Assembly (NCBI GenBank): GCA_963931215.1 | Contig: OZ006989.1 | Location: forward strand, 1,183,816 to 1,247,815 | Direction of reading: 5' to 3' | Origin: Prevotella sp. CAG:755 | Lineage (GTDB): Bacteria; Bacteroidota; Bacteroidia; Bacteroidales; Bacteroidaceae | Length of the DNA stretch: 64,000 nucleotides | In this document: piece by piece, positions 1-64,000 of the stretch | How positions within the stretch are numbered: position 1 is the stretch's first letter | How the letters are laid out: each line of letters opens with the position of its first letter | Program-made: the position numbers and the translations under genes | The notes under the pieces: generated by a model | The model's input: only the letters and a program-made list of their open reading frames with translations | What the model was told of the DNA's origin: nothing | Database searches by the model: none

Positions 1-279
1 GACAAATGAGTTGCTCTCTTCCGAATAGTACTCAATCCTTGAGAATTCATAGGAATGAATTAGCGCGTCAGTGTTCTTGCTTGTCAAAGCATAAAGTCCT
101 AACGCATTATTGTAAAGATAGAACCCGTCAGAATCCTTCTCTCTCCACAGTTTAACGTAATTGCTGCCCGGTCTCAATTCCTCCATCCGAGAAAAAGTGC
201 CTCTGATTATCGACGGGTCACGGCTGTCTATCAATCTTATTTTTTCATTTTCAACGTTCATGGCTTCCATCATACTCAT
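1..279 (-). CDS. Hypothetical protein, partial (runs off the window edge), coupled to the helicase
   Basis: Manual translation gives MSMMEAMNVENEKIRLIDSRDPSIIRGTFSRMEELRPGSNYVKLWREK..., open to base 1. Its ATG (279-277) overlaps the helicase TGA (ATGA). Not in the ORF track because it has no stop in the window. Confidence 0.6.
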   Translation of the reverse strand, partial: MSMMEAMNVENEKIRLIDSRDPSIIRGTFSRMEELRPGSNYVKLWREKDSDGFYLYNNALGLYALTSKNTDALIHSYEFSRIEYYSEESNSFV

Positions 280-2846
280 TTAAAAATTGTTTCAGCAGTT
301 GTCTCAATACAATCAAGAGGTATGTCATCAAGATATATGCCCTCAACATTCAAATTACAGGTTCCCTCTATGTCTCCATTACCAGCAAATGTACATTCTA
401 TGATTTTTTCTTCACTGCCTTCAGCTGTAGCCAAATGATAGAGGACCTTACTTCCTGGTTTAATGCGCTTCTCTTTGCCTGCGGGAATAAATTCCTTGGC
501 GGCCTCGTGATTCAGCACTGAGTCGCAAAGAGCCGTCAATGCATGACGCGTTTCATCATTGATCTTTGGACAGAGCGTTGAAATGACAATATCCATGTAT
601 TGCTTGATATAGCCCATTAAATCCTTGAGCAGGCGTTCATCCAGAAGTTTCTTTGTGATGTTAATCTTATTCGTGTCGTAAAGTGCAACGAATCTGTTGC
701 CTGAGCGAAGGTTTTCATTCTCGAATTCGCTGAATAAGCGGCTGCCCTTATGACTGATGTCGTTTCTGTCAAAGGCTCTTAGACGGAGGAACGTTTCAAA
801 CAATATGTCGGCTATATCGCTAACCTCTACATTCTTTTCATTAAAGGCAGGATGGAAGATAACTGTGCCTGTAGTCCTCAGCATGGGCAGGAAATAGGGA
901 GCGGAAAGTCCTTCTTCATCTGTATATGGATTATAAATTCTCTTGCTTCTTGTAGTTTCATAATAGCCATACACTGTTTGGTGCTCTTCCAGTTGCAGAT
1001 TGAATGCGACGCATTCGCCAAACTCAATCGTACCATACCGATGTTCCTTTTCAAAGTCGGGGATGACATAGCCGCGATGATATGAGTCGGTCTTTAGAAT
1101 CCCGGAAGTATTGCATCTCTTGGCAATGATTTTGTGTTCGCCATTAATGACACGCACTATTCGTTCGCGAATTCTTTTGCCATTTTTATAGGTGGAGCGG
1201 ATTGCTTGCGGATAACCTTCCGTAGCAATTTGCTCACGGCTGATTTGCTCGTCTTTAGGTAGAATGTCCTCATGCTCCGTGACAGCAGCAATAGAAAATT
1301 GCTTGCCGAAATGTCTTAAAGTATATGCACGCTGAGGGTTTGCACAGTTATCCGCATATTCTTTGTATTCACCAGGGAACTGCCCATTGAGGACTTTGTC
1401 GCACAGTACTCCAAATGAGCTTGGGAACAAATCTTTCCCGTCAAATACCGGGCGCTGGTGTCTCGGTTTCTTCCATTGGGCATACTCACAATTGTCATGG
1501 TCGCCGACATGCATTAAAGCTTGGACACACTGAATTGTTGGATCCTCAAGATACAATGCAGGCTCGTAATTAGGCAGCACTTTATCTATATTGCAACCGA
1601 ATTCCTCGAAAAGAAGCTTCGACGGCAACGAGTGGTCATTCTTCACAACTATCACATAACTGTTGTCGCATTTGCCTCTTCCGACACGTCCTATACGTTG
1701 TTGATAACTGTTCTTGTCATGAGGCATATCCGCTATGATGCATAAATTCAGGCCATCAATATCTATGCCTATTTCTAAGGCACTTGTACTGATAATTCCT
1801 CTGAATCTGCCGTTCTCCAGCGCATCGGCTATGATGTTTGAAGATGCCACCTCATATCCGGAGCGATATGCAAAAATGCCGTCAGTGCCATTGCTGTCCA
1901 GATTATTGGCCATGACACCGGTCTTCTGTCTGCTCTCAACGAACGTAATGCTCTTTGTGGCATCAAGTTCTGTGAATGCCTTGACTAGAGCTTCTTCGCT
2001 TGCCTTTGTTGCATCATCGGCTTTCTCAACGAAATAGAAAGTTTTTTTAGCCATGGGTGAACCATCAACGTCAATCCCAATCTCAACAAAGTCACTCGCC
2101 CCCGTAATATTGAAAGAGTGCTCACAAGCATTGGGCAGTGTCGCCGATGCCGTGATATATTGCGCCGTGTCGTTCGTTCCACGCAAGAGACGGCGAACAT
2201 TGTTCAGACGCCTGAAGAGATAGGCTGAATTTGTCCCAAACAAGCCTTTGTACAGGTGGAGCTCGTCAACAACCACAAGGGATATGTTCCTGATAAAGTC
2301 TTTAACAACGTTGCCATAACGGTTATTGTTGATATTGTCGAGTAGCCAAGCATGAATGACGTCGGGCGTCATTACTACCACACGTTTGGTTTTCAGGATA
2401 TTCTCTCTTTCATGCCATTTGGTATCACCATCTATCTTCCCGACACCCTCGTATGCCTCCTTCCAACGCTCTACTTGCTGACGGTTCAATGCTTTCATGG
2501 GATATACTGCCAAGACCTTGGCGTTAGGATCGTTAGCCAATAATTCCAACGCTGAAAGAATGAAAATCTCAGATTTGCCTGAACTGGTCGAGGTCGTCAC
2601 ACATACATTTTTCCCTTCCTTGGCTGCCTTGACAGCAAGATATTGGTGATTCCACAAGGCTGGTATCTCACAACCTTCAAGATAGTAAGTACTAAGTTCT
2701 GAAAGATTCAAGTCATCATAGGATTTGCTTACTGCAGAACGTTTGCATTCGGTTTCGGTATGACAGATATGGTAACCGCACCCTTCTATCACACCCTTTA
2801 CTATGCTGTCGTTAAGAAGACTATTTGAATTTGTTAAATTATCCAT
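276..2846 (-). CDS. SF2 DEAD/DEAH-box helicase, MrfA/Hrq1(SftH)-like
   Basis: Motif I TSTSSGKS, motif II DELH, motif III SAT, motif V STSALEIGIDI, motif VI QRIGRVGR, then a long C-terminal region. ATG at 2846 (the track starts at GTG 2852). Confidence 0.85.
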   Translation of the reverse strand: MDNLTNSNSLLNDSIVKGVIEGCGYHICHTETECKRSAVSKSYDDLNLSELSTYYLEGCEIPALWNHQYLAVKAAKEGKNVCVTTSTSSGKSEIFILSALELLANDPNAKVLAVYPMKALNRQQVERWKEAYEGVGKIDGDTKWHERENILKTKRVVVMTPDVIHAWLLDNINNNRYGNVVKDFIRNISLVVVDELHLYKGLFGTNSAYLFRRLNNVRRLLRGTNDTAQYITASATLPNACEHSFNITGASDFVEIGIDVDGSPMAKKTFYFVEKADDATKASEEALVKAFTELDATKSITFVESRQKTGVMANNLDSNGTDGIFAYRSGYEVASSNIIADALENGRFRGIISTSALEIGIDIDGLNLCIIADMPHDKNSYQQRIGRVGRGKCDNSYVIVVKNDHSLPSKLLFEEFGCNIDKVLPNYEPALYLEDPTIQCVQALMHVGDHDNCEYAQWKKPRHQRPVFDGKDLFPSSFGVLCDKVLNGQFPGEYKEYADNCANPQRAYTLRHFGKQFSIAAVTEHEDILPKDEQISREQIATEGYPQAIRSTYKNGKRIRERIVRVINGEHKIIAKRCNTSGILKTDSYHRGYVIPDFEKEHRYGTIEFGECVAFNLQLEEHQTVYGYYETTRSKRIYNPYTDEEGLSAPYFLPMLRTTGTVIFHPAFNEKNVEVSDIADILFETFLRLRAFDRNDISHKGSRLFSEFENENLRSGNRFVALYDTNKINITKKLLDERLLKDLMGYIKQYMDIVISTLCPKINDETRHALTALCDSVLNHEAAKEFIPAGKEKRIKPGSKVLYHLATAEGSEEKIIECTFAGNGDIEGTCNLNVEGIYLDDIPLDCIETTAETIFK

Positions 2847-2882
2847 CGCCACAAGTATTGGAAATTAAATGATGTCTAAGTA

Positions 2883-2890
2883 CAAAATTA
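2883..2890 (-). promoter_or_regulatory. Bacteroidetes -7 promoter box upstream of the helicase
   Basis: TAATTTTG on the minus strand matches TAnnTTTG, ~37 nt upstream of the ATG. Confidence 0.55.
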
Positions 2891-2986
2891 CTGATTATTT
2901 ATGAGATACACTCAAGTCCTATTGATATTTAACAATTTATAATACCAATCACAAAACGCACATTATGTTAATGAACGTTTACATTG

Positions 2987-3121
2987 CTAATGAAAAGGCA
3001 ATGAGGGATATTGCGAAATATTAGAGTCAAAGGGCTGCTTCAGGTCAATGACCATCAGAACGAGGTTTCTGATGCCCAATCTGATATCATCAAGGAAAGA
3101 TACTGAACTGTTTTTCTTCAT
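2987..3121 (-). CDS. Possible 44-aa small ORF or gene fragment
   Basis: MKKNSSVSFLDDIRLGIRNLVLMVIDLKQPFDSNISQYPSLPFH, with an A-rich leader, downstream of the promoter at 3243-3272. Confidence 0.3.
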   Translation of the reverse strand: MKKNSSVSFLDDIRLGIRNLVLMVIDLKQPFDSNISQYPSLPFH

Positions 3122-3242
3122 AATGAGTTGAATTTTATTGGTTTATACTGTACCAATCGCATCGCTGGTGCCACCTTGATTTCAACATCAGGTTGGCGAG
3201 CCACTGTAGGCTTCTCTTGATGCTTCTTGATTTTTGCTGAAA

Positions 3243-3292
3243 CAAAGGTAGGAAGAGTTTTCCGGAAAACAATCATCCATTCCGTTCATTTG
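3243..3292 (-). promoter_or_regulatory. Promoter (TTG-19 nt-TACCTTTG) with a conserved 29-bp upstream element, copy 1
   Basis: -7 box at 3243-3250, TTG at 3270-3272. Bases 3264-3292 match 6002-6030 at 28/29. Confidence 0.65.
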
Positions 3293-3302
3293 CCTTCTTC
3301 AC

Positions 3303-4178
3303 TTATGGGAGGTTCTGTGGGACTTGGCCAACTGTTGCCTGCTGTCTTTCCTGTTTGATTGCCAGCGCCTTCAGGTCAAAGCCATACTTGCCGTATATCC
3401 TTTCGATTTGGGACCAATCGGCACGTTCGCCAAGGCACCAGGCGATATAGTTGATGATTTCGTACATCTGCACCGCCTCTGCCTCCATGAGCACAGGTAC
3501 ATAATTCTCATAGGCAGCATTGTCGTAGGGCCTTCTGTCTGATCGCGACACCTCGAAGTCGAGCAGTTCCAGCGCCCACGTGTAGTTTTGCGGGTGCATG
3601 GCGTTGTGCATGACATGATGGTCGTGGAGCAGCTGCAGGTTCCGAACGACCACTTCGGCGGCATACAGGTGGTAGAGCCCGTCGATGCGTCCCCACCTCT
3701 CCAGATATTCCCGCAACATGCCTTTGGGCATGAAGCCATAGTCGTTGATACGGTACGGGCATTCAACGCTATACTGCAGCAGGGCGGCCTGGCATTCCTG
3801 GCCTCCTTTGAGGATGGTTCTGTCCAATGCCACTACGCTCTCCATGCAGTTTGTCCTGATGCCGAGGCTGCTTGCCTCCATGCCTATGTCATAGTCCCTT
3901 ACCGCATTCTCCAAAGGCAGGCCGCCCCAGGTGTCACCCCACTGTTTCGAGGTGGCGAGGTAAGGGTATGAAGTATAGCTCAACCCGTTCCCTTTTCCTA
4001 TAATCCATTTGAACTCGTCTGTACGGCGGAGCAGGAAACTGCGCCCGTGCCTCGGACTGACGCACCAGATGGTCTCCCGTCCCTGGTCGTTGCGTATGAG
4101 CGGAAGGATACTGACGCTGTCGTCTCTTTTGCGAACCGCCTGACAGCCGGCGGCCTTTTCTGCCTTGAATGTCTGCAT
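3303..4178 (-). CDS. Minimal SelO/YdiU-like protein-kinase-fold enzyme (putative AMPylase/kinase)
   Basis: Collinear SelO-type motifs: RHGRSFLL (GDGRxxLL), IGKGNGLS (LKGAGLT), AVRDY..SLGIRT (IRE..LGIPT), HNAMHPQN (HGVMNTDN), LLDFE (LDYG). Confidence 0.65.
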   Translation of the reverse strand: MQTFKAEKAAGCQAVRKRDDSVSILPLIRNDQGRETIWCVSPRHGRSFLLRRTDEFKWIIGKGNGLSYTSYPYLATSKQWGDTWGGLPLENAVRDYDIGMEASSLGIRTNCMESVVALDRTILKGGQECQAALLQYSVECPYRINDYGFMPKGMLREYLERWGRIDGLYHLYAAEVVVRNLQLLHDHHVMHNAMHPQNYTWALELLDFEVSRSDRRPYDNAAYENYVPVLMEAEAVQMYEIINYIAWCLGERADWSQIERIYGKYGFDLKALAIKQERQQATVGQVPQNLP

Positions 4179-4206
4179 GGCTTTTAATTTGAGGATTTAC
4201 GATGAA

Positions 4207-4238
4207 GGAGGAGACACTCGCACGGGAATGCCTCCTCC
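4207..4238 (-). other. 13-bp stem-loop between the peptide gene and the SelO-like gene
   Basis: Minus-strand GGAGGAGGCAUUC / GAGUGUCUCCUCC with a 6-nt loop and two G-U pairs. No long U tract, so it may stabilise the mRNA or attenuate readthrough. Confidence 0.6.
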
Positions 4239-4259
4239 CGTTTTGGCGAACTGCAAAAC

Positions 4260-4367
4260 TTATGTGTTGTGCTTTACAAGTACGGTCGGGCATGAGCTCT
4301 GGTAAGCGCATGCCGACATGGTCATGATGCTTGACACATGCTTGGCCTTCAAATCGTTTTCTTTCAT
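4260..4367 (-). CDS. Putative RiPP precursor peptide, 35 aa
   Basis: MKENDLKAKHVSSIMTMSACAYQSSCPTVLVKHNT. ATG is 35 nt after the rSAM stop, co-oriented, followed by a hairpin. Below the ORF-track size cutoff. Confidence 0.6.
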   Translation of the reverse strand: MKENDLKAKHVSSIMTMSACAYQSSCPTVLVKHNT

Positions 4368-4402
4368 ATTCTGCAGATTTTGAAAGATTACAGGAATAGT
4401 TC

Positions 4403-5958
4403 TCAGGACACTCCATTTATCCCCGCCTGATCGCGGTAGCTGACCGTGGTCAAGCGTCTTAACGCCGGTATTTCTATGCGGAGGCTGTCAAGGGCCTCCT
4501 GCAAGCTTCTGCCTTGCAACGGATCGTAACCGTCCTTTATCTTCTGGGCCAGTCCATACCGCTCCTTGGCCAGGTAACAGTTGTTCTCCGACGGCCGCAG
4601 CGGATTACCATGGGCGGTAAAGTTGTTGCCGGGGCACATCTGGCAATACAGGCAATACGGCTGCCGGTGGCACTCGGTGCAGTCGCCCAGCCGTTGCTCG
4701 CGCCACCATCCCAGCGTCCTGCTCCGGTTGACCGTCTCCATGAACGATGCGTCGCGCACGTTGCCCACCTTCATGGGAAAGGCGCAGCAGGGCTGAATGT
4801 TTCCCTCGGGCGTTATGCAGAACGTGCTGAATCCGGCCGAGCACATCAGTTCGTCCGGCTTGGTCTCCAGTACGGCCACTTCGCTGTTGCTGATATAATA
4901 AGGAAGGTCCCGGTCGCGCAGCACCACTTCCAGCTCCTCATGCCCGAGGCGCAGGCAGGTGGACGCGCAGCGGTCACCGTCGACGGAGTCGGTGATGTTA
5001 AGGTCGAACTGCGGCAGTGCGCCATACTTACAGGCAACTTCCTTCACCGTGGGGTATGTCTTTACATTGGGCTTCATGATGCAGCACTTGAGCATCATCG
5101 GCAAGGCAAGCTCGCTGCACCTCTTTATGAAGGCCAGGGTGCAGTCATGCGAGTCCAGCACACGAGTGATGGAATCGTGCACTTCCGCACGTCGCTGTAG
5201 AGCGAAATGCCGATGGAACGGGGAAAGAAGCCGGCCAGACGGTCAACGTCGTCCGCCACGCTGACGCCATTGGTAAAAATGTCGATGGCCAGTCCCTTGT
5301 CGTGGAGATAGGACAGGATGTCCCAGACAATCGGTTTTGAGAACGGGTCGCCGTCGGAAAGCGTCACCTTTACGAGTCCTTGCCCGTACAGCTCGTCAAT
5401 GACGCGCTTGTATTCGTCGAGCCGCAGTTCGTCACGTTGACCGCGCAGGCTTTTCTCCTTAGAATTCCTTGTGGCGCCCGCATTGTAGCAATGGATGCAC
5501 ATCTCGCTGCACCGGTATGTCAGCTCGAGCATGACGCTTGTCACCTGTCCGGTTCGTTCCGCATACATCCGTTCCGCGTCTGCCGTGCCGACGCTTATCG
5601 CTTCGCGCATGTCCTGCACGCTGTCGGCGACCTGCTTTTTGCGGCAGCTCAGCAAGCCGTCCCGATAAAGCTTCACATCCTCCGCCGTGGCCACACGGTT
5701 GGCAAGCAGGCCATGCTGTGCCATGTCATCAAAGAAAGTTTGGAGCCTGTCCGCATCCACACCGCTTTTCAAGGAAATGTCTTCAACTGTAAACGGCGTG
5801 TTGCGGTCCATATCAAGAAGGCAGCCTACGACGAGGGCTGACGTGTCTTCATAGTAATAGCACAACCCCTCTATGAGGTTGTAGTAGATGGCGGCACGAT
5901 GAGCAGGGTCGTATCGTCCGCATGTCCATTCCGGTCTGAGGTATTCGGTCATTGCCAA
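4403..5958 (-). pseudogene. Radical SAM/SPASM peptide maturase with an N-terminal PqqD/RRE-like domain, frameshifted at 5187/5188
   Basis: CxxxCxxC (CSEMCIHC) lies in ORF 5125-5958 and SPASM cysteines (CSAG..QPCC..CTEC..CLYCQMCPG..C) in ORF 4403-5182. Adding one G (GTG[G]CG GAA GTG CAC GAT) fuses them into ~518 aa. Confidence 0.8.
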
Positions 5959-5980
5959 CGAAGTTTAAAATTAGCAATGA

Positions 5981-6030
5981 CAAAATTAAAGTCAACCTAT
6001 GGGAAAACAATCATCCATTCCGTCCATTTG
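5981..6030 (-). promoter_or_regulatory. Promoter of the rSAM operon (TTG-19 nt-TAATTTTG) with a conserved 29-bp upstream element, copy 2
   Basis: -7 box at 5981-5988, TTG at 6008-6010. Same spacing and upstream sequence as the 3243-3292 promoter. Confidence 0.65.
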
Positions 6031-6065
6031 ATATGTGCAACATGCAAGACCGGCAAACTGGGATG

Positions 6066-6173
6066 TCATTCCGTTTCGCCGTCGTCGTATTGGAAACGCT
6101 TGTCCGTGTAGTCGCCGTAGAATGCCTTGTCATCTTCGTTGCGCATCATCTGACAGTATTGGTTTACAAGGAA
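6066..6173 (-). pseudogene. Detached 3' end of the Ser/Thr kinase gene
   Basis: In-frame continuation FLVNQYCQMMRNEDDKAFYGDYTDKRFQYDDGETE* once the IS and one TSD copy are removed. Confidence 0.8.
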
Positions 6174-6294
6174 ATAATCTTGGGAATGATATACCAGATT
6201 GCCCAGCATTAATATAGCAATAAATATCGAGGATTTCAAGTTTATCTGTGATATCGTATGATATCTAAAGCTAAAGATCGCTAGATCATTTGGT

Positions 6295-7275
6295 TTGTTA
6301 AAAAAGGATCTGTACTTTAGCCAGCGTAATGATAAAAGGCATACGATTATGATTGGATTGGAGAAATTTGATAACTTGATTTCCTTGATAACTTACTTCA
6401 AGGACAACGCAACCTGCAAGCAGTTCCTGAAAGAACAGAGATGGGGTGATGACGTGGTATGCCCTTATTGCGGACACCACCATTGTTATTCACGTTCAAA
6501 CGGACAGTTCCGCTGTCCGAATTGCTTGAACAATTTCTCCGTCCTTGTCGGGACAATCTTTGAGAACACCAAGATTGCCTTGGTGAAATGGTTCTCTGCC
6601 ATGTACCTTATATCTTCCCATAAGAAAGGTATCTCTTCTCACCAATTGGCAAGGGATATCAATGTCACGCAAAAAACGGCTTGGCATATCCTGCACAAGG
6701 TGCGTTCTCTTTACAGCCAAGACGATTCTATCGAACTGTCAGAAGATGTGGAGTGTGACGAGGCATATATCGGTGGCGACGAGAAGAACAAGCACGAAAG
6801 CAAGAAAACCGAAGGCACGCAAGGCCGTTCCTTAAAGACCAAGACACCCGTCTTCGGAATGGCTCAGAGAAACGGTAACATTGTCGCTATGAAAACCCAA
6901 GATACGAAAGGCAGGACATTGATGCCTATCATCAGGCAGTTTGTAAAGGATGGCTCTCGTATCTATACTGACGAATATATAGGTTACAACTCCTTGGTAG
7001 AAAGCGAATACAGCCACGCTGTCGTTAATCACGGAGCGAAACAGTTCGTGGATGGTGACAAACACACCAATACCATTGAAGGCTTCTGGGCGCAATTGAA
7101 ACGTGCAATCTTTGGCATCTATCACTTTGTTTCAGCAAAGTATCTCAAAAGGTATGTGGATGAAGCCGTTTTCAGCTATAATTCACGAGAGCAATCTGAA
7201 AGCGAGCGTTTCAGAATTATGTTCAAACGCTCAATCGGAATTTTCCGTTATGCAGATGTGAAAAATGTTGGATAA
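6295..7275 (+). CDS. IS1595-family (ISXO2-like) transposase
   Basis: Zn-ribbon CPYCG..CPNC, HTH region, ECDEAYIGG, YTDEY, NTIEGFW..LKR..GIYH. Confidence 0.93.
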   Translation: MLKKDLYFSQRNDKRHTIMIGLEKFDNLISLITYFKDNATCKQFLKEQRWGDDVVCPYCGHHHCYSRSNGQFRCPNCLNNFSVLVGTIFENTKIALVKWFSAMYLISSHKKGISSHQLARDINVTQKTAWHILHKVRSLYSQDDSIELSEDVECDEAYIGGDEKNKHESKKTEGTQGRSLKTKTPVFGMAQRNGNIVAMKTQDTKGRTLMPIIRQFVKDGSRIYTDEYIGYNSLVESEYSHAVVNHGAKQFVDGDKHTNTIEGFWAQLKRAIFGIYHFVSAKYLKRYVDEAVFSYNSREQSESERFRIMFKRSIGIFRYADVKNVG

Positions 7276-7354
7276 AGGTATTGATTCCTTCTATTTGTTT
7301 GCGTATATTATAAGTATATAAATTGATATAAAAAATGGATAAAAACAAAATTTC

Positions 7355-7621
7355 ATGATTAAAGAATCTAAAGATTGGGAAAACGCGATATATGAGCGGA
7401 TAGAAAGTTATCAACGAAATGGATGGAAAGATTGGTTTGCTACATGTCTATTGCAGATGGCATTTGAGAAAGAGTTTGAGCTTGACATTACAACAGACTA
7501 TCTCACATCGTTTATGAGTGCATACTCAAAAGCACTACAACGGCTAATTAATGAAGGAAGACTTACGGTAAGTGGTGCTATACAAAGTTCATTTGGCGGT
7601 CAGGTATTCGGAAGGATGTGA
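7355..7621 (+). CDS. Hypothetical protein, IS passenger
   Basis: 88-aa ORF inside the TIRs; no recognisable motif. Confidence 0.55.
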   Translation: MIKESKDWENAIYERIESYQRNGWKDWFATCLLQMAFEKEFELDITTDYLTSFMSAYSKALQRLINEGRLTVSGAIQSSFGGQVFGRM

Positions 7622-7742
7622 ACTCTTTTCATATAATCCAATAAATCATTTTCGGTTTTAAAGATTTGGAACATGCTCAGATTTTTACTCCAAATCGCAT
7701 ATAGTTTAAATTTTAAACCATTAACGCATACAATTTTTGTCC

Positions 7743-8189
7743 TTATACAAAAGTCTGTATGCTGCATATACTTATGACTATTTTTGTTGGAAAAATAAGA
7801 CACAATAAAAGACCTATCATTTCTCCAAAACAATATGCCTGTACATTTAACTCCCTGATGCACTCCAATACAATTCGACGGATACGATTTCTTAGAAGCA
7901 CTTCGTGCATGTTTTGCGCATGGCAGGCATCCTCAACGTATATTGTATCGCCTTCGATTCGGTAAGCAAAATACCATTTCCATGCATTGGCCATAAACAA
8001 GCCGTTCCATCTGGAAATCGTAGGTTTTCGTCTCAGCAAACCATTCTCTATCTTGTAAATGGATGAGCATACTTTCTTATAATCTGAATTAAGATTCTCG
8101 TAGGAATAGGTATGCCTATACTTCTTAGCAACATTTCTATAAAATGATAGGATTTTTCTATACACATTTCTGTTAACTTTATAGCTCAT
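7743..8189 (-). CDS. RelE/ParE-like toxin candidate, IS passenger
   Basis: Basic protein with a WYFAYRIEGDTIYVEDACH segment resembling the terminal strands of the RelE/ParE fold. Start overlaps the upstream stop (TAATG). Confidence 0.45.
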   Translation of the reverse strand: MSYKVNRNVYRKILSFYRNVAKKYRHTYSYENLNSDYKKVCSSIYKIENGLLRRKPTISRWNGLFMANAWKWYFAYRIEGDTIYVEDACHAQNMHEVLLRNRIRRIVLECIRELNVQAYCFGEMIGLLLCLIFPTKIVISICSIQTFV

Positions 8190-8374
8190 TACGGCATCTC
8201 ATATATCATTTTTATTTGTGTATCAATTAACTGATACATTTCTTCCACCGTCATATATCCTGTCTTTTGGATTTCCTCACTAAGCAAGGTTTTGACTTCC
8301 CCGTTTTCAACATAGACTCGGCTGCCATTGATTATGGTTTCATTCAATTTGTTCTTATCTTTTTTCGTATTCAT
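8189..8374 (-). CDS. Small protein, antitoxin candidate, IS passenger
   Basis: 61 aa from ATG 8374 (MNTKKDK...MIYEMP), coupled directly upstream of the toxin-like gene. Confidence 0.45.
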   Translation of the reverse strand: MNTKKDKNKLNETIINGSRVYVENGEVKTLLSEEIQKTGYMTVEEMYQLIDTQIKMIYEMP

Positions 8375-8535
8375 CTTTTCGTTCTGATTTATAAGTTGGC
8401 AACAACGCAAATATACTACAAAAACATGTTTATGACAACAAAAATAGCATGTTTTTACAATAAATATAGCCGAAATAAAAACGCATATCAATAAAAATCA
8501 CTAACTCACTCGTTGGAATGGGCTAGTGATTGTTG

Positions 8536-9786
8536 TTATTTTAAGGATTCACATTTCTCTGGGTAATCTGGTATATCATTCCCATAATCCTTAGTTTGCT
8601 CACACTCATGAAAGAAGTCATCTTCACTGAAGATCCGCAAACCTTTGTATTTGCCATGCCATAGTTCGTTGAATACGGGCATCAGACCGTTTTCCCACTC
8701 CACCGCGGTTCTGGAATAACGCTCCATCGAGGCGGATGTCAGAACGGCCGAGTCATTGTAGGCGCCCAACAATTCGTCGAACGACGGACGTACAAGTTCG
8801 CGCAGTTCCTTTCGTAATTCCTTGTGCCGGGCTTTGGTCATTTTGGGGAAGGAAGATACGGCCGGAGTCTGCAGAAGTTGCGTGCGGGCTGAGTCCTTGA
8901 CCGGCACGGATGGCATCGCTGCAGCGCCTTGTTCGTCGGTCTTAGCCTGATCGGGAACTTTCTCCGGTATCGTTTGGGACGGTTCTTCTTCCTGACGGTT
9001 TTCTTTTGGGTATGTAATCAAGAAAGCGGTTACAACCAGCAAGGCGGCAGCAATGGCGTAGGCCGCTTTATGCCAGTGGGCCTTGCGGAAGGCGGCAGCC
9101 TTCAGCTCGTCCACAGTCTGGTAGCGTAAGGCCTTCTCCTCCGCCGTGCATCGTTTGGCTATCTTTCCGTACCGGGAAGCACACGGCAGCTGCTGCAATA
9201 TCTTGCCAATGGCATAGATGTCCGTGCGTTCATCCGCCTTGCCATCTTCTTCCTTCTGTTCAGGGGCCGCGTAAAAGTCCGTCCTTCCCGTCGTATCGGG
9301 AAACCCGTCCGTATAGCAGAAACCGAAATCAATGATCCGGACATCATGGCCGATGTCCGTGAGGAGGATGTTCTGCGGCTTCAGGTCGATGTGGAGCACC
9401 TGGTGGGCGTGAAGATACCCTACGACGTCGAGCAATTGTTGAAGGAAGCGGTCGGCGTTCTCCATTTTTTGAAAGTATCCGGGATGGCTCGCCAGGAACG
9501 CCTCCAGTGTCTCGCCCTCCACATATTCCATGATGATGTAGTCCTCGCCGCGCGACACGTATCTCACAAGACCGGGATGTTCGAGGGTGAAGCCAGTTTC
9601 AAACTCCTTTTGCAGGATGGCACGGTAAAGCGGATCGGAGGCGAATGCCGGCTTCAGACGCTTCATGAAATACATCTTTCCATAAAGCCTGACACGGAAT
9701 CCGTCACACGTCGAACCGTTGGCGGCCATGGGCATGGCCTCGCCCGTCAGGTCGTGGGCTGAATTGTCAAACGACGAGTTCTCCAT
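8536..9786 (-). CDS. Membrane-anchored Ser/Thr protein kinase, truncated by the IS
   Basis: YFMKRLK, HIDLKPQN, IIDFG, APE, DIYAIG, TM helix AAYAIAAALLVVTAFLITY. The residues after KDY (GNDIPDYPEKCESLK) are read from the IS end. Confidence 0.88.
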   Translation of the reverse strand: MENSSFDNSAHDLTGEAMPMAANGSTCDGFRVRLYGKMYFMKRLKPAFASDPLYRAILQKEFETGFTLEHPGLVRYVSRGEDYIIMEYVEGETLEAFLASHPGYFQKMENADRFLQQLLDVVGYLHAHQVLHIDLKPQNILLTDIGHDVRIIDFGFCYTDGFPDTTGRTDFYAAPEQKEEDGKADERTDIYAIGKILQQLPCASRYGKIAKRCTAEEKALRYQTVDELKAAAFRKAHWHKAAYAIAAALLVVTAFLITYPKENRQEEEPSQTIPEKVPDQAKTDEQGAAAMPSVPVKDSARTQLLQTPAVSSFPKMTKARHKELRKELRELVRPSFDELLGAYNDSAVLTSASMERYSRTAVEWENGLMPVFNELWHGKYKGLRIFSEDDFFHECEQTKDYGNDIPDYPEKCESLK

Positions 9787-10330
9787 CTTTCAAGATTCTC
9801 AAGGCGGTCAATCCGCCAACCTTGCCGGCCGTATATGAGCCGAGGCTTTCGCCGTCGCGCCTTACATCGCTGACATATAAGGGGTACTTGCGCATCATGT
9901 GCCAGATTTCCAGCTCGTCACCGGCGCAGAGCTTGCTGTTCACGCTTTTCTCCACCAGATACTTGTGATCGCCTATGTTGCGGATAATTAGTTCGCGGTC
10001 CGGCTTATAGGTCAGGCGCACCCGTGAACCGACAGTGACCCGATCCACAATGTCGGGCGGGTTGAAGCCCGAGCTGTACATCTTGTCTCCCATCTTGGAG
10101 AGCATGTTCCAGTTGTCATAGCCCAGATATCGGGCGATGATGTCGAGGGTGGAAACGCGCGGCTGCTCGTCCTCCAGAAGGCCGAGCAGCCGCTTCATCG
10201 TGTTCAATCCGAACGGCTGGCCTGTCTTGCCCTCGATGTCCAGCACCAAGCGCTCGACATCTGACGAGGTGCTCAAATCGCTTCCCGACTTTTTCTTTAA
10301 CTCTTCTTGAACTTGGAATGGCAGTATCAT
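9767..10330 (-). CDS. Hypothetical protein with an N-terminal HTH-like domain, coupled to the kinase
   Basis: GLNTMKRLLG..PRVSTLDIIARYLGYDNW resembles an HTH/Xre helix pattern; overlaps the kinase start. Confidence 0.65.
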   Translation of the reverse strand: MILPFQVQEELKKKSGSDLSTSSDVERLVLDIEGKTGQPFGLNTMKRLLGLLEDEQPRVSTLDIIARYLGYDNWNMLSKMGDKMYSSGFNPPDIVDRVTVGSRVRLTYKPDRELIIRNIGDHKYLVEKSVNSKLCAGDELEIWHMMRKYPLYVSDVRRDGESLGSYTAGKVGGLTALRILKDGELVV

Positions 10331-10682
10331 AGTTGATTGCTTTAGATTGGCATTATAAGAATCTCAGTTCACTTTCCGTACCCCTTAGGCTTTATGGTTG
10401 TGAACAGCGCACTGGTTCGTCCTACAAAATTATAATATTTTCTAATATCCGACCATTGTTGTCCATGCTATCCTTGTAATTTCCTTCAAATGACCTCATG
10501 CTTCCCGTAATTGCGTCGGCAAATTAGGAACTGTATTAGCGAAAAGTGTTAAATGGATGAGTTTGAGCTTGTCAAGCGCAAGGATTGATTAAATTTGCAT
10601 GGTTGGTCAATATGAACACTACAAACGACGCATGGCCTTCGTCTGGTTGATATATGACTGCACACGTAAAACAGAAAAGATT

Positions 10683-11918
10683 ATGGCTGAGATATTCTAT
10701 CATGGTTCGTCCCGTCTATTCACCAAGTTCAACCTGGATTTCGCGTTGGAAGGCACAGGAAAGGTGAAGTTCGGCTTCGGTATATATGTGACTTCCAATT
10801 TCGCATCGGCTGCCAACTATTCGAAGACACCCGATGGCGGGGCCGATGAGAGGCATTATGTATATACCCTGGAAGTGATCGGCAAGACCAAGTCGAACTA
10901 TATAAGCTATGTCGAGCCGGTCAATCCGCTGATTGTACGGAAAGCCCAAGAGAAACTTCAGGGGGAAATACCGCCTGCATATGCTGCCAACGGCAAGCTT
11001 TTCCGCAAGTACATAGGGATTAGGCTGTCCCATGCGGAAGCTGAATGGAGCAAGCTGTCCCAAGTCACTGACCCGGACAAGGCAAAGTTGCAAGTGGGCA
11101 TCGAGGAAGAGAAGGCCGCTTCCATGCTTCTCCTTCAAATTGGAGTGAAAATGATTGAATGGCCCTATTCATGGAGGGCTGGAGAGACGCGTTTCAACAG
11201 GGCCATCCTTAAGGCTGAAAACATCAGAATCCTGAAAATCGAAGAGGTAAGGCTTGACGAGAAAGGGAAATACATCGAAGGATCCAACACGCTTGTCAAG
11301 GACATGGGCACCAATCCCCATTCCCTGGCGCCGCTCATCAGAGCGCATTATCCTGAATATTGGGGAATGAAGGAATATCCGGCTGACAAGTGCGTTACCA
11401 TACACAAGCTGGACGAGGAATGGGGCATATTCTGCAATTTCGCCAGGACTCCGCTGGTGGTGCAGGGCATACGGTTCAATACAGCCGAGCATCTCTTCCA
11501 AGTCCTGAAATTCAAGGAGGCGGAATGCGTATGGGATGTCTATAACGCCCCGAACCCCAAGATGCCGGCCAAGAAACTGGAAACGCTCCACCGCCGTCCC
11601 GATTGGGGGATGATCTTCATCGACGTGATGAAGTTCTGTTTGATGACGAAATACGAACAGAGCAAGGAGTTCCGCGAAAAGTTGGACGAAACAAGTGGAA
11701 TGTATATCGTGGAGGACCAGAGCACGTTCAAGAAGCCGGCAGACGCATGGGGCGTAAAACTCGAAAGGCCGGCAGACGGCAAACTCCCTCAAAAATATCT
11801 CGGCCCCAATATTCTCGGCAGGTTGCTTATGGAACTCAGGGATCGGGGAACGCTTGAATACGCCCTTCCCGATGATATTCTGGACGGTTTGGCCTGCATA
11901 AAGGTCTCACAGCCTTAA
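10683..11918 (+). CDS. ADP-ribosyltransferase-like domain fused to a NADAR (DUF1768/YbiA) domain
   Basis: N-terminus YHGS..F..F..GKVKFGFGIYVT..A..YS (PARP-like H-Y). C-terminus FCNF..TAEHLFQ..KF..KY.Q..L..IVED..WG..GPNILGRLLMELR (NADAR). Confidence 0.78.
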   Translation: MAEIFYHGSSRLFTKFNLDFALEGTGKVKFGFGIYVTSNFASAANYSKTPDGGADERHYVYTLEVIGKTKSNYISYVEPVNPLIVRKAQEKLQGEIPPAYAANGKLFRKYIGIRLSHAEAEWSKLSQVTDPDKAKLQVGIEEEKAASMLLLQIGVKMIEWPYSWRAGETRFNRAILKAENIRILKIEEVRLDEKGKYIEGSNTLVKDMGTNPHSLAPLIRAHYPEYWGMKEYPADKCVTIHKLDEEWGIFCNFARTPLVVQGIRFNTAEHLFQVLKFKEAECVWDVYNAPNPKMPAKKLETLHRRPDWGMIFIDVMKFCLMTKYEQSKEFREKLDETSGMYIVEDQSTFKKPADAWGVKLERPADGKLPQKYLGPNILGRLLMELRDRGTLEYALPDDILDGLACIKVSQP

Positions 11919-12295
11919 GCTGCTGGACGTTTCCTCAAAGACGCCCTGAAGTTCTCCACAAGGCATGAAGTCTTTCGCAAGAGAGATCTCATGCACATAT
12001 AATATCTTTTATTTTCTGGTTAAGCTTAATTCTACGATACAAACGCACCGCTCATTTCAGTATTATGGTTGCTGCAACCGCTACTGTTGGATGCTTCATA
12101 TTATTCGTGTAATACTGAGTCTTGGGATAAATAATGACTTTTTTCTCAAGGACATCTTATTACTAAAATGACAAGGCTTCGGAGCTGTCCATTCCTTGTC
12201 TAAGATTATCCCTTTCTTGTCCGATTAACAGCTTCAAATGGAGTTTTAGCGCAAATGCTTGTGGTTTTATTATTTGTTCTAACTCTTAAGGCAAT

Positions 12296-12565
12296 TGCAT
12301 TTTTTTTCTTTCTCCTCCTGGCACCCCGCTGCGGTGGATTTCCCGATACAAAGCTACGGCGGGCAGCGGTGGCGGCAAGCGGCGCTGTGCTTGGCTGGCC
12401 GGCAAACCGCCAGTAGCCTTCCGCGATTTGTGCCAAATCGGGTATTCCGTCCGTTTCCCGTCCGCCACGCTTGCCTTGTGCCGCTTGTTCCCTCCGTGAC
12501 GCAAGTATCGTAAAACCTCCCCGGAGCGAGAAGCCGAAAGGCTTCAAACAAAAGGGAAAAAAATT
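12296..12565 (+). promoter_or_regulatory. Structured non-coding element ahead of leading-region genes (possible ssDNA promoter)
   Basis: Multiple complementary segments: T7-C / G-A7 ends, CGATAC/GTATCG, CAAGCGGC/GCCGCTTG, GTGGCGG/CCGCCAC, GATTTG-tgc-CAAATC. Confidence 0.45.
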
Positions 12566-12572
12566 CAGAACT

Positions 12573-13059
12573 ATGCACAGCAACATCATTCAAGTCAGCA
12601 ACAAGCCCATAGCAAAGGGCGAACACATCTCCATCGACAGCGTGACAGCAGGTGACATGGCATCAATAGACTATGCCTACAAAACAAGCGAGGAAAGGCG
12701 CAAGCTGGAAATCACCGACCTTGTGGGCTACATTCTGCCCAAAGGCATGTTCACAGTCAATTCCGATGGCGAGACATTGACCTACAAAGGCGGCTTCAAC
12801 GAGTGGCGCAAAAGCTACCTTGACAGCATCCGAACCAAGGCACAAGAGGTTGACGAGGGGAACATAATGCAATGGATAGGCCCGGCCTACCAGCTGCAAA
12901 AGGCCATTCTCAACCCCCGGGCACTGACACGCTTTTAGTCACTGAGTTCTATGGCGGTGGCGGTATGGCGGAACGTTCAAGGGAACTGATGACCATGATA
13001 GGCAACATGCAAGCAGGGGAACGGCTCTACATGGGGCGGTACTTGGCTATCACTTTTAA
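12573..13059 (+). pseudogene. Bacteroidales ICE hypothetical gene with two apparent single-base deletions
   Basis: ORF 12471-12938 appears to continue in the ORF 12872-13114 frame (GTDTLLVTEF...) after AACCCCCGGG (~12915). Another base in ATGGGG (~13035) would give a clean end at TAA 13057-13059. Confidence 0.5.
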
Positions 13060-13097
13060 TCCAATCGCAAACTTTCAAAACTCCAAAACTCACGGCT

Positions 13098-13334
13098 ATG
13101 GAACGCACAACTGAAAAGATACCCACATGGGCGCTTTGCCATCTCATCAACTCTGACCCGACCGGACTGACGGACGAGGACATCCGCATGATTGACGAGT
13201 GGTATGAACGGAACAAGGTCACAATCGTTTGCACCGCATCTGACCTAGAGGGAAACTGCAACCCCTACTTCACCCACTATCCGGCCTTCGGGCTTCCCAC
13301 CGATGTCATCGACTGCGATGTACTGACACGCTGA
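13098..13334 (+). CDS. Conserved Bacteroidales mobile-element hypothetical protein (78 aa)
   Basis: IPTWALCHLINSDPTGLTDEDI motif; sits in an operon with the PcfK/PcfJ-like genes. Confidence 0.7.
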   Translation: MERTTEKIPTWALCHLINSDPTGLTDEDIRMIDEWYERNKVTIVCTASDLEGNCNPYFTHYPAFGLPTDVIDCDVLTR

Positions 13335-13359
13335 ATAAACCATTTAAACAAGGATATAT

Positions 13360-13785
13360 ATGAAAGGAACTGAGCAATTCAAGGAAATTATCAAGGATTA
13401 TCTTGACAACAGGGCAAAGGAAGATGAACTCTTCCGTGCCAAGTATGAAGCTTCGACACGTACCATTGACGATGTGGTGACATTCATACTGAACGAAGTA
13501 AAGAATTCGGGCTGCTGTGGTTTCTCCGACATGGAGATATTTTCAATGGCTGTCCACGTGATAGATGAACCCGGCCTTGAAATAGGCAAGCCGCTGCAAT
13601 GCGGTGTGGTGGTCAACCGCCACATAGAGCTGACCGAGGAGGAGAAGGCCGAGCAAAGGAGGCTCGCAATACAACGCTACCAGGAGGTGGAACTCCGAAA
13701 GATAAGGGAGCGGAACGAAAGGAAGAAATCACGAAAACCGCAAGAGGACTGCCCTACGATACCCACACTCTTTGACAACTTCTGA
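13360..13785 (+). CDS. PcfK-like protein (family containing AcrIIA9)
   Basis: MKGTEQFKEIIKDYLDNRAKEDELF..CGFSDMEIFSMAVH..VVNRHIELTEEEK pattern, directly upstream of the PcfJ-like gene. Confidence 0.82.
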   Translation: MKGTEQFKEIIKDYLDNRAKEDELFRAKYEASTRTIDDVVTFILNEVKNSGCCGFSDMEIFSMAVHVIDEPGLEIGKPLQCGVVVNRHIELTEEEKAEQRRLAIQRYQEVELRKIRERNERKKSRKPQEDCPTIPTLFDNF

Positions 13786-13788
13786 GCC

Positions 13789-15006
13789 ATGAAACCGAGG
13801 ACGAAATTACAGCAAGCGGTCACAGCCTCCAACGGGAGGCTGGCTGCCATCAAGCCCAATGCTGTTAGTTGGGCAATGGGGAAAGTGGTGGGGCACTACG
13901 CTTTCTGCACTTCCAGCCACAAGTGCACGTGCGGTGACTGCGGACACAAGTTTGACATCAAGGGGAAAGGCAAGCACACCCGATGCCCCGAATGCGGACG
14001 CAGGCTGGAGGTGGTTCACACGCTGAGACGCAAGCAGCACTCATTCGCCTACTTCTCTACCATGGAGGCCGTTGACGGAATGCAGGTGCAAAGGGTGTTC
14101 CTGCTGAAAGCTGTTTACAGCAAGGGGAGCATGGCCTTGACATCGAGGAAGAGGAACATGGGGTATTACATGGACTGCTTCAACCGGTCATCGGACATTG
14201 AGCTGAGGAGCATGGCCGATGTGCATTGGGTAATATCTGACACCTACGTTTATCCGCACTATTCCACGATACCGCAACTGAGGCGCAACGGCATGAGGGG
14301 CTTCATTCCCGACTGCCACCCAATGAGGCAGGCAAGGGCGTTGCTTTCGGACTGCCGCATCGAGACCATGATGAAGGCCCGGGACTTCAAGGCGGTGGAG
14401 TATTTCGTGAGCCACATGGCCGACCTTGACATGTACTGGAACGCTTACAAGATTGCCCGGCGGCACCGCTATGCGCCCACGGACTATGGCTTGTGGTGCG
14501 ACATGGTAAGGCTGCTCGACAAGTGCGGACGTGACACCCGGAGCGTGAAGTATATCTGCCCCGAAAACCTGAAAGTGGAGCATGACAGGTGGCTCGCCAA
14601 GGTCACTGCCATGGAGGAAAGGCGCAGGGAGATGGAGAGGCTGGCGAAGGCCAAGGAACACGAAAAGGAGTTCTACGCCACGAAGTCACGCTACTTCGGG
14701 ATTGTCATCAAGGACGGTGAACTTGAAATATCCGTTCTTGATTCGATAGAGGCCTACAAGGAAGAGGGAGACCAATTGAAACATTGTGTATTCAAGTGCG
14801 AGTATTATGCAAAGGCGGACTCACTCATATTGTCGGCACACGACCGGCTGGGCAACCGCATTGAGACCGTGGAGCTGGACTTGCAGCAGGGGAAAGTGGT
14901 ACAGAGTAGGGGAATATGCAACTCCAACACCGAATACCACGACCGGATTGTCAAGCTGGTCAATGACAACGCCCACCTGTTCATCAAGGCAAAGCAAACA
15001 GCATAG
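13789..15006 (+). CDS. PcfJ-like protein
   Basis: MKPRTKLQ start, CxxC..CPEC Zn ribbon, C-terminal EGDQLKHCVF..YY..LILSA..RIETVE..QSRG. Confidence 0.88.
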   Translation: MKPRTKLQQAVTASNGRLAAIKPNAVSWAMGKVVGHYAFCTSSHKCTCGDCGHKFDIKGKGKHTRCPECGRRLEVVHTLRRKQHSFAYFSTMEAVDGMQVQRVFLLKAVYSKGSMALTSRKRNMGYYMDCFNRSSDIELRSMADVHWVISDTYVYPHYSTIPQLRRNGMRGFIPDCHPMRQARALLSDCRIETMMKARDFKAVEYFVSHMADLDMYWNAYKIARRHRYAPTDYGLWCDMVRLLDKCGRDTRSVKYICPENLKVEHDRWLAKVTAMEERRREMERLAKAKEHEKEFYATKSRYFGIVIKDGELEISVLDSIEAYKEEGDQLKHCVFKCEYYAKADSLILSAHDRLGNRIETVELDLQQGKVVQSRGICNSNTEYHDRIVKLVNDNAHLFIKAKQTA

Positions 15007-15028
15007 TTCCTGATATATATGTTCAGAG

Positions 15029-15067
15029 CACCGTCTTGCGCCGGAAGGCGCAGGGCGGTGTGTTTTT
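15029..15067 (+). terminator. Rho-independent terminator
   Basis: CACCGTCTTGCGCC-GGAA-GGCGCAGGGCGGTG followed by TGTTTTT. Confidence 0.8.
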
Positions 15068-15300
15068 AAAGAAGTCAGAGTTTTTCAAAGATTGTATCAA
15101 AAGTATAACGTAAGCCAAAATCATTCGTTAAAGCTAATTTACTTCGCACAAAATCAATTAAAATTATCTCGTACAAAACATTTTTCCTCGTCAAGCTGTA
15201 ACTGAATGGTTGTTTTTGCTGAAACAACTTGCTCCGTTTTCGTTAAGAATAGATACTCTTTCACTATGCCATGAATGTATGTTTTTAGATTGTTCAAAAT

Positions 15301-15522
15301 TTATTTTGTCTTTTCGGCAATCATTGATTTCGCTTGATTCATCACTTCAATAAACGTTGCTATGTTAGATGAGTCAAGAAATTCAGCAGAACGTGAGGTA
15401 TACCCTTTTGTGTAAATGAATGCCGTCCACTTACTTTTAGCATTAGAATAAAATGCCCCAAGTCTGAGGTTGTCTAAAGTCTTGTATTCAACTTCTGTGT
15501 AAACATCAGGAGTACTCAACAA
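15301..15522 (-). CDS. Hypothetical protein or gene fragment
   Basis: 73-aa ORF with a TTG start right after an in-frame stop, in AT-rich sequence. Confidence 0.3.
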   Translation of the reverse strand: MLSTPDVYTEVEYKTLDNLRLGAFYSNAKSKWTAFIYTKGYTSRSAEFLDSSNIATFIEVMNQAKSMIAEKTK

Positions 15523-16011
15523 CTAAAAGAAAGGAGGTAAGTAGAAACATCATAATATAGTCAACATAGCCAATCATAGCGCAACTTTACAGGCGTTCAT
15601 TACGGCTATTTGATGATAATCCTACTTTAGACCATTGCTAGTCATATCTCGCAGCTTACAAATCACGTACAAAAATACTGTAATGTACTGAATTACAGTA
15701 GGGTATTACAGAGATCCAAGCTGCGGTTGAAGAGTAATAGGGCTTTTCGAGCCAAAATTTCCGAGACTGCAAGAAAGCGCGTACAAAACACTTACAAAAG
15801 CATTCTAACTCACTGAGTGTTAGATGCAAATCAAAGTGGCGCAGGGCTGTAGAGGAACAAATGTAACCACCATAGCATTAGTAAAAACCGGCAAGCAGGC
15901 ATGTCCTATAGCTTGCCGGTTTTTCTTCTAAAAAAACGCACGATTTTTTTAATCACAGAGTATAAAATCGCCGTTTTATTCTTATGTTTGCCTCACGAAA
16001 ACATAGGAAAT

Positions 16012-16494
16012 ATGCCACGAAAGACTTTTCAATTCGATTATGACGTTTGCGACCTGAAAGACCTATCCTCTACCGAAAGAGAGTTAATTGGAACTGCAAA
16101 AAAGGCCTGCGAAACGTCCTATGCCCCGTATTCGCACTTCCACGTAGGTGCAGCTGCCCTACTCGACGACGGCACGATCTTCATGGGAAGCAATCAGGAA
16201 AACGCATCGTTCACAGTAGGCACATGCGCAGAACGATGTACAATCTACGCCGCTCACGCCCATTATCCCGCCAGTCGCATCCGGGCACTCGCCATTGCAG
16301 CAAAAAACAGTGACGGCAAGTTCCTCAAACTTCCGATCACTCCTTGCGGCGCTTGTCGACAAGCCTTGCTAGAAACCGAGCAACACCAAAAAAGTCCGAT
16401 ACTCATCCTGCTTTACGGAACGACACACATATATCGTCTGGAAAAGGCAGCAGATCTGCTTCCACTTCATTTCGACAGCGAAGCTCTCGGCTAA
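16012..16494 (+). CDS. cdd: Cytidine deaminase
   Basis: YAPYSHFHVGAA, GSNQENAS, CAER, PCGACRQ. Confidence 0.93.
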   Translation: MPRKTFQFDYDVCDLKDLSSTERELIGTAKKACETSYAPYSHFHVGAAALLDDGTIFMGSNQENASFTVGTCAERCTIYAAHAHYPASRIRALAIAAKNSDGKFLKLPITPCGACRQALLETEQHQKSPILILLYGTTHIYRLEKAADLLPLHFDSEALG

Positions 16495-16540
16495 ATGAGG
16501 CAGGACCTCTCCAACGGCTTACGACTAGGCCAGACCAATT

Positions 16541-17284
16541 CTATTTACCCGACCGAAAAAGCGGAATATGCTTCATTTCGCGCATGATTTGACGCTGGCG
16601 CTTCATCGTGTAGCGTGATGGAGAGGCTGAATTGTACTTTCTTGGATTGGGGAGTGTCGCCGCAACAAGCGCACACTGCGCCCGTGTCAATTCATCAGCC
16701 GTACACCCGAAATGCAACTGAGCTACTGCTTCCGCGCCATATATGCCGTTGCCCATTTCTATACTGTTCAAATAGACTTCCATAATACGCTCTTTCGACC
16801 AGAGAAGTTCTATCAACACTGTGAAATAGACTTCGAAACCTTTCCTTACCCACGTCGATTTGGGCCATAGGAACACATTCTTCGCTGTTTGCTGACTGAT
16901 CGTGCTGCCTCCTCGCCGGCGGCCACCTTCAAGATGCTCCATATAGGCCTGACGGACAGCCTTGAAATCAAAACCGTGATGGCGGGTGAAATTCTGGTCC
17001 TCGGAAGCTATCACAGCGACCGGCAAGTACTTTGACATCTTTGTCAATGGCACCCAATGGTGGCGCAAACGAATCGGCTCGCCATCTCCGACCTGCTGCA
17101 CGCAACGAATGACCATCAATGGAGTCAACGGTACAGGCAACCACCGGTATAACAGCACCGTGCCGACCGTAGACAGAAAGAAGAAAAGGAACAGCCAACG
17201 AAAGAGATGCAGCAGCGTGGCCCCTAACACATATTTTGAAATCGACATGTCTGTTGTGCGTTTACACTGAAAGTTCCCCCTCAA
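16541..17284 (-). CDS. mtgA: Monofunctional peptidoglycan transglycosylase
   Basis: [33 protein letters not shown]. Confidence 0.93.
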
Positions 17285-17333
17285 GCCTTGTCCAGGCCGA
17301 AGGGGGAACTAAATAAATTTACGAGTTTACGGT

Positions 17334-17786
17334 TCAGAACGGCAGGTCGTCTACATTGCCACCAGCACCACCCATCATATCCATACCGGCCGCAACACCA
17401 GAGGATGCCGTCCCAAATCCAGCAGATTCAGAAGCGGGTGCCACGGGCTGTTCAACGGCCGGAGCAGGCTGTATTGAAGCCGCGACAACCGGCTGTCCAT
17501 CCGAGGGAACAGACACATTGCGATCCACTCTCCATGCCGACACGTCGTTATACCAACGGCCGTTATACTCGTGAGCATCTATATCGAAAGAAACACGTAA
17601 CACTTCACCCAACTGCACATTCATCTGATTGAGTCGATCTTCGCCAAAGATGCGGAACACACACTTCCGGGGATACTGATCAAATGTTTCTATGACAAAC
17701 TCCTGCGATTTCCACGCTGCACCCGTACGGGCCGACGTACCGCCACGAGCGGGCAGGACCGCGATGATTTTTCCTTCTATTTCCAT
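17334..17786 (-). CDS. DUF3127 family OB-fold protein (SSB-like)
   Basis: MEIEGKII..WKSQEFVIET..YP..WYNDVSAW, acidic DDLPF tail. Confidence 0.85.
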   Translation of the reverse strand: MEIEGKIIAVLPARGGTSARTGAAWKSQEFVIETFDQYPRKCVFRIFGEDRLNQMNVQLGEVLRVSFDIDAHEYNGRWYNDVSAWRVDRNVSVPSDGQPVVAASIQPAPAVEQPVAPASESAGFGTASSGVAAGMDMMGGAGGNVDDLPF

Positions 17787-17851
17787 TGTTTAAAGAAATG
17801 ATTATTGCTATGTTTGGACGCGAAAATACGATTTTCTTTCCGAACCGAGCC

Positions 17852-18499
17852 TCACTTTGGTCGATTATTTCCGGAAAAACGAGCGAATACCACGCCTCGT
17901 CCGGAAGTGACATGCTGAGTATCCGGATCTACTATCGGAACTTCCACACCAGGGTCCGGAAGTCCAGGACTGTACTCATCCCACAGGATAAAAGCATAAA
18001 CGTCACGTATGCCAGCCACTGAGAAATACGTCGTCACCATACCTTCGACATAGACAGGACATTGGTAATAGTCTGGGTGGTCATAGAGATTGACCATAGG
18101 GCGTACCTCCTCGGGCTCGAGCAGGACGGGCATGCAAAGTGACGCATCGGTAACGTCGGGTGCATCCGCAATGAGCATGTTCGTATTAGGCGCGTCTTCG
18201 GGTACTCCGAATACGCTCTGGCTCAACTGATTGCCCGCTATATAACCGACGATGTAACCCTTCACCCCGACATAACAATCCATCATCAACTGCGCCTCGG
18301 CCACCGTGAGCGTATCGCCAACCATCACGCCGCCTCCGCCGTCATTGTCGCCGCTGCTCCCGCCTCCATCATCAGGCAGTTCGGTCTGACCACCGCCGTT
18401 TTCGCCATCTTCGTCAGGGATTTCCAATTTTTCACATGCAACAAGCGACATGGCCAAAACCGCCAAAACCGCAACCGCAAATACTGCCGCACGCCTCAT
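17852..18499 (-). CDS. Lipoprotein with an OB-fold-like (DUF6359-type) domain
   Basis: Lipobox LVAC, Gly/Asp linker, LTVAEAQ..VKGYIVG..NMLIAD..YFS..GI. Confidence 0.65.
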
Positions 18500-19560
18500 A
18501 GCTGCCCCTTGCTCGACGGAAGAACGAAATGGTCAAAGTCACGCTCTGCCGCCATCCTCACAGCCCGTGCGAAAGCCTTGAAAATGCCCTCAATCTTATG
18601 GTGCTCGTTCTGCCCTTCGGCATGGACGTTAAGATTCATCCTGGCTGCGTCACTAAGACTCTTGAAAAAATGAAAGAACATTTCTGTGGGGACATCGCCA
18701 ATGCGTTCGCGCACAAACTCAGCGTTCCAAACCAGCCACGGCCGACCGCCAAAATCAAGTGCCACGCGACACAAGCTGTCATCCATCGGTAAGACAAAGC
18801 CATAGCGCCGGATACCACACTTGTCACCAAGGCAACGAAGCAGACATTCACCCAACACAAGAGCGGTGTCCTCCACCGTATGATGTTCGTCGACTTCAAG
18901 ATCGCCGTGGACTTGGATGTCCACGTCCATCGCGCCATGGTGGGCAAGCTGTTCGAGCATGTGGTCGAAAAACTTCAATCCGGTGTCGACATGGCAGAGC
19001 CCCGAACCGTCCAGCCCGAGACGGACGCGGACATCTGTTTCGCGTGTCTGCCGGTGAACCTCCGCCGTTCGCTCTCCGCCAATGACACGGCGGGCAATGT
19101 CCGGCCACGTCATCCCGCCACCAAGAATCAACGACATACAGCCCAAGTTACGAGCCAATTGAGCGTCTGTCTCACGATCGCCTATCACATAACTGTGAAC
19201 CATATCATACTCACCCTCCATGTAGTGGGTGAGCATCGCCGTACCGGGCTTGCGAGTAGGCGCATTGTCTTCGGGGAAGTGACGGTCGATATGGATCGCA
19301 TCAAAAGTGATGCCTTCACCCGCAAGTGTGTCAAGAATGAACCGGTGAACAGGCCAAAAGGTATCTTCGGGAAAAGCGGGTGTACCAAGGCCGTCCTGGT
19401 TGCTCACCATGACAAACTCGTAGTCCGTCAACTGGCGTATACGACGCAGACAGTTGAACACGCCGGGCACAAATGAAAGCTTCTCGAACGAATCAACCTG
19501 TTCATCGGCAGGCTCACGTACGAGTGTGCCGTCGCGGTCTATGAATAGCGCTTTTTTCAT
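18496..19560 (-). CDS. hisB: Bifunctional histidinol-phosphatase / imidazoleglycerol-phosphate dehydratase
   Basis: HAD motif [37 protein letters not shown] 19560 overlaps the hisC stop. Confidence 0.95.
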
Positions 19561-20600
19561 TCCGGAACATATTTTCGTAAAGCTGACAATAATTCCACAT
19601 TCTCTTGTGTGTTGCCTATGGTGACACGCAAGCAATTCCCACAAAGCGTCACGTGTGAACGGTTGCGCACGACAATACCTTTGTCAATCAAGTAACGGTA
19701 GATTGTTTCTGCATCCGTCATTCGCGCCAAGAAGAAGTTGGCACTCGTCGGATAGACCGTCTTGCAGATAGGTAGCTGCCGGAAAGCCTCTATCACGCGA
19801 GCTCGTTCTTTCTTCGTTCGCCCCACCCAGGCATGGACGTCATAGCTCCGCCGCAAAATTTCAATGGCTTTTTCCTGAGCCAGCGTACTGACATTATATG
19901 GATACTTCACTTTGTTGAAAAGTCCGACAATTTCTTTCGATGCATAGGCCAGCCCCAACCGAATTCCGGCGCTTCCCCACGCTTTTGAGAGAGTGTTAAG
20001 TATCACGAGATTAGGGCAGGACTCCAGTTCGGCACGCATCGGACGTTGGTCCGAAAAATCGGCATAAGCCTCGTCCACGACGACAATTCCGTCGAAACGA
20101 CGGACAAGTGACAGCATCTCATCGCGATCAAGATCGTTACCTGTCGGATTGTTCGGCGAACAGAGAAAGATGGCCTTCGTGCGCGAATTAGCCGCTTCAA
20201 GCAGACGATCAGCCGAAAATCGGAACTGCTCATCGAGAAGCACGCGTCTGTAATCCACATCGTTGATGGCCGCACACACGGCATACATGCCATAAGTCGG
20301 TTCGATAGCGACAACATTGTCCAATCCCGGAACACAAAAGACCCTGTATACCAAATCAATAGCCTCATCGCTACCGTTGCCTACAAAAATACGTTCTTCC
20401 GGCACACTCTTCTCCTGCGACACGAGTTTTTTCAACTCCGTCTGTAAAGGATCCGGATAACGGTTATATGGTTCATTGTAGGGACTCTCGTTCGCATCAA
20501 GGAAAACGTGTGCCACATGGCCTTTATACTCATCTCGGGCTGAACTGTAAGGTTCAAGCGACCATATATTGGGCCGCACCAATAGCTGCAAGTCTTTCAT
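19557..20600 (-). CDS. hisC: Histidinol-phosphate aminotransferase
   Basis: LDANE, NRYPD, GNGSDE, SPNNPTG, VDEAY, TLSKAWG. Confidence 0.95.
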
Positions 20601-21907
20601 AAAGCAGCGTCCTCCTCCACGCTTCTCCGGCGCAAGGTCATCGCCATTCGGTGTGCATCAAGACATTCGGCCTCCGCCATCTGCTCGACGGCCGGTCCGA
20701 TACGATGAATACCCTCCGGCGTGAGCTCTTGTAACGTCATCTTCCGCATAAAGCTATCCAAGCATAACCCGCTATAAGCCCGGGCATAACCCTTTGTAGG
20801 CAAAGTGTGGTTGGTGCCCGACGCATAATCGCCGGCGCTTTCACAACTCCAATTGCCCAAAAAAACAGAGCCAGCGTGGTCGATGCGCTCTTTCACGTCG
20901 TTATAGTCGCTGACAGCCAAAATAAGATGCTCAGGCGCGTAAGCATTGGTCAGCGCAATTGCTTCCTCCATGTCGTGAACTAAGAGAAGAAGACTGTGGT
21001 CGAGTGCTTTGCGAGCGATTTCGCGACGACTGAGCGCCGAAAGTTGACGTTCGACTTCAGTTTGAACAGCTTCGATCAACGCAGGGCTTGTCGTCACCAG
21101 CACCACCTGACTGTCAACACCATGTTCGGCTTGGCTTAACAAATCTGCCGCTACAAACTCCGGGCAACTAGTCTCATCTGCAAGGACTTCCACCTCGCTC
21201 GGCCCCGCCGGCAGATCTATGGCCGTGTCATAAAGCGCCACCAATTGTTTGGCCGCCATGACGTATTGGTTGCCAGGACCAAAGATTTTGTCGACCTTGG
21301 GTATACTCTCTGTTCCTACGGCCATAGAGGCCACCGCCTGAGCCCCGCCCACGGTGAATACCTTGTGTACACCTGCTTTGTGCGCGGCATAGAGAATAGC
21401 AGGATGAACATGTCCGTCCTTGCCGGGAGGCGTAGTCAATACGATCTCGCGACAACCGGCAATTTGTGCCGGAACGGCAAGCATAAGTACAGTCGAAAAA
21501 AGCGGTGCTGTCCCTCCGGGCACGTAAAGTCCGACCCGCTCGATCGGCACGGCCCGCTGCTCACACACCACCCCCGGACAGACCTCCACCCGTATCGGTT
21601 CAAAACGTTGCGCAGCATGAAAAGCGTGAATGTTCTCATAGGCAATGTCGATAGCCTCGCGTAATGAAGCCGGGAGTGAATTTCCCGCAGCCACAAGCTC
21701 AGTTTCCGACACTGCGAGTTGCGTCAGTCGCACATGGTCGAACTGCTCTTCGTACTCGTAGACGGCACGGTCGCCATCAGACTTTATGCGCTCATATATG
21801 GGACGGACAACTTCAAGCAAGGACATGATATCCTGTACAGGCCGCTCCAATAACGATGTCCACGTGGAAGGTTCTGGATAATTGACAATTCTCATCATAG
21901 CGATCAA
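20597..21907 (-). CDS. hisD: Histidinol dehydrogenase
   Basis: [51 protein letters not shown]. Confidence 0.96.
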
Positions 21908-22755
21908 ATTATCATTTTCTCAATCGGAACGACCAATATACCCTGCGCCCCGTTTTCTTTCAACTGGCCTATGATTTCCCAAAAACGCTCTTCGTCGAGC
22001 ACCGTATGTACGCTACACCATGCATCGTCCGCCAACGGCATCACCGTCGGACTTTTCACTCCTGGCAAGACTGCAAGAATGTCGTCCACCCTGTCCTTAG
22101 GCACGTTCATAAGCACATATTTCTTCCCTTCTGCACTCTTCACGGCTTCAATGCGGAAAAGGAGTTCATCGAGGATGCTGCGTTTGTAACCGCTCATCAA
22201 CGGATTGCCAATCATCACAGCTTCGCTCTCCATTACAACCTCAACTTCTTTTAGATTGTTGCTGACAAGTGTAGAGCCCGAGCTGACGATATCGAAAATG
22301 GCGTCGGCTATACCGATACTTGTCGACACTTCCACAGAACCCGTAATGACGTGAACTTCCGCATTAACTCCCTGCTCGTTCAAATAGCGGGTGAGGATGC
22401 GCGGATAGGACGTAGCTATACGCCGGCTTTCAAACCACCGCACATCCGTATAATCCACATCCTTGGGAACAGCCAACGACAGACGACAGGCACCGAAACC
22501 AAGTTTTCGTATCACTTCGGCTTCAGCACCTTGTTCTTCCAGTTCGTTAAGACCGACTACACCGATATCTGCAACTCCGTCCGCCACAGTCCGGGGAATA
22601 TCGTCATCGCGCAAATAGAGTATCTCTACCGGAAAATTCTTCGCCCTTACCAAAAGGGTTCTTCGCGCAGAGGAGACCTTCACATCGGCTTCACTCAGCA
22701 GCGCCATCGTATCTTCGTACAATCGTCCTTTTGACTGGACTGCAATTCTCAACAT
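21904..22755 (-). CDS. hisG: ATP phosphoribosyltransferase (long form)
   Basis: LRIAVQSKGRL, RDDDIP, ATSYP, GSVE, DIVSSGSTL. Confidence 0.96.
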   Translation of the reverse strand: MLRIAVQSKGRLYEDTMALLSEADVKVSSARRTLLVRAKNFPVEILYLRDDDIPRTVADGVADIGVVGLNELEEQGAEAEVIRKLGFGACRLSLAVPKDVDYTDVRWFESRRIATSYPRILTRYLNEQGVNAEVHVITGSVEVSTSIGIADAIFDIVSSGSTLVSNNLKEVEVVMESEAVMIGNPLMSGYKRSILDELLFRIEAVKSAEGKKYVLMNVPKDRVDDILAVLPGVKSPTVMPLADDAWCSVHTVLDEERFWEIIGQLKENGAQGILVVPIEKMII

Positions 22756-22993
22756 ATCATTTGATTTCTCTGGTTCGACGTTTGTTTATCACGCCTTACT
22801 GACGCGATTTCGCGCAAAAATAATCAAACATTCTCGTTCCTGCAAATGAAATCCGATTTATTACAGACAAAACGCCACCGTTAGGCGACTTAAAACGACA
22901 TCCGTGCAAGAGTTCCATAATAGCCGGATAATGCGACGAGGAATCACCAACTTAGCATTTAAGACCTTGTCTGACATCTCTACTTTATATTAT

Positions 22994-23018
22994 GGGAATG
23001 ATATACCAGATGACCCAG
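22994..23018 (+). repeat. Orphan copy of the IS1595 terminal inverted repeat
   Basis: GGGAATGATATACCAGATGACCCAG, 24/25 to the right TIR and 23/25 to the left TIR. No partner end seen. Confidence 0.75.
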
Positions 23019-23168
23019 CAAATCCCTATTAGCATATATAAATAATGGAAAGGCTTGATTATTTTATCAAGCAAGGATATATTTATAATAAAATAACCCC
23101 CTGTAAGCAGCAGGAGGAGTCAACTTCTGTGAGAGGTTGCTTTTTTTTAGGAATTGTGTCTCTCAGTC

Positions 23169-23246
23169 TTAAAGACTGTTCATCCTATTTATTAGGTCGA
23201 GGCAAGCTCGAAGCCATTCAGCACTAAAAATTTTAGAATGCTTCAT
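23169..23246 (-). CDS. 25-aa small ORF with a strong Shine-Dalgarno sequence
   Basis: AGGAGGTG 6 nt before the ATG; MKHSKIFSAEWLRACLDLINRMNSL. Confidence 0.5.
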   Translation of the reverse strand: MKHSKIFSAEWLRACLDLINRMNSL

Positions 23247-23345
23247 AGGCAACACCTCCTTTCCGATTTGACTTCAAGTGCCGTAGTTTTATTCGGCTGC
23301 TACAAGTGGATAGTCGGCACAGTTCAAATCAATGCAAAATAACCA

Positions 23346-23381
23346 AAAATCATCGACATGGCCAAACATGTCGGTGATTTT
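23346..23381. terminator. Strong hairpin, possibly a bidirectional terminator
   Basis: AAAATCATCGACATG-gccaaa-CATGTCGGTGATTTT. Confidence 0.55.
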
Positions 23382-23479
23382 TATTGATATGTGTTTCTAT
23401 TTCGAAGAAAACTAACGGTGGACGAGCAATTCCTGGTGGTCAAAAGTGGTGATTTTCAGAAATAATATATATCTTTGTG

Positions 23480-23734
23480 CCGTCATTTTGCCATAATAGG
23501 CATTTGACGGACATATTTTTGGAAGCGTTTTGGCTTTCATTCCGTTCTAGTGAATCTGGACAATTCACCTTTGGATATTGGAATGACAGACTGACGCTCC
23601 CTCTTGGTTTGATTATATCTGCCTAGCGCAATATAGATAGCCAAGGGTGTGAGCCGTTATTGTTATCTATATCCAAGGCAGTCCAGAGCCTACTAGAAAG
23701 ATGACAAGACAATTAGGCTCACACTTCTTTTTAT
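23480..23734 (+). ncRNA. Putative structured ncRNA or leader, ~250 nt
   Basis: TATCTTTG -7 box at 23470-23477, several nested stems, and a terminal stem GTGTGAGCC/GGCTCACAC followed by TTCTTTTT. No ORF in the track. Confidence 0.5.
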
Positions 23735-23805
23735 ATGTCCTCGCGAAAAATATAAAAAGTAGTTAACCGCACTCTTTGAGCCGAGAATGCATAAATTTTA
23801 AGGTT

Positions 23806-24120
23806 ATGTGTAATTCTAATGATGGATTAGGCTGGAGGTTGTTTGACGATTTGGAAAATGATTTGAGTGACAGCCTAAATTGGTGGGATGTTGACCCAAA
23901 AGGAAATATCCAATACAAGGGTGGTACGAAATCGACTATTAAGGTGGGTGATTTGACAAAGTACAACTATCTCACTCATATATTAAAGAAAGTCAGGCCC
24001 GATGCTGAAAAGAATGCCAATGCAGAGTTTTACTTTGCCTATCTGCGTGCATTGAAAAATGTAGGTTTTAAAAAGATAACCATTGACGTATGCAATCCAT
24101 ATACTATTATATGTGAGTAA
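23806..24120 (+). CDS. Hypothetical protein
   Basis: AT-rich ORF (track 23776-24120; first in-frame ATG 23806). Confidence 0.55.
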   Translation: MCNSNDGLGWRLFDDLENDLSDSLNWWDVDPKGNIQYKGGTKSTIKVGDLTKYNYLTHILKKVRPDAEKNANAEFYFAYLRALKNVGFKKITIDVCNPYTIICE

Positions 24121-24145
24121 TGTTTATAACATACAAAATGAGTAT

Positions 24146-24511
24146 ATGTTGATTGTTATTTTTACGATTATCATCACTGTGATAGTATTCTTCTTGTTAA
24201 GAAAGCTATCGTGGGTCTGGATATATAGGATAGCTTTCTATATCAGCAGACAGAATGGTATGCCAGGTTCTCCTTTTGCAGTGTACAGCCTTTTGATGCT
24301 ATTGAAATCCGCTTTCAAGAAAGGGTTGAAGAAAGAGACATATAAGAACATCAAGAATTGGAACATTGTGCATGAGATTGCCAATCGTTACCATTGCAGT
24401 TTCTTATTGTATGACCGTGAATTCTCTTTCACCGTCATAGCAGACTCTCTTTCCAATTTGGATTTTGAGGATTTGGATATGGAAGGTATAGAAGAGTTAG
24501 ATCAAAGATGA
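24146..24511 (+). CDS. Hypothetical protein with an N-terminal hydrophobic anchor
   Basis: MLIVIFTIIITVIVFFLLRK start; track ORF 24083-24511. Confidence 0.55.
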   Translation: MLIVIFTIIITVIVFFLLRKLSWVWIYRIAFYISRQNGMPGSPFAVYSLLMLLKSAFKKGLKKETYKNIKNWNIVHEIANRYHCSFLLYDREFSFTVIADSLSNLDFEDLDMEGIEELDQR

Positions 24512-24833
24512 CATGTTGCGAATAGTTTAAAAAACGTCCGATTACCAAAAGTTTTCGGACGTTTTGATTAAATTCCGTCAATTTATATGATGGTTATTTC
24601 GCTATCTCGCATATTGTAGTTAGTTTTGCAACTGAATAGAATCAAATTTTACTATGTGTACTTCAGTAAAAGTTCCTGTATATATTATTAATGTGTACCA
24701 CATCCATGAAACAGCGAGTCTCAAAGTTTTTCGCCTCTCTCGCGCAAAAAGACCATAATTTGTTTGGCAGTTTCAAAACAAACACCTACCTTTGCATCGC
24801 CTTTCGGGAAGAAAGGAATAAGAGACATCGCAG

Positions 24834-24906
24834 GCCGAAATAGCTCAGTTGGTAGAGCAATTCATTCGTAATGAATAGGTCGCCGGTTCGAGTCCGGCTT
24901 TCGGCT
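24834..24906 (+). tRNA. tRNA-Thr(CGT)
   Basis: Acceptor GCCGAAA/TTTCGGC, anticodon loop TT-CGT-AA, GGTTCGAGTCC; upstream TACCTTTG promoter box. Confidence 0.95.
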
Positions 24907-25403
24907 CAAAAGAAAGCCTGTAAGTATCTGACTTACCGGCTTTCTTTTTATCCCCACACCACCAAGAACCGCCTCTCATCCAAAACGTACTCCCATTCCG
25001 AACAGTCTTGCACACCCGCAACAGCACTCTTCTCGACGGAAGACTTCCGCATCCTCTACCCTCGCCCTACATGCTATCATGAACAGACCAACGGCAGATT
25101 CATGCTGTCACCATCCGCCTTCTTCCTGTCTTTGGGCTGCATCCATACGCGCACGTTCGCAACATCGGTACACTTACCTTGCCCGGCAACCATCTCTCAA
25201 AAAAACAAACAGGAAATACAAATCTCCGTACACCACATCACCACGGACGGGACGCAAGCCACAGACACCTTTCCAACTCTATCCGTAACCTCCAAACTGG
25301 CCGTCATACATCTCCGGGCAGTATCGCAACAGTCCGCACGGCATCACATATACGTAAAAACATTGGGATTAGCAAGAAATGTATTCTTACTAATCCCAAT
25401 GTG

Positions 25404-25486
25404 TGGGCAAAGATGGATTCGAACCACCGAAGGCGAACGCCAGCAGATTTACAGTCTGCCCCATTTGGCCACTCTGGAATTTGCCC
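25404..25486 (-). tRNA. tRNA-Tyr(GTA)
   Basis: Acceptor GGGCAAA/TTTGCCC, GCAGA-CT-GTA-AA-TCTGC, long variable arm. Confidence 0.95.
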
Positions 25487-25518
25487 TCCTTGTCTCTAAG
25501 ACGGTGCAAAGATAGTGT

Positions 25519-26010
25519 TTATTTCTGCAACTGCCAAGCAAAATCGGCCATTTTTATCGCTGTAACCGCAAATTCCTCACCTTTGTTTCCAAGGCGGCCG
25601 CCTGTGCGCTCCTCAGCCTGCTCCAAATTATTCACGGTGAGCAGGCCAAACACCACAGGGACTTGCCCTTCAACATTTAACTTACTGATGCCCTGGGTTA
25701 CAGCCTCACATATGTAATCAAAATGAGGCGTGTCGCCACGAATAACGCAGCCAATCGCGATGACTGCATCAAGCAATCCGCACTTGGCAAGTTGCGAACA
25801 GCCGTAAATCAGCTCAAAACTTCCCGGCACTGTCTTCAAAGTAATGTTCCCGTCCTTGACGCCGTACTTACTCAGTGCTTTCATAGCGCCGTCGACCAGT
25901 TTTCCGGTAATCTCATGATTCCATTCGGCCGCTACAATCCCGATACGCATCGAACTGGCGTCAGGCACGGAAGCTGCCAAATCCTCAATTGTGAAATTCG
26001 CAGATGACAT
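25519..26010 (-). CDS. ribH: 6,7-dimethyl-8-ribityllumazine synthase
   Basis: [37 protein letters not shown]. Confidence 0.95.
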
Positions 26011-26021
26011 GGGCGTTACGC

Positions 26022-26696
26022 TTATTTGGACACGCGTTCGATATATTTGTCTATGTCCTGCGCCGTGATGCTCGTGCCGTATTCGTTCTTGATCTGCTGG
26101 TACAAGGCGAGTGCTTCTGCCTTCTTATTCTGCGACTCAAGTATCTGGGCGGCTTCTTTCAGGCAGATAGGCGCCAAACTGTTGTGTCCGGAGAGTTTTG
26201 CGGCTTCTTTGAACGTAGCAACGGCCTTGTCGAGCTGGTTTGTCGAAGCGTAGCAGTTGGCCAGCGTATTGAGTGCGGCAGGCGAAATCGTCACATCGTC
26301 CTGCGTATCGAAAGCTTCAAGGTAAAGAATGGCTTCCTTGTCCTTGCCTTGTTGGGCGTAGCAGATGCCAGCATAGAAGTTAGCAAGGTTGCCGGCATCG
26401 GTGTGACCGTAATCCTTGGCTATTTTCTCGTAACCCACGAATCCTTGTTTGTCGCCTTTCAATGCCGTTTCGAAATCACCGGCAGCGAAATAATCCTCAC
26501 CCTTGGCCAGCATCGTGGCAGCTTTCTCGCCCTGCGGCCCCCAATAGAACGCTTTGAGCGCGAAAAAACCGCCGATCAAGACAACCAAGACCACGGCGGC
26601 AATTATGATCGGATTACGATGTTTAATGATGAATGCTTCAGACTGCGCCACTGCACTGCTGGCGTCCAAAGACTGGCTTTTGCTTTTCTGTGTCAT
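26022..26696 (-). CDS. TPR-repeat membrane-anchored protein (YfgM-like)
   Basis: N-terminal TM helix, GNLANFYAG and TPR patterns; between ribH and recF. Confidence 0.85.
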
Positions 26697-26862
26697 TATC
26701 GTTAAATGTTTTATTCGTTTAAGCGCGACAAAATTAATACTTTCTGCGTAACTTATAAAATAATCATCGTCTTTTTTGAAACCGTTGCATTTTCCGCGCA
26801 GAGCGGAGACGTATTTCTGCGCATTATTATAAATTTGTCGGCCAAAGCATGAATAACGACAA

Positions 26863-27969
26863 ATGGTTATCAAGAATCTATCCATCCTGAACTATAAGAA
26901 CATCGCGCAGGCCGACTTGGCATTCTCGGATAAAATCAATTGCTTCATCGGTGCCAACGGCATGGGAAAGACCAATGTGCTCGACGCAGTCTACTACCTC
27001 TCGTTCTGCAAGAGCCACACCAACCCCATCGACGCACAGGTGGTGCGCCACGGCGAAGAGATGTTCATGCTTCAAGGACGCTACCTGACCGACGACGGGG
27101 AAACCGAGACTATCAGCTGCGGGACCAAGGTCGGCCGGCGCAAGACATTCAAGCGCAACGGGAAGGACTACCGGAGACTGACAGAGCACATCGGCTTTGC
27201 GCCGCTCGTGATGATTTCGCCGGCCGACACATCGCTGATTACGGGCGGCAGCGAGGAGCGCCGACGCTTTGTCGACACGGTTATCTCGCAATACGACGCT
27301 AATTATCTTGATGCCCTTGTTCGCTATGGCCGCGCACTGGCACAACGCAACAACCTGCTCAAAGCTGAAAACGAGCCAGACCCGGACATGATGGAAATAT
27401 ACGAGGAAGAGATGGCCGCTTCCGGGACATATATATATAAAGAACGCGTGGAATTCGCCAAACGGCTCACGCCGGTTTTCCAAACCATGTACAGCCGCAT
27501 AGCCCATGCCGATGAAGAAGTCAGGCTTACTTATACGTCACACTGCGAACGCGGCCCGCTGCTCGACCAGTTGCGACAGGCACGCTCCAAGGAGCGCATC
27601 GTCGGCTTCACGCTACACGGCATCCACAAGGATGACCTCATCATGGAGCTCGGAGGATTCCCCATTAAAAAAGAAGGGTCGCAAGGGCAGTGCAAGACCT
27701 ACCTCGTCGCCCTTAAACTGGCCCAGTTCGCCCTGCTCAAAGAAACGGGCCGGCGCCAAACGCCGTTGCTCCTTCTTGACGACGTTTTCGACAAACTCGA
27801 CAGCCACCGGGTTGAACAGATAGTCCGTCTGGCCGGCGGCAATGAGTTCGGACAGATTTTCCTGACCGACACCAACCGCGGACACCTCGACCGAATCCTG
27901 CAACAGGCCGCATGCGACTTCAAACTGTTCACCGTGGAAAACGGCACGATCAACGATGAAACGGTATAA
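26863..27969 (+). CDS. recF: DNA replication and repair protein RecF
   Basis: GANGMGKTN, RRRFVD, GSQGQ, LLLDD. Confidence 0.95.
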   Translation: MVIKNLSILNYKNIAQADLAFSDKINCFIGANGMGKTNVLDAVYYLSFCKSHTNPIDAQVVRHGEEMFMLQGRYLTDDGETETISCGTKVGRRKTFKRNGKDYRRLTEHIGFAPLVMISPADTSLITGGSEERRRFVDTVISQYDANYLDALVRYGRALAQRNNLLKAENEPDPDMMEIYEEEMAASGTYIYKERVEFAKRLTPVFQTMYSRIAHADEEVRLTYTSHCERGPLLDQLRQARSKERIVGFTLHGIHKDDLIMELGGFPIKKEGSQGQCKTYLVALKLAQFALLKETGRRQTPLLLLDDVFDKLDSHRVEQIVRLAGGNEFGQIFLTDTNRGHLDRILQQAACDFKLFTVENGTINDETV

Positions 27970-28246
27970 GGAAGAAGACCTGGCATCGGTGGTCTACCGT
28001 GCCCTGCGCCTCGACGGCCTCGAAACGCCCCTGAACGAATACCGGCTCGTCCAGGCATGGCCGGATGTGGCAGGCCCGACCGTAGCGGCCTACACCGGCG
28101 CAGTGGAAATCCGCAACCAGAAGCTCTACGTGCAGCTCAAATCGCCCGCCCTCAGAGCCAACCTGCTCATGCGCCGGCGCGAACTGGTCGACAAGCTGAA
28201 CAGCCGCGTCGGTGCGATGATCATCACCGACATCGTGTTCCGCTGA
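27956..28246 (+). CDS. DUF721 (DciA-like) protein
   Basis: LVQAWPDVAG..SPALRANL; coupled to recF. Confidence 0.85.
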   Translation: MKRYKEEDLASVVYRALRLDGLETPLNEYRLVQAWPDVAGPTVAAYTGAVEIRNQKLYVQLKSPALRANLLMRRRELVDKLNSRVGAMIITDIVFR

Positions 28247-28342
28247 ACCGGTGCCTCGCTGCACATCCCCATACAAGAGCGGCCGCCGGACGATATGGAA
28301 TCACCCCGGCGGCCGCTCTTCTGTCCGCAGAACGGGACCGAC

Positions 28343-28819
28343 TTACTCGAAATAGTAGAGGAATGTGGCCACTCCCTCCAAGGCTTTCTTCTTGCAGTCC
28401 TTAATTTCGATGGAAAACTTGATTTCGGCCTTGCAAATGCCACGGAGGTTGGAGATGGCTTGGAGCGTAGCCACGAGCCGCACGCTCTGGCCCGCCAATA
28501 CAGCCTGCCCGAAACGCATCTTGTCCATCCCATAATTCACCATCATTTTCAGGTTGTTCACCTGGATAATCTGCTGCCAAAGATAAGGAAGGAGCGAAAG
28601 CGTCAGATAACCGTGCACAATTGTCGACTTATAGGGGCTTTCCGACTTGGCCCGCTCCACGTCGACATGTATCCACTGGTGGTCGAGTGTGGCATCGGCA
28701 AACTGATTGATGCGTTCCTGCGGGATTTCGAGGTAATCGGAGATGCCTATCACCTGCCCCGTCAATTTTGCAAAATCATCATAAGAATTAATGACTACTT
28801 TTTTCGTATTATCTGCCAT
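28343..28819 (-). CDS. MaoC family dehydratase
   Basis: FADATLDHQWIHVD, TIVHGYLTLS, NYGMDKMRF. Confidence 0.9.
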   Translation of the reverse strand: MADNTKKVVINSYDDFAKLTGQVIGISDYLEIPQERINQFADATLDHQWIHVDVERAKSESPYKSTIVHGYLTLSLLPYLWQQIIQVNNLKMMVNYGMDKMRFGQAVLAGQSVRLVATLQAISNLRGICKAEIKFSIEIKDCKKKALEGVATFLYYFE

Positions 28820-28960
28820 ATTCGTGCTTTTTATAGATGAATTGAACTGCAAAGATACACATTTTGGCTGAAATCTCCGCCGCCCGGAAAGTTAGAAAGT
28901 GTTTACCGCCGAACCAGCCGGCGACTGGGATTCCGGACCAGACTACCGACACCGCTTGTT

Positions 28961-29011
28961 CCGTCAGCCTTTCCGTAAATTCTGTCAGCCCCCTGAGATT
29001 TTCTGTCAGCC
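28961..29011 (-). repeat. Dispersed intergenic repeat, three GGCTGAC(A/G)G cores at 21-bp spacing
   Basis: Cores at 28961, 28982 and 29003; related arrays near 35431, 41322, 44387 and 53569. Confidence 0.6.
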
Positions 29012-29294
29012 GTCCCGTTTTCGAAGCCGCACAGACCGATCCGGTCGAAGCTGCCATAAGCCCTTCACACAGGCTGCGCACCCACGACATACCGCCCGCA
29101 ACGCATTGCACCACGCCAGTGAAAAACGGCGATAACCACACAGCGCCCGGCAGACAGGCCGTAAAAACCTCGGGGAGCCTGTCGAAAGTTTTGTGCCTTG
29201 CGCTTTTCAGGGGCGAAAAGTACGCCGAATGGATTTAATTCCGTATTTTTGTAGCCATAATCGCCGTTTAGCGACTTACGCCGCCAATCAAAAC

Positions 29295-29891
29295 ATGGAA
29301 GTAGCTATCATTAAATACAACGCAGGCAATATCCGCTCCGTCGTCAACGCATTCAGGCGGCTGGGTGTCGAACCTGCCGTCACGGACGACCCGGCCGCCT
29401 TGGCCGCTGCCGACCGTGTGGTCTTTCCGGGCCAAGGCGAGGCCTCAAGCACAATGGCATATTTGCGCGCCCGGAGCCTCGACCGTGTCATCACCTCACT
29501 CCGCCAGCCCGTCCTGGGCATCTGCATCGGCCAGCAGCTCCTATGCGCTCACAGCGCAGAAGGCGACACGGACTGCCTCGGCGTCATACCCGCCGGAGTA
29601 GAGCGCTTCGCCCCCCGGCATCACGACGAGAAGGTGCCACACATGGGATGGAACACGCTTCACAACCTCGCATCGCCCCTCTTTGCCCATGTCAGCGAGG
29701 GTAGCTACGTCTTTTTTGTCCACAGCTACTACGTGCCGTGCGGCCCGCACACAATCGGCACAACCGACTTCATCGTACCGTTCAGCGCGGCGCTGCGCAA
29801 GGACAATTTCTACGCCACCCAATTCCACCCCGAAAAAAGCGGGAAAGTCGGAGAACAGATACTGCGCAACTTCTTAGACCTCACAGAATGA
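29295..29891 (+). CDS. hisH: Imidazole glycerol phosphate synthase, glutaminase subunit
   Basis: GNIRSV, PGQG, LGICIG, VPHMGWN, FVHSY, QFHPEKS. Confidence 0.95.
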   Translation: MEVAIIKYNAGNIRSVVNAFRRLGVEPAVTDDPAALAAADRVVFPGQGEASSTMAYLRARSLDRVITSLRQPVLGICIGQQLLCAHSAEGDTDCLGVIPAGVERFAPRHHDEKVPHMGWNTLHNLASPLFAHVSEGSYVFFVHSYYVPCGPHTIGTTDFIVPFSAALRKDNFYATQFHPEKSGKVGEQILRNFLDLTE

Positions 29892-30613
29892 TCGAAATCA
29901 TACCCGCCATCGACATTATCGACGGCTGCGCCGTTCGCCTCAGCCAAGGGGATTACGCCAGCCAGAAGAGTTACAGCAGCCACCCAGAGGAACTGGCCCG
30001 CCGCTTTGAAGACCTCGGTTTCCGGCGCCTCCACCTGGTGGACCTCGACGGCGCCCGCTCGCGCCACGTCGTCAACCTCCACGTGTTGGAGGCCATTGCC
30101 AGCATGACCTCACTGACCGTCGACTTCGGCGGAGGTGTCAAGAGCAATGCCGACGTCGAGAGCGCATTCAACGCAGGCGCAGCGATGGTCACTGTGGGCA
30201 GCCTCGCCGTGACATCACCCGACCGCTTCGCCCAATGGCTGCAAACCTACGGGCCGGAACGCCTTATCCTCGGGGCAGACGCACGCGATGGAAAAGTCAG
30301 CATCAACGGCTGGAAAGAAGACAGCCCGCAAGAACTTCTCCCCTTTCTGCAATCATATTGGGAAATGGGCGTCACGCAAGTGCTCTGCACCGACATCTCG
30401 CGCGACGGAATGCTCTCCGGACCTGCCGTCGGCCTCTACCGGTCGCTACTCGAAGCCAACCCCGCATGCCGGCTCATCGCCAGCGGAGGCGTCGGCAGCA
30501 TTGACGACCTTTGGGCGCTCAACGAGGCTGGCGTGCCCGCAGTGGTCGTCGGCAAAGCCATATACGAAGGGCGTATCGACCTGACTGCTGTGAGCAAGGC
30601 TTTCAACTCCTAA
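29888..30613 (+). CDS. hisA: Phosphoribosylformimino-5-aminoimidazole carboxamide ribotide isomerase
   Basis: [37 protein letters not shown]. Confidence 0.95.
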
Positions 30614-30627
30614 TCCCCCCCACGACT

Positions 30628-31386
30628 ATGCTGGCCAAACGAATCATACCCTGTCTCGACGTCAAAGACGGCATGACCGTCAAGGGCGTCAACTTCGTCA
30701 ACCTCAAAGAGGCGGGCGATCCTGTCGAACTGGGAAAGACATACAGCGAACAAGGCGCCGACGAACTCGTCTACCTCGACATCACAGCCAGTCACGAAGG
30801 ACGGAAGACTTTCACACAGATGGTCGAACGTGTAGCGGCCGAAATCGCCATTCCTTTCACCGTAGGCGGAGGCATCAATGAAGTGGCCGACGTCGAACGC
30901 ATGCTCGAAGCGGGGGCCGACAAAGTGAGTGTCAACTCTGCGGCACTGCGCAATCCCTCGCTCATCGACGAGACGGCGCGCCGCTTCGGTTCACAAGTCT
31001 GCGTGGTTGCCATCGACGCCCGCCAGGAAGCCTCAGGCGACTGGCAGTGTTACGTCAACGGAGGGCGCATCCCTGTGGGCCGCGGCCTCTTCGACTGGGC
31101 CCGTGAAGCCAGCGACCGCGGCGCAGGCGAGATTCTCTTCACCAGCATGAACCACGACGGCGTGAAGACCGGCTACGCCAACGAAGCACTCGCCCGCCTG
31201 TCCGACACACTCCCTATCCCAGTCATCGCCTCGGGCGGGGCCGGCACGATGGAACACTTCGCAGATGCCTTCACCGTAGGAAAAGCAGACGCCGCCTTGG
31301 CCGCCAGCGTGTTCCACTTCGGCGAAATCGCCATTCCTGCACTCAAACGTTACTTATCAGAACGCCGGATTCCCGTCCGGCTTTAA
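30628..31386 (+). CDS. hisF: Imidazole glycerol phosphate synthase, cyclase subunit
   Basis: [44 protein letters not shown]. Confidence 0.96.
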
Positions 31387-31395
31387 CTTATAGTC

Positions 31396-32013
31396 ATGAT
31401 CAAAATAGACTTCGACAAGGGGGACGGCCTCGTCCCCGCCATCGTTCAAGACGCCACGACGCTGAACGTGCTGATGTTAGGCTACATGAACCGCGAAGCT
31501 TACGAAAAGACACTGGCCAGCAAGCGGGTCACGTTTTACAGCCGGAGCCGGAAAACACTCTGGACAAAGGGCGAGACAAGTGGCCATTTCCTCGAGCTGG
31601 TCAGCCTGAAAGTGGATTGCGACAAAGACACGCTCCTTGTCAAGGCAATCCCCCACGGCCCTACATGCCACCTGGGCTCAGACACATGCTGGGGCGAAAC
31701 GAACAAGGCTAATCCCATCACATTCCTCACTGAACTGCAAGATTTCATCGAGCAGCGTCATCGCGAGATGCCCGAGGGCTCATACACCACAAGCCTCTTC
31801 AAAGATGGCGTCGGCCGCATGGCACAAAAAGTCGGAGAGGAAGCGCTCGAAGCCGTTATTGAAGCCGTGAGCGGAAACGACGAACGCCTCGTTTACGAAG
31901 GAGCCGACCTGCTCTATCACCTCATCGTGCTACTCACGTCCAAAGGATTGCGCATCGAGGACCTCGCTGAGGAATTGTCCAAACGTCACAATCCGAACTG
32001 GAAAAAGCACTGA
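31396..32013 (+). CDS. hisIE: Bifunctional phosphoribosyl-AMP cyclohydrolase / phosphoribosyl-ATP pyrophosphatase
   Basis: YSRSR..LWTKGETSG, DCDKD, PTCHLG, KVGEEA, ADLLYH. Confidence 0.95.
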   Translation: MIKIDFDKGDGLVPAIVQDATTLNVLMLGYMNREAYEKTLASKRVTFYSRSRKTLWTKGETSGHFLELVSLKVDCDKDTLLVKAIPHGPTCHLGSDTCWGETNKANPITFLTELQDFIEQRHREMPEGSYTTSLFKDGVGRMAQKVGEEALEAVIEAVSGNDERLVYEGADLLYHLIVLLTSKGLRIEDLAEELSKRHNPNWKKH

Positions 32014-32087
32014 GCACGTCGCCGCAAACGGGCCATAATCCGCGCAAAGCACGTACCGTTGCATAAAAAGCCATAAAACGAACAAAT

Positions 32088-32831
32088 ATGTTGGTAGAGT
32101 TAAAGGACGCAGAAATAGGACATGAGGACATCCCTATCCTATCACACGTCGGCCTCACCGTCGATGAAGGAGAGTTTGTCTATCTTATCGGAAAAGTCGG
32201 CACAGGAAAGAGCTCCATCCTGAAAACGCTTTATGCCGAACTGCCCCTTCGCACCGGAGAAGGCAGTGTGCTCGGCTATAACCTCAAAAAGATGAAAAGC
32301 CGCAAGGTGGCCGACCTCCGCAAGCAAGTGGGCATCGTCTTCCAGGACTTCCAACTCCTGACAGACCGCACCGTCAGAGAGAACCTGGACTTCGTTCTCC
32401 GCGCCACCGGCCACAAGAAAAAGGCAGAGCGGAAAGAACGCATCCAGGCCGTGCTCGAAATGGTGGAACTGACCGAAAAACTCGACAGCTACCCGCACGA
32501 ACTCAGCGGCGGCGAACAGCAACGAATCGCCATTGCCCGAGCCATATTGAACGACCCGAAAATCATTTTCGCAGACGAGCCCACTGGAAACCTCGACCGC
32601 GACACGGGCGTCAAGATCGTCAACCTGTTACGCGAAATCTGCGAGCGGGGTACGGCGGTCGTCATGAGCACACACAACTGGGACCTTCTACAAAACTATC
32701 CCGGCATCGTCTACCGCTGCGAAAACGGGACGCTTTCCGAAGTCACCCAAGAGTTCAACAAACCCATCATCATGGGCGACACGACACCGTCGCCCGAACC
32801 CTCAGAACACTTAACAGGAACACAAGAATGA
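32088..32831 (+). CDS. ftsE: ABC ATP-binding protein, FtsE-like
   Basis: GKVGTGKS, VFQDFQLL, LSGGEQQR, ADEPTGNLD. Confidence 0.8.
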   Translation: MLVELKDAEIGHEDIPILSHVGLTVDEGEFVYLIGKVGTGKSSILKTLYAELPLRTGEGSVLGYNLKKMKSRKVADLRKQVGIVFQDFQLLTDRTVRENLDFVLRATGHKKKAERKERIQAVLEMVELTEKLDSYPHELSGGEQQRIAIARAILNDPKIIFADEPTGNLDRDTGVKIVNLLREICERGTAVVMSTHNWDLLQNYPGIVYRCENGTLSEVTQEFNKPIIMGDTTPSPEPSEHLTGTQE

Positions 32832-34156
32832 AAGTACTGAAATTCGGAGGAACCTCTGTCGGAACTCCACAACGCATGAAAGACGTCGTCGGCCTCATCA
32901 ACGACGGCAAACAAAAGATTGTCGTGCTCTCCGCCATGTCAGGCACGACGAATACCCTCGTCGAAATATCCGACTACTTCCGCAAGAACAACGCGGAAGC
33001 CGCCAACAATATCATCAATCAGCTGCGAATCAAATACAAGCAGCACGTCAAGGAACTCTACACCACGGAAGAACAGGCCACCAAAGCACAAGCCGTGCTC
33101 GACGAAATCTTCACTACACTGCGTTCTTTCTCACACAAACCTTTCAGTGATGCTGACGAAAAGGTTGTCTTGGCGCAAGGCGAGATTATGAGCACCAACA
33201 TGGTCACCCTCTACATGCAGGAACAAGGAATCAAGACGTTGCTCATTCCGGCACTCGATTTCATGAAGCTTGACACCAAGGACGAGCCTGACACCCACTA
33301 CATCCAAGAACATCTGGCCGCCATCCTCAAACAAGCCCCCGGCTACGACGTCTACATCACGCAGGGTTTCATCTGCCGCGACTCCGAAGGACGCATCGCC
33401 AACCTCCAACGCGGCGGATCAGACTATACGGCCTGTCTCATCGGGGCGGGACTGAAATCAGAAGAGATACAGATATGGACGGACATCGACGGCATGCACA
33501 ACAACGACCCGCGCTACGTGGAAAACACAGAGCCCGTCCGACAGCTCAATTTCGACGAGGCGGCCGAACTGGCCTACTTCGGCGCAAAAATACTCCACCC
33601 CACATGCATCCAGCCTGCCCGCTTCGCCGGCGTACCAGTACGCCTGCTTAACACGATGGAGCCGACCGCGCCCGGCACCATTATCAACAACGAGATGCAA
33701 AAAGGAAGCATCAAAGCCGTCGCCGCTAAAGACAACATCACCGTTATCAAAATCGTGTCGAACCGAATGCTCCTCGCCACGGGCTACCTGGCCAAAGTGT
33801 TCGAGATATTCAGCAAATACAAGACCAGTATCGACATGGTGACGACCTCCGAGGTTGCCATCTCGCTCAGTATCGACAACACATCGCGCCTTGTCTCCAT
33901 CCTCGAAGAGTTAAAGGAAATAGGAACGGTCAGTGTGGACTATCACATGACCATAGTCTGCGTCGTGGGCGACTTTGCTTACGACTACGTCGGCTATACG
34001 TCACGCGTGATGCAGGCCCTTTCTTGCGTGCCAGTCCGCATGATCGCCTATGGCGCCAGCAACCATAACATTTCCTATCTCGTCCATGAGAGCGACAAGC
34101 AGAAGGCCCTGCAAGCCCTGAGCTCTGCTCTTTTCGCACACGACAAACAAAAGTAA
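32828..34156 (+). CDS. lysC: Aspartate kinase
   Basis: KFGGTS, VLSAM, RGGSDYTA, WTDIDG, ACT domains. Confidence 0.92.
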   Translation: MKVLKFGGTSVGTPQRMKDVVGLINDGKQKIVVLSAMSGTTNTLVEISDYFRKNNAEAANNIINQLRIKYKQHVKELYTTEEQATKAQAVLDEIFTTLRSFSHKPFSDADEKVVLAQGEIMSTNMVTLYMQEQGIKTLLIPALDFMKLDTKDEPDTHYIQEHLAAILKQAPGYDVYITQGFICRDSEGRIANLQRGGSDYTACLIGAGLKSEEIQIWTDIDGMHNNDPRYVENTEPVRQLNFDEAAELAYFGAKILHPTCIQPARFAGVPVRLLNTMEPTAPGTIINNEMQKGSIKAVAAKDNITVIKIVSNRMLLATGYLAKVFEIFSKYKTSIDMVTTSEVAISLSIDNTSRLVSILEELKEIGTVSVDYHMTIVCVVGDFAYDYVGYTSRVMQALSCVPVRMIAYGASNHNISYLVHESDKQKALQALSSALFAHDKQK

Positions 34157-34166
34157 ACGCGACACA

Positions 34167-35342
34167 ATGACCACAGACTTCCCCATTGGAGCCTTTGAGC
34201 ACGTCGCAACTCCATTCTATTACTACGACACTGCGTTGCTTCGCGCCACATTGGCCGAAATCAAGCGGGCAACAGCCGGTGACGCTGCGTTCCATGTGCA
34301 TTATGCCGTCAAGGCCAATGCTAATCCCACTCTGCTCCGCATCATCGCCGAAGCCGGATTTGGTGCCGACTGCGTCAGCGGAGGAGAGGTCAAAGCCGCC
34401 TTGGCTGCCAGTTTCCCGGCCGAGAAAATCGTATTCGCCGGTGTCGGAAAAAGCGACTGGGAAATCCGGCTTGGCATTGAAGCCGGCATCCATTCGTTCA
34501 ACGTCGAGAGCATGCCCGAACTGGCCGTCATCAACGATCTGGCCCTGCGGGCCGGACGGCGGGCACGGGTGGCGCTACGCATCAATCCCAACGTCGACGC
34601 CCACACACACGCCAACATCACGACGGGGCTGAACGAGAACAAATTCGGCCTCGCCATGGAGGACATGGAAGCCACCGCCAAGGAAGCCACCAGCCTTCCG
34701 GGCATCGAACTCGTCGGACTGCACTTCCACATAGGCTCGCAAATCGAGGATGTCAGGACGTTTGTTCCCCTCTGCGAGCGCATCAACGACTTGCAACAGC
34801 GCCTTGAAAAAGAAGGGATCAAGCTCCCTTCACTCAACGTGGGCGGCGGACTCGGCATCGACTACCAGCACCCCGACGAGCACCCCGTGCCCGACTTCGC
34901 GGGTTATTTCGAGGTTTTCCGCAAGCACCTCCACCTTCGTCCGGGACAGTCGCTCCACTTTGAGTTGGGGCGGTCGGTCGTCGGCCAGTGCGGCAGCCTC
35001 GTGTCACGTGTGCTGTACGTGAAAGAGGGACACCAGAAAAAGTTTCTCATACTTGACGCCGGTTTCACGGACCTCATACGTCCGGCACTCTACCAAGCCT
35101 ACCACAAAATTGAGAACCTCACTTCGCGCGAGAGCCGCAAAGAGACCTACGACGTGGTCGGCCCCATCTGCGAGAGCAGCGACGTCTTTGCCAACGGGCT
35201 GACGCTACCGGCCGGCCATCGCGGCGACCTCGTCGTGCTCCGTTCGGCGGGTGCCTATGGCGAGGTGATGGCTTCGGGCTACAACTGCCGGCCCCTGCCG
35301 AAAGGCTACACCACGGAAGACCTCTGCCCCGACGTGGAATGA
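34167..35342 (+). CDS. lysA: Diaminopimelate decarboxylase
   Basis: YAVKAN, DCVSGGE, HFHIGSQ, NVGGGLG, ELGRS, GPICESSD. Confidence 0.95.
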   Translation: MTTDFPIGAFEHVATPFYYYDTALLRATLAEIKRATAGDAAFHVHYAVKANANPTLLRIIAEAGFGADCVSGGEVKAALAASFPAEKIVFAGVGKSDWEIRLGIEAGIHSFNVESMPELAVINDLALRAGRRARVALRINPNVDAHTHANITTGLNENKFGLAMEDMEATAKEATSLPGIELVGLHFHIGSQIEDVRTFVPLCERINDLQQRLEKEGIKLPSLNVGGGLGIDYQHPDEHPVPDFAGYFEVFRKHLHLRPGQSLHFELGRSVVGQCGSLVSRVLYVKEGHQKKFLILDAGFTDLIRPALYQAYHKIENLTSRESRKETYDVVGPICESSDVFANGLTLPAGHRGDLVVLRSAGAYGEVMASGYNCRPLPKGYTTEDLCPDVE

Positions 35343-35440
35343 TTTTCAGCCTGCTATAACCTTCGGCGGCGCGTCTTTTCCCTCGGAAGGCGCGCCGCTG
35401 TCATACGGTCCGGCTGCGGCCTCCAACGGCCAGCCGGATA

Positions 35441-35486
35441 GAAAAAACAGTCAGCCGGACAGGATTTCCTGTCCGGCTGACTGTTA
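35441..35486. terminator. Palindromic terminator between convergent lysA and porin genes
   Basis: AACAGTCAGCCGGACAGGA-tt-TCCTGTCCGGCTGACTGTT. Confidence 0.8.
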
Positions 35487-35498
35487 AGCCACGCCCTC

Positions 35499-36524
35499 TC
35501 AGAAGCGCACCATGAGCTCGACCACGGCTTTGTCGCGCTCGCTCGGATCGGGGATAGCGCCTGCGTCGTAAAAGTATTTCTCGTAGTTCAGCCTGAGTTC
35601 GGCGGCAATGGGACAGCGGATACCGAGTGTCACGCCGCCCGTCACACGTTGGCGTCCCCAGTCGGTGATGAGTGGGCGATGCGTATCCTCATCAAGTGCC
35701 ACGCCGTCCCAATGGTCCTGCATCATGTCGTAACGCGCAAGGATGGAAACCCGGCTAAGGAAACCGCGCGTAGGGATAGAATAAACGGCAAAGGCGTTGA
35801 AGGCATTGACGTCGCTGAAAGCCTTGTCAGCATAACGTTTGTAAAGGTATTCAGCCTCAACATGCCATCGCCCCAGTTCGACATACGTACCAATGTCATA
35901 CATGTAAAGCGACGTTTGGGCCGGCCGCGTCTTCTGCATACTCACTGTCACGTTCCATCCCTTGACGGGGAAAGCTTGTACTTTGGCCGAGAAACTCACG
36001 GCCTTGTTCCACTCTTTTTGTTCCGTCAGCCCCTTTCCGTTGAAAAGGCCGGCCTCTGCCACAAGGGGAATGCCTTGCGGCTTGTATGCCGCGGCAAGGC
36101 CGACATCGCGGACATCGCCCACCTGCTTGGCGATAAACGAACGGTTGGGAAAGTACTGCACATGAGGCGAGCGGTGGGCGTCGATAGTGAACGGAACACG
36201 CATTTGTCCCAACGTAAGCGCGCCCCAATCCGCCGGCTTGATCTGGGCGTAAGCGTCGAGCATCCGGATGCTTCCCTGATCCGAGAGGTCAATCTCGGCC
36301 TTATAAGCCACATAACGTCCCACATCGCCGGAAAGGCTGAAACGCGCATTGCGCACCTGGAAACGCCCCGAATGAATCTGCGGCTGGTACTCATATTTTG
36401 CCCGGACCGTTCCGTGGATTTCGGGCAGATAGTCTTTGAAACTCCGGGCCTTCGTGCTGTCGGCAGCGTCAGCCGTCTGAACGAGACCGGCTAACAACAG
36501 GAGGAGAATGACGGGTTTTCTCAT
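35499..36524 (-). CDS. Porin (phosphate-selective porin O/P-like)
   Basis: Signal peptide, VRNARF, LDAY, GQMRVPF, C-terminal VRF; directly downstream of the phosphate transporter. Confidence 0.8.
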   Translation of the reverse strand: MRKPVILLLLLAGLVQTADAADSTKARSFKDYLPEIHGTVRAKYEYQPQIHSGRFQVRNARFSLSGDVGRYVAYKAEIDLSDQGSIRMLDAYAQIKPADWGALTLGQMRVPFTIDAHRSPHVQYFPNRSFIAKQVGDVRDVGLAAAYKPQGIPLVAEAGLFNGKGLTEQKEWNKAVSFSAKVQAFPVKGWNVTVSMQKTRPAQTSLYMYDIGTYVELGRWHVEAEYLYKRYADKAFSDVNAFNAFAVYSIPTRGFLSRVSILARYDMMQDHWDGVALDEDTHRPLITDWGRQRVTGGVTLGIRCPIAAELRLNYEKYFYDAGAIPDPSERDKAVVELMVRF

Positions 36525-36584
36525 GATTGTCGTAGGTTTGGGGTTATTTTCATGACGCCGCAACTCGGGTCGCTGCAGCAGGGG

Positions 36585-38828
36585 TCAATGAACGAACTTA
36601 TAGAATCCGCGGATGAGGTGACGCAGGCTGCTAAGCAACTCCTGCGATTCCTGCAAAAGGTTGAGCAATACGAGCGAGGTGCGCAGGTTCGTACCTTCAT
36701 CCTGCATCTGGTCAAGCAGTTCCTTACGCAAGCGCGAAAGTTCATCCTTGTAGGCCTCAACCTCAGCCAAGAAGTGCTCGACGGCCGTAAAGTCGCGGTC
36801 GCGGATGATGGCCTGTGCCTGACGCATGTAAGCATCCACTTGCGAACGGACGCGTTGCAGATTGGCGCAGTCAGCGTCCGAGAGCGGAGTGAAGTTGTTG
36901 TCGACATGCTCCTTGCAGGGGTCGGCCATACGGCGCAGACAATACATCACCTGTTGCACGGCGTTTGTCGATAGGTGGAACCATGTGTTCCGTTCGATGG
37001 CTACGGCGGTGTCGATGCGGCGCAGGCCCACCATCTCCTTCTGGCGGAGTTTCCGGATGTCCTCCTTATGACGGTTGATCTGTTTAAGCGTCCGGCGCAA
37101 CAGCCGCAGGTTGCGGCCGATCATGCCGTCGATGATGCCATCGTACTCCGTCATGCTGGCTTCAAGTTGCTTCACCTGTCCTTCTGCCACGTGTTGTTTG
37201 AGCAAATCCCAAGTCTGGGCCTTATCCTTCGAAGTGATAATGCGTGCGAAAAGAGTGTCTCCCTTGTCTTCTTTCACCTTCTTGCCGTAAGAGATGTTAC
37301 TGCGCACAAGCAGGAACACAGCCACGGCGATGAGGACCACCATTACCACGACGCCGCCATAGAACATCAGCAGCGTGATGACAGCGCAAACCGTGAAAGC
37401 CACAAAAGCCGTCAAGAACCAACCGCCGATAACCGAAAGCACGCCCGTGATTCGGTAAACGGCACTTTCGCGGCTCCAAGCGCGGTCTGCCAACGAAGAA
37501 CCCATCGCCACAATGAATGTCACATAAGTCGTTGAAAGCGGCAGCTTCATGTTTGTTCCGAAGATGATGAGCAGGCCGGCCAGCACCAGGTTGACCGACG
37601 CACGTACCAAGTCGAAGGCCGCGCCGTTCTGGATGATGACCTCATCCTTGTTGAAACGGCTGTCTATCCATGCTGCCACGGGTTTCGGCGTATAGCGTTG
37701 CACCCACTCTGCCGCCGTCGTGAAGTGGCGCACGATGAGACGTGCCATGGCCGACGAGCCAAACATCTCCTCTCCTTCCTCCTGACGCGCCAAATCGACC
37801 GAAGTCTTGATCACGTTATGTGCCTTTTTTGACGTAGCCAAGGCATAAACCATGATGAGTCCTGCAAGAAAGAGGAAGATGAACGGCGTCTTGGCCGACG
37901 ATTCGAGCGACGACATCATGAACGAATGGACATTGGCCCCGCCAGCGTTGGCGGTGAAGTCGAGATAGGCAGAATAGCCAGCCAAGGGCACACCGATGAA
38001 GTTGACAAGGTCGTTCCCGGCGAAAGCTAAGGCCAAAGCGAACGTTCCGAGCAACACTACGACCTTGAACACGTTGACATGGCACCAATGAAGCGCCTGC
38101 ATCAGGACTGTGAAGAAGACAAAGCAACCCAGCACGAGCCACGCCGTATTCCGGTCCAGCCAAGCCAGACTTGCGGGCGTCATGAACGGCGCCATTTCCA
38201 ACCCCTTGATAAGGATGAAATAGGCCAACGACGTCGCGGCAATGCCACCGAAGATTCCGATGGTCCATTTCAAGTGCTTCACATAATTAAAAGTGAAAAT
38301 AAGACGCGAGATGTACTGCACCACTACACCCACAATAAAGGCAATGGCCACCGAAAGGAAGATGCCGAGAATGACAGACAGGGCCTTTTCGGTGTTCAGC
38401 AGTGTCCCGAACGAGAGCAGCCCTGTCGGGTCGGCCAGGATCTTCAATAGCGCCAAGACGAACGTACCGCCCAACAACTCAAAGACCATCGAAACAGTCG
38501 TCGAGGTAGGCATGCCCAGCGTGTTGAACACATCAAGCAACACCACGTCGGTCACCATCACCGCAAGGAATATGCACATCAGTTCGTAGAACGAGAAATA
38601 AGTCGGCTGGAAGATACCGTGACGCGCAATGTCCATCATGCCGTTCGACATCGTAGCTCCCGCAAACACGCCTACCGAAGCCACGATCAGGATGGTGCGG
38701 AACGTCGCCACGCGCGCACCGACTGCCGAGTTCAGAAAGTTGACAGCATCATTGCTCACGCCCACGAGGAGGTCGAAGACAGCCAGCATGAAAAGGAAAA
38801 TAACGATTCCCAAATAAACCAGTTCCAT
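36585..38828 (-). CDS. Inorganic phosphate transporter (PiT family) with a PhoU-like C-terminal domain
   Basis: GVSNDAVNF, GNDLVNFIG, PLSTT signature motifs; helical C-terminus. Confidence 0.88.
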   Translation of the reverse strand: MELVYLGIVIFLFMLAVFDLLVGVSNDAVNFLNSAVGARVATFRTILIVASVGVFAGATMSNGMMDIARHGIFQPTYFSFYELMCIFLAVMVTDVVLLDVFNTLGMPTSTTVSMVFELLGGTFVLALLKILADPTGLLSFGTLLNTEKALSVILGIFLSVAIAFIVGVVVQYISRLIFTFNYVKHLKWTIGIFGGIAATSLAYFILIKGLEMAPFMTPASLAWLDRNTAWLVLGCFVFFTVLMQALHWCHVNVFKVVVLLGTFALALAFAGNDLVNFIGVPLAGYSAYLDFTANAGGANVHSFMMSSLESSAKTPFIFLFLAGLIMVYALATSKKAHNVIKTSVDLARQEEGEEMFGSSAMARLIVRHFTTAAEWVQRYTPKPVAAWIDSRFNKDEVIIQNGAAFDLVRASVNLVLAGLLIIFGTNMKLPLSTTYVTFIVAMGSSLADRAWSRESAVYRITGVLSVIGGWFLTAFVAFTVCAVITLLMFYGGVVVMVVLIAVAVFLLVRSNISYGKKVKEDKGDTLFARIITSKDKAQTWDLLKQHVAEGQVKQLEASMTEYDGIIDGMIGRNLRLLRRTLKQINRHKEDIRKLRQKEMVGLRRIDTAVAIERNTWFHLSTNAVQQVMYCLRRMADPCKEHVDNNFTPLSDADCANLQRVRSQVDAYMRQAQAIIRDRDFTAVEHFLAEVEAYKDELSRLRKELLDQMQDEGTNLRTSLVLLNLLQESQELLSSLRHLIRGFYKFVH

Positions 38829-39383
38829 GGATTGAATGATTAGTAATGTTTGTTAGCTTTTTTAATGCTGCAAAGGTCTGCCTTACTCATGTAGCCCAAG
38901 TTACAAAACTATTACAAAATGATTACAAAGCATCCGGCACCGGATGCGGATTTCCCCCAAAACGCCCTCCCGCGACAGTTGGCAGCAAAAGCCATCCGAA
39001 AAGCCACAATACCTTCATCCGATTTTCTGAATGGGACAATCCCTATCCGTTGGCACTTTTTCTTGGCGCGACGACACTGACCGAAACGACAGAAACTGCT
39101 CTAACAAAAAAGGACAGATATGCTCGCGGCCTGTTCCTTCTATTGGCTCAAAACACTCAATCCAAAGCAAAGACTCTGTCCCTTGGCCCGACATGCGCAT
39201 TCCTCACCTTGCAGCCCGCTTTGTCCGGCTTTCCGTTGATTGGCCGTCTTGCAAACCGGTACAATCCTTTTAGGCTGGAAAACGGGTTATCTTCGTAATG
39301 ACTCACGCTACGTCCCGCCTTCGCCAAGTTCAAACATAAAAAACGGGCATCCTGACAAATCGTCAAGATGCCCTTGTGGTCTG

Positions 39384-39458
39384 TGGGCGCTGAGGGATTC
39401 GAACCCCCGACCCTCTGCTTGTAAGGCAGACGCTCTGAACCAGCTGAGCTAAGCGCCC
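39384..39458 (-). tRNA. tRNA-Val(TAC), copy without encoded CCA
   Basis: GGGCGCT/AGCGCCC, TCTGC-CT-TAC-AA-GCAGA. Confidence 0.95.
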
Positions 39459-39493
39459 GTTATGCTTACCCGTGAAGTGTCTTGCGTAAGTGG

Positions 39494-39568
39494 TGGGCGC
39501 TGAGGGATTCGAACCCCCGACCCTCTGCTTGTAAGGCAGACGCTCTGAACCAGCTGAGCTAAGCGCCC
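39494..39568 (-). tRNA. tRNA-Val(TAC)
   Basis: Identical body; CCA encoded. Confidence 0.95.
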
Positions 39569-39619
39569 GTACGAGCAAGACAACTTTCAATTAAACAACA
39601 GACAGCGATCAATTTTTGG

Positions 39620-39694
39620 TGGGCGCTGAGGGATTCGAACCCCCGACCCTCTGCTTGTAAGGCAGACGCTCTGAACCAGCTGAGCTAAGCGCCC
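39620..39694 (-). tRNA. tRNA-Val(TAC)
   Basis: Identical body; CCA encoded; TACTTTTG promoter box at 39720-39727. Confidence 0.95.
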
Positions 39695-39860
39695 TGTCTG
39701 TTGTTCGGAAAAGCGATGCAAAAGTAAGACTTTTTCCGATATGTTCCAAACGTATCACCGTTTTTTTTCGTCGCCATCTTGAAAAACCCGTTTCCTTTCT
39801 GATTAATCCAGGTACGGTGGAAGAAATTGCTACCTTTGCCACACATTAAATATATATAAC

Positions 39861-40823
39861 ATGAAAAAAGACGTTGTGCTCACCCTGTCATGCGGTGGAG
39901 CACGCGGGCTGGCTCACATCGGCGCCATCCACGCACTCGAAGCCCGAGGCTACCGCATACGCGCTGTGGCGGGTTGTTCAATCGGCTCTGTGGTCGGTGC
40001 TTTCTATGCGATGGGACGGCTCGACGCCCTCGAAAGCTTCATGCGGACTGTCTCGACGGAAAACATGGCCAACTATCTCGACTTCACCCTGACCGAGCAA
40101 GGTTTCATCAGGGGTGGACGTTTCATCGAAAAGCTGAAAGAACTTGCCCCCGACTGCGCCATCGAGTCGCTGCCCGTCAGGTTGTCCATCGTGGCGGCCA
40201 ATCTCACGACCGGCCGCGCCGAAGTGTTCACGCGAGGCAGCGTCTACGAAGCTATCCGTGCCTCAATAGCCATCCCGGCCGTGCTGACACCCGTGGAAAA
40301 AGAAGGCGTGCGGCTCGTAGACGGCAGTGTGGTCAACCCGATTCCGGTCGACCTGGCCCTTCCCGGCCGCCGCGAACTTAGCGTCGCCGTCAACCTTTAC
40401 GCCTACGGTAACGAGAACATAGCCAACCGTCCGCACACGCACGGCACCAAGGCTCCGACACCCATAGCCTACCTGCGAGAGAAATATAAGGCAGTACGCT
40501 CGTGGCGCACGAACCTGCTGGACAACGTTTTCAGCAATTCGGGCGGCCCGGCCGGATACGTGGGCACAATCCGCTCGATCTTCGACCTGATGACGCAACG
40601 CCTCATCGCGCAAACCTTGGCGGCACACCCGGTGGACGTTGTTGTCGAAGTGCCCATGCTGTGCGCTTCGGTGTTCGACTTCCCGCAGGCCGACGCTCTC
40701 ATCCGTCTCGGACACAAACAGGCCGACTGCGCACTGAACGAATTTGAAAAGCACCGCCCACGGCTCCTCAGCCTGCCTTGGAGCCGGAGAAAGAAGCACC
40801 GGGGGGACACGAATCGGATTTAA
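39861..40823 (+). CDS. Patatin-like phospholipase
   Basis: SCGGARGLAHIG, GCSIG (GxSxG), DGSVVNP. Confidence 0.9.
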   Translation: MKKDVVLTLSCGGARGLAHIGAIHALEARGYRIRAVAGCSIGSVVGAFYAMGRLDALESFMRTVSTENMANYLDFTLTEQGFIRGGRFIEKLKELAPDCAIESLPVRLSIVAANLTTGRAEVFTRGSVYEAIRASIAIPAVLTPVEKEGVRLVDGSVVNPIPVDLALPGRRELSVAVNLYAYGNENIANRPHTHGTKAPTPIAYLREKYKAVRSWRTNLLDNVFSNSGGPAGYVGTIRSIFDLMTQRLIAQTLAAHPVDVVVEVPMLCASVFDFPQADALIRLGHKQADCALNEFEKHRPRLLSLPWSRRKKHRGDTNRI

Positions 40824-40848
40824 TTCGTACCTTTGCAGCCACTAAGGA

Positions 40849-41214
40849 ACAGGAGGCCGGTCTGCCGCGTGCGTCCCAGTGGCGCAGGAGGAAAGTCCGG
40901 GCAACACAGGGCAATCCGCTTCCTAACGGGAAGTCGTCCGCAAGGGTGAGCGAAGGCAGAAGAAAACAACCGCCGGCGCCACACGGCGTCGGTAAGGGTG
41001 AGAAGGTGGGGTAAGAGCCCACCGGCTGCATGGCGACATGCAGGCCGTGCCTGCCGGATGTTGAAAGTTCATGTAAACCGGCGACTGAGGGTGACCCGCC
41101 CGAGCAATGCGCCGGAGGGTAGAACGATAGAGCCTGTCGGCGACGGCAGGCCCGGATAAATGGCAGACACCGTCCAATACGGGCGGTACAGAACCCGGCT
41201 TACAGGCCTCCTGT
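40849..41214 (+). ncRNA. rnpB: RNase P RNA
   Basis: GAGGAAAGTCCGGGC, ACAGAACCCGGCTTAC, P1 ACAGGAGGCC/GGCCTCCTGT; TACCTTTG box upstream. Confidence 0.95.
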
Positions 41215-41408
41215 CCTTTTTTACGCACAAAGCGCGACAGTGTCCGCATTCCTGGACGCCATCGCGCTTTTCCATTTCCAGATTCAGCCGTACACGTCGG
41301 CCGAGGCGGGCAGACAAACCGCAGTAACAGAAAATCCTGTCGCCCTGACAGTTTTTTCTGTCACTGCGACAGGATTTTCCAAGCCTGCATTCCAGTGGGG
41401 CAATCCGC

Positions 41409-42683
41409 TCAACGGATCATATCGCAGCCCATATAGGGTTGCAGAGCCTTGGGGATGCGTATGCCGTCAGGCGTCTGGAAGTCTTCGAGCAAAGCAGCCA
41501 CCACGCGCGGCAGGGCGAGCGCCGACCCGTTCAGCGTGTGGCAGAGCTCGATCTTCTTGTCCGCACGTCGGTAGCGGCAGTGCAGACGGTTGGCCTGGTA
41601 CGTATCGAAATTAGACACGGAACTTACTTCCAGCCAACGCTTCTGCGCTTCGCTATACACCTCAAAGTCATAGCACAAGGCCGCCGTGAAACTGATGTCG
41701 CCGCCACATAGCCTCAGGATTCGATACGGCAATTCGAGCTTGACAAGCAAGTTTTCAACATGGTCGAGCATCTCCTGATGCGACTGTGCCGAGTGCTCAG
41801 GCTTATCGATGCGGACGAGTTCGATTTTCGAGAACTCGTGCAGGCGGTTAAGGCCGCGCACGTCCTTTCCATAGGAGCCGGCCTCGCGGCGGAAACATTG
41901 CGTGTAGGCGCAGTTCTTGACCGGAAGGTCTTTCTCGTCGAGGATTTCGTCGCGGTATATGTTCGTCACGGGCACCTCGGCCGTCGGGATCAGGTAGAGG
42001 TCATCCAAGTCACAGTGATACATCTGCCCTTCTTTGTCGGGCAACTGGCCGGTGCCGTAACCCGACGCTGCGTTGACCACAGTGGGAGGCATGATTTCCG
42101 TGTAGCCGGCGGCACGGGCCTCATCAAGGAAAAAGTCGATCAGCGCACGCTGCAAACGGGCGCCTTGGCCTATGTAAACAGGGAAACCGGCACCTGTGAT
42201 TTTCACACCGAGGTCAAAGTCTATCAGGTTGTACTTCTTGGCAAGTTCCCAGTGCGGCAGCGGATTTTCGGGCAGCACGGTGTCGTGCCCGCCCGTTTTG
42301 ACAACGAGGTTGTCCTCCGCCCCGTTGCCTTCGGGCACAATGTCGTAGGGCACGTTCGGTATGGTGTAGAGCAGCTGGTTCATGTCAGCCTCAGCCGTCG
42401 CCATCCTGGCTTCGAGCTCCTTAGTCTTCACTTTGATGTCCGCCACTTTCTGCTTGGCAGCTTCGGCGTCTGCTGCTTTGCCTTCCTTCATGAGAGCGCC
42501 GATGCTTTTCGACAGCGCCTTCACCTCTGCAAGGCAACTGTCGAGTTCAGCTTGCGCCGCCTTGCGCGCATTGTTGAAAGAGAGCACCTGTTCGATACAT
42601 TCGCGCGCACCGCCGAAATGCTTTTTTTCAAGCCCGCGGATGACGGCTTCCTTATCGTCTGTGATTTGTTTGATAGTAAGCAT
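41409..42683 (-). CDS. serS: Serine--tRNA ligase
   Basis: LIPTAEVP, FRREAGSYG, RLHEFSK, EVSS, HTLNGS. Confidence 0.96.
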   Translation of the reverse strand: MLTIKQITDDKEAVIRGLEKKHFGGARECIEQVLSFNNARKAAQAELDSCLAEVKALSKSIGALMKEGKAADAEAAKQKVADIKVKTKELEARMATAEADMNQLLYTIPNVPYDIVPEGNGAEDNLVVKTGGHDTVLPENPLPHWELAKKYNLIDFDLGVKITGAGFPVYIGQGARLQRALIDFFLDEARAAGYTEIMPPTVVNAASGYGTGQLPDKEGQMYHCDLDDLYLIPTAEVPVTNIYRDEILDEKDLPVKNCAYTQCFRREAGSYGKDVRGLNRLHEFSKIELVRIDKPEHSAQSHQEMLDHVENLLVKLELPYRILRLCGGDISFTAALCYDFEVYSEAQKRWLEVSSVSNFDTYQANRLHCRYRRADKKIELCHTLNGSALALPRVVAALLEDFQTPDGIRIPKALQPYMGCDMIR

Positions 42684-42783
42684 AACTCTTGTTGTAGCTT
42701 TTAGACATATTTAAAATTATGGGACAAAAGTACGGATTTATTTTTGATAAAACGTTACCTTTGCCTGACTTACGACTGAGCCT

Positions 42784-43608
42784 ATGCTAACTTTTCCTCC
42801 GGCTAAAATCAATCTCGGCCTATACGTGGTGGAGAAACGTCCCGACGGCTATCATAATCTGGAGACGGTTTTCTACCCTATCCCGCTGTGTGACACGCTC
42901 GAGACAAAGCCACTGCTCCACTCCAACGCGCCCTACGCCTTCCAGCAAGTCGGACTGCGGATCGACGGTGAAGCGGCGGACAACCTCGTCGTACGGGTCT
43001 ACCTCTCGATGAAGGAAGAATTCGGCCTCCCAGCCCTCGACATCTACATGGACAAGCACATCCCCACCGGTGCCGGGTTGGGCGGAGGAAGCAGCGACGC
43101 GGCTCACATGATGAAGCAACTGAACGAGCAGTTCAGCCTCGGACTGAGCGCGACGGAAATGGAACGGCGGCTTTCGGCCTTTGGGGCCGACTGTCCGTTC
43201 TTCGTGCGCGAACGCCCCGTCCTTGCGACCGGCATCGGCGACAGGTTCACGCCCCTCACACTCTCGCTGAAAGGGTGGACGCTCCTGCTCATCAAGCCTC
43301 CGGTCCACGTTTCCACTCGCGAAGCCTACGCCGGCGTGACACCCCGGCGTCCCGACACGGAATTGGCCGACGTCATCGCGCGCCCTGTGACGGAATGGCG
43401 CGGCCGCCTCGGCAACGACTTTGAGGAAAGCGTCTTTGCGGCGCATCCCGAAATCGCAGCCATCAAGCAGACGCTCTACGACTTCGGCGCCGTTTATGCC
43501 GCCATGAGCGGCAGCGGCAGTGCGGTCTTCGGGCTGTTCTCCCATCCGGTCGAAAGCGCCAAAGTGGTGTTCAAAGATTGCTTTGTCTTCCAACAACGCC
43601 TCAGATGA
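42784..43608 (+). CDS. ispE: 4-diphosphocytidyl-2-C-methyl-D-erythritol kinase
   Basis: PAKINLGL, KHIPTGAGLGGGSSDAA, GADCPFF, MSGSGS. Confidence 0.95.
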   Translation: MLTFPPAKINLGLYVVEKRPDGYHNLETVFYPIPLCDTLETKPLLHSNAPYAFQQVGLRIDGEAADNLVVRVYLSMKEEFGLPALDIYMDKHIPTGAGLGGGSSDAAHMMKQLNEQFSLGLSATEMERRLSAFGADCPFFVRERPVLATGIGDRFTPLTLSLKGWTLLLIKPPVHVSTREAYAGVTPRRPDTELADVIARPVTEWRGRLGNDFEESVFAAHPEIAAIKQTLYDFGAVYAAMSGSGSAVFGLFSHPVESAKVVFKDCFVFQQRLR

Positions 43609-44501
43609 ACGCGATTTTCTATTTCAGCGGCACGGGGAACAGCCGCTACGTGGCGCAGACCCTGGCACGCCTGACGGGCGATGCCCTCTACGACATGGCG
43701 CAAGCTTCCGACACCGTCCGCGGCGCCCTGCGCTACGACCGCATCGGCTGGGTCTTCCCCGTCCATGCCTGGGGGCTGCCCCGCTGGGTGCGCCGCTTCA
43801 TGCAGTCGCTCCCTGACGGCTTCGCCGCGCCGGAAGCCTACGTCTACGGTGTCATGACTTGCGGCGACGACATCGGACTGGCCGACAGGGAACTCCGTTC
43901 AGTCTTGCAGACCAAGGGGATGGCCCTGCGTGCCGTCTTCTCAGTGCAGATGCCCAACACCTATGTCTGCCTCCCGGGTTTCGACGTCGACAGCGAAGCA
44001 GTCGCCGGGCATAAACTCGACGCATCTCGCCTCACGCTCGACGCCATCGCGGCCGACATCCTATCCGCCCGCCGGGGCGTCAGCCGCGTCACTCCCGGCA
44101 GCATGCCTTGGGTGAAGTCGTGTGTACTCAGACCGCTGTTCAACCGTTTCTTTGTCACCGACCGCTATTTCCACGCCCAACCTTCGTGCAACGGCTGCCA
44201 CGCATGCAGCGCCCACTGCCCCGTACGGAACATCCGGCACCGGCCCGACGGACGCCCCGAGTGGCTCGGACACTGCACGGGCTGCCTGGCCTGCTACCAC
44301 ACCTGTCCGCAACACGCCGTCCGGTTCGGGCACGCCACCCGGCATAAAGGACAATACACCTGCCCCACCAACGGGCAGTCCCGGCGCAGTGACCGGAAAA
44401 ACGAAACGGCTGACAGAAACGTCCCGACGGCTGACAGGAAGAACGGCCAGTGCTCCCGTCATTTATCCGACCATACCCAATCCATCATACATAAACCTTA
44501 A
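43605..44501 (+). CDS. EFR1-family flavodoxin-ferredoxin protein
   Basis: YFSGTGNS, FPVHAWG, two CxxCxxCxxxCP 4Fe-4S motifs. Confidence 0.88.
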   Translation: MNAIFYFSGTGNSRYVAQTLARLTGDALYDMAQASDTVRGALRYDRIGWVFPVHAWGLPRWVRRFMQSLPDGFAAPEAYVYGVMTCGDDIGLADRELRSVLQTKGMALRAVFSVQMPNTYVCLPGFDVDSEAVAGHKLDASRLTLDAIAADILSARRGVSRVTPGSMPWVKSCVLRPLFNRFFVTDRYFHAQPSCNGCHACSAHCPVRNIRHRPDGRPEWLGHCTGCLACYHTCPQHAVRFGHATRHKGQYTCPTNGQSRRSDRKNETADRNVPTADRKNGQCSRHLSDHTQSIIHKP

Positions 44502-44517
44502 ACCCATCAGACGCATC

Positions 44518-46854
44518 ATGAAGAAAACCCCACTACTCATCGCGACATTCCTGCTGGCCTGCGGATTGCCGGCCGGCGCACAGTCCGTCGCGCTCAACAT
44601 TGTCCCCACGCCACAGGAAATCGTGCACGGAACGGGCCATTTCACCTTGGCTCCGACCACCACGGTCGTCCCCGAAGGAAAGGGAGCCAAAGACGTGGCC
44701 GAAAGCCTCATCGCCCGTCTTAATGCCGCCACCGGCTACGACATCCAAATGGCCAAAAAGCCGAGCGCAGGCTCCATTGTGCTGAAAATAGACAAATCCG
44801 GTTTCAAGCCCGAAGCCTACCGCCTCGTCGTAGGCCAGCCGGGCGTCGAAATCACCGCCAGCACAGACCGCGGCCTATTCTATGCCACACAGAGCCTCAT
44901 GCAACTTTTCCCGCCACAGATCGAAGCCGCCACGCCGCAGGCAGGCGTCAAGACCTGGACAGCCCCCGCCGTTGTCATCAACGACGAGCCGCGTTTCCCC
45001 TACCGTGGCATCATGCTTGACCCCTGCCGCCACTTCATCCCTGTCGACGTGATGAAGAAGCAAATCGACATGCTCTCGCACTACAAGATTAACACGCTCC
45101 ACTGGCACTTGACCGACGACCAGGGATGGCGCGTCGAAATCAAGAAATATCCGAAGCTGACAGAGGTCGGCGCATGGCGGACGGAGGGCGACGGAAGCCG
45201 TCATGGCGGCTTCTACACACAAGACGAGGTGAAAGACATTGTAGCCTACGCCGCAGCCCGCCATGTCGAAATCATCCCCGAGCTGGAAATCCCGGGTCAT
45301 GAACTGGCCGCCATTGCAGCCTATCCGTGGCTGTCGTGCCGGGGCGACTCCATCACGCCCCGCATCATCTGGGGCGTCGAAGATGTCGTCATGTGTCCCG
45401 GAAAGGAAACCACATTCGACTTCCTCGAAGATGTAATCGACGAACTCGCCCCACTCTTCCCGAGCAAGTACTTCCACATCGGCGGCGATGAGAGTCCCCG
45501 CATCGAGTGGGAACTATGCCCGAACTGTCAGAAGCTGATCAGCAAACTGGGTTACGTCGACGAGAAAGGCCGCCCCAAAGAAGCACAACTCCAAAGCTAT
45601 GTCGTAAGCCGCGTGGAAAAGTACCTTGAAAAGAAAGGCAAACGCATCATCGGCTGGGACGAGATCCTCGAAGGCGGAAACCTCAACAAGACGGCAACCA
45701 TCATGTCCTGGCGCGGCGAAGACGGCGGCATCGCCGCCGCACGCGCCGGCCACAACGTCATCATGACGCCCAGCAGCCACGGGCTGTATATCAATTTCTA
45801 CCAAGGAGACCCGAACGTGGAGCAAACCTGTATCGGCGGGAACTCTTACCTCGAACGCGTTTACAAGTACGACCCTGTGCCCAAAGTGCTTTCTGCCAAT
45901 CACGCCGATCGCTACGTACTAGGCGTACAGGGTAACCTCTGGGCGGAATACATCCACACGCAGGGGCAACTCGAAAACCTGCTCTACCCTCGCGCACTGG
46001 CGGTGGCCGAAATCGGCTGGACGATGCCGGGCCGCAAGAACTACACCGACTTTGTCCGCCGTATCGACACCGACGCAGCCCTGCGCCTGCAAGCCCACGG
46101 CATCGGTTTCCACATCCCCCTGCCTGAGCAACCGGGCGGTTCGTGCAGCCATCTGGCGTTCAGCGACACAACACACGTTACGCTGAGCACGACACGCCCC
46201 GAAAAGATAGTCTACACGCTCGACGGCAGCCAGCCGACGGCGTCGTCGACGACCTACACCGGACCTATCGTCCTGACACAAAGCAGCACGATCAAAGCGG
46301 CCGTCATCCTGCCATGCGGACTCATGAGCCCCGTCCGCACCATTGAGGCAGACAAGCAAGTACCCGCTCCGGCTGTCACGTTCGACCGCACACCGCGCAA
46401 AGGACTCGACCTGCGCCTGGCTAACGGCGACTTCATGTATGTAGCTGACCTCGACACGGTCAAGCACTGGTATCACAAGGCTGCCGCCACCATTGAGGCA
46501 GTCCGCTCGCAAACGCTCGTCCCGGGCAACGTCCGTGACGTCGAGAACTACGCCGCCGTAGCCGAAGGCTATGTCTACATACCGGAAGACGGCATTTACG
46601 AATTCTCGACCACCAACACGCAGTTCTGGATCGACGGTGTGAAACTCATCGACAACGACAGCGACCGCATCAAGCGCCAAAGCCGCGAGAACGCCCAACG
46701 CGTACTGGCCAAAGGCTTCCACCCGATCAAGGTCATCTTCACCGGAGGCATCTATGGCGGATACCCGACCTACTGGAACGACGGGAAAGTGAACTTCCGC
46801 ACCCCGGGCGGGAAATGGCAAGCCATCACGGCCGACATGCTCTTCCGCAAATAA
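44518..46854 (+). CDS. GH20 beta-N-acetylhexosaminidase with Fn3-like and PA14-like C-terminal domains
   Basis: Signal peptide, YRGIMLDPCRHF, HWHLTDDQGWR, PELEIPGH, HIGGDE, GWDE, YPR. Confidence 0.92.
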   Translation: MKKTPLLIATFLLACGLPAGAQSVALNIVPTPQEIVHGTGHFTLAPTTTVVPEGKGAKDVAESLIARLNAATGYDIQMAKKPSAGSIVLKIDKSGFKPEAYRLVVGQPGVEITASTDRGLFYATQSLMQLFPPQIEAATPQAGVKTWTAPAVVINDEPRFPYRGIMLDPCRHFIPVDVMKKQIDMLSHYKINTLHWHLTDDQGWRVEIKKYPKLTEVGAWRTEGDGSRHGGFYTQDEVKDIVAYAAARHVEIIPELEIPGHELAAIAAYPWLSCRGDSITPRIIWGVEDVVMCPGKETTFDFLEDVIDELAPLFPSKYFHIGGDESPRIEWELCPNCQKLISKLGYVDEKGRPKEAQLQSYVVSRVEKYLEKKGKRIIGWDEILEGGNLNKTATIMSWRGEDGGIAAARAGHNVIMTPSSHGLYINFYQGDPNVEQTCIGGNSYLERVYKYDPVPKVLSANHADRYVLGVQGNLWAEYIHTQGQLENLLYPRALAVAEIGWTMPGRKNYTDFVRRIDTDAALRLQAHGIGFHIPLPEQPGGSCSHLAFSDTTHVTLSTTRPEKIVYTLDGSQPTASSTTYTGPIVLTQSSTIKAAVILPCGLMSPVRTIEADKQVPAPAVTFDRTPRKGLDLRLANGDFMYVADLDTVKHWYHKAAATIEAVRSQTLVPGNVRDVENYAAVAEGYVYIPEDGIYEFSTTNTQFWIDGVKLIDNDSDRIKRQSRENAQRVLAKGFHPIKVIFTGGIYGGYPTYWNDGKVNFRTPGGKWQAITADMLFRK

Positions 46855-47233
46855 TCACCGTCCCCCCTGACGGCCTACGCACACAACCGCCGCCCCTCCG
46901 CATGAGGAGCGGCGGTTTTTTATCCGCTCATCAAGCGGAGACCAGAACAGTTTCCAGGACGGGAAGATGCAAGGTGGTTTACTCAGGTCGTCAATTTGAC
47001 TTCACGCATAGTCCACGCCCTACATTTCACACATTAGCATAAAACTTTTGTCAGTTATCCGACTTTTTGCCGCGATATAAAGAAAACGCCTTATATTTCC
47101 ACAATAGAACCAGTCAGAAACGACCAACATTCCAACAGGCGGCCAACTTCTCCCGCCGTCGTTTTGGTCGCAGCCACATTTTTTACTACCTTTGCCCGAC
47201 ACTACGATTAGAAACAGAAACGACTTTCAAGTC

Positions 47234-49867
47234 ATGGAGTTAGCAGCAAAATACAATCCCGAAGAAGTAGAGAATAAGTGGTACCAGTATTGGATGGACC
47301 ACAAGATGTTCAGTTCAAAACCCGACAACCGGCAGCCGTTCACCGTAGTCATCCCTCCGCCCAACGTGACGGGCGTCCTACACATGGGACACATGCTCAA
47401 CGAAACGATTCAGGACATCCTTGTCCGTCGGGCCCGCCAAGAGGGGAAAAACGCATGCTGGGTACCAGGCACAGACCATGCGTCCATCGCCACGGAAGCC
47501 AAGGTGGTGAACCGCTTGGCTGAACAGGGCATCAAGAAAGCGGACCTCACGCGTGAAGAGTTCCTCAAACACGCTTGGGACTGGACCGACGAACACGGCG
47601 GCATCATCCTTAAACAACTGCGGCGCGTCGGCGCATCATGCGACTGGGACCGCACGGCCTTCACCATGGACGAAACACGCTCGAAAAGCGTCATCAAGGT
47701 ATTCGTAGACCTTTATAAAAAAGGCCTTATCTACCGCGGCGTCCGCATGGTCAACTGGGACCCGAAAGCCCAAACAGCCCTATCAGACGAGGAAGTGATC
47801 TACAAGGAAGAGCACAGCAAACTCTATTACCTCCGCTATATGGTGGACGACCCGCAAGCCAACGGAGCCTATGCGGTCGTAGCCACCACGCGTCCAGAAA
47901 CCATTATGGGCGACACGGCCATGTGCATCAACCCCAACGATCCGAAAAACCAGTGGCTCCGCGGCAAACGGGTGATCGTCCCCCTCGTCGGCCGCTCCAT
48001 TCCGGTCATCGAAGACGAATACGTAGATATCGAATTCGGCACGGGATGCCTCAAAGTGACGCCCGCCCATGACGTCAACGACTACATGCTCGGCGAGAAA
48101 CATAATCTCGAAAGCATTGACATCTTCAACGACGACGGCACACTCAGTCAAGCCGCCGGCCTCTACGTCGGCATGGACCGTTTCGAGGTGCGCAAGCAAA
48201 TCGAGAAAGACCTGGAAGCTGCCGGACTGCTCGAAAAAGTAGAACCGTACACGAACAACGTAGGATTCAGCGAACGCACCAACGTGCCCATCGAGCCCAA
48301 GCTTTCCATGCAGTGGTTCCTTCGCATGCAGCACTTTGCAGAGATCGCCCTTCCGCCAGTCATGAACGACGAAATCAAGTTCTATCCTGCTAAATACAAA
48401 AACACTTATCGCCACTGGCTGGAAAACATTAAAGACTGGTGCATCAGCCGCCAGCTATGGTGGGGCCACCGCATTCCGGCATACTACCTTCCGAACGGCG
48501 GTTACGTCGTGGCCGAAACTCCGGAAGAGGCGCTCAAATTGGCCATCGAAAAAACGGGAGACAGCTCGCTGACAATCAACGACCTGCGGCAAGACGAAGA
48601 CGCCCTCGACACATGGTTCTCGTCCTGGCTCTGGCCCATCTCGCTCTTCAACGGCATCCTCGAACCGGGCAACGCGGAATTCAGCTACTATTACCCGACG
48701 AGCGACCTCGTCACCGGCCCCGACATCCTCTTCTTCTGGGTGGCCCGCATGATTATGGCCGGATATGAGTACGCCGATAAGCCGCCTTTCCGCAATGTCT
48801 ACTTCACCGGAATTGTCCGCGACAAGATTGGCCGCAAGATGTCGAAATCGTTGGGTAACTCACCCGATCCCCTCGCACTCATCGACAAGTTCGGGGCCGA
48901 CGGCGTACGCATGGGCATCATGCTGGCCGCACCGGCCGGCAACGACATCCTCTTCGACGAAGCCCTTTGCGAGCAAGGCCGTAACTTCTGCAATAAAATC
49001 TGGAATGCTTTCCGCCTGATCAAAGGCTGGGAAGTGGCTGACACTGAACAGCCCGAGACCGCACGGGTGGCCACCCAATGGTTCGCGGCGCAAATCCACA
49101 AGAGCCAAGCCGCCATCGACGACCTCTTCTCGAAGTACCGCCTGAGCGAAGCGCTCATGGAGACATACCGCCTCTTCTGGGACGAGTTCTCGAACTGGTA
49201 TCTCGAAATGGTGAAGCCCGCCTACGGCAGCCCAATCGACCGGAAGACCTACGAGCAATCCCTCCGGTTCTTCGAGACGCTTGTCCAGATGCTCCACCCA
49301 TTCATGCCGTTCATCACCGAAGAGCTCTGGCAAAACTTGGCAGGACGCCGCGAAGGCGAGACGATTATGACTGTTCCCATCGCTCATACCCAACCAACAG
49401 CATCAGAACTGGACCTCGTAGGGCGCATCGAGGAGGTGAAAGCTATCGTCACGAACGTACGCAGCATCCGCAGCCAGAAAGGCCTCTCGCCCAAGGAACC
49501 GCTCACGCTGGAAATCGTAGACGAGGAAGCCGTAGCCGAATTCGAAGCGGTCATCGCCAAGATGGCCAACATCGACACGTTCAGCCGCGTGTCCACCAAA
49601 AGCGACGGGGCTTCGGCTTTCATGGTCGGCACACTTCAACTGGCCGTTCCATTAGGCAGCCTCATCGATGTAGATGCCGAAAAAGCCAAGATCGAAGCCG
49701 AGCTGGAACACTTGGAAAAATTCCTCGCAGGCATCAGGAAAAAGCTCTCGAACGAAAAATTCGTGGCTAACGCACCCGAAAAAGTAGTCGAACTGGAACG
49801 CAAGAAAGAGAAAGACTCCGAAGAAAAAATCAAGTCGCTCAAAGAAACTTTACAGGGACTCAAATAA
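47234..49867 (+). CDS. valS: Valine--tRNA ligase
   Basis: [36 protein letters not shown], coiled-coil tail. Confidence 0.97.
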
Positions 49868-49903
49868 GGCACATATCCAACAAACAATTTTAATGTATAA
49901 TCT

Positions 49904-52900
49904 ATGAAACGACACGTTATCCCCGTTTGCCTGCTGTGGGCGATGGGCGGGCTGTGCACGGTCCCCGCATATGCGGACGAAGTGTACACTATCTACCCCG
50001 TCCCGCAGGAACAGATTGCCGTCGACGGCCAAGTTTCGCTCACCCCGACCGTCAACATCGTCTGTGACCCCACGATTGACCAATACACCAAAGACAGAGC
50101 ACAGGAGGTTTTGACAGCGCACGGCATCACGGTAAGCTTCACCGATGCCGCTGTGTCAGGACAGACGAACATTTACTTAGGCGTGGCCGGCTCGGAAGGC
50201 GTGGCCGACCAGAAAGCGACAGAACTTGGAATCGACCGTAGCGTACTGACTAAGGCCGGAAAATTCGACCGGCACATTGTCTCGCTGACCTCAGACGGGG
50301 CCAACGCCCAACTAGTCATTCTTGGCGAGAACACAGATGCCACGTTTTACGGCCTCGCCAGCCTCGAACAAATGCTCGACAAGGGCACAGAAAACCTGCC
50401 CTGCGTCACCATCAATGACTACGCCGACCAGCAGTCGCGCGGACTCGTCGAGGGATATTACGGCTACCCCTACTCGGTTGCCGTAAAGAAAGACATCATG
50501 AAGTTCATGGCCCGCTACAAGCTCAACACCTACCTCTATGGAGCCAAAAGCGACCCTTATCACTCCGGCTATTACCTCGATCCCTACCCGACGACCATCA
50601 CCGAACAACAGGAGAAGAACGGCTGGCTCACCCAAGATATGTTCAAGGAACTGACCTCCACGGCACATGCCACGAAAGTCAGCTTCATCTGGGCCATCCA
50701 CCCGGGACTTAATACGAAGACCGACCAAGACGTCACCGACGTAATGAACAAGTTCAAGCTCATGTACGACTTGGGTGTCCGCCAGTTCGGCGTGTTCACC
50801 GATGACGCCGGCGGCTACGACAACCCCGACAACTTCCCGCTCTACACGCAGTTCTTCACCAACCTGCAAAACCAGATAGACGCCACATGGAACACACCAG
50901 GCGCTGCTCCGGCCGACACGGTCAAGCCGCTTCATTATGTACCGCACGTCTATAACCTCACTTGGACCAACCAGGCCAACCGTCAGGCTTACTTCAAGGC
51001 CCTCTCGGAAATTCCGGAAAAGATCGTGTTCTACACTACCGGTTATGGCGTATGGACAGTGCCTAACAATAACGACCTCAACACGATGAAGAACGAGTTC
51101 GGCCGCGACGTGGCATGGTGGTGGAACTACCCCTGCAACGATAATGGCCGTTCTGACAGCCAGATATTCCCCTCGGACATGTACTCGAACTTTATCGACA
51201 TGACGCAGGTCAACGACAATTCGCGCATGCCGACGTCGCTCGAACACTGTGCAGGCGTACTCAGCAACCCCATGCAACAGGGTGAGATTTCAAAAATAGC
51301 CCTTTTCAGCGTAGCTGACTACGCATGGAACAACGACGGCTTCGACAACATGAAGAGTTGGGAGGCCGCCATTCCCGCCATCATCAGCGAGGACTACGCT
51401 CCTGCGTTCCGGACACTCGCCCCATACCTGAGGGACAACGACCCGAGCGAACTCACTACCCTCATCCAGCGCTACAAGACCAGCATCGAACGCGGCCAGG
51501 AAGCCGACGCGGCCAGCCTGAAAGCCAAGATGGACGAGATCATCGCCGCCTGTGAGACGGTAGCCGGCATGGAGACCAGCGAAGTCGAGTCAGACCGCCT
51601 CTTCTTCAACGACCTCCGCCCGTGGCTCAACCTTGTCCACGACATGGCCACGACCGTCAATGATTTCCTCGAAGCCAAGGATGTCGACAACCTGACGGAC
51701 AAATGGACAGCCTATCTCGCCGCACAAAAGAAAGCCAACGCCTTCGCCACCGACTCGCGCTACACCGTCGAGACGCTCGAAAGCATGGGCACCGATCCCA
51801 AGGTTGGCCGCTACCAGGTGAACGCATCGGCCGTGACGCTCAAACCGTTCGTTACCGAATGGATGGGCAGCAAGGCCTTCAACGACATGTTCCCCGAGCG
51901 ACAGAGCATCGACGCGCCCACGGCGTACACCACAGCCGACGGCATCACCCCGCCGCGCGTACAGAGCAATCAAGCAGGCGTGTGCATGGCCACGAGCACC
52001 ACTTACACGCTCGCTCCCGGCGACCTGCTGGCCATTCAGCTCGTTGCTCCCGTGCATGTCTATAACCTCACCGTAGCCGACACCGTCTATGACCACTTCG
52101 ACGTTGTCCACTCACAAAACGGAAAGACATGGAACACGCTGGCCAAGGGAGCCGTCCTCGACACCCCCTGCAAGTATATCGGCTTGCGCAACAAAACCAA
52201 CGCTCCCCAACCGCTCCGTCCCAACCGCGCCACGTTCCGGTTCGAAATCCCGCAACCGGCCACAGTGTCCGGAGCCACTATCCCCAGCGGCGAAGTATGG
52301 CAGAACCACACGAGCAACTACCTCTACGACGGCGACTACTCGACGTTCTGTGTCCTCAACCGTAACCAGATCAACAATGACGCCTACCAGATCACGCTCA
52401 GTAAGGCAACACCCGTTTATGACGTCCGCGTTTGCGTCGGCACGACCAACGGCGACTACATGAACTCGGCTTTCGTGCAAACATCCAATGACGGCCAGCG
52501 TTGGACCACGCTCCGCATCAAAGGCACGAACATCACCAATTTTACCATGGAGAACGAGAATGTAGTGAAATACTCCGACGAGATGTCATACTGCGACTTC
52601 GAAGCCGACGGCGACAGCATCAGGTATGTACGCCTTCTTGTCCGCAATGCCAACACAAGCAAGTGGCTCCGCCTCTACGAGATTGAGGTGAACAAACTCT
52701 ACAACGAGTTTGGCGAAGTGCCTACGGCCATGACCAACACCGGTATTGGCGTCACGGAGGTGTTCGACAACCAGCCATCGACCTACTATTCGTCGCCACG
52801 CACAGGCGAACTGACCTACAACTTGCAGCATCCGAACCTCGTGGACAACGTCACCGTATTCGTTGACGCATCGAGCGACTACGACGCTACCGTAACGGCC

Positions 52901-53326
52901 ACGCGAGACGGCGAGACATGGATCGAACTCGGCGAGCTCACCGGCGCAGTCACCAGCTTCTCGCTGGCTGACGCACACTGCACCGACGCCATCGCCGTCA
53001 AGCTCAGATGGACCGGAGCGTCGCCCATTGTCCACGAAATCTGTGAAGAAGCCAGCACAGTTCCCGTAGGCATCGACAAACCGACTGCCGTCACAGGGTC
53101 GGCCGAAGGCATTGAACTCACGAACAATGGTGGACGCCTGACTGTGAAATCCAACGACGCTATCAAGTCTGTTGCCATTTATGGCATAGACGGACGCGTA
53201 CTGGCCAACGTGAACGCCCACGGCAAGAGTCTCATTACGCTTCCCCGTGTCGCTTCACAGATTGCCTTGGTCAACGTCAAGACAAACAGCGGGCAAAGCG
53301 CGTCATACAAAGTCAGCATCAACTGA
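49904..53326 (+). CDS. GH84 O-GlcNAcase/hyaluronidase-like protein with F5/8-type modules and a T9SS-type C-terminal domain
   Basis: RGLVEGYYG, YLYGAKSDPYH, WAIHPG, FGVFTDD, WWNYP.ND, NPM; C-terminal IYGIDGR..VNVK..YKV. Confidence 0.88.
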   Translation: MKRHVIPVCLLWAMGGLCTVPAYADEVYTIYPVPQEQIAVDGQVSLTPTVNIVCDPTIDQYTKDRAQEVLTAHGITVSFTDAAVSGQTNIYLGVAGSEGVADQKATELGIDRSVLTKAGKFDRHIVSLTSDGANAQLVILGENTDATFYGLASLEQMLDKGTENLPCVTINDYADQQSRGLVEGYYGYPYSVAVKKDIMKFMARYKLNTYLYGAKSDPYHSGYYLDPYPTTITEQQEKNGWLTQDMFKELTSTAHATKVSFIWAIHPGLNTKTDQDVTDVMNKFKLMYDLGVRQFGVFTDDAGGYDNPDNFPLYTQFFTNLQNQIDATWNTPGAAPADTVKPLHYVPHVYNLTWTNQANRQAYFKALSEIPEKIVFYTTGYGVWTVPNNNDLNTMKNEFGRDVAWWWNYPCNDNGRSDSQIFPSDMYSNFIDMTQVNDNSRMPTSLEHCAGVLSNPMQQGEISKIALFSVADYAWNNDGFDNMKSWEAAIPAIISEDYAPAFRTLAPYLRDNDPSELTTLIQRYKTSIERGQEADAASLKAKMDEIIAACETVAGMETSEVESDRLFFNDLRPWLNLVHDMATTVNDFLEAKDVDNLTDKWTAYLAAQKKANAFATDSRYTVETLESMGTDPKVGRYQVNASAVTLKPFVTEWMGSKAFNDMFPERQSIDAPTAYTTADGITPPRVQSNQAGVCMATSTTYTLAPGDLLAIQLVAPVHVYNLTVADTVYDHFDVVHSQNGKTWNTLAKGAVLDTPCKYIGLRNKTNAPQPLRPNRATFRFEIPQPATVSGATIPSGEVWQNHTSNYLYDGDYSTFCVLNRNQINNDAYQITLSKATPVYDVRVCVGTTNGDYMNSAFVQTSNDGQRWTTLRIKGTNITNFTMENENVVKYSDEMSYCDFEADGDSIRYVRLLVRNANTSKWLRLYEIEVNKLYNEFGEVPTAMTNTGIGVTEVFDNQPSTYYSSPRTGELTYNLQHPNLVDNVTVFVDASSDYDATVTATRDGETWIELGELTGAVTSFSLADAHCTDAIAVKLRWTGASPIVHEICEEASTVPVGIDKPTAVTGSAEGIELTNNGGRLTVKSNDAIKSVAIYGIDGRVLANVNAHGKSLITLPRVASQIALVNVKTNSGQSASYKVSIN

Positions 53327-53801
53327 CACCGACAGCCCCCTACCCGCAACACCACACAGACTCCCGCCCGCGCGCCACACAGCCGGGCGGGAGTTTTTAT
53401 GTCCCGGACGGCAAGGAGTGTCCGGCGCCAACCTCCCGGCGGTCAGCTCCGAGGCGTCCCCGCACCTGCTGAAAGGCACAGCTGCCCCGCACATTGCCGG
53501 CACCGGGCGTGCGGACTTCGGCGCACGCGCTGGCAGGACAACACATGGCCTGCCCGTTTTTCCGACCGCAGTGACCGGATTTTCAGTCAGGGCGACGGAA
53601 AATCCGATCGGCCGCCCCTGCCTTCCACGCCGCCAGCCCCGCAATCGTATCAGCACAGCCGCGGAAAAATCAAGTTCCGCCACACGTCCCGCCCCCGCCA
53701 CGACACATTTTGAAGAGTTTACTCAAAATTTCCAGGAATATGATTTGGAACTTTAAGAGGAATGTCGTATCTTTGCACCGCGTTTGAGAGAAAACGCGGA
53801 A

Positions 53802-53888
53802 GGAAGTTTGGGTGAGTGGCTTAAACCAGCAGTTTGCTAAACTGCCGTGCGAGTAATCGTACCAGGAGTTCGAATCTCCTAGCTTCCG
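53802..53888 (+). tRNA. tRNA-Ser(GCT)
   Basis: GGAAGTT/AGCTTCC, GCAGT-TT-GCT-AA-ACTGC, long variable arm. Confidence 0.95.
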
Positions 53889-53898
53889 CGAACATAAT

Positions 53899-53970
53899 GG
53901 CGCTTTCATCTAACGGTTAGGATACATGCCTCTCACGCATGGTATACGGGTTCGATTCCCGTAGGCGCTA
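53899..53970 (+). tRNA. tRNA-Glu(CTC)
   Basis: CATGC-CT-CTC-AC-GCATG, GGTTCGATTCC. Confidence 0.92.
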
Positions 53971-54085
53971 CACTGGCTCTGACGCCCCATCGGGCATCAG
54001 AGCTTTTTTCATGCCGCCGGAACTCGCAGGAGACGACGGCGGCCTGCATCTTCAACCCACACAAACGTAACGACACAACCGCGCC

Positions 54086-55399
54086 ATGCCCACAGCAAAT
54101 CCCAGCCGCCGCCGTCCGCGCCGCAACGGTCTTCTGGCCCTTACCCCACTCATGCTCTTTGCCCTGCTTTTTGTCGGCACAAGCCTGGCCGCCGCCGACT
54201 TCTATGCCATCCCCATGTCCGTCGTGTTCATCGTCACTACGGCCTATGCACTGGCCATCACGCGCGGCATTGCCACAGACAAGCGGCTGGCTGTCTTCAC
54301 GCGCGGAGCCAGCGACGCCAACATCATGACGATGGTGTGGATATTCGTTCTGGCAGGCGCCTTCTCGGCCTCGGCCCAAGACATGGGAGCCATCGACGCC
54401 ACAGTGGCCTTGGCACGCAATCTGTTGCCGGCAGATTTCTTGCTGGCCGGACTCTTTCTGGCCTCATGCTTCGTGTCGATAAGCATCGGCACTTCGGTCG
54501 GGACGGTTGTCACCCTCGTTCCCATAGCTGCGGGGCTGGCACCGGCACTCGGCGCCGACCTTGCGCTGACAGTGGCCGTGGTGACCGGAGGCGCCTTCTT
54601 CGGCGACAACCTCTCGTTCATCTCGGACACGACCGTGGTGGCCACCCGCACTCAGGAGTGCCGCCTTGACGACAAATTCAAAGTCAACTTCCGCATCGTG
54701 CTTCCCGCCGCCCTGCTCACGTTGGCCTTCTATACCTACCTTGGCTTCCAGAACCAAGCTCCGGCACAAGCCATTCCGGACTATGATCTCCTGAAAGTCA
54801 TGCCGTATGTGGCTGTACTGGTCATGGCGCTTTGTGGAATGAACGTGCTTTTCGTACTCGCCATAGGCAACCTACTCACCGGACTTGTCGGCCTGCTGGA
54901 CACTGACGGTTTTTCGGTCGTCAGCTGGTTTGCCTCGATGGGCAAAGGCATCACGTCGATGGGCGAGCTGATCATCATTTCCATGATAGCCGGCGGCCTG
55001 CTTGAGCTCATTCGCTACAATGGCGGCATCACCTACATGATGCGCGCCATCACGCGACACGTCAACGGAAAGCGTGGCGCGGAATTTTCGATAGCCGCGC
55101 TCGTCGGGTTAGCCAACCTTTGCACGGCCAACAATACGGTGGCCATCCTTTCTGTCGGCAAGCTGGCCAAACACATCGCCGAGCGATACGGGGTGGACAA
55201 ACGGAAGAGCGCCAGCGTGCTGGACACCGTCTCCTGCTGTGTGCAAGGCGTACTGCCCTACGGGGCACAGTTGCTCATGGCGGCTGGCTTGTCCGGCCTC
55301 AGCCCGGTAGGCATTGTGCCCTACCTGTACTACCCGATGCTCGTAGGTTTATGCACGATAGCCAGCATCGCATTTCGCTACCCCCGGAAGTACAGTTAA
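54086..55399 (+). CDS. Na+/H+ antiporter NhaC family protein
   Basis: SIGTSVGT, GGAFFGDNLSFISDTT, multiple TM helices. Confidence 0.9.
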   Translation: MPTANPSRRRPRRNGLLALTPLMLFALLFVGTSLAAADFYAIPMSVVFIVTTAYALAITRGIATDKRLAVFTRGASDANIMTMVWIFVLAGAFSASAQDMGAIDATVALARNLLPADFLLAGLFLASCFVSISIGTSVGTVVTLVPIAAGLAPALGADLALTVAVVTGGAFFGDNLSFISDTTVVATRTQECRLDDKFKVNFRIVLPAALLTLAFYTYLGFQNQAPAQAIPDYDLLKVMPYVAVLVMALCGMNVLFVLAIGNLLTGLVGLLDTDGFSVVSWFASMGKGITSMGELIIISMIAGGLLELIRYNGGITYMMRAITRHVNGKRGAEFSIAALVGLANLCTANNTVAILSVGKLAKHIAERYGVDKRKSASVLDTVSCCVQGVLPYGAQLLMAAGLSGLSPVGIVPYLYYPMLVGLCTIASIAFRYPRKYS

Positions 55400-55460
55400 A
55401 ACAAGCCGCGGCCTCCACCGGAAGAGTGTAGGCCGCGGCTCATCAGAAGGGGGGGAGGGC

Positions 55461-56906
55461 TTATTCAAGATCCCTGTCGCCTTCCTCCATCCTCTTCCGG
55501 GCCGCTGCGACATACTGCGAGGGGTCCAAGCCGGGAAACACGTTCTGGAAGAGGTCACGTGCGCGGTCCGGACTCAGTTCGCAGGCTTTTTCCAAAAATT
55601 GGAGGTACTCCCGTGTGTGTCCGAGTTTACGGCTGACATATGCACGATAGGCATACAGTCCTTTCCCGGCTATGCCGTCTTCATTTTCCAGGCGTTCAAG
55701 CATACGCGAAGCCATCTCGGCATAACCATAATCTGACAACACGAGCGTGAGGTGCAACCGCACACTGACGTCGGCCTGCCCGTCATCGAACAGGCGGGCT
55801 GCCCGTTGCAAGGCCTCCTGCTCGCGACCGTCGGCAAAGTCGTTGTGCACATACTGCAAGTCCAACAGCGAGGCATCGCCCCCCAGACGGACAACCTGTT
55901 CAAGGCATGAGAGGGTTTCCGCTTCGTCGCCCAACAGGCTGTAAGCATAGGCCAGCTGCCGGTAAATGTCAAGCAGGTAGTCCGTCGAGCCACCAGGACT
56001 GAGGCTTCCGGCCTTTTTCAGGCGCACCAGCGCCTCTTCGGGCCGTGACAAGGCATTCAGGCACATGCCGTCGAGCAACAGGAAATCGACGTCGCTGCCA
56101 TGAAGTTCCAACCCGGACGACAACACCTCATGAACAGCTGCGTAATCATGCAATTCGTAGAGGCTCTTGGCTTTCACGCGCAGGGCCGAGACATCTTGCG
56201 GCCAGATGGCCAGTGCATAGTCCGCGCTATCGACGGCTTTCCGGTATTCCTGCTTCTCGAACTGCGCGCTGGCCAACACGCCCCAACATGCGCCGTCGTA
56301 CGGGTCCAAATCCAGACATTGATTGGCGACAGCCACACTATCATCATACCGCCCTGACTGCAAATGGCAGAGCGACAGCAAATAGTAGTAGTAAGCCCGG
56401 TCAAACTTCAAGTCTTTCAGTTTGGCCAGCCAGGCAGCCGCCCGTTTGGGCTGCTCGTAGTCAAGAAGCAGGGCCGCCACGTCGAGCACATCGTCGATAT
56501 CTTCCAAGTCGCCGGACGCCGTGAAGTTTTCGCCAAGATAGCTGTCGGCCTTTTCAAACTCAAAATTATACAACAGTATCTCGGCGTGCAGCAACTTCGC
56601 GTTGTAGTCTTCGGCGTCGTGGATGGAGGCCTCGACATTCTGGGCCTCTTGGATGTTCCCCTCGTCGATGTACTTCTTCGCCAGCTGGACGAGCAGGCGC
56701 GTATGATCAGGATGGAGGGTCAAAGCGTAGGCCACACACGCGTCGGCCTCGTCCAGGCGGTCGCGCGAGAGGTAGTAATCGACGATGTCGGCAAAGTCGT
56801 CGGCATCGAGATAAACGTGCTGACCGTCCGCACATGCCTCCTCGTAACGGCGGAGGACGCGCTTGAACTCTGGGTCGTCATAATACGACGTGCTGCTACT
56901 CATCAA
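55461..56906 (-). CDS. Tetratricopeptide repeat protein
   Basis: Repeated TPR-like helical pairs; acidic N-terminus YLDADDFADIVDYY. Confidence 0.85.
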   Translation of the reverse strand: MMSSSTSYYDDPEFKRVLRRYEEACADGQHVYLDADDFADIVDYYLSRDRLDEADACVAYALTLHPDHTRLLVQLAKKYIDEGNIQEAQNVEASIHDAEDYNAKLLHAEILLYNFEFEKADSYLGENFTASGDLEDIDDVLDVAALLLDYEQPKRAAAWLAKLKDLKFDRAYYYYLLSLCHLQSGRYDDSVAVANQCLDLDPYDGACWGVLASAQFEKQEYRKAVDSADYALAIWPQDVSALRVKAKSLYELHDYAAVHEVLSSGLELHGSDVDFLLLDGMCLNALSRPEEALVRLKKAGSLSPGGSTDYLLDIYRQLAYAYSLLGDEAETLSCLEQVVRLGGDASLLDLQYVHNDFADGREQEALQRAARLFDDGQADVSVRLHLTLVLSDYGYAEMASRMLERLENEDGIAGKGLYAYRAYVSRKLGHTREYLQFLEKACELSPDRARDLFQNVFPGLDPSQYVAAARKRMEEGDRDLE

Positions 56907-56933
56907 TGTTTTCTCCCAACTGCTTTTGTTCGT

Positions 56934-58643
56934 TTACTTCTTACCATTCCGGCTCCCCCATGTGTCTTTCAGGTTCACCGTGCGGTTGAATACAAGATGG
57001 CCAGGCGCAGAATGCGTGTCGGCAAAGAAATAGCCGATGCGCTGGAACTGCAAATAAGTCCCGGCAGGAAGCCCGGCCACGTATTGTTCCACATAACAGT
57101 TGCCGAGCACGGTCAGCGAATCGGGATTGAGCAACTCACGGAAATCGCGCTCGTCGGCCGCAGGGTTCTCGACGTTGAAAAGACGGTCATAGAGGCGCAC
57201 CTCGGCAGGCAGACAGTGGCGGGCGCTCACCCAATGAAGCGTCCCCTTCACCTTCCGGTTCGCCCCGGCCAGGCCGCTACGGCTTTCGGGGTCATATTCG
57301 CAGTAGATTTCCTCCACTTCGCCGCTGGCATTTTTCTTGCACCCCGTACACTTCACGATGTAAGCGTTCTTCAACCGCACCTCCTTGCCCGGGACCATAC
57401 GGAAGAAGTTCTTGGGCGCCTCTTCCATAAAGTCGTCGCGCTCCATCCAGAGTTCGCGGCTGAAAGTGATGGTGTGCGTTCCGTCGGCAGGATTTTCGGG
57501 GTTGTTGACGGCTTCCATCTCTTCGCTCCGGCCCTCAGGATAATTCGTCACCACAAGCTTGACAGGCCGCAACACAGCCGAGACACGGGTGGCCCGGCTG
57601 TTCAGGTCCTCACGGGCGGCAGCCTCGAGCATGGCATAGTCGTTCAGCGCGTCGAACTTGGTGTAGCCGATCATGTCGATGAACTTGCGGACCGCCTCGG
57701 GCGAGAAGCCCCGGCGGCGGAGCCCGCAGACCGTCGGCATGCGCGGATCGTCCCATCCGTCGACAAGGCCTTCCTTCACGAGGGCGAGCAGCTTGCGCTT
57801 GCTCATGACGGTATAGGTCAGATTCAGGCGGTTGAACTCATATTGCCGGGGGCGATGGTCTTCAAGGTCACGGCCCTCCTTCAGCTCGTCGATGAAATAG
57901 TCGTAGAGCGGGCGGTGAGGGATGAATTCCAACGTGCAGATCGAGTGCGTCACGCCCTCGAAGAAATCGCTCTGCCCGTGTGCGAAATCATACATGGGGT
58001 AGGCTTTCCACTGCGTGCCGGTGCGATGGTGCTCTTTGTTGATGATGCGGTAGATGATAGGGTCGCGGAAGTGCATGTTGGGATTGGCCATGTCGATCTT
58101 GGCACGCAAGACCATGGCCCCTTCGGGAATTTCGCCTGTATTCATCTTTTCGAAAAGCGCGAGGCTCTCCTCGACAGGCCTGTCGCGGAAGGGGCTTTCC
58201 ACGCCCGGCTGCGTCGGCGTCCCCTTCTGCTCGGCGATCTGCTCGCTCGTCTGCTCGTCGACATAAGCCTTGCCCTCCTTGATGAGCCGGACGGCGAAGT
58301 CCCAAAGCTGCTGGAAATAGTCCGAGGCATAATAGACATGCCCCCAGTGGAAGCCAAGCCATTCGATGTCTTTTTTGATGGCTTCGACATATTCCGTGTC
58401 CTCCTTCTGCGGATTCGTGTCGTCAAAACGCAAATTGCAGACACCGCCATATTTTTGCGCAATGCCGAAATCCATGCAGATTGCTTTGGCATGGCCGATG
58501 TGGAGGTAGCCGTTGGGCTCAGGCGGGAAGCGTGTCTGCAAACGCCCGTCGTTTTTTCCGGCTTTCAGGTCGGCCTCAACTATTTGTTCGATAAAGTTCA
58601 GACTTTTCTTGTCTTTCGCTGCGATAACGCTCTTGTCTTCCAT
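56934..58643 (-). CDS. glnS: Glutamine--tRNA ligase
   Basis: RFPPEPNGYLHIGH, RFDDTNP, YPMYDFAH, CTLEF, MSKR. Confidence 0.97.
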   Translation of the reverse strand: MEDKSVIAAKDKKSLNFIEQIVEADLKAGKNDGRLQTRFPPEPNGYLHIGHAKAICMDFGIAQKYGGVCNLRFDDTNPQKEDTEYVEAIKKDIEWLGFHWGHVYYASDYFQQLWDFAVRLIKEGKAYVDEQTSEQIAEQKGTPTQPGVESPFRDRPVEESLALFEKMNTGEIPEGAMVLRAKIDMANPNMHFRDPIIYRIINKEHHRTGTQWKAYPMYDFAHGQSDFFEGVTHSICTLEFIPHRPLYDYFIDELKEGRDLEDHRPRQYEFNRLNLTYTVMSKRKLLALVKEGLVDGWDDPRMPTVCGLRRRGFSPEAVRKFIDMIGYTKFDALNDYAMLEAAAREDLNSRATRVSAVLRPVKLVVTNYPEGRSEEMEAVNNPENPADGTHTITFSRELWMERDDFMEEAPKNFFRMVPGKEVRLKNAYIVKCTGCKKNASGEVEEIYCEYDPESRSGLAGANRKVKGTLHWVSARHCLPAEVRLYDRLFNVENPAADERDFRELLNPDSLTVLGNCYVEQYVAGLPAGTYLQFQRIGYFFADTHSAPGHLVFNRTVNLKDTWGSRNGKK

Positions 58644-58809
58644 TTTCTTTCAATACAGTTTTTGGAGTGTAAAAGTACTGCTTTTTTTTTGCCTGTCCCT
58701 CTTTGGATCATAGATTTGAGGTAAAAAAATTCTCCGATTGGCAAAAGAGCGGTCCTCCGCCACGGCTTCGCGCCCCGCGCCATGGGCCAGCCATCCCCCA
58801 GCTGGGGAT

Positions 58810-59989
58810 AGGCTGACAGCGCGCAGCGCGGTGCATTTTACGTTTTACGTTTTTACGTTTTTACGCTCCCCGCGCGCGCGATGAACGACAAAAAAGCGGC
58901 GCCCCTGTGCGGAGCACCGCTTGCGAGAGAGCCAACGCATTTGTCACAAAGGCGGATAGCGGGCTGAGCGTCCGGCGTTGAACGCCTCGGGCGAAGTGGT
59001 GATGTCGCCGACCACCATCATTGGCGTGCGGCAGAGCAGGCGCCACAGGCTTTTGCGCGGCCCTGCCACATGGCCTGCGGCCACCACGACAAAGGCCGAG
59101 AGCCTCGTGTCGAACACCACGGCGTAGCGCAGGCGGCTTCCCGGGCGGCAGGGGGCATTATGGGATGAAACTTTTCGTGGACTACGACCTGACACCGCTG
59201 CCGAGCCGGGGCAGCCGGGAGTGGATGAGCGCGCTGGCGGCAGGGGCGGCGTTCATGGTCACGTTCTGAACAAACGGGGCCCGCCCCATGCCATGCACAG
59301 GCGCGCCGCACCTCACGGCCGGGCAGCCTTTATATATACCCGCATCTGCTCCCCGTCGTCGCCCCTTGCCATGCACAGGTGCCCCCAGCCGTAGCGCTCG
59401 TAAAACGACGTGTGCTCCGTGATGAGGTAGAGCGTGCCGACACCCCTTGCCGCCATGTCCTCGCAGATGTGCTCCAGCAAAAGCCCAGCGATACCGCAGC
59501 GCCGCAACTCCGGCTCGACATACAGGGCACAGACGTTCGGCGCCAGGTCCTTGCGGTCATGAAAATCATTGGTGATCACGCCGGCTCCGGCCACAATCCG
59601 CCCCGGCTCCACGCCGGTCACGATGTACCACTGCGGGACAGGCGCAGCTCCACGGATACATTCATCAATGCTCGCCAGATATTCCTCCAAAGGGATTCCC
59701 CATCTCGCCGCGAACCAGCGCGCCGCCGGCATGCGCCATCTGGGCTGCGAACGGAGGGAGATGATGTCGTATTTGTCCACCGGTATAAAAAAAGAATTTT
59801 CAGAGCCGCGAAAATAGCGAAAAAAAAGGAAAACAAAGAAAAGGGATGACGCCATTCCCTTCTCCCTCCCCCGGGGGCCGCCCTGCGTGAAAAATGCGGA
59901 GCGGCCCTTTTTTTTCGCGCGCGGGAGCGTAAAAGCGTAAAACGTAAAACGTAAAACGTAAAATGCGCTGCGCAGCGCGCTGTCCGCCT
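58810..59989. repeat. ~70-bp imperfect inverted repeats containing (TTTTACG)n, flanking a ~1-kb segment
   Basis: 58810-58881 and the reverse complement of 59915-59989 share AGGC.GACAGCGCGC.GCGC.G.GCA(TTTTACG)n..CTCCC..GCGCGCGA. Confidence 0.75.
59313..59780 (-). CDS. GNAT family N-acetyltransferase
   Basis: AARWF..WGIPLEEY, NDFHDRKDL.PNVCALYVEPELRRCGIAG, FYERYGW; probable GTG start at 59780. Confidence 0.85.
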   Translation of the reverse strand: MDKYDIISLRSQPRWRMPAARWFAARWGIPLEEYLASIDECIRGAAPVPQWYIVTGVEPGRIVAGAGVITNDFHDRKDLAPNVCALYVEPELRRCGIAGLLLEHICEDMAARGVGTLYLITEHTSFYERYGWGHLCMARGDDGEQMRVYIKAARP

Positions 59990-60126
59990 TCACTCATACA
60001 GGGCCCCCCGCCCAGCTCTTCCAGCCCCGCCTGCCGTCCCTGCCGGCTGCCGGGGGATGCATTCTGCCGCAATTATTTCGTCCATTCCGCAGGAAATTCG
60101 TAAGTTTGCACAAAAACATCGAAACG

Positions 60127-61080
60127 ATGGGGATATTTAGCTTTTTTTCGAAGAAAGAGAAGAAAGAAGTGCTCGACGCCGGCCTTGAAAAAACCAAAGC
60201 CAGCGTGTTCAGCAAGCTCACCCGAGCCATCGCCGGGAAGTCGAAAGTAGACGACGAAGTGCTCGACAACCTCGAAGAGGTGCTCATCTCGTCGGACGTA
60301 GGCGTCGACACCACGCTCGAAATCATCGGCCGCATCCAAGAGCGCGTGGCGCGCGACAAATACGTAAGCACGGCTGAGCTCGGGCGCATCCTGCGCGAAG
60401 AGGTGGCCGCCCTCCTGGCCTCGCACGAGACGGCGCCCGCCGCCACCGGCGCCCCGAAGCCCTACGTCATCATGGTCGTAGGCGTCAACGGAGTGGGCAA
60501 GACCACAACCATCGGCAAGCTCGCCTACCTCTTCACGCAGGCCGGGAAGAAGGTTTACCTCGGCGCCGCCGACACGTTCCGCGCCGCTGCCGTCGAACAA
60601 CTCTGCATCTGGGGCGAGCGGGTGGGCGTCCCCGTCGTCAAGCAACAGATGGGCAGCGACCCGGCCAGCGTGGCTTTCGACACGCTCAACTCGGCCGTGG
60701 CGGGCGGGGCCGACGTCGTGCTCATCGACACGGCCGGACGCCTGCACAACAAGGTGGGGCTCATGAACGAGCTCACGAAGATAAAGAAAGTGATGCAGAA
60801 AGTCGTGCCGGACGCCCCGCACGAAGTCCTCCTCGTGCTCGACGGCTCGACAGGACAGAACGCCTTCGAACAGGCAAAACAGTTCACCCGCGCCACCGAA
60901 GTCACCGCCCTGGCCATCACCAAACTCGACGGCACAGCGAAGGGAGGCGTGGTCATCGGCATATCCAACCAACTGAAAGTGCCCGTCAAATACATCGGTC
61001 TCGGCGAGAAAATGACCGACCTGCAACCCTTTGACAGCCGCGAGTTCGTCGACTCGCTCTTTGGCGACACCCAATTATGA
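60127..61080 (+). CDS. ftsY: Signal recognition particle receptor
   Basis: GVNGVGKTTT, DTFRAAA, DTAGR, TKLDGTAKGG. Confidence 0.96.
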   Translation: MGIFSFFSKKEKKEVLDAGLEKTKASVFSKLTRAIAGKSKVDDEVLDNLEEVLISSDVGVDTTLEIIGRIQERVARDKYVSTAELGRILREEVAALLASHETAPAATGAPKPYVIMVVGVNGVGKTTTIGKLAYLFTQAGKKVYLGAADTFRAAAVEQLCIWGERVGVPVVKQQMGSDPASVAFDTLNSAVAGGADVVLIDTAGRLHNKVGLMNELTKIKKVMQKVVPDAPHEVLLVLDGSTGQNAFEQAKQFTRATEVTALAITKLDGTAKGGVVIGISNQLKVPVKYIGLGEKMTDLQPFDSREFVDSLFGDTQL

Positions 61081-61084
61081 CCCC

Positions 61085-62398
61085 ATGAAGAAGCAAACCG
61101 TCGACATCATCACAATGGGCTGCTCGAAAAACCTTGTCGACTCCGAGCACCTCCTCCGTCAGCTCGAAGCCCTCGGCTACAAGGCCTATCACAACCCCGA
61201 AGAGACCCATGGCGGCATCGCCGTGGTCAACACCTGCGGCTTCATCGGCGACGCCAAGGAAGAGAGCATCAACATGATCCTCGAGCTCTGCCAGCTCAAG
61301 GAAGAAGGCCGGCTCAGCCGCGTCTACGTGATGGGCTGCCTCTCCGAACGCTACTTCGAGGAACTGGGCGAGGAAATCCCACAGGTCGACAAGTTCTACG
61401 GCAAGTTCAACTGGCCCGACCTGCTGCGCGACCTCGGCGAACGTTATGACGAGGACATCGCCCTCGAACGTGTCCTGACCACCCCGCCCCACTATGCCTA
61501 CGTCAAGATTTCGGAAGGATGCGACCGCAAGTGCGCCTACTGCGCCATCCCCATCATCACCGGGCACCACATCAGCCGCCCCATCGACGAGATCCTCGAC
61601 GAGGTGCGCAGCCTCGTGGCCCGCGGCGTGAGGGAATTCCAGATCATCGCACAAGAACTCACTTACTACGGTGTCGACCGCTACGGCCGCCAGCGCCTGC
61701 CCGAACTCATCGACCGCATGGCCGGCATCCCCGGGGTCGAATGGATACGCCTGCATTACGCCTACCCCGCCCGTTTCCCGATGGACCTGTTGCCCGTGAT
61801 GCGCCGCCACCCCAACGTATGCCGCTACCTCGACATCGCCCTCCAGCACATCAGCGACGGCGTCCTCAGCCGCATGCGCCGCCACACCACCAAGGCCGAG
61901 ACCTACGAGCTCATCCGCCAGCTCCGCGAACAGGTGCCCGGCATCGCCATCCGCACCACGCTCATGGTCGGTTTCCCCGGCGAGACCGACGAGGAATTTG
62001 CCGAACTCGTCGACTTCGTCCGAACCGTACGCTTCGACCGCATGGGCGCCTTTGCTTACAGCGAGGAAGAGGGCACCTATGCCGCCGAACACTACACCGA
62101 CGACGTCCCCCAAGAGGTCAAGCAACAGCGCCTCGACACCCTGATGGAACTGCAAGCCGGCATCTCGGCCGAACTCGGCGAGGCCAAAGTGGGCCAGACG
62201 CTCCGCACAGTCATCGATCGCGTCGAAGGCAATTTCTACGTCGGACGCACCGAATTCGACTCGCCCGAAGTCGATGGCGAAGTCCTCATCCCCATGAACG
62301 GCACGCCGCTCACAGTGGGCCGCTTCTATCCCGTCACCATCCAAAGCGCCGACGAGTACGATCTCTACGGCACCGTCGCACAAGAATCAGCCTCATGA
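61085..62398 (+). CDS. rimO: Ribosomal protein S12 methylthiotransferase
   Basis: MGCSKNLVDSE, NTCGFI, ISEGCDRKCAYC, DSPEVDG TRAM domain. Confidence 0.95.
   Translation: MKKQTVDIITMGCSKNLVDSEHLLRQLEALGYKAYHNPEETHGGIAVVNTCGFIGDAKEESINMILELCQLKEEGRLSRVYVMGCLSERYFEELGEEIPQVDKFYGKFNWPDLLRDLGERYDEDIALERVLTTPPHYAYVKISEGCDRKCAYCAIPIITGHHISRPIDEILDEVRSLVARGVREFQIIAQELTYYGVDRYGRQRLPELIDRMAGIPGVEWIRLHYAYPARFPMDLLPVMRRHPNVCRYLDIALQHISDGVLSRMRRHTTKAETYELIRQLREQVPGIAIRTTLMVGFPGETDEEFAELVDFVRTVRFDRMGAFAYSEEEGTYAAEHYTDDVPQEVKQQRLDTLMELQAGISAELGEAKVGQTLRTVIDRVEGNFYVGRTEFDSPEVDGEVLIPMNGTPLTVGRFYPVTIQSADEYDLYGTVAQESAS

Positions 62399-64000: not shown

Follow-up and report, generated by a model that had tools for sequence, protein, structure and literature searches.

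We describe a real, conserved and apparently undescribed gene set of gut Bacteroidales, in which a radical SAM (rSAM)/SPASM enzyme, a peptide with two cysteines and a small protein of predicted SelO fold (mini-SelO) form what is, judged by sequence, an obligate gene trio. The set was analyzed in a stretch of 64,000 nucleotides, referred to below as the window. The best explanation as a whole, to which we assign a probability of about 0.6, is that the trio makes up a compact cassette for peptide maturation, horizontally mobile and of a type undescribed so far, that it acts by the inferred mechanism given below, and that the copy in the window is a relic. Three further elements are new here: a pseudoknot specific to the cassette, a hairpin that follows the peptide gene, and a membrane Ser/Thr kinase module that is linked to it in 24 of 83 loci. 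The combination of the three genes is not described in Pfam, NCBIfam or PADLOC, and no publication was found that combines SelO, radical SAM and RiPP or that deals with the peptide motifs. The first-pass annotation, according to which no RiPP class with a SelO-like tailoring enzyme is known to be described, agrees with these sources, and its reading held on all points open to sequence comparison.

The three co-oriented genes that had been placed between positions 3303 and 5958 are all present on the minus strand, the maturase gene (5958-4403) being followed by the 35-codon ORF (4367-4260) and the 291-aa gene (4178-3303). Chance is excluded, as some 80 species genomes share this gene order. A Bacteroidetes-type -7 box, TAATTTTG, was recognized by eye only at 5981-5988, upstream of the maturase gene. 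The pattern GGAAAACAATCATCCATTCCGTYCATTTG has three copies in the genome with no mismatches, its single free position being T or C, and both copies other than that of the cassette precede SAM-I/IV aptamers. The SAM-I/IV aptamer at 3129-3228, a member of a duplicated promoter-riboswitch unit, was considered as a part of the cassette and rejected, since it is absent from 10 other loci. The GC content of the cassette is 55-60%, versus 35-45% in its flanks.

Table 1. Features of the cassette and its surroundings in the window.
Feature	Positions	Strand	Details
Mini-SelO, 291 aa, kinase fold	3303..4178	-	K62, R94-D95, R143, N198, D207; AF2, Foldseek, motif alignment
14-bp stem-loop 3' of the peptide gene	4206..4239	-	-28.1 kcal/mol, z -4.8
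35-aa precursor-like peptide	4260..4367	-	MKENDLKAKHVSSIMTMSACAYQSSCPTVLVKHNT; homologous ORF between rSAM and mini-SelO in 76 of 77 loci
H-type pseudoknot RNA	4385..4426	-	runs from the rSAM ORF end into the peptide leader
rSAM/SPASM C-terminal fragment	4403..5182	-	259 aa; remaining barrel and SPASM Cys motifs; PF13186 E 3e-7, TIGR04085
rSAM/SPASM N-terminal fragment	5125..5958	-	277 aa; RRE and CxxxCxxC core; PF04055 Radical_SAM E 4e-11
Frameshift in the maturase gene	5183..5187	-	loss of 1 nt within the conserved ..SD(V)AE.HDSITR.. block; positions approximate
29-nt element 5' of the cassette promoter	6002..6030	-	TAATTTTG (-7-like box) 13 nt downstream
IS1595-family element	6181..8584		between kinase and cassette
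Accessory module	8536..10330	-	187-aa protein, family unknown (10330..9767), and membrane Ser/Thr kinase (9786..8536)

The co-occurrence of the three genes across genomes was checked, and the trio stays together. The maturase gene is directly upstream of mini-SelO in 77 of 80 Bacteroidales species genomes, the remaining three loci being cut by contig ends, and a peptide of ~34 aa is encoded between the two in 76 of those 77 loci. The same association is seen from the rSAM side: in a sample of 151 Bacteroidales genomes, full-length maturase orthologues were found only with the partner, and both maturase and RNA matches only at the cassette, with the exception of one truncated remnant. Distant mini-SelO relatives from other lineages (313-351 aa, E 1e-8 to 1e-17) also adjoin rSAM genes, the maturase being the same. 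The taxonomic distribution is patchy: among 25 species of the genus a single one has the cassette, and in the order as a whole ~1-2% do. Broken copies are frequent (those of the window, L003 and G031).

In the window the maturase is divided between two overlapping ORFs, 5958..5125 and 5182..4403. The N-terminal fragment, whose true start is likely the ATG at 5952, shares 73% identity with residues 1-255 of an intact homologue of 516 aa (locus L001), and the C-terminal fragment 77% with residues 256-516. The protein had been annotated as an rSAM/SPASM enzyme with an N-terminal RRE-like domain, which is borne out by the PF04055 and PF13186 matches and by an RRE in the predicted fold; the PF13186 and TIGR04085 matches exceed their cut-offs. 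Invariant among 44 homologues are the CxxxCxxC cysteines C148, C152 and C155 and the SPASM cysteines C371, C389, C428, C434, C437, C440 and C459. The AlphaFold (AF2) model of the 516-aa homologue begins with three to four beta strands (residues 3-35) followed by three helices (37-79), all with pLDDT above 90, and predicts a PqqD-like RRE (beta3-alpha3 winged helix) at the N-terminus. A Foldseek search with this model gave CteB as the best match (3e-14), followed by PqqE, SuiB and SkfB, and the alignments to CteB and SuiB are full-length, RRE included. In a profile search against PDB the maturase matched SkfB (1e-14), PqqE (1e-13) and also CteB. Intact homologues missed the NCBIfam equivalog cut-offs for AlbA (70-82 vs 850 bits), SCIFF (44 vs 425), PapB (47 vs 340), MftC (73-80 vs 265) and PqqE (65 vs 381).

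The 291-aa protein belongs to a family of at least 278 homologues, none of which has a Pfam domain. It has no Pfam or NCBIfam family, PADLOC gave nothing better than E 0.009, and PF02696 matched none of 56 members at E<=10, Pfam offering nothing meaningful for these 56. Its AF2 model (pLDDT 93.7) retrieved SelO/YdiU structures at all of ranks 1-9 of the Foldseek PDB search (E 2e-8 to 9e-8, query TM 0.48-0.58), over 100-fold ahead of all other kinases, the first of which is at 1e-5. The PDB profile search gave only weak matches to kinase catalytic loops (E 0.2-1.4), and hhalign against one and then eight SelO sequences aligned the motifs collinearly without a significant score (for eight, E 0.05 and probability 1%). 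Since sequence support for homology is weak, the SelO assignment rests on the predicted fold and motif collinearity. The earlier proposal of a SelO-type kinase fold therefore stands as regards the fold and the aligned catalytic motifs, and lacks support from any sequence HMM.

Residues K62, D95, N198 and D207 of mini-SelO are invariant and align with K107, E130, N247 and D256 of E. coli SelO. The catalytic motifs and residues of SelO have been listed (PMC12599244; 10.1101/692707), and the residues mutated in the YdiU study include K107, E130, N247 and D256, D256A being inactive (10.1101/692707). SelO Asp246, which precedes the metal-binding Asn, corresponds to Gln197 in at least 90% of mini-SelO members; some of the distant relatives have Asp there. 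Because of this Gln the reaction may be other than AMPylation, which counts against the best explanation. The family is 270-290 aa long, versus 478 aa for SelO, and ends ~70 residues past the DFE motif; the C-terminal helical domain with the redox-active Sec/Cys of SelO is absent. No canonical SelO is present in the host genome. The model supports a minimal SelO-fold enzyme that keeps the Lys/Asn/Asp catalytic set, its transfer of AMP or UMP with a flipped nucleotide being inferred only. It could instead be a true pseudokinase, serving the maturase as a non-catalytic scaffold or peptide chaperone, given that scaffold roles are common among pseudokinases, that the HRD Asp is missing (HNA) and that Gln replaces Asp246. 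We consider this very improbable, because the set that binds nucleotide and metal (K62, D95, R143, N198, D207) and ~40 further positions are invariant at a mean identity of ~44%, the same five residues are retained in relatives down to E 1e-8, and SelO is itself active without the HRD Asp. On the preferred reading of mini-SelO as a transferase, we note as a point against the best explanation that there is no evidence of the peptide being its substrate.

The short ORF was first singled out as a possible modifiable peptide, and its conservation in nearly all complete loci gives it the character of a precursor. The composition given for it (C20, C26, 5 Ser, 3 Thr, 1 Tyr) is exact. Among 75 distinct sequences of the family (~34 aa), Leu6, Ser/Thr12, Cys20 and Cys26 are invariant, and position 23 is Glu or Gln in 72. 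Its Ser, Thr and Tyr residues had been suggested as modification sites; of these, position 12 is the only invariant hydroxyl (Ser or Thr in 75 of 75), and Tyr is not conserved in the family. Ser12 may also be merely a part of the RRE recognition motif, a point that likewise counts against the best explanation. One locus, L014, carries three tandem precursor copies.

The Bacteroidales core MSGCSK..E..CGIMYR has its counterpart, MSGCTKQSQSNCGIGYRMG, in a high-GC organism, and two distant-relative loci examined at the DNA level retain the same core (MQGCGKNWDNDCGIM and MSGCTKQSQSNCGIGYR). A comparison of neighbours across loci, extending 8 kb to each side of the cassette, showed no conserved exporter or protease, in line with the initial remark that no protease or transporter is adjacent. 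Conservation of the core across distant lineages together with the lack of an exporter points, as far as sequences can tell, to a product that would have one conserved intracellular target rather than to a variable antibiotic. The same two observations suit a peptide-derived cofactor or small molecule comparable to PQQ or mycofactocin, in which the C-terminal CG[IV]x[YW]R core would be cross-linked by the rSAM enzyme, activated by mini-SelO and cut out to yield a small compound with redox or signalling activity; the cores of antimicrobial RiPPs, by contrast, are hypervariable. Further in its favor, mycofactocin maturase is the top NCBIfam match of the N-terminal rSAM fragment in the window, PqqE is the second-best match in the PDB sequence search and follows CteB closely by fold, and the CG[VI].Y motif resembles the C-terminus of MftA. 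We nevertheless regard a cofactor as quite unlikely: no peptidase, oxidoreductase or cofactor-using enzyme is conserved near the cassette, the MftC and PqqE cut-offs are missed widely, mobile and patchy spread is unusual for a cofactor pathway, and the CGIxYR core is absent from the window's subclade. In that subclade the core diverges (Cx5C-PTVLVK vs Cx7C-GIMYR elsewhere), so a single product chemistry may not fit every member of the peptide family, another point against the best explanation.

In Bacteroidales, two RNA elements flank the peptide gene. The upstream pseudoknot consists of a P1 helix of GGGA/UCCC type, a P2 helix of 5 bp, a conserved UAAAUG loop and a 3' UAUAAC. In an alignment of 70 sequences, 94% of cells are paired and 8 of 9 pairs have double changes, a result equalled by none of 500 shuffles; this clean covariation makes the pseudoknot a candidate for a new class of cis-regulatory RNA. 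Searched against 151 Bacteroidales genomes, its covariance model matched in two, each time at the cassette. Rfam 15, searched over 3000-6400 at E<=10, contains no match for it, the sole match being the unrelated SAM-I/IV aptamer, and a known riboswitch class was rejected accordingly. A programmed frameshift or readthrough signal fusing the maturase to the peptide was rejected as well, because clades differ in the frame of the peptide relative to the rSAM gene (mostly +1, but -1 in the window) and in whether the rSAM stop codon precedes, falls within or follows the knot, and because only one clade has the AAAGGGA heptamer. The conserved AUG of the knot was rejected as a uORF start, as neither frame nor length is conserved. 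The hairpin downstream of the peptide gene is attenuator- or terminator-like, without a U-tract in the window; all of the 10 loci that were folded have a strong hairpin at this place, with unrelated sequences.

The frameshift noticed earlier in the maturase gene is real and fixed in the population. Five nucleotides stand in place of the two expected codons at the site, contigs from four runs of four studies have no indel relative to the window there, and one strain has lost the start codon of the peptide too. The copy in this chicken-gut bacterium is, on the evidence of these contigs, a decaying, inactive relic, its maturase being frameshifted in all strains seen.

Beyond the cassette, a pair of genes for the 187-aa protein and the membrane Ser/Thr kinase adjoins it in 24 of 83 loci. 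The kinase (Pkinase E 7e-24) matches PD-T4-6 defence kinases (E 2e-28); in the window its C-terminus is cut off by the insertion sequence, the homology alignment ending at residue 343. The terminal inverted repeats of that element comprise 26 nt (6181-6206 and 8559-8584, 96% complementary). Its IS1595 name derives not from the 326-aa ORF at 6295-7275 of the window, but from a near-identical contig, in which an ORF of 192 aa immediately upstream of the maturase gene carries DDE_Tnp_IS1595 and Zn_ribbon_IS1595. Cassette neighbourhoods are of mobile or defence type, with a DEAD helicase with BrxHI/DruE-like matches, NACHT, AAA_15/21, RhuM, PIF1, Fic, integrases and IS elements; the partners MftB/D/E/F and PqqB/C/D are absent among conserved neighbours. 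PADLOC 2.0 yielded only generic rSAM matches to pVip (E 5e-12, N-terminal core only) and no system model for the cassette.

These surroundings are compatible with a conflict or defence module, in which mini-SelO would be an effector nucleotidylating a cellular or phage protein, the modified peptide a cofactor, inhibitor or activating signal rather than a substrate, and the membrane kinase a sensor. The resemblance of the kinase to defence kinases, the patchy spread, the deviating GC content, the often broken copies and the lack of a conserved exporter would all fit, and proteins are the targets of known SelO/YdiU enzymes. We think such a module unlikely, as PADLOC has no model for mini-SelO or the cassette, the kinase module is limited to a minority of loci, all characterized RRE-rSAM-SPASM enzymes that have a short Cys peptide beside them are peptide maturases, and the three tandem precursors of L014 resemble a natural-product locus. 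Mobile or defence islands, patchy spread and frequent pseudogenes suit a conflict system equally well, and as such stand against the best explanation.

Under the preferred peptide-maturation reading, the RRE would bind the N-terminal L-x-[IV]-S-K-x-S-x-V-V region of the peptide, and the radical SAM enzyme, with two auxiliary Fe-S clusters, would cross-link it at Cys20 and Cys26. By analogy with CteB and SkfB, the nearest solved relatives, thioethers are the most likely links, and the conserved Glu/Gln three residues ahead of Cys26 is a candidate acceptor. Mini-SelO may then modify the peptide with a nucleotide as donor, by AMPylation (or phosphorylation), and the best candidate site is Ser12, which is invariant. 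This order of Cys cross-linking followed by nucleotidylation or phosphorylation is inferred, and neither has been observed. The product would probably stay inside the cell or leave by general export. The pseudoknot and the hairpin may set the ratio of peptide to enzyme expression, and the membrane kinase module may regulate the cassette where it is linked (about a third of loci). More speculatively, and with the odds clearly against it, the cassette could define a new RiPP class in which mini-SelO adds a nucleotide (or phosphate) to the rSAM-cross-linked 34-aa peptide, giving an intracellular conjugate that acts as signal or effector of a mobile conflict module, with a new pseudoknot RNA, binding a ligand or a protein, as the gate for the precursor and the membrane Ser/Thr kinase in control of the cassette.

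To our knowledge, SelO-type enzymes are known only as stand-alone protein AMPylases or UMPylases in redox and stress control. An obligate pairing of this fold with a peptide maturase would give it a new role in natural products or signalling, and mini-SelO, at 280 aa, would offer a minimal model for the catalytic core of SelO. The parts of the cassette are all small.

Among known systems, microcin C (MccA/MccB) would share with the cassette a ribosomal peptide-nucleotide conjugate as product if mini-SelO AMPylates the peptide; MccB, however, is an E1-like adenylyltransferase acting on the C-terminal carboxamide, microcin C clusters include an exporter, and there is no homology. In class III/IV lanthipeptide synthetases (LanKC, LanL), a kinase-fold domain acts on Ser/Thr of a precursor whose Cys residues are destined for thioethers. 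There the kinase is fused to a lyase and a cyclase, and the thioether forms by Michael addition, whereas the cassette has a radical SAM enzyme and a SelO-like kinase fold without lyase or cyclase, and no homology was detected. The mycofactocin (MftA/B/C) and PQQ (PqqA/D/E) pathways also employ an rSAM-SPASM enzyme whose short peptide substrate has a C-terminal core under strong conservation, without an exporter, and PqqE and MftC are among the nearest relatives of the maturase; the cassette differs in its fused RRE, its lack of a peptidase and downstream oxidoreductases and its mobile, patchy spread. Similar in architecture are CteB/CteA (SCIFF ranthipeptide) and SkfB/SkfA (sactipeptide), which have an N-terminal RRE, an rSAM core, SPASM/Twitch auxiliary clusters and a short Cys-containing precursor adjacent to the enzyme, and which provide the best structural (CteB) and the best sequence (SkfB) match among solved structures. 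In contrast to them, the cassette has an unrelated peptide family with two Cys only, an obligate kinase-fold partner and a dedicated pseudoknot RNA, without a conserved exporter or protease. Finally, SelO/YdiU (PF02696), the best fold match of mini-SelO, likewise does without the HRD Asp and shares with it the collinear motifs HGRS~GDGR, KGNG~KGAG (Lys), RD~RE, LGIKTN~LGIPTT, PYRI~HLRF, HNA.H.QN~HGVMNTDN and LDFE~LDYG (mini-SelO~SelO). At ~280 aa versus ~480 aa, mini-SelO lacks the N-terminal ~70 residues and the entire C-terminal helical/redox (Sec/Cys) region, and its gene always adjoins that of a peptide maturase, whereas the housekeeping gene of canonical SelO stands alone.

At least 278 homologs of the 291-aa kinase-fold protein (mini-SelO) were identified, about 275-285 aa in length and without any Pfam domain. 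By a back-translated pattern scan, keeping one genome per species, we obtained a sample of 80 loci, almost all from rumen and gut Bacteroidales MAGs (Prevotella, Muribaculaceae, Paludibacteraceae, Alistipes and others). An orthologous rSAM/SPASM gene is located directly upstream of mini-SelO in 77 of these loci, the remaining three ending at a contig edge, and an ORF of ~34 aa separates the two genes in 76 of the 77 loci with rSAM; the neighborhood check proposed in the first-pass annotation, a recurrent rSAM-SPASM gene with a short Cys-containing ORF, thus gave a positive answer. In a search from the rSAM side, full-length orthologs were found only in the two cassette-bearing genomes of a 151-genome sample of the order, and one more genome (G031) possesses a shortened rSAM remnant without partner genes. 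Among 1.84 billion representative proteins, an exhaustive profile search returned only 145 mini-SelO clusters, including 300-350-aa outliers at E-values of 1e-8 to 1e-17. Three outliers likewise adjoin an rSAM enzyme, and the two outlier loci with readable DNA encode recognizable peptides, one ..MQGCGKNWDNDCGIMKKNG with its gene upstream of rSAM, the other ..AMSGCTKQSQSNCGIGYRMG in a high-GC organism; therefore, the partnership reaches well outside Bacteroidales. As judged from genome sequences, the rSAM, peptide and mini-SelO genes constitute an obligate trio.

The G031 remnant comprises the C-terminal half of the cassette rSAM gene alone, with the peptide and mini-SelO genes absent, and is next to housekeeping-sized ORFs whose products, by eye and without a domain scan, we take to be NadD and Gmk. 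It is a further sign of frequent cassette loss through decay. Intact cassettes do exist, such as those of the L001 and L005 type (identity 45-77%).

The three co-oriented genes described in the first-pass annotation are all present in the window (see table), and the peptide composition it gave (C20, C26, five Ser, three Thr and one Tyr) matches the 35-codon ORF exactly. The rSAM frameshift was also confirmed: the gene is split into two overlapping ORFs, the first aligning with residues 1-255 and the second with residues 256-516 of a 516-aa homolog that is intact, and only 5 nt stand in place of two expected codons of the conserved ..AE.HD.ITR.. block, hence a 1-base deletion. The same frameshift occurs in chicken-gut contigs of four runs, each from a different study, over which nonsynonymous and synonymous changes number 5:5 in mini-SelO and 9:5 in rSAM. 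One strain has the peptide start codon changed from ATG to ACG, together with D146N at an invariant mini-SelO position. The GC content of the cassette is 50-60%, versus 35-45% in the flanks, and a further 24 species of the genus all lack the cassette. The window copy is a horizontally acquired relic in the course of decay.

Features of the window and of related sequences (unlabeled positions refer to the window; G000, the host genome; L101 and L109, further stretches of G000; L112, a stretch of G031; L001 and L005, homologous loci in other genomes)
Feature	Position	Strand	Remarks
rSAM/SPASM, N-terminal ORF	5958..5125	minus	277 aa; Radical_SAM E 4e-11
rSAM/SPASM, C-terminal ORF	5182..4403	minus	259 aa; SPASM E 3e-7
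rSAM frameshift	5183-5187	minus	
Pseudoknot	4385-4426	minus	47.8 bits
Peptide ORF	4367..4260	minus	start 35 nt past rSAM stop
Hairpin after peptide gene	4206-4239	minus	-28 kcal/mol
Kinase-fold gene (mini-SelO)	4178..3303	minus	291-aa ORF, downstream of peptide ORF
29-nt element	3264-3292, 6002-6030; G000:C1:1181831-1181859		
SAM-I/IV aptamer 1	3129-3228	minus	
SAM-I/IV aptamer 2	G000:C1:1181696-1181795 = L101 9697-9796	minus	
SAM-I/IV aptamer 3	G000:C1:2354846-2354950 = L109 3347-3451	minus	
DEAD/Helicase_C and 722-aa proteins	276-2852; L101 9927-12095	minus (both)	
IS1595-family element	6181-8584		26-nt TIRs 6181-6206 and 8559-8584
Kinase and ~187-aa protein pair	10330..8536	minus	
~75-aa extra ORF	L005 5780-6004; L106 1058-1285		
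23S-like stretch	L001 10788-10872		84 nt; 23S rRNA positions 1077-1160; 70 bits
rSAM remnant	L112 1432-2367		

In the AlphaFold2 model of the intact maturase from homologous locus L001 (pLDDT 89), three to four strands and three helices make up an N-terminal domain; the rSAM barrel comes next, then the SPASM region. The best Foldseek match of this model is CteB (3e-14), then PqqE, SuiB and SkfB, with the CteB and SuiB alignments spanning the entire length; the modeled architecture is RRE-rSAM-SPASM. The sequence profile matches SkfB, PqqE and CteB, and no NCBIfam equivalog cut-off is attained. A PQQ- or mycofactocin-like cofactor is one rival explanation for the product.

The consensus peptide in loci with a peptide ORF is MKVELxISKxSxVVxMSxCPKxxExxCGIMYRSx. 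All 75 distinct peptides share Leu6, Ser/Thr12, Cys20 and Cys26, in the numbering of the window peptide, and 72 have Glu/Gln23; the Tyr position varies (Y 61, W 8, L 4, V 1, A 1). The window peptide belongs to a small subclade with those of L001, L012, L013 and L014 that has a Cx5C rather than a Cx7C spacing and the core CAYQSSCPTVLVK[HFY]N; L014 carries three tandem copies of the precursor gene. We propose that the peptide would be cross-linked at its two Cys residues under RRE guidance, most likely as a thioether, and that mini-SelO may then nucleotidylate or phosphorylate it, with Ser12 as the best candidate site. Some cassettes, not all, have an additional conserved ORF of roughly 75 aa (MVNQ.FQELKR...GDM.PQGK) between peptide and mini-SelO.

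Slightly more than 40 nt, running from the 3' end of the rSAM ORF into the peptide leader, are conserved as nucleotides, independently of the rSAM reading frame. They form an H-type pseudoknot with a GGGA/UCCC-type P1, a 5-bp P2 whose 5' strand lies within the P1 loop, a near-invariant UAAAUG loop and a 3' UAUAAC. Over 70 aligned sequences, pairing is present in 94% of cells and double changes in eight of nine pairs (one pair of P1, for instance, is AU 41, GC 25 and CG 2); neither the 500 shuffles nor the slid controls came near the real alignment. The pseudoknot has no match in Rfam, and its covariance model hits only two of 151 Bacteroidales genomes, each at the cassette; we regard it as a new, cassette-specific RNA element. 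Past the peptide stop codon, a strong hairpin was predicted in all ten loci folded, with unrelated sequences. A hairpin behind the precursor gene is the usual means by which RiPP operons produce more precursor than enzyme transcript.

Neighboring genes were clustered using all ORFs within 8 kb on each side of 83 loci. Only two more families recur, a membrane Ser/Thr kinase and a ~187-aa protein of unknown family (22 loci each, at least one of them in 24), located either upstream and co-directional or downstream and convergent. In the window, an IS1595-family element, which also holds extra AT-rich ORFs, sits between this pair and the cassette and truncates the kinase gene. No protease or transporter recurs within this range across the 83 loci, extending the earlier remark that neither is adjacent, and the product is inferred to act inside the cell. 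The wider settings are of mobile or defense type; a competing explanation is a conflict module in which mini-SelO acts on proteins instead of the cassette peptide.

SAM-I/IV riboswitch aptamers occur three times in the host genome (55-62 bits, against a gathering score of 41), each before genes that are not metabolic. Downstream of one are a 44-aa ORF, a DEAD helicase and a 722-aa protein, and the others precede NADAR-domain genes, each broken across two reading frames. SAM-type aptamers ahead of defense-island genes are unusual. Copies 1 and 2 are near-identical over the ~190 nt that run from the promoter to the start codon, hence the unit was duplicated. The DEAD/Helicase_C protein has BrxHI, DruE and SngC-like hits in PADLOC (E 1e-27), the 722-aa protein has no Pfam or PADLOC family, and the pair also follows the cassette in near-identical contigs; possibly, it is an uncharacterized two-gene defense system under riboswitch control. 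The 29-nt element GGAAAACAATCATCCATTCCGTYCATTTG has exactly three copies in the genome, heading the rSAM cassette and the two riboswitch units, and in the window each copy is followed 13 nt later by a -7-like box of Bacteroidetes type. Contigs of two runs diverge into other sequence at the 3264-3292 copy, which may therefore also mark where alternative cassettes join. L001 carries a stretch resembling bacterial 23S rRNA immediately before a Ro60/TROVE gene; this RNA may partner the Ro protein, either in the manner of a Y RNA or as a mimic of rRNA.

Full-text literature searches combining SelO, radical SAM and RiPP, or pairing RiPP with kinase-like or AMPylation terms, found nothing, nor did those on the cassette peptide motifs, and a Bacteroidales RiPP survey does not mention a kinase-fold partner (PMC10352776), in agreement with the initial impression that no RiPP class with a SelO-like enzyme had been described. 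The predicted structure of the 291-aa protein (pLDDT 93.7) has E. coli YdiU or P. syringae SelO as all of its top nine PDB matches (E 2e-8 to 9e-8), the next-best kinase fold being 100-fold poorer. No canonical SelO was found in the host genome. The profile alignment with SelO is non-significant in score and collinear across 226 columns; K62, R94-D95, R143, Q197-N198 and D207 pair with K107, R129-E130, R177, D246-N247 and D256 of E. coli SelO, whose motifs have been published (PMC12599244). K62, D95, N198 and D207 are invariant across the family; in YdiU, K107, E130, D246, N247 and D256 have been probed and D256A is inactive (10.1101/692707). A non-catalytic scaffold is a rival to an enzymatic role. 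On the basis of the model and alignment, mini-SelO resembles a SelO-type transferase with the nucleotide and metal ligands kept, its activity being inferred. It is not a PF02696 member by that family's own test, and it lacks the N-terminal ~70 residues and the entire C-terminal domain of SelO; the name mini-SelO thus reflects a SelO-like fold with collinear motifs but without these terminal regions.

Follow-up and report, generated by a model that had tools for sequence, protein, structure and literature searches.

The window, a 64,000-nucleotide stretch of a Prevotella sp. CAG:755 contig, carries a 35-codon open reading frame (ORF) that is, judging from its sequence context, probably the precursor gene of a three-gene radical SAM (rSAM) cassette, patchily distributed in gut and rumen Bacteroidales and reduced to a relic in this species. 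The cassette is encoded on the minus strand throughout (rSAM gene, peptide ORF, hairpin and SelO-like gene), in the order promoter, rSAM, peptide, hairpin, SelO-like gene (Table 1).

Table 1. Features of the rSAM-peptide cassette, in window coordinates
Feature	Position	Strand	Description
Bacteroidetes-type -7 box	5981..5988	-	TAATTTTG; about 25 nt upstream of the rSAM start
rSAM maturase gene	4403..5958	-	RRE-like/radical SAM/SPASM; reads as two ORFs
5' ORF of the maturase gene, 277 aa	5125-5958	-	RRE-like N-terminus and CSEMCIHC (CxxxCxxC; Pfam Radical_SAM)
Frameshift site	5186..5188 (about)	-	one C missing from a Pro codon, CCG to CG
3' ORF of the maturase gene, 259 aa	4403-5182	-	SPASM
Precursor-type peptide gene, 35 codons	4260..4367 including stop (ATG 4367, TAA 4262-4260)	-	MKENDLKAKHVSSIMTMSACAYQSSCPTVLVKHNT
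Stem-loop	4207..4240	-	GGGAGGAGGCAUUC-CCGUGC-GAGUGUCUCCUCCU; 14 bp, 3 of them G.U
SelO/YdiU-like protein, 291 aa, predicted kinase fold	3303-4178	-	third conserved gene of the cassette

The peptide can be divided into a leader of approximately residues 1-18 (MKENDLKAKHVSSIMTMS) and a core (ACAYQSSCPTVLVKHNT) that holds the invariant Cys20 and Cys26. Its start codon lies 35 nt past the end of the SPASM-half ORF at 4403, the spacing given in the first-pass annotation. That annotation had staked its reading on conservation of the ORF beside orthologous rSAM genes, and such conservation was found. A scan of 185,579 species genomes yielded 129 loci, of which 80 were kept and joined by two same-genus loci, and in 76 of these 82 a co-oriented ORF of 33-36 amino acids begins 5-200 nt past the rSAM stop. 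The enzymes of the ORF-bearing loci are 43-75% identical, and the position, length, frame and key residues of the ORF are kept. Two genomes of the same genus, with intact enzymes 45% identical, carry a 34-aa ORF at the equivalent site; their leaders are identical, while the cores differ and retain both Cys.

Among 74 aligned peptides the two Cys are invariant in all 74, positions occupied by L, S, G and R are conserved at 90% or more, and a leader segment MKxxLxISxxSxV is shared. Peptides of the main type follow the pattern MKV[DE]LxISxASxVVxMSxC[PS]KxxExxCGIxYRxx (C-x7-C-G-I-x-Y-R), with a conserved leader and hypervariable residues between the Cys. The subtype to which the window belongs reads ...SxxVxMxAC[AS]YQ[SC]SCP[TD][VI]LVK[HFY]N[KQT] (C-x5-C-P) and occurs in loci L021-L024, in L113 and in an isolate of Bacteroides zhangwenhongii (L120, GCA_040095535.1). 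Its core, ACAYQSSCPTVLVKHN, is almost invariant across genera, and the B. zhangwenhongii isolate has a near-identical one.

The substitution pattern is that of a coding sequence under constraint. Between the window and L113, its nearest intact relative, pN is 0.15 and pS 0.46 (NG86 counts), and main-type peptides have a median dN/dS of approximately 0.47. In a DNA alignment of five loci, third-position changes accompany identical residues throughout the core, and similarity is lost right past the stop codon. A profile built from the peptides and searched against 1.84 billion representatives matched 117 clusters at E <= 1e-3, 45 of them at 1e-10 or better; all 117 are of 31-76 aa and match at their C-terminus. 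Sequence comparison thus indicates that the 35-aa ORF is a real, conserved gene whose peptide is under purifying selection. Pfam and NCBIfam gave no match to the peptide, its homologues are named 'unknown' or 'hypothetical protein' in public records, and the ORF is uncalled in several assemblies. An overlapping 160-aa ORF (3934-4416, minus strand), which runs out of frame across the peptide gene and the hairpin into the beginning of the SelO-like gene, is rich in Arg and was set aside as an artefact. We also observed that in L024 (3540-3900) the peptide gene is present as a tandem duplicate, with copies that lie approximately 172 nt apart and differ by one residue (PDVLVK versus PDILVK); duplication in tandem is typical of RiPP precursors.

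The gene upstream of the peptide matches Radical_SAM and SPASM in Pfam and belongs to a family of at least 120 rSAM clusters at E below 1e-160, in which Cys at positions 148, 152 and 155 and nine C-terminal Cys are invariant. Among the relatives listed, all enzymes are intact, with approximately 520 residues, and the best is 75% identical. An AF2 model of this 75% homologue (pLDDT 88.7) displays an N-terminal three-strand sheet followed by helices. When the model was compared to the PDB with Foldseek, the best match was CteB (4e-14), followed by SuiB, TigE, PqqE and SkfB, and the full-length alignments extend to the RRE-containing CteB and SuiB; the sequence profile placed SkfB first (4.8e-13), then PqqE and CteB. 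All five are peptide-modifying rSAM/SPASM maturases, of which CteB and SuiB carry RREs; CteB and SkfB make thioethers, and SuiB, PqqE and TigE make C-C bonds. On the basis of the model, the enzyme is predicted to be folded and organised like a RiPP maturase, and its N-terminal domain appears RRE-like; the Pfam PqqD model did not match this domain.

The enzyme could not be placed in a known named family, as Pfam and NCBIfam returned generic rSAM/SPASM matches that lie far under the equivalog cut-offs. NCBIfam matches were all sub-threshold (best, 98 bits against a cut-off of 500), and the intact homologue P0001 falls under the curated sacti- and ranthipeptide cut-offs (SCIFF, AlbA, PapB, StsB), with scores of 43.9 versus 425 for the SCIFF maturase and 70.5 versus 850 for AlbA. 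Scores for PqqE (65 versus 381) and MftC (73.5 versus 265) are likewise low, and PADLOC returned only weak viperin-type matches to the rSAM protein.

A stem-loop follows the peptide gene. The first-pass annotation had described it as a 13-bp stem 22 nt past the stop; the hairpin itself is there, with a stem of 14 bp and a start at 20 nt, so that size and spacing were off by one to two. The 83-nt tail folds at -27.8 kcal/mol, compared to -14.6 +/- 2.9 for 200 shuffled sequences (z = -4.6), and no shuffle folded as well. The absence of a U-tract was correctly noted, with 3 T among the 8 nt 3' of the stem, and a terminator scan of the window called nothing at the hairpin. A second, weak stem of 7 bp (GUUUUGC...GCCAAAAC; 4241-4259, minus strand) is located between the peptide stop and the main hairpin.

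The hairpin occurs once in the window and nowhere else in the 2.67-Mb genome, and a search of Rfam at E up to 1 found nothing for it, on which grounds we rejected a repeat element or a known RNA. The same observation bears on the possibility that the ORF is an open frame arisen by chance and the hairpin an unrelated terminator or repeat, as might be imagined for a reading frame so short, under the usual gene-calling limits and unannotated in several public assemblies. Conservation over 76 loci, pN lower than pS and 117 profile-matching protein clusters speak against it together with the single-copy hairpin, and we rejected this explanation, to which we give practically no weight.

Hairpins of this kind are a property of the family. 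Strong hairpins were found past the peptide stop in 74 of the 76 ORF-bearing loci, at a distance of 5-35 nt (median 15 nt), with a median stem of 13 bp and a median dG of -20; a T-rich tail follows in 30 of the 76, and 46 are without a clear U-tract. The sequence of the hairpin is conserved only among close relatives. In L113, the homologous hairpin (GGGAGGAG...CUCCUCC) has arms GGGAGGAGACAUC...GAUGUUUCCUCC and an inner stem that differs on both strands.

The first-pass annotation had likened the hairpin to those that follow RiPP precursor genes and raise the precursor transcript over that of the enzyme. The first part holds family-wide and the second does not fit the gene order, since enzyme and peptide are both encoded upstream of the hairpin and the sole -7 box (Table 1) precedes the rSAM gene; no further one was found on the minus strand between the rSAM upstream region and the end of the SelO-like gene, and the window as a whole contains 54 such boxes versus 23 expected. 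Termination at a site downstream of both genes is unable to raise precursor mRNA over enzyme mRNA. An attenuator acting as in precursor-first lantibiotic or sactipeptide operons is thus improbable: the near-universal hairpin directly after the peptide gene would suit it, and so would the loci devoid of a clear U-tract, as expected of a leaky terminator or of a stem that shields the 3' end, but termination here touches the SelO-like gene, and the model needs an endonucleolytic cut in the rSAM-peptide interval or a second, internal promoter, for neither of which there is evidence. We infer instead that the hairpin is a terminator-like or 3'-end element of the rSAM-peptide transcript that would limit read-through to the SelO-like gene. 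It resembles the intrinsic terminators after RiPP precursor genes such as nisA and sboA in being a GC-rich stem-loop near the precursor stop. It differs from them in that the tail in the window has no U-tract, that the precursor comes after the enzyme gene and not before it, and that the element parts the rSAM-peptide pair from the SelO-like gene.

The third gene of the cassette comes after the peptide gene in 54 of 80 loci. Its 291-aa product has no Pfam or NCBIfam match even at E up to 1, and nothing was found in PADLOC. The AF2 model (pLDDT 93) points to a kinase-type protein, the top nine PDB chains in Foldseek being all SelO/YdiU (E 4e-9 to 4e-8, TMq 0.49-0.58) and other kinases scoring 4.5e-5 or weaker. 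Indeed, an invariant HNAxHxxN...DFE aligns in the profile with the HRDxKxxN...DFG of kinases (catalytic loop and DFG). According to the model, the neighbour thus has a SelO-type kinase fold. It shares with the AMPylating and UMPylating SelO/YdiU pseudokinases the closest PDB folds and the equivalents of the catalytic-loop and DFG motifs; in contrast to them it has 291 residues rather than about 460-480, is 13-17% identical, and is known here by its predicted fold. In 14 loci the SelO-like gene is replaced by an M42 aminopeptidase (PF05343, 4.9e-83; for example the M42 glutamyl aminopeptidase at L025:5293-6276), a plausible candidate for a leader-trimming peptidase.

Other genes recur around the cassette. 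In many loci an ORF of 44-72 aa is located between the hairpin and the SelO-like gene (L039:5278-5412, L069:5260-5400, L062:5262-5480, L093:5262-5438); these ORFs form at least four unrelated families with no Pfam match, and the window has none. A membrane Ser/Thr kinase and an HTH-like protein of 183-187 aa (no Pfam match) are encoded ahead of the rSAM gene in 16-19 of 80 loci, including the window (8536-10330, minus strand) and L023 (870-2730). This pair is separated from the cassette in the window by an IS1595 element (transposase at 6295-7275 on the plus strand), which is present in every assembly of the species that reaches that far. A conserved 319-aa protein without a Pfam match follows the SelO-like gene in nine loci (including L023:6169-7128). 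Directly downstream of the cassette in the window (276-2852, minus strand) lies a gene for an 858-aa DEAD/DEAH helicase, whose best PADLOC match is BrxHI (1.1e-27) and whose best NCBIfam match is DECH_helic; a gene of approximately 720 aa follows it in assemblies of the species, and the two may represent a defence module.

The island around locus L113 (1-5860 and 12816-13551) encodes a microbial PARG, a 2',5' RNA ligase-like protein, a protein kinase of 864 aa and Ro60/TROVE, and has the look of a conflict or RNA-repair context. In the B. zhangwenhongii isolate (L120:1-4630) the cassette adjoins serine recombinase and resolvase genes, which suggests that it is carried on a mobile element. Mobile carriage fits the patchy distribution of the cassette, which is present in three of 37 same-genus genomes, the window's own included.

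What the first-pass annotation had treated as a single rSAM gene is in fact two ORFs that overlap by 58 nt, a split that it did not report. The split results from a 1-nt deletion within the conserved segment SLYSDV-P-EVHDSITR, where the window reads AGC GAC GTG C-G GAA GTG CAC and L021 reads AGC GAC GTG CCG GAA GTT CAC. The identical deletion is present in 12 of 12 independent assemblies of the species (ENA and Logan; 99.6-100% identity), which come from different studies and assemblers, and we therefore rejected a sequencing or assembly error as its cause.

Further lesions affect the locus. One assembly (L110) has an additional 4-nt deletion at 4871-4874, in the SPASM half, and in two others (L103 and L104) the ATG of the peptide is changed to ACG at 4366. 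Within the species the rSAM gene holds 10 nonsynonymous and 6 synonymous polymorphisms, and at 5154 the window strain encodes Asp in place of a Gly found in at least 90% of relatives and in most sister strains. Neither a second family member nor an intact cognate maturase was found in this genome. With a frameshifted maturase and no second copy, the peptide is not matured here; at best it would be made and left unmodified, and the cassette is probably a decaying relic in this species.

One might argue that the divided rSAM still works, as an enzyme in two pieces or by way of a frameshift in translation or transcription, and that the peptide is still matured. The halves, of 277 and 259 aa with their 58-nt overlap, have been kept in this state in 12 assemblies, and in most strains neither the peptide nor the SelO-like gene is damaged. 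The site, however, AGC GAC GUG CGG AAG, has no slippery heptamer or homopolymer run, on which grounds we rejected programmed frameshifting or slippage; the break falls inside the rSAM barrel, ahead of the conserved EVHDxITR segment; there is no split enzyme among the relatives listed; and the additional deletion, the losses of the peptide start and the Gly-to-Asp change add to the damage. We thus hold continued maturation in this species to be very improbable. Both rSAM halves keep long open frames in 11 of the 12 assemblies, and most strains share one peptide sequence; some residual function of the rSAM fragments or of the unmodified peptide is conceivable. Signs of decay were also observed in other lineages, with a truncated peptide in L037 (5100-5170), a truncated 417-aa rSAM without a peptide in L028, and a peptide without the usual ATG in L055.

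An intact cassette would thus consist of a promoter, an RRE-like rSAM/SPASM maturase, a peptide of 33-36 aa, a hairpin, and a SelO-like gene or, in some lineages, an M42 aminopeptidase. We propose that the RRE-like domain would bind the N-terminal half of the peptide (MK-x-[DE]-L-x-[IV]-S-x-x-S-x-V), and that the rSAM/SPASM enzyme would then modify the C-terminal core around the two invariant Cys. By analogy with CteB and SkfB, Cys-derived thioether cross-links would be the most likely chemistry; this parallel is drawn from distant relatives (13-20% identity), and the C-C bond formers SuiB, PqqE and TigE are about equally close. The hairpin would end the rSAM-peptide transcript, protect its 3' end, or both, and curb read-through, and the SelO-like or M42 protein might act later or on the same peptide.

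No exporter was found in the conserved neighbourhood, nor a dedicated leader protease in the window subtype, and a secreted natural product is therefore no more than a possibility. A tentative and rather doubtful version of the pathway, which would make the cassette an undescribed class of peptide modification, has the 34-aa two-Cys peptide cross-linked by the RRE-rSAM/SPASM enzyme before a minimal SelO-like enzyme of kinase fold adds AMP or UMP to it or acts on it in some other way; the product may then be an intracellular signal or a conflict-system effector, and not a secreted antibiotic.

It has also to be considered that the small protein is an intracellular, non-exported partner, either a substrate or regulator of the SelO-like, nucleotidyl-transferase-type protein or a carrier that bears a cofactor-like or signalling modification, following the logic of PQQ and mycofactocin. 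In addition to the missing transporter and leader protease, the frequent co-occurrence of the SelO-like gene, the Ser/Thr kinase and 183-aa HTH-like gene upstream in 16-19 loci, and neighbourhoods that resemble accessory or conflict islands (PARG, LigT, Ro60, helicases, recombinases) are all compatible with such a role, as is the presence of PqqE among the nearest structures; moreover, a core as constant across genera as that of the window subtype is unusual for antimicrobial RiPPs. On the other hand, the PQQ and mycofactocin maturase scores are far under their cut-offs, the hypervariable core and conserved leader of the main type form the classic RiPP pattern, the M42 aminopeptidase of 14 loci is a candidate for leader trimming, and the peptide is present in tandem copies in L024. 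We consider this alternative unlikely and retain the precursor reading.

Comparison with characterized systems places the cassette close to several of them. With ranthi- and sactipeptide systems (CteA/CteB and SCIFF; SkfA/SkfB and SboA/AlbA) it shares an RRE-like domain, the CxxxCxxC motif, SPASM and an adjacent short Cys peptide, and the minimal, transporter-less pair of enzyme and peptide, widespread in anaerobes, is reminiscent of SCIFF. It departs from them in enzyme sequence (13-20% identity, with NCBIfam scores far under the cut-offs), in having two Cys in 33-36 aa rather than six in approximately 45, in the location of the peptide downstream of the enzyme, and in its SelO-like partner; thioether chemistry is putative here. 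The PQQ (PqqA/PqqE) and mycofactocin (MftA/MftC) systems are similar in their very short peptide, in rSAM/SPASM and RRE-type recognition and in the lack of an exporter; PqqE is near in structure, and the main-type peptide has conserved Glu/Gln and Tyr. The invariant residues of the present family, however, are two Cys that are absent from PqqA and MftA, and PqqB/C/D/F or MftB/D/E/F were not found in the neighbourhoods of the loci.

Bacteroidales RiPP clusters mined with BAGEL4, BGC8 and BGC6, include rSAM/SPASM enzymes with a short RRE-like N-terminus (PMC10352776). In BGC8, a GG-leader precursor of 61 aa accompanies YcaO, an rSAM enzyme and a PCAT exporter (PMC10352776), and with this make-up of YcaO, PCAT and GG-leader it was rejected as the same system, being of different architecture and with a different peptide family. 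We found no description of the cassette in the literature on RiPPs of Bacteroidales, the rumen or Prevotella, or on SelO with rSAM, and no family in Pfam, NCBIfam, PADLOC or Rfam that covers the peptide or the cassette. As far as its sequence can tell, the cassette has the features of an RRE-rSAM/SPASM RiPP system and fits no named family; its putative SelO-like partner is unusual for such systems.

In this genome, the proper annotation of the locus is an orphan precursor beside a pseudogenised maturase, and not an active biosynthetic cluster. Beyond this species, gut and rumen Bacteroidales are, to our knowledge, poor in characterized RiPPs, and the analysis delimits from sequence alone a compact cassette that occurs in no fewer than 129 species-level genomes and over 100 protein clusters, with at least one cultured carrier, B. 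zhangwenhongii. If the SelO-like protein does nucleotidylate the peptide, it would be the first SelO-type enzyme in a RiPP-like pathway. A profile made from the peptide alignment would let annotation pipelines pick up a peptide that is usually left uncalled or 'hypothetical'.

Follow-up and report, generated by a model that had tools for sequence, protein, structure and literature searches.

A fused ADP-ribosyltransferase and NADAR protein of Prevotella is a minority form of a probable toxin-antitoxin-like operon family in Bacteroidales

DarT1-NADAR (PMC11543638) and YarT-YbiA (PMC11125620) are toxin-antitoxin pairs in which an ADP-ribosyltransferase (ART) is the toxin and a NADAR is the antitoxin. 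Among hydrolase families, only NADARs have been shown to reverse base-linked ADP-ribosylation of guanosine (PMC11833690), and some of them also reverse the ADP-ribosylation of cytidine (PMC12945103). The ART-PolyVal clade, of which phages and conjugative elements carry many members, was described with an H-Y-D triad (PMC5512222), and the literature searched yielded no demonstration of biochemical activity for any ART-PolyVal domain. The locus described here points to a third family, in which a writer of the ART-PolyVal clade is combined with a NADAR. The module was detected in approximately 113 species-representative genomes, almost all of them Bacteroidales of animal guts and rumens. The two-gene ART/NADAR operon of gut and rumen Bacteroidales was previously undescribed: no description of the operon, or of an ART=NADAR fusion, was found in the literature searched, a body outside which two Aravind-group papers (2012 and 2015) stand.

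The fusion gene lies in a 64,000-nucleotide stretch of Prevotella sp. CAG:755, which is referred to as the window. It comprises 411 codons and a stop codon at 11916-11918, and is translated into a protein of 411 aa. The reading frame is open from 10599 to 11918 on the forward strand. All 38 aligned homologues (alignment A1) start at the Met of an MxEIFYHG motif, which corresponds to ATG 10683, the start chosen in the original prediction. A candidate −7 promoter element lies 86 nt 5' of this codon and immediately ahead of an alternative ATG at 10599; the −7 pattern had 54 matches in the window against a chance expectation of 23. Because the homologues begin at 10683 and because of the location of the −7 motif, 10683 is likely the true start, and a longer ORF from ATG 10599 was ruled out on the same two grounds. 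There was no Rfam match within 9500-16500, and scans for sigma-70 promoters and for terminators returned background level only. A search for bacterial RNA-seq covering the stretch found none; the matching runs were chicken or bird gut metagenome DNA and runs labelled 'organism A'. The fusion gene is not a chance pattern, as the protein has 241 full-length homologues and a profile search with its ART domain gave 5514 hits. These hits included giant multi-ART proteins, and the relatives were mostly stand-alone proteins of ~200 aa.

Table 1 Features of the ART=NADAR locus in window coordinates, with the basis of each assignment.
Feature	Position	Strand	Basis
ART=NADAR fusion gene	10683..11918	+	ORF, translation, start agreement with 38 homologues, full-length homologues
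Candidate Bacteroidetes −7 promoter element TAAATTTG	10590..10597	+	Pattern search; motif match only
ART-PolyVal-type ADP-ribosyltransferase domain, residues 1-190	10683..11252	+	AF2, Foldseek PDB/BFVD, hhalign, sub-threshold PF18760
H7-G8 codons; H7, strand-1 His of the predicted triad	10701..10706	+	Invariant in alignments A1 and A2
Y35 codon; strand-2 Tyr of GFGIYVT	10785..10787	+	Y in 84/85 ART domains
N172 codon; first strand-5 residue, catalytic Asp/Glu position	11196..11198	+	N 83/85, D 2/85
Inter-domain linker, residues ~191-215	11253..11327	+	Variable, gap-rich A1 columns; lower pLDDT
YbiA-type NADAR domain, residues 216-411	11328..11915	+	Pfam PF08719, Foldseek, phmmer, invariant residues
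NADAR key codons E269; K276; E344; W356	11487-11489; 11508-11510; 11712-11714; 11748-11750	+	Invariant residues
DUF6926, PcfK and PcfJ genes, right end of integrative element (context, not module)	13098..15006	+	Pfam
187-aa gene, divergent, no Pfam match, recurrent module neighbour	9767..10330	-	blastp; own −7 motif 10425-10432(-)
Ser/Thr protein kinase gene, overlaps the 187-aa gene	8536..9786	-	Pfam Pkinase 7e-24

An ART had been proposed for the N-terminal half of the protein from the motifs YHGS, FGFGIYVT and NRAIL, all of which proved to be real and conserved across the 38 aligned homologues. AF2 modelled the isolated domain with confidence (pLDDT 90, pTM 0.87), with strands at residues 3-9, 34-37, 58-65, 73-75, 157-161, 171-175 and 181-189 and a helical insert of ~70 aa at residues ~82-152. 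Foldseek comparison of this model with the PDB returned ARTs only, among them a cyanophage ejectosome protein (3e-5), diphtheria toxin, PARPs and RES proteins, and the top matches in BFVD were phage PolyVal ARTs (E 1e-12 to 1e-9, TMq <=0.68). The kinship with the ARTs of polyvalent proteins, also part of the original prediction, was borne out by hhalign, which aligned the domain with two of them at probabilities of 98.5 and 98.0 (E 4e-15 and 2e-13) over 156-167 columns. The Pfam matches were sub-threshold: ART-PolyVal PF18760 scored 21.4 bits against a cut-off of 31.2 and was matched at profile positions 8-52 only, and DUF3990 and PARP were the other such matches, all of which span residues 4-64 only. 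Precomputed PF18760 hits are present on many of the homologues. A search of PDB sequences with the ART profile gave spurious or marginal matches only (acireductone dioxygenase at 5e-4 over a short helical stretch, PARP12 at 0.43), and a fold search of the domain was therefore required. As modelled, the N-terminal domain has an ART fold of the ART-PolyVal type with the triad H7-Y35-N172.

Residues H7, G8, G31, G33 and Y61 are invariant among the 38 homologues, and Y35 and N172 are conserved in at least 90% of them (alignment A1). In the AF2 models H7 falls within strand 3-9 and Y35 within strand 34-37, and His occupies the H7 position in 81 of 85 species-level ART domains. The Asn that had been noticed at the third catalytic position is N172, which hhalign pairs with the strand-5 Asn of P0178 and the strand-5 Asp of P0218, both of them polyvalent proteins. 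Some more distant ART relatives carry Asp or Glu at this position and are likewise paired with erasers. Characterised ARTs have a catalytic acidic residue where this Asn stands, and equivalent substitutions usually cripple transfer; this substitution speaks against reading the protein as a writer joined to its eraser.

The C-terminal domain is an intact YbiA-type NADAR with E269, K276 and E344, in agreement with the complete NADAR that had been predicted. Pfam NADAR PF08719 matched residues 244-388 with 69.1 bits against a cut-off of 35.1. Foldseek recovered YbiA (2b3w, E 1e-7, TMt 0.70) and the NADAR of Phytophthora (P. nicotianae; 8bau, E 7e-5, TMt 0.62), so that the fold search proposed for each half led to ARTs for one and to NADARs for the other. 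YbiA was also found by phmmer at 7e-11, with E269 and E344 aligned to YbiA Glu residues. E269, K276, E344 and W356 are invariant in all 38 fused proteins of alignment A1, and their counterparts in the P. nicotianae NADAR are E43, K50, E125 and W133 (PMC11543638). Of these counterparts, E43 and K50 are the catalytic Glu and Lys, and E125, in the late beta-strand, is the Glu that defines the subfamily. The NCBIfam models TIGR02464 and NF053876 both matched the NADAR half below cut-off, and the better of them, the DS-32 anti-phage NADAR model NF053876, reached E 1e-25 and 90 bits against a cut-off of 240. PADLOC on the window gave weak matches to candidate systems only. These weak matches, and the wide margin by which NF053876 was missed, count against the writer/eraser reading. 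NARP3, considered as a link to NAD+ reconstitution, is a PnuC/NadR system and was set aside as irrelevant to the ART/NADAR module.

The linker between the two domains falls where most relatives have the stop/start junction of two separate genes. For the whole chain AF2 gave a pTM of 0.61, against 0.87 for the ART domain alone, and no confident inter-domain packing; autoinhibition by occlusion is therefore unsupported.

The gene arrangement was surveyed at 80 loci from species-representative genomes, almost all of them Bacteroidales. At 57 loci an ART gene was followed by an adjacent NADAR gene, at 5 the order was NADAR then ART, at 6 a PfkB kinase gene lay between ART and NADAR, and at 8 the two were fused. 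The remaining 4 had NADAR only; the scan was queried with NADAR-domain peptide patterns and thus cannot gauge how frequent the ART clade is without NADAR. The median gap of adjacent pairs was 0 nt, and 17 pairs overlapped by 4 nt. Xylanibacter ruminicola and Prevotella sp. tf2-5 are examples of relatives that carry the module as two genes. Among stand-alone ARTs sampled from the profile search, a NADAR gene came next in two (P0131 and P0164), PfkB and then NADAR followed in one (P0137), and one (P0136) had no NADAR gene directly downstream on a short contig of which the downstream side only was readable. In P0130, a single protein is ordered HTH-NADAR-HAD-ART. A 504-aa protein with a PRTase domain and NADAR (P0011) was considered as a DS-32-like fusion and rejected; its sequence shows a housekeeping-type Hpt fused to an ART without the first ~75 residues, most probably as the result of a deletion or of chimeric assembly.

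Five fusion events were needed on the tree, and well-supported branches force at least four independent ones. The fusion is thus a minority form, at ~10%, of a two-gene ART/NADAR operon family and not its default. The original prediction was right that ART and NADAR are fused in one chain; the fusion is not a one-off. Operons in both orders, the independent fusions and the retention of both active sites in the fused proteins support, by comparison between loci, a functional coupling of the two domains. By analogy with the described pairs, the two-gene operon and its fused form probably make up a toxin-antitoxin-like module.

The likeliest reading, to which we give about even chances, is that the protein is a writer/eraser pair like DarT1-NADAR or YarT-YbiA that acts on nucleic-acid bases, here in one chain. 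The fusion protein would unite a writer and an eraser whose genes are separate but translationally coupled in most relatives. The H-Y-N ART would use NAD+ to place ADP-ribose on a nucleobase nitrogen in DNA or RNA, with guanine or cytosine as the most likely target base because NADARs are known to cut those linkages, and the YbiA-type NADAR would hydrolyse the N-glycosidic bond made by the ART. The pair would then be a potentially growth-arresting modifier restrained by its own eraser, as in DarT1-NADAR and YarT-YbiA. In the fused form the eraser would be tied 1:1 to the writer, and net modification would arise only once something, such as a trigger brought by an invader or a substrate that the writer alone can reach, had upset the balance. 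An active eraser tethered to its writer would run an always-on futile cycle unless regulated, which is a point against the writer/eraser reading. We infer catalysis by the H-Y-N triad, modification of bases in DNA or RNA, toxicity that the eraser neutralises, and any role in defence against phages or plasmids. The 'self-neutralising switch' of the original prediction, with its role in defence or counter-defence, is plausible by the same analogy.

Several kinds of gene recur beside the module. The 187-aa protein shares 34% identity (E 1e-32) with the divergent upstream neighbour in L087, a locus in which this homologue adjoins the NADAR gene of the module and no ART ORF was found. The ART gene is immediately preceded by a further homologue in L078, L093 and L096, and homologues also occur inside the flanks of L040, L076 and L077. 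By blastp, kinase homologues accompany the 187-aa gene near ART/NADAR modules in L040, L076, L078, L087, L093 and L096. At a guess, the product of the 187-aa gene may be a regulator. Other copies of the module adjoin type I restriction-modification genes, transposases and other mobile-element genes. Erasers also recur as neighbours (PARG, ARH and a second NADAR), and in some loci a microbial PARG or ARH gene is immediately 5' of the ART gene. The recurring nucleotide enzymes are a PfkB kinase, a nucleoside deoxyribosyltransferase-like (NDT-like) protein, HD and metallophosphoesterase, of which PfkB was found in 22/87 loci overall and between ART and NADAR in 7. These nucleotide enzymes fit the chemistry of small nucleotide molecules no less well than the modification of macromolecules, and to that extent weigh against a writer/eraser pair.

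The same neighbours would fit a pathway in which ART, NADAR, PfkB, NDT-like, HD and metallophosphoesterase proteins build up or break down a small derivative of ADP-ribose or of a nucleotide and do not act on DNA or RNA; an ADPr-based immune signal or a toxic metabolite might be degraded, for example, or ADPr salvaged. For some acceptors, the replacement of the catalytic acid by Asn would be of less consequence. E. coli YbiA is an N-glycosidase of riboflavin intermediates according to work cited in PMC11543638, and phage NADARs have been argued to act mostly on soluble ADPr derivatives (Iyer et al. 2022, PMC9503650). We nevertheless think such a pathway unlikely. None of these metabolic neighbours occurs at the window locus, the constant core consists of ART and NADAR only, and the order and content of the neighbours are shuffled between loci in the manner of conflict islands rather than of a fixed pathway. 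The ART-NADAR pairs that have been tested experimentally are, moreover, all toxin-antitoxin-like and have nucleic-acid targets (PMC11125620, PMC11543638).

The replacement of the catalytic Asp/Glu by Asn in 83 of the 85 ART domains could also mean that the ART-like domain is inactive. Its H-Y-N site would then serve in sensing or targeting by binding NAD+ or a substrate that carries ADP-ribose, and NADAR, as the sole enzyme, would be an orphan eraser that shields the host or the element from ADP-ribosylating toxins of foreign origin (DarT1-like defence toxins, T6SS ART effectors and phage ARTs, for example). Immunity functions of orphan NADARs and PARG are documented (PMC11825919, PMC11833690), the module sits amid the other erasers PARG, ARH and a second NADAR, and it is carried on mobile elements. 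The strong conservation of H7, G8, Y35, Y61 and N172 over species-level divergence would, however, be unusual for a dead enzyme, and two members and some distant relatives have Asp/Glu at position 172 and are still paired with erasers, which suggests that N and D are interchangeable in the active site. The writer-first order with a 4-nt overlap is that of toxin-antitoxin genes, and a domain that served only for targeting would hardly be encoded as a 200-aa protein of its own in ~85% of loci. An inactive domain is, on this balance, distinctly improbable.

The window copy is carried by an integrative element of ~51 kb that is IS-riddled and decayed, and chromosomal genes (cytidine deaminase, transglycosylase, his operon) were found from 15901 onward. 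Comparison of the right end of the element with the 90 kb upstream for att-like direct repeats gave no matches beyond chance length (13-15 nt), and gene content was therefore used to set rough borders for the element. The fusion gene lies ~3 kb from the right end and the relaxase gene of the element ~43 kb away; the original prediction had placed the fusion gene next to an ICE leading region, a position that these distances do not establish. Carriage as counter-defence cargo, that is, as a 'mini polyvalent protein' whose ART would hit a defence or housekeeping target of the recipient early after transfer and whose NADAR would independently strip DarT1-type ADP-ribose off the incoming DNA, the two being fused only for co-expression, would suit an ART family typical of polyvalent proteins that phages and conjugative elements inject (PMC5512222), the location beside PcfK and PcfJ, and the neutralisation of DarTG1 by phage NADAR-like orphan antitoxins (PMC11825919). 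Such a role is nevertheless very unlikely, given that the module mostly occurs as a two-gene operon in what look like chromosomal islands, that conjugation genes are not among its recurrent neighbours, that persistent pairing in both orders and repeated fusions point to one shared substrate, that the relaxase is so distant, and that no secretion or transfer signal is evident.

The preferred reading, a writer/eraser pair acting on nucleic-acid bases, could take the more specific form of a single-chain conditional switch. The H-Y-N ART-PolyVal domain would write base-linked ADP-ribose on DNA or RNA and the tethered NADAR would erase it, until an invader cue or a substrate open to the writer only led to growth arrest or NAD+ drain; we hold this form to be doubtful. 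If it were true, the Bacteroidales 'ADP-ribose islands' (ART, two NADARs, PARG, ARH, PfkB, NDT-like, HD and AAA) would be an undescribed hub of immunity or interbacterial conflict. The H-Y-N triad is unusual and strongly conserved in this family. The natural fusions offer a soluble, presumably self-detoxified construct that could make a first biochemical or structural study of the ART-PolyVal clade practical; YarT, by comparison, was not purifiable because it is toxic. The repeated fusions and permuted gene orders also constitute a clean natural experiment in writer/eraser coupling.

A toxin and its neutralising domain are likewise joined in one polypeptide in single-chain defence proteins of the toxin-antitoxin kind such as CapRel(SJ46), where the neutralising domain blocks the toxin by binding to it. 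The enzyme chemistry of CapRel(SJ46) is unrelated, and the NADAR described here would instead undo the product of the toxin enzymatically. In DS-32 (PRTase + NADAR; DefensePredictor, bioRxiv 10.1101/2025.01.08.631726) a NADAR is again found with a swapped partner enzyme, but the partner is a phosphoribosyltransferase and not an ART, and there is no PRTase at the window locus. The window ART shares its fold, sequence family, strand-1 His, strand-2 Tyr and helical insert with ART-PolyVal PF18760 (Iyer et al. 2017, PMC5512222). It differs in having H-Y-N where H-Y-D was described, although one giant polyvalent protein (P0178) also has N. The window protein has two domains and 411 aa and is not a giant multi-domain injected protein, and its ART is paired with an eraser, whereas NADAR occurs 0 times in PMC5512222.

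With DarT1-NADAR (DarTG1; Schuller et al. 2023, PMC11543638) the locus has in common an ART writer that is genetically coupled to a NADAR eraser, a writer gene that precedes the eraser gene in most relatives, and the catalytic residues E88 and K95 of the E. coli C7 NADAR, which are E269 and K276 here. In contrast, the window writer is not a DarT, as no DarT was found among the Pfam, NCBIfam and PADLOC matches; it is ART-PolyVal-like, with the ~70-aa helical insert and the H-Y-N triad. The eraser has E344, of the YbiA type, in place of the Asp type of DarT1-associated NADARs (D171 in E. coli C7), and in the window the two are a single polypeptide. YarT-YbiA of myxobacteria (Cihlova et al. 2024, PMC11125620) likewise combines a non-DarT ART of the H-Y-[E/D/Q] clade with an antitoxin of the YbiA subfamily of NADARs. 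YarT is a minimal ART without extensions that groups with the HYD1 / Rhs-toxin clade and in which a Glu (E92) is conserved, and its YbiA gene comes first (PMC11125620). That published description sets it apart from the window ART, which has a helical insert and a strand-5 Asn and is of the PolyVal / HYD2 type. In the family described here the ART gene is usually first, ~10% of species have the fused form, and the hosts are gut and rumen Bacteroidales. By analogy of function, YarT-YbiA is the closest of the known systems.

The N-terminal domain of the fusion protein drew only sub-threshold Pfam matches (ART-PolyVal at 21.4 against 31.2 bits, also DUF3990 and PARP), all confined to residues 4-64. 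An AF2 model of the domain alone was well scored (pLDDT 90, pTM 0.87), and a fold search matched it in the PDB to a cyanophage pre-ejectosome protein (E 3e-5); the others among the 50 listed were without exception ARTs, namely RES toxins, diphtheria toxin, exotoxin A, cholix toxin, tankyrases and further PARPs. The BFVD search brought 65 viral proteins at E <= 1e-3, headed by entries named 'large polyvalent protein associated domain' or 'PolyVal ADP-ribosyltransferase' (E 1e-12 to 1e-9). Out of 1.84 billion representatives, a profile search with the ART domain picked up 5514 proteins, some of them giants of 2-6 thousand residues that bear several ART copies, and hhalign against two giant polyvalent proteins gave probabilities of 98.5% and 98.0% over 156-167 columns. 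Comparison of predicted structures and of profiles settles the assignment of the domain as an ART-PolyVal-type ART, in agreement with the original prediction. The defining residues of this family are a strand-1 His, a strand-2 Tyr and a strand-5 Asp (Iyer et al. 2017, PMC5512222). In the fusion protein, H7 lies within strand 3-9, Y35 within strand 34-37, and N172 opens strand 171-175, the fifth, where hhalign placed it opposite Asp in one polyvalent protein and opposite Asn in the other. The predicted Asn at the third catalytic position was thus borne out, and the triad is H-Y-N, whereas that of ART-PolyVal is H-Y-D. The same ART clade is also C-terminal in larger proteins (P0122 and P0123, ~680 aa; P0124, with Sel1 repeats; P0128), whose N-terminal regions are unrelated or of unknown type.

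Conservation was counted across 85 species-level ART domains. H7 was kept in 81, Y35 in 84 and Y61 in all 85, and position 172 was Asn in 83 and Asp in 2; farther relatives carried Asp, Glu or His there when the alignment was read by eye. Two of the Asp-bearing relatives still have erasers beside them: a microbial PARG directly upstream in one case, an ARH upstream together with a downstream NADAR in the second. The conservation pattern and the erasers beside the Asp-bearing relatives argue that the H-Y-N site is functional, not decayed, and that the eraser is needed since the writer writes. An alternative that remains is an inactive, NAD+/ADPr-binding ART-like module serving an orphan eraser. 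Both active sites are retained in the 38 fused proteins, a small Ser172 clade excepted. Within this clade (P0066 and P0077), Tyr35 is in addition replaced by Cys in one member, and the writer site may be in decay while the NADAR is still intact.

The C-terminal half matched Pfam NADAR at 69.1 bits (cut-off 35.1) over residues 244-388. For the full-length AF2 model (pLDDT 91), the best PDB fold matches were E. coli YbiA (2b3w, E 1e-7) and a Phytophthora NADAR with ADP-ribose (8bau, E 7e-5), and phmmer found YbiA at 7e-11. E269, K276, E344 and W356 were invariant in the 38-sequence alignment and are the counterparts of P. nicotianae E43, K50, E125 and W133, which touch the distal ribose and phosphates; Glu125 marks the YbiA subfamily (Schuller et al. 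2023, PMC11543638). From the Pfam score, the fold and the invariant catalytic residues, the NADAR half is therefore judged complete, as had been proposed, and looks catalytically competent. The nearest NCBIfam match was the NADAR model of the anti-phage system DS-32, yet it scored far under its cut-off (90 vs 240 bits).

By analogy, the reading with most support is a writer/eraser pair akin to DarT1-NADAR or YarT-YbiA. Among hydrolase families, only NADARs have been shown to reverse base-linked guanosine ADP-ribosylation (PMC11833690), and some also remove cytidine ADP-ribosylation (PMC12945103). Given these linkage specificities, the writer would most likely attach ADP-ribose to DNA or RNA as an N-linked base adduct; PARG and ARH, which partner it now and then, hint at further linkage types. 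A pathway of small-molecule ADPr or nucleotides remains as a rival. Under the writer/eraser reading, the fused form would keep writer and eraser at 1:1, and such a pair without regulation would run a futile cycle consuming NAD+. AF2 gave no confident domain-domain packing (pTM 0.61 for the full-length protein vs 0.87 for the ART alone).

A first sign of another arrangement came from the window's taxonomic family, in which the halves were separate adjacent ORFs in three genomes. When one genome per species was scanned, 113 relatives came up, and the best 80 of the 113 loci were classified by calling ORFs and running blastp with each half. Nearly all of these 80 were from gut and rumen Bacteroidales (Prevotella, Xylanibacter, Bacteroidaceae, Alistipes, Muribaculaceae). 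Adjacent genes in the order ART then NADAR were present at 57 loci and in the order NADAR then ART at 5, a PfkB kinase gene lay between ART and NADAR at 6, the fused form occurred at 8, and NADAR only was found at 4, some at contig ends. The usual state is a two-gene operon, of which the fusion is the minority version. The gap in the 57 adjacent pairs had a median of 0 nt, with a 4-nt overlap in 17, a pattern that reads as a signature of translational coupling. On a maximum-likelihood tree of the 85 ART domains, 5 changes accounted for the fused state, at least 4 of them forced by well-supported branches; the window copy clusters with one other fused copy (L020). An earlier protein search had returned only fused forms because it admitted candidates of 0.55-1.75 x query length only. 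Stand-alone ARTs (~200 aa) were sampled from a profile search not built on NADAR: P0131 has a NADAR gene next downstream, P0137 has PfkB then NADAR downstream, and P0164 lies within an ARH-ART-NADAR operon. P0130 (830 aa) joins HTH, a weak NADAR, a HAD hydrolase and a C-terminal ART of the same clade in one chain, a separate, independent architecture in which the eraser precedes the writer.

P0011 (504 aa, metagenomic) was considered as a DS-32-like fusion and rejected; it consists of a housekeeping-type hypoxanthine phosphoribosyltransferase, an ART without its first ~75 residues and a NADAR, and is probably a deletion or assembly chimera. Some copies are assigned to MAGs of Lachnospiraceae, Clostridia, Candidatus Egerieisoma and Kiritimatiellae (L089 vs L091, L046, L053, L103) yet are near-identical to or nested among Bacteroidales copies, the cause being contamination during binning or a recent horizontal transfer.

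Translation from ATG 10683 gives 411 residues, and the Met of MxEIFYHG is the first residue in 38/38 aligned homologues. This start, the one originally proposed, is preferred because the homologues begin there and a candidate -7 motif abuts the upstream ATG; matches to the motif pattern number 54 in the window vs ~23 expected. The ~550 bp to the next plausible gene (window 11919-12470) include a G+C-rich section whose only ORFs overlap one another and are of low complexity, and Rfam had no match in this interval.

Features around the fusion gene (window coordinates)
Feature	Position	Strand	Remark
Ser/Thr kinase gene	8536-9786	-	overlaps 187-aa gene; recurrent neighbour
187-aa gene, no Pfam match	9767-10330	-	divergent from fusion gene; recurrent neighbour
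Candidate Bacteroidetes -7 promoter motif TAAATTTG	10590-10597		directly before upstream ATG; pattern TAnnTTTG
Open reading frame of fusion gene	10599-11918	+	ORF call
Next plausible gene (ORF)	12471-12938		likely start, internal MHSNIIQ

DUF6926, PcfK and PcfJ genes lie downstream of the fusion gene, and chromosomal genes (cytidine deaminase, transglycosylase, his operon) begin at 15901. A search of the whole source genome (2.67 Mb, one contig) placed a relaxase gene ~43 kb upstream, with integrases nearby. When the sequences were read by eye, with no profile search, the element began just past a pyruvate-phosphate dikinase gene and carried IS1595 and IS21 copies and a truncated coupling-protein gene, after which come two integrase genes; no tra operon was recognised by eye, and a search for a flanking direct repeat found none. 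The element spans ~1147700-1199000 of the contig (window up to ~15000) and looks heavily decayed. The fusion gene thus rides as cargo close to one end of this decayed, ~51-kb integrative element. That the end in question is the leading region of an ICE, as predicted, is only a possibility.

Flanking ORFs of 87 loci were clustered for recurrent neighbours. These were a PfkB kinase and an AAA ATPase of ~570 aa (22 loci each), a WG-repeat protein (18), a NADAR cluster outside the module (17; in 7 of these, ART-PfkB-NADAR loci, it is the NADAR of the module itself), microbial PARG and an HD domain protein (10 each), a sigma-70 factor and a nucleoside 2-deoxyribosyltransferase-like protein (8 each), a metallophosphoesterase and a SprT-like protein (7 each), ARH (6), AddB-like and AddA-like proteins (11 and 6), and vWA and MoxR (6 and 5). 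Their order and content differ between loci, and the neighbourhood resembles a conflict island with an ADP-ribose theme. A shuffled 'ADP-ribose island' surrounds the ART/NADAR pair in many Prevotella and Bacteroidaceae genomes (L026-L031, L035, L042, L057, L058, L062, L081, L085, L094), with contents from PfkB to ARH in this list, including a second NADAR, and often AddB/AddA-like genes at its borders. The window locus has none of these neighbours. In L078, L093 and L096, homologues of its 187-aa and kinase genes sit immediately upstream of the ART gene; in L087, which yielded no ART ORF, they adjoin the NADAR gene of the module, and in L040, L076 and L077 they lie in the flanks. In other species the 187-aa gene mostly diverges from the ART gene, and together with the kinase gene it may form a regulatory or sensing unit. 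Fused copies elsewhere adjoin type I restriction-modification genes, transposases, DUF3987/HU-HIG mobile-element genes or AddAB-like genes; given these varied surroundings, the gene moves as a self-contained unit. Counter-defence cargo with two independent activities remains a further alternative to the writer/eraser pair.

Most NADARs are free-standing (PMC11543638), and ART-NADAR pairs in the literature searched are two-gene systems only, with DarT1 (PMC11543638) or YarT (PMC11125620). NADAR is not mentioned in the polyvalent-protein paper (Iyer et al. 2017, PMC5512222), and a search for papers linking NADAR, ADP-ribosylation and Bacteroidetes found none that describes this family, although two Aravind-group papers may list such architectures. 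Against the known ART-NADAR pairs, three things are new: a writer of the ART-PolyVal clade with H-Y-N, the group of hosts, and fusion into a single chain on repeated occasions.
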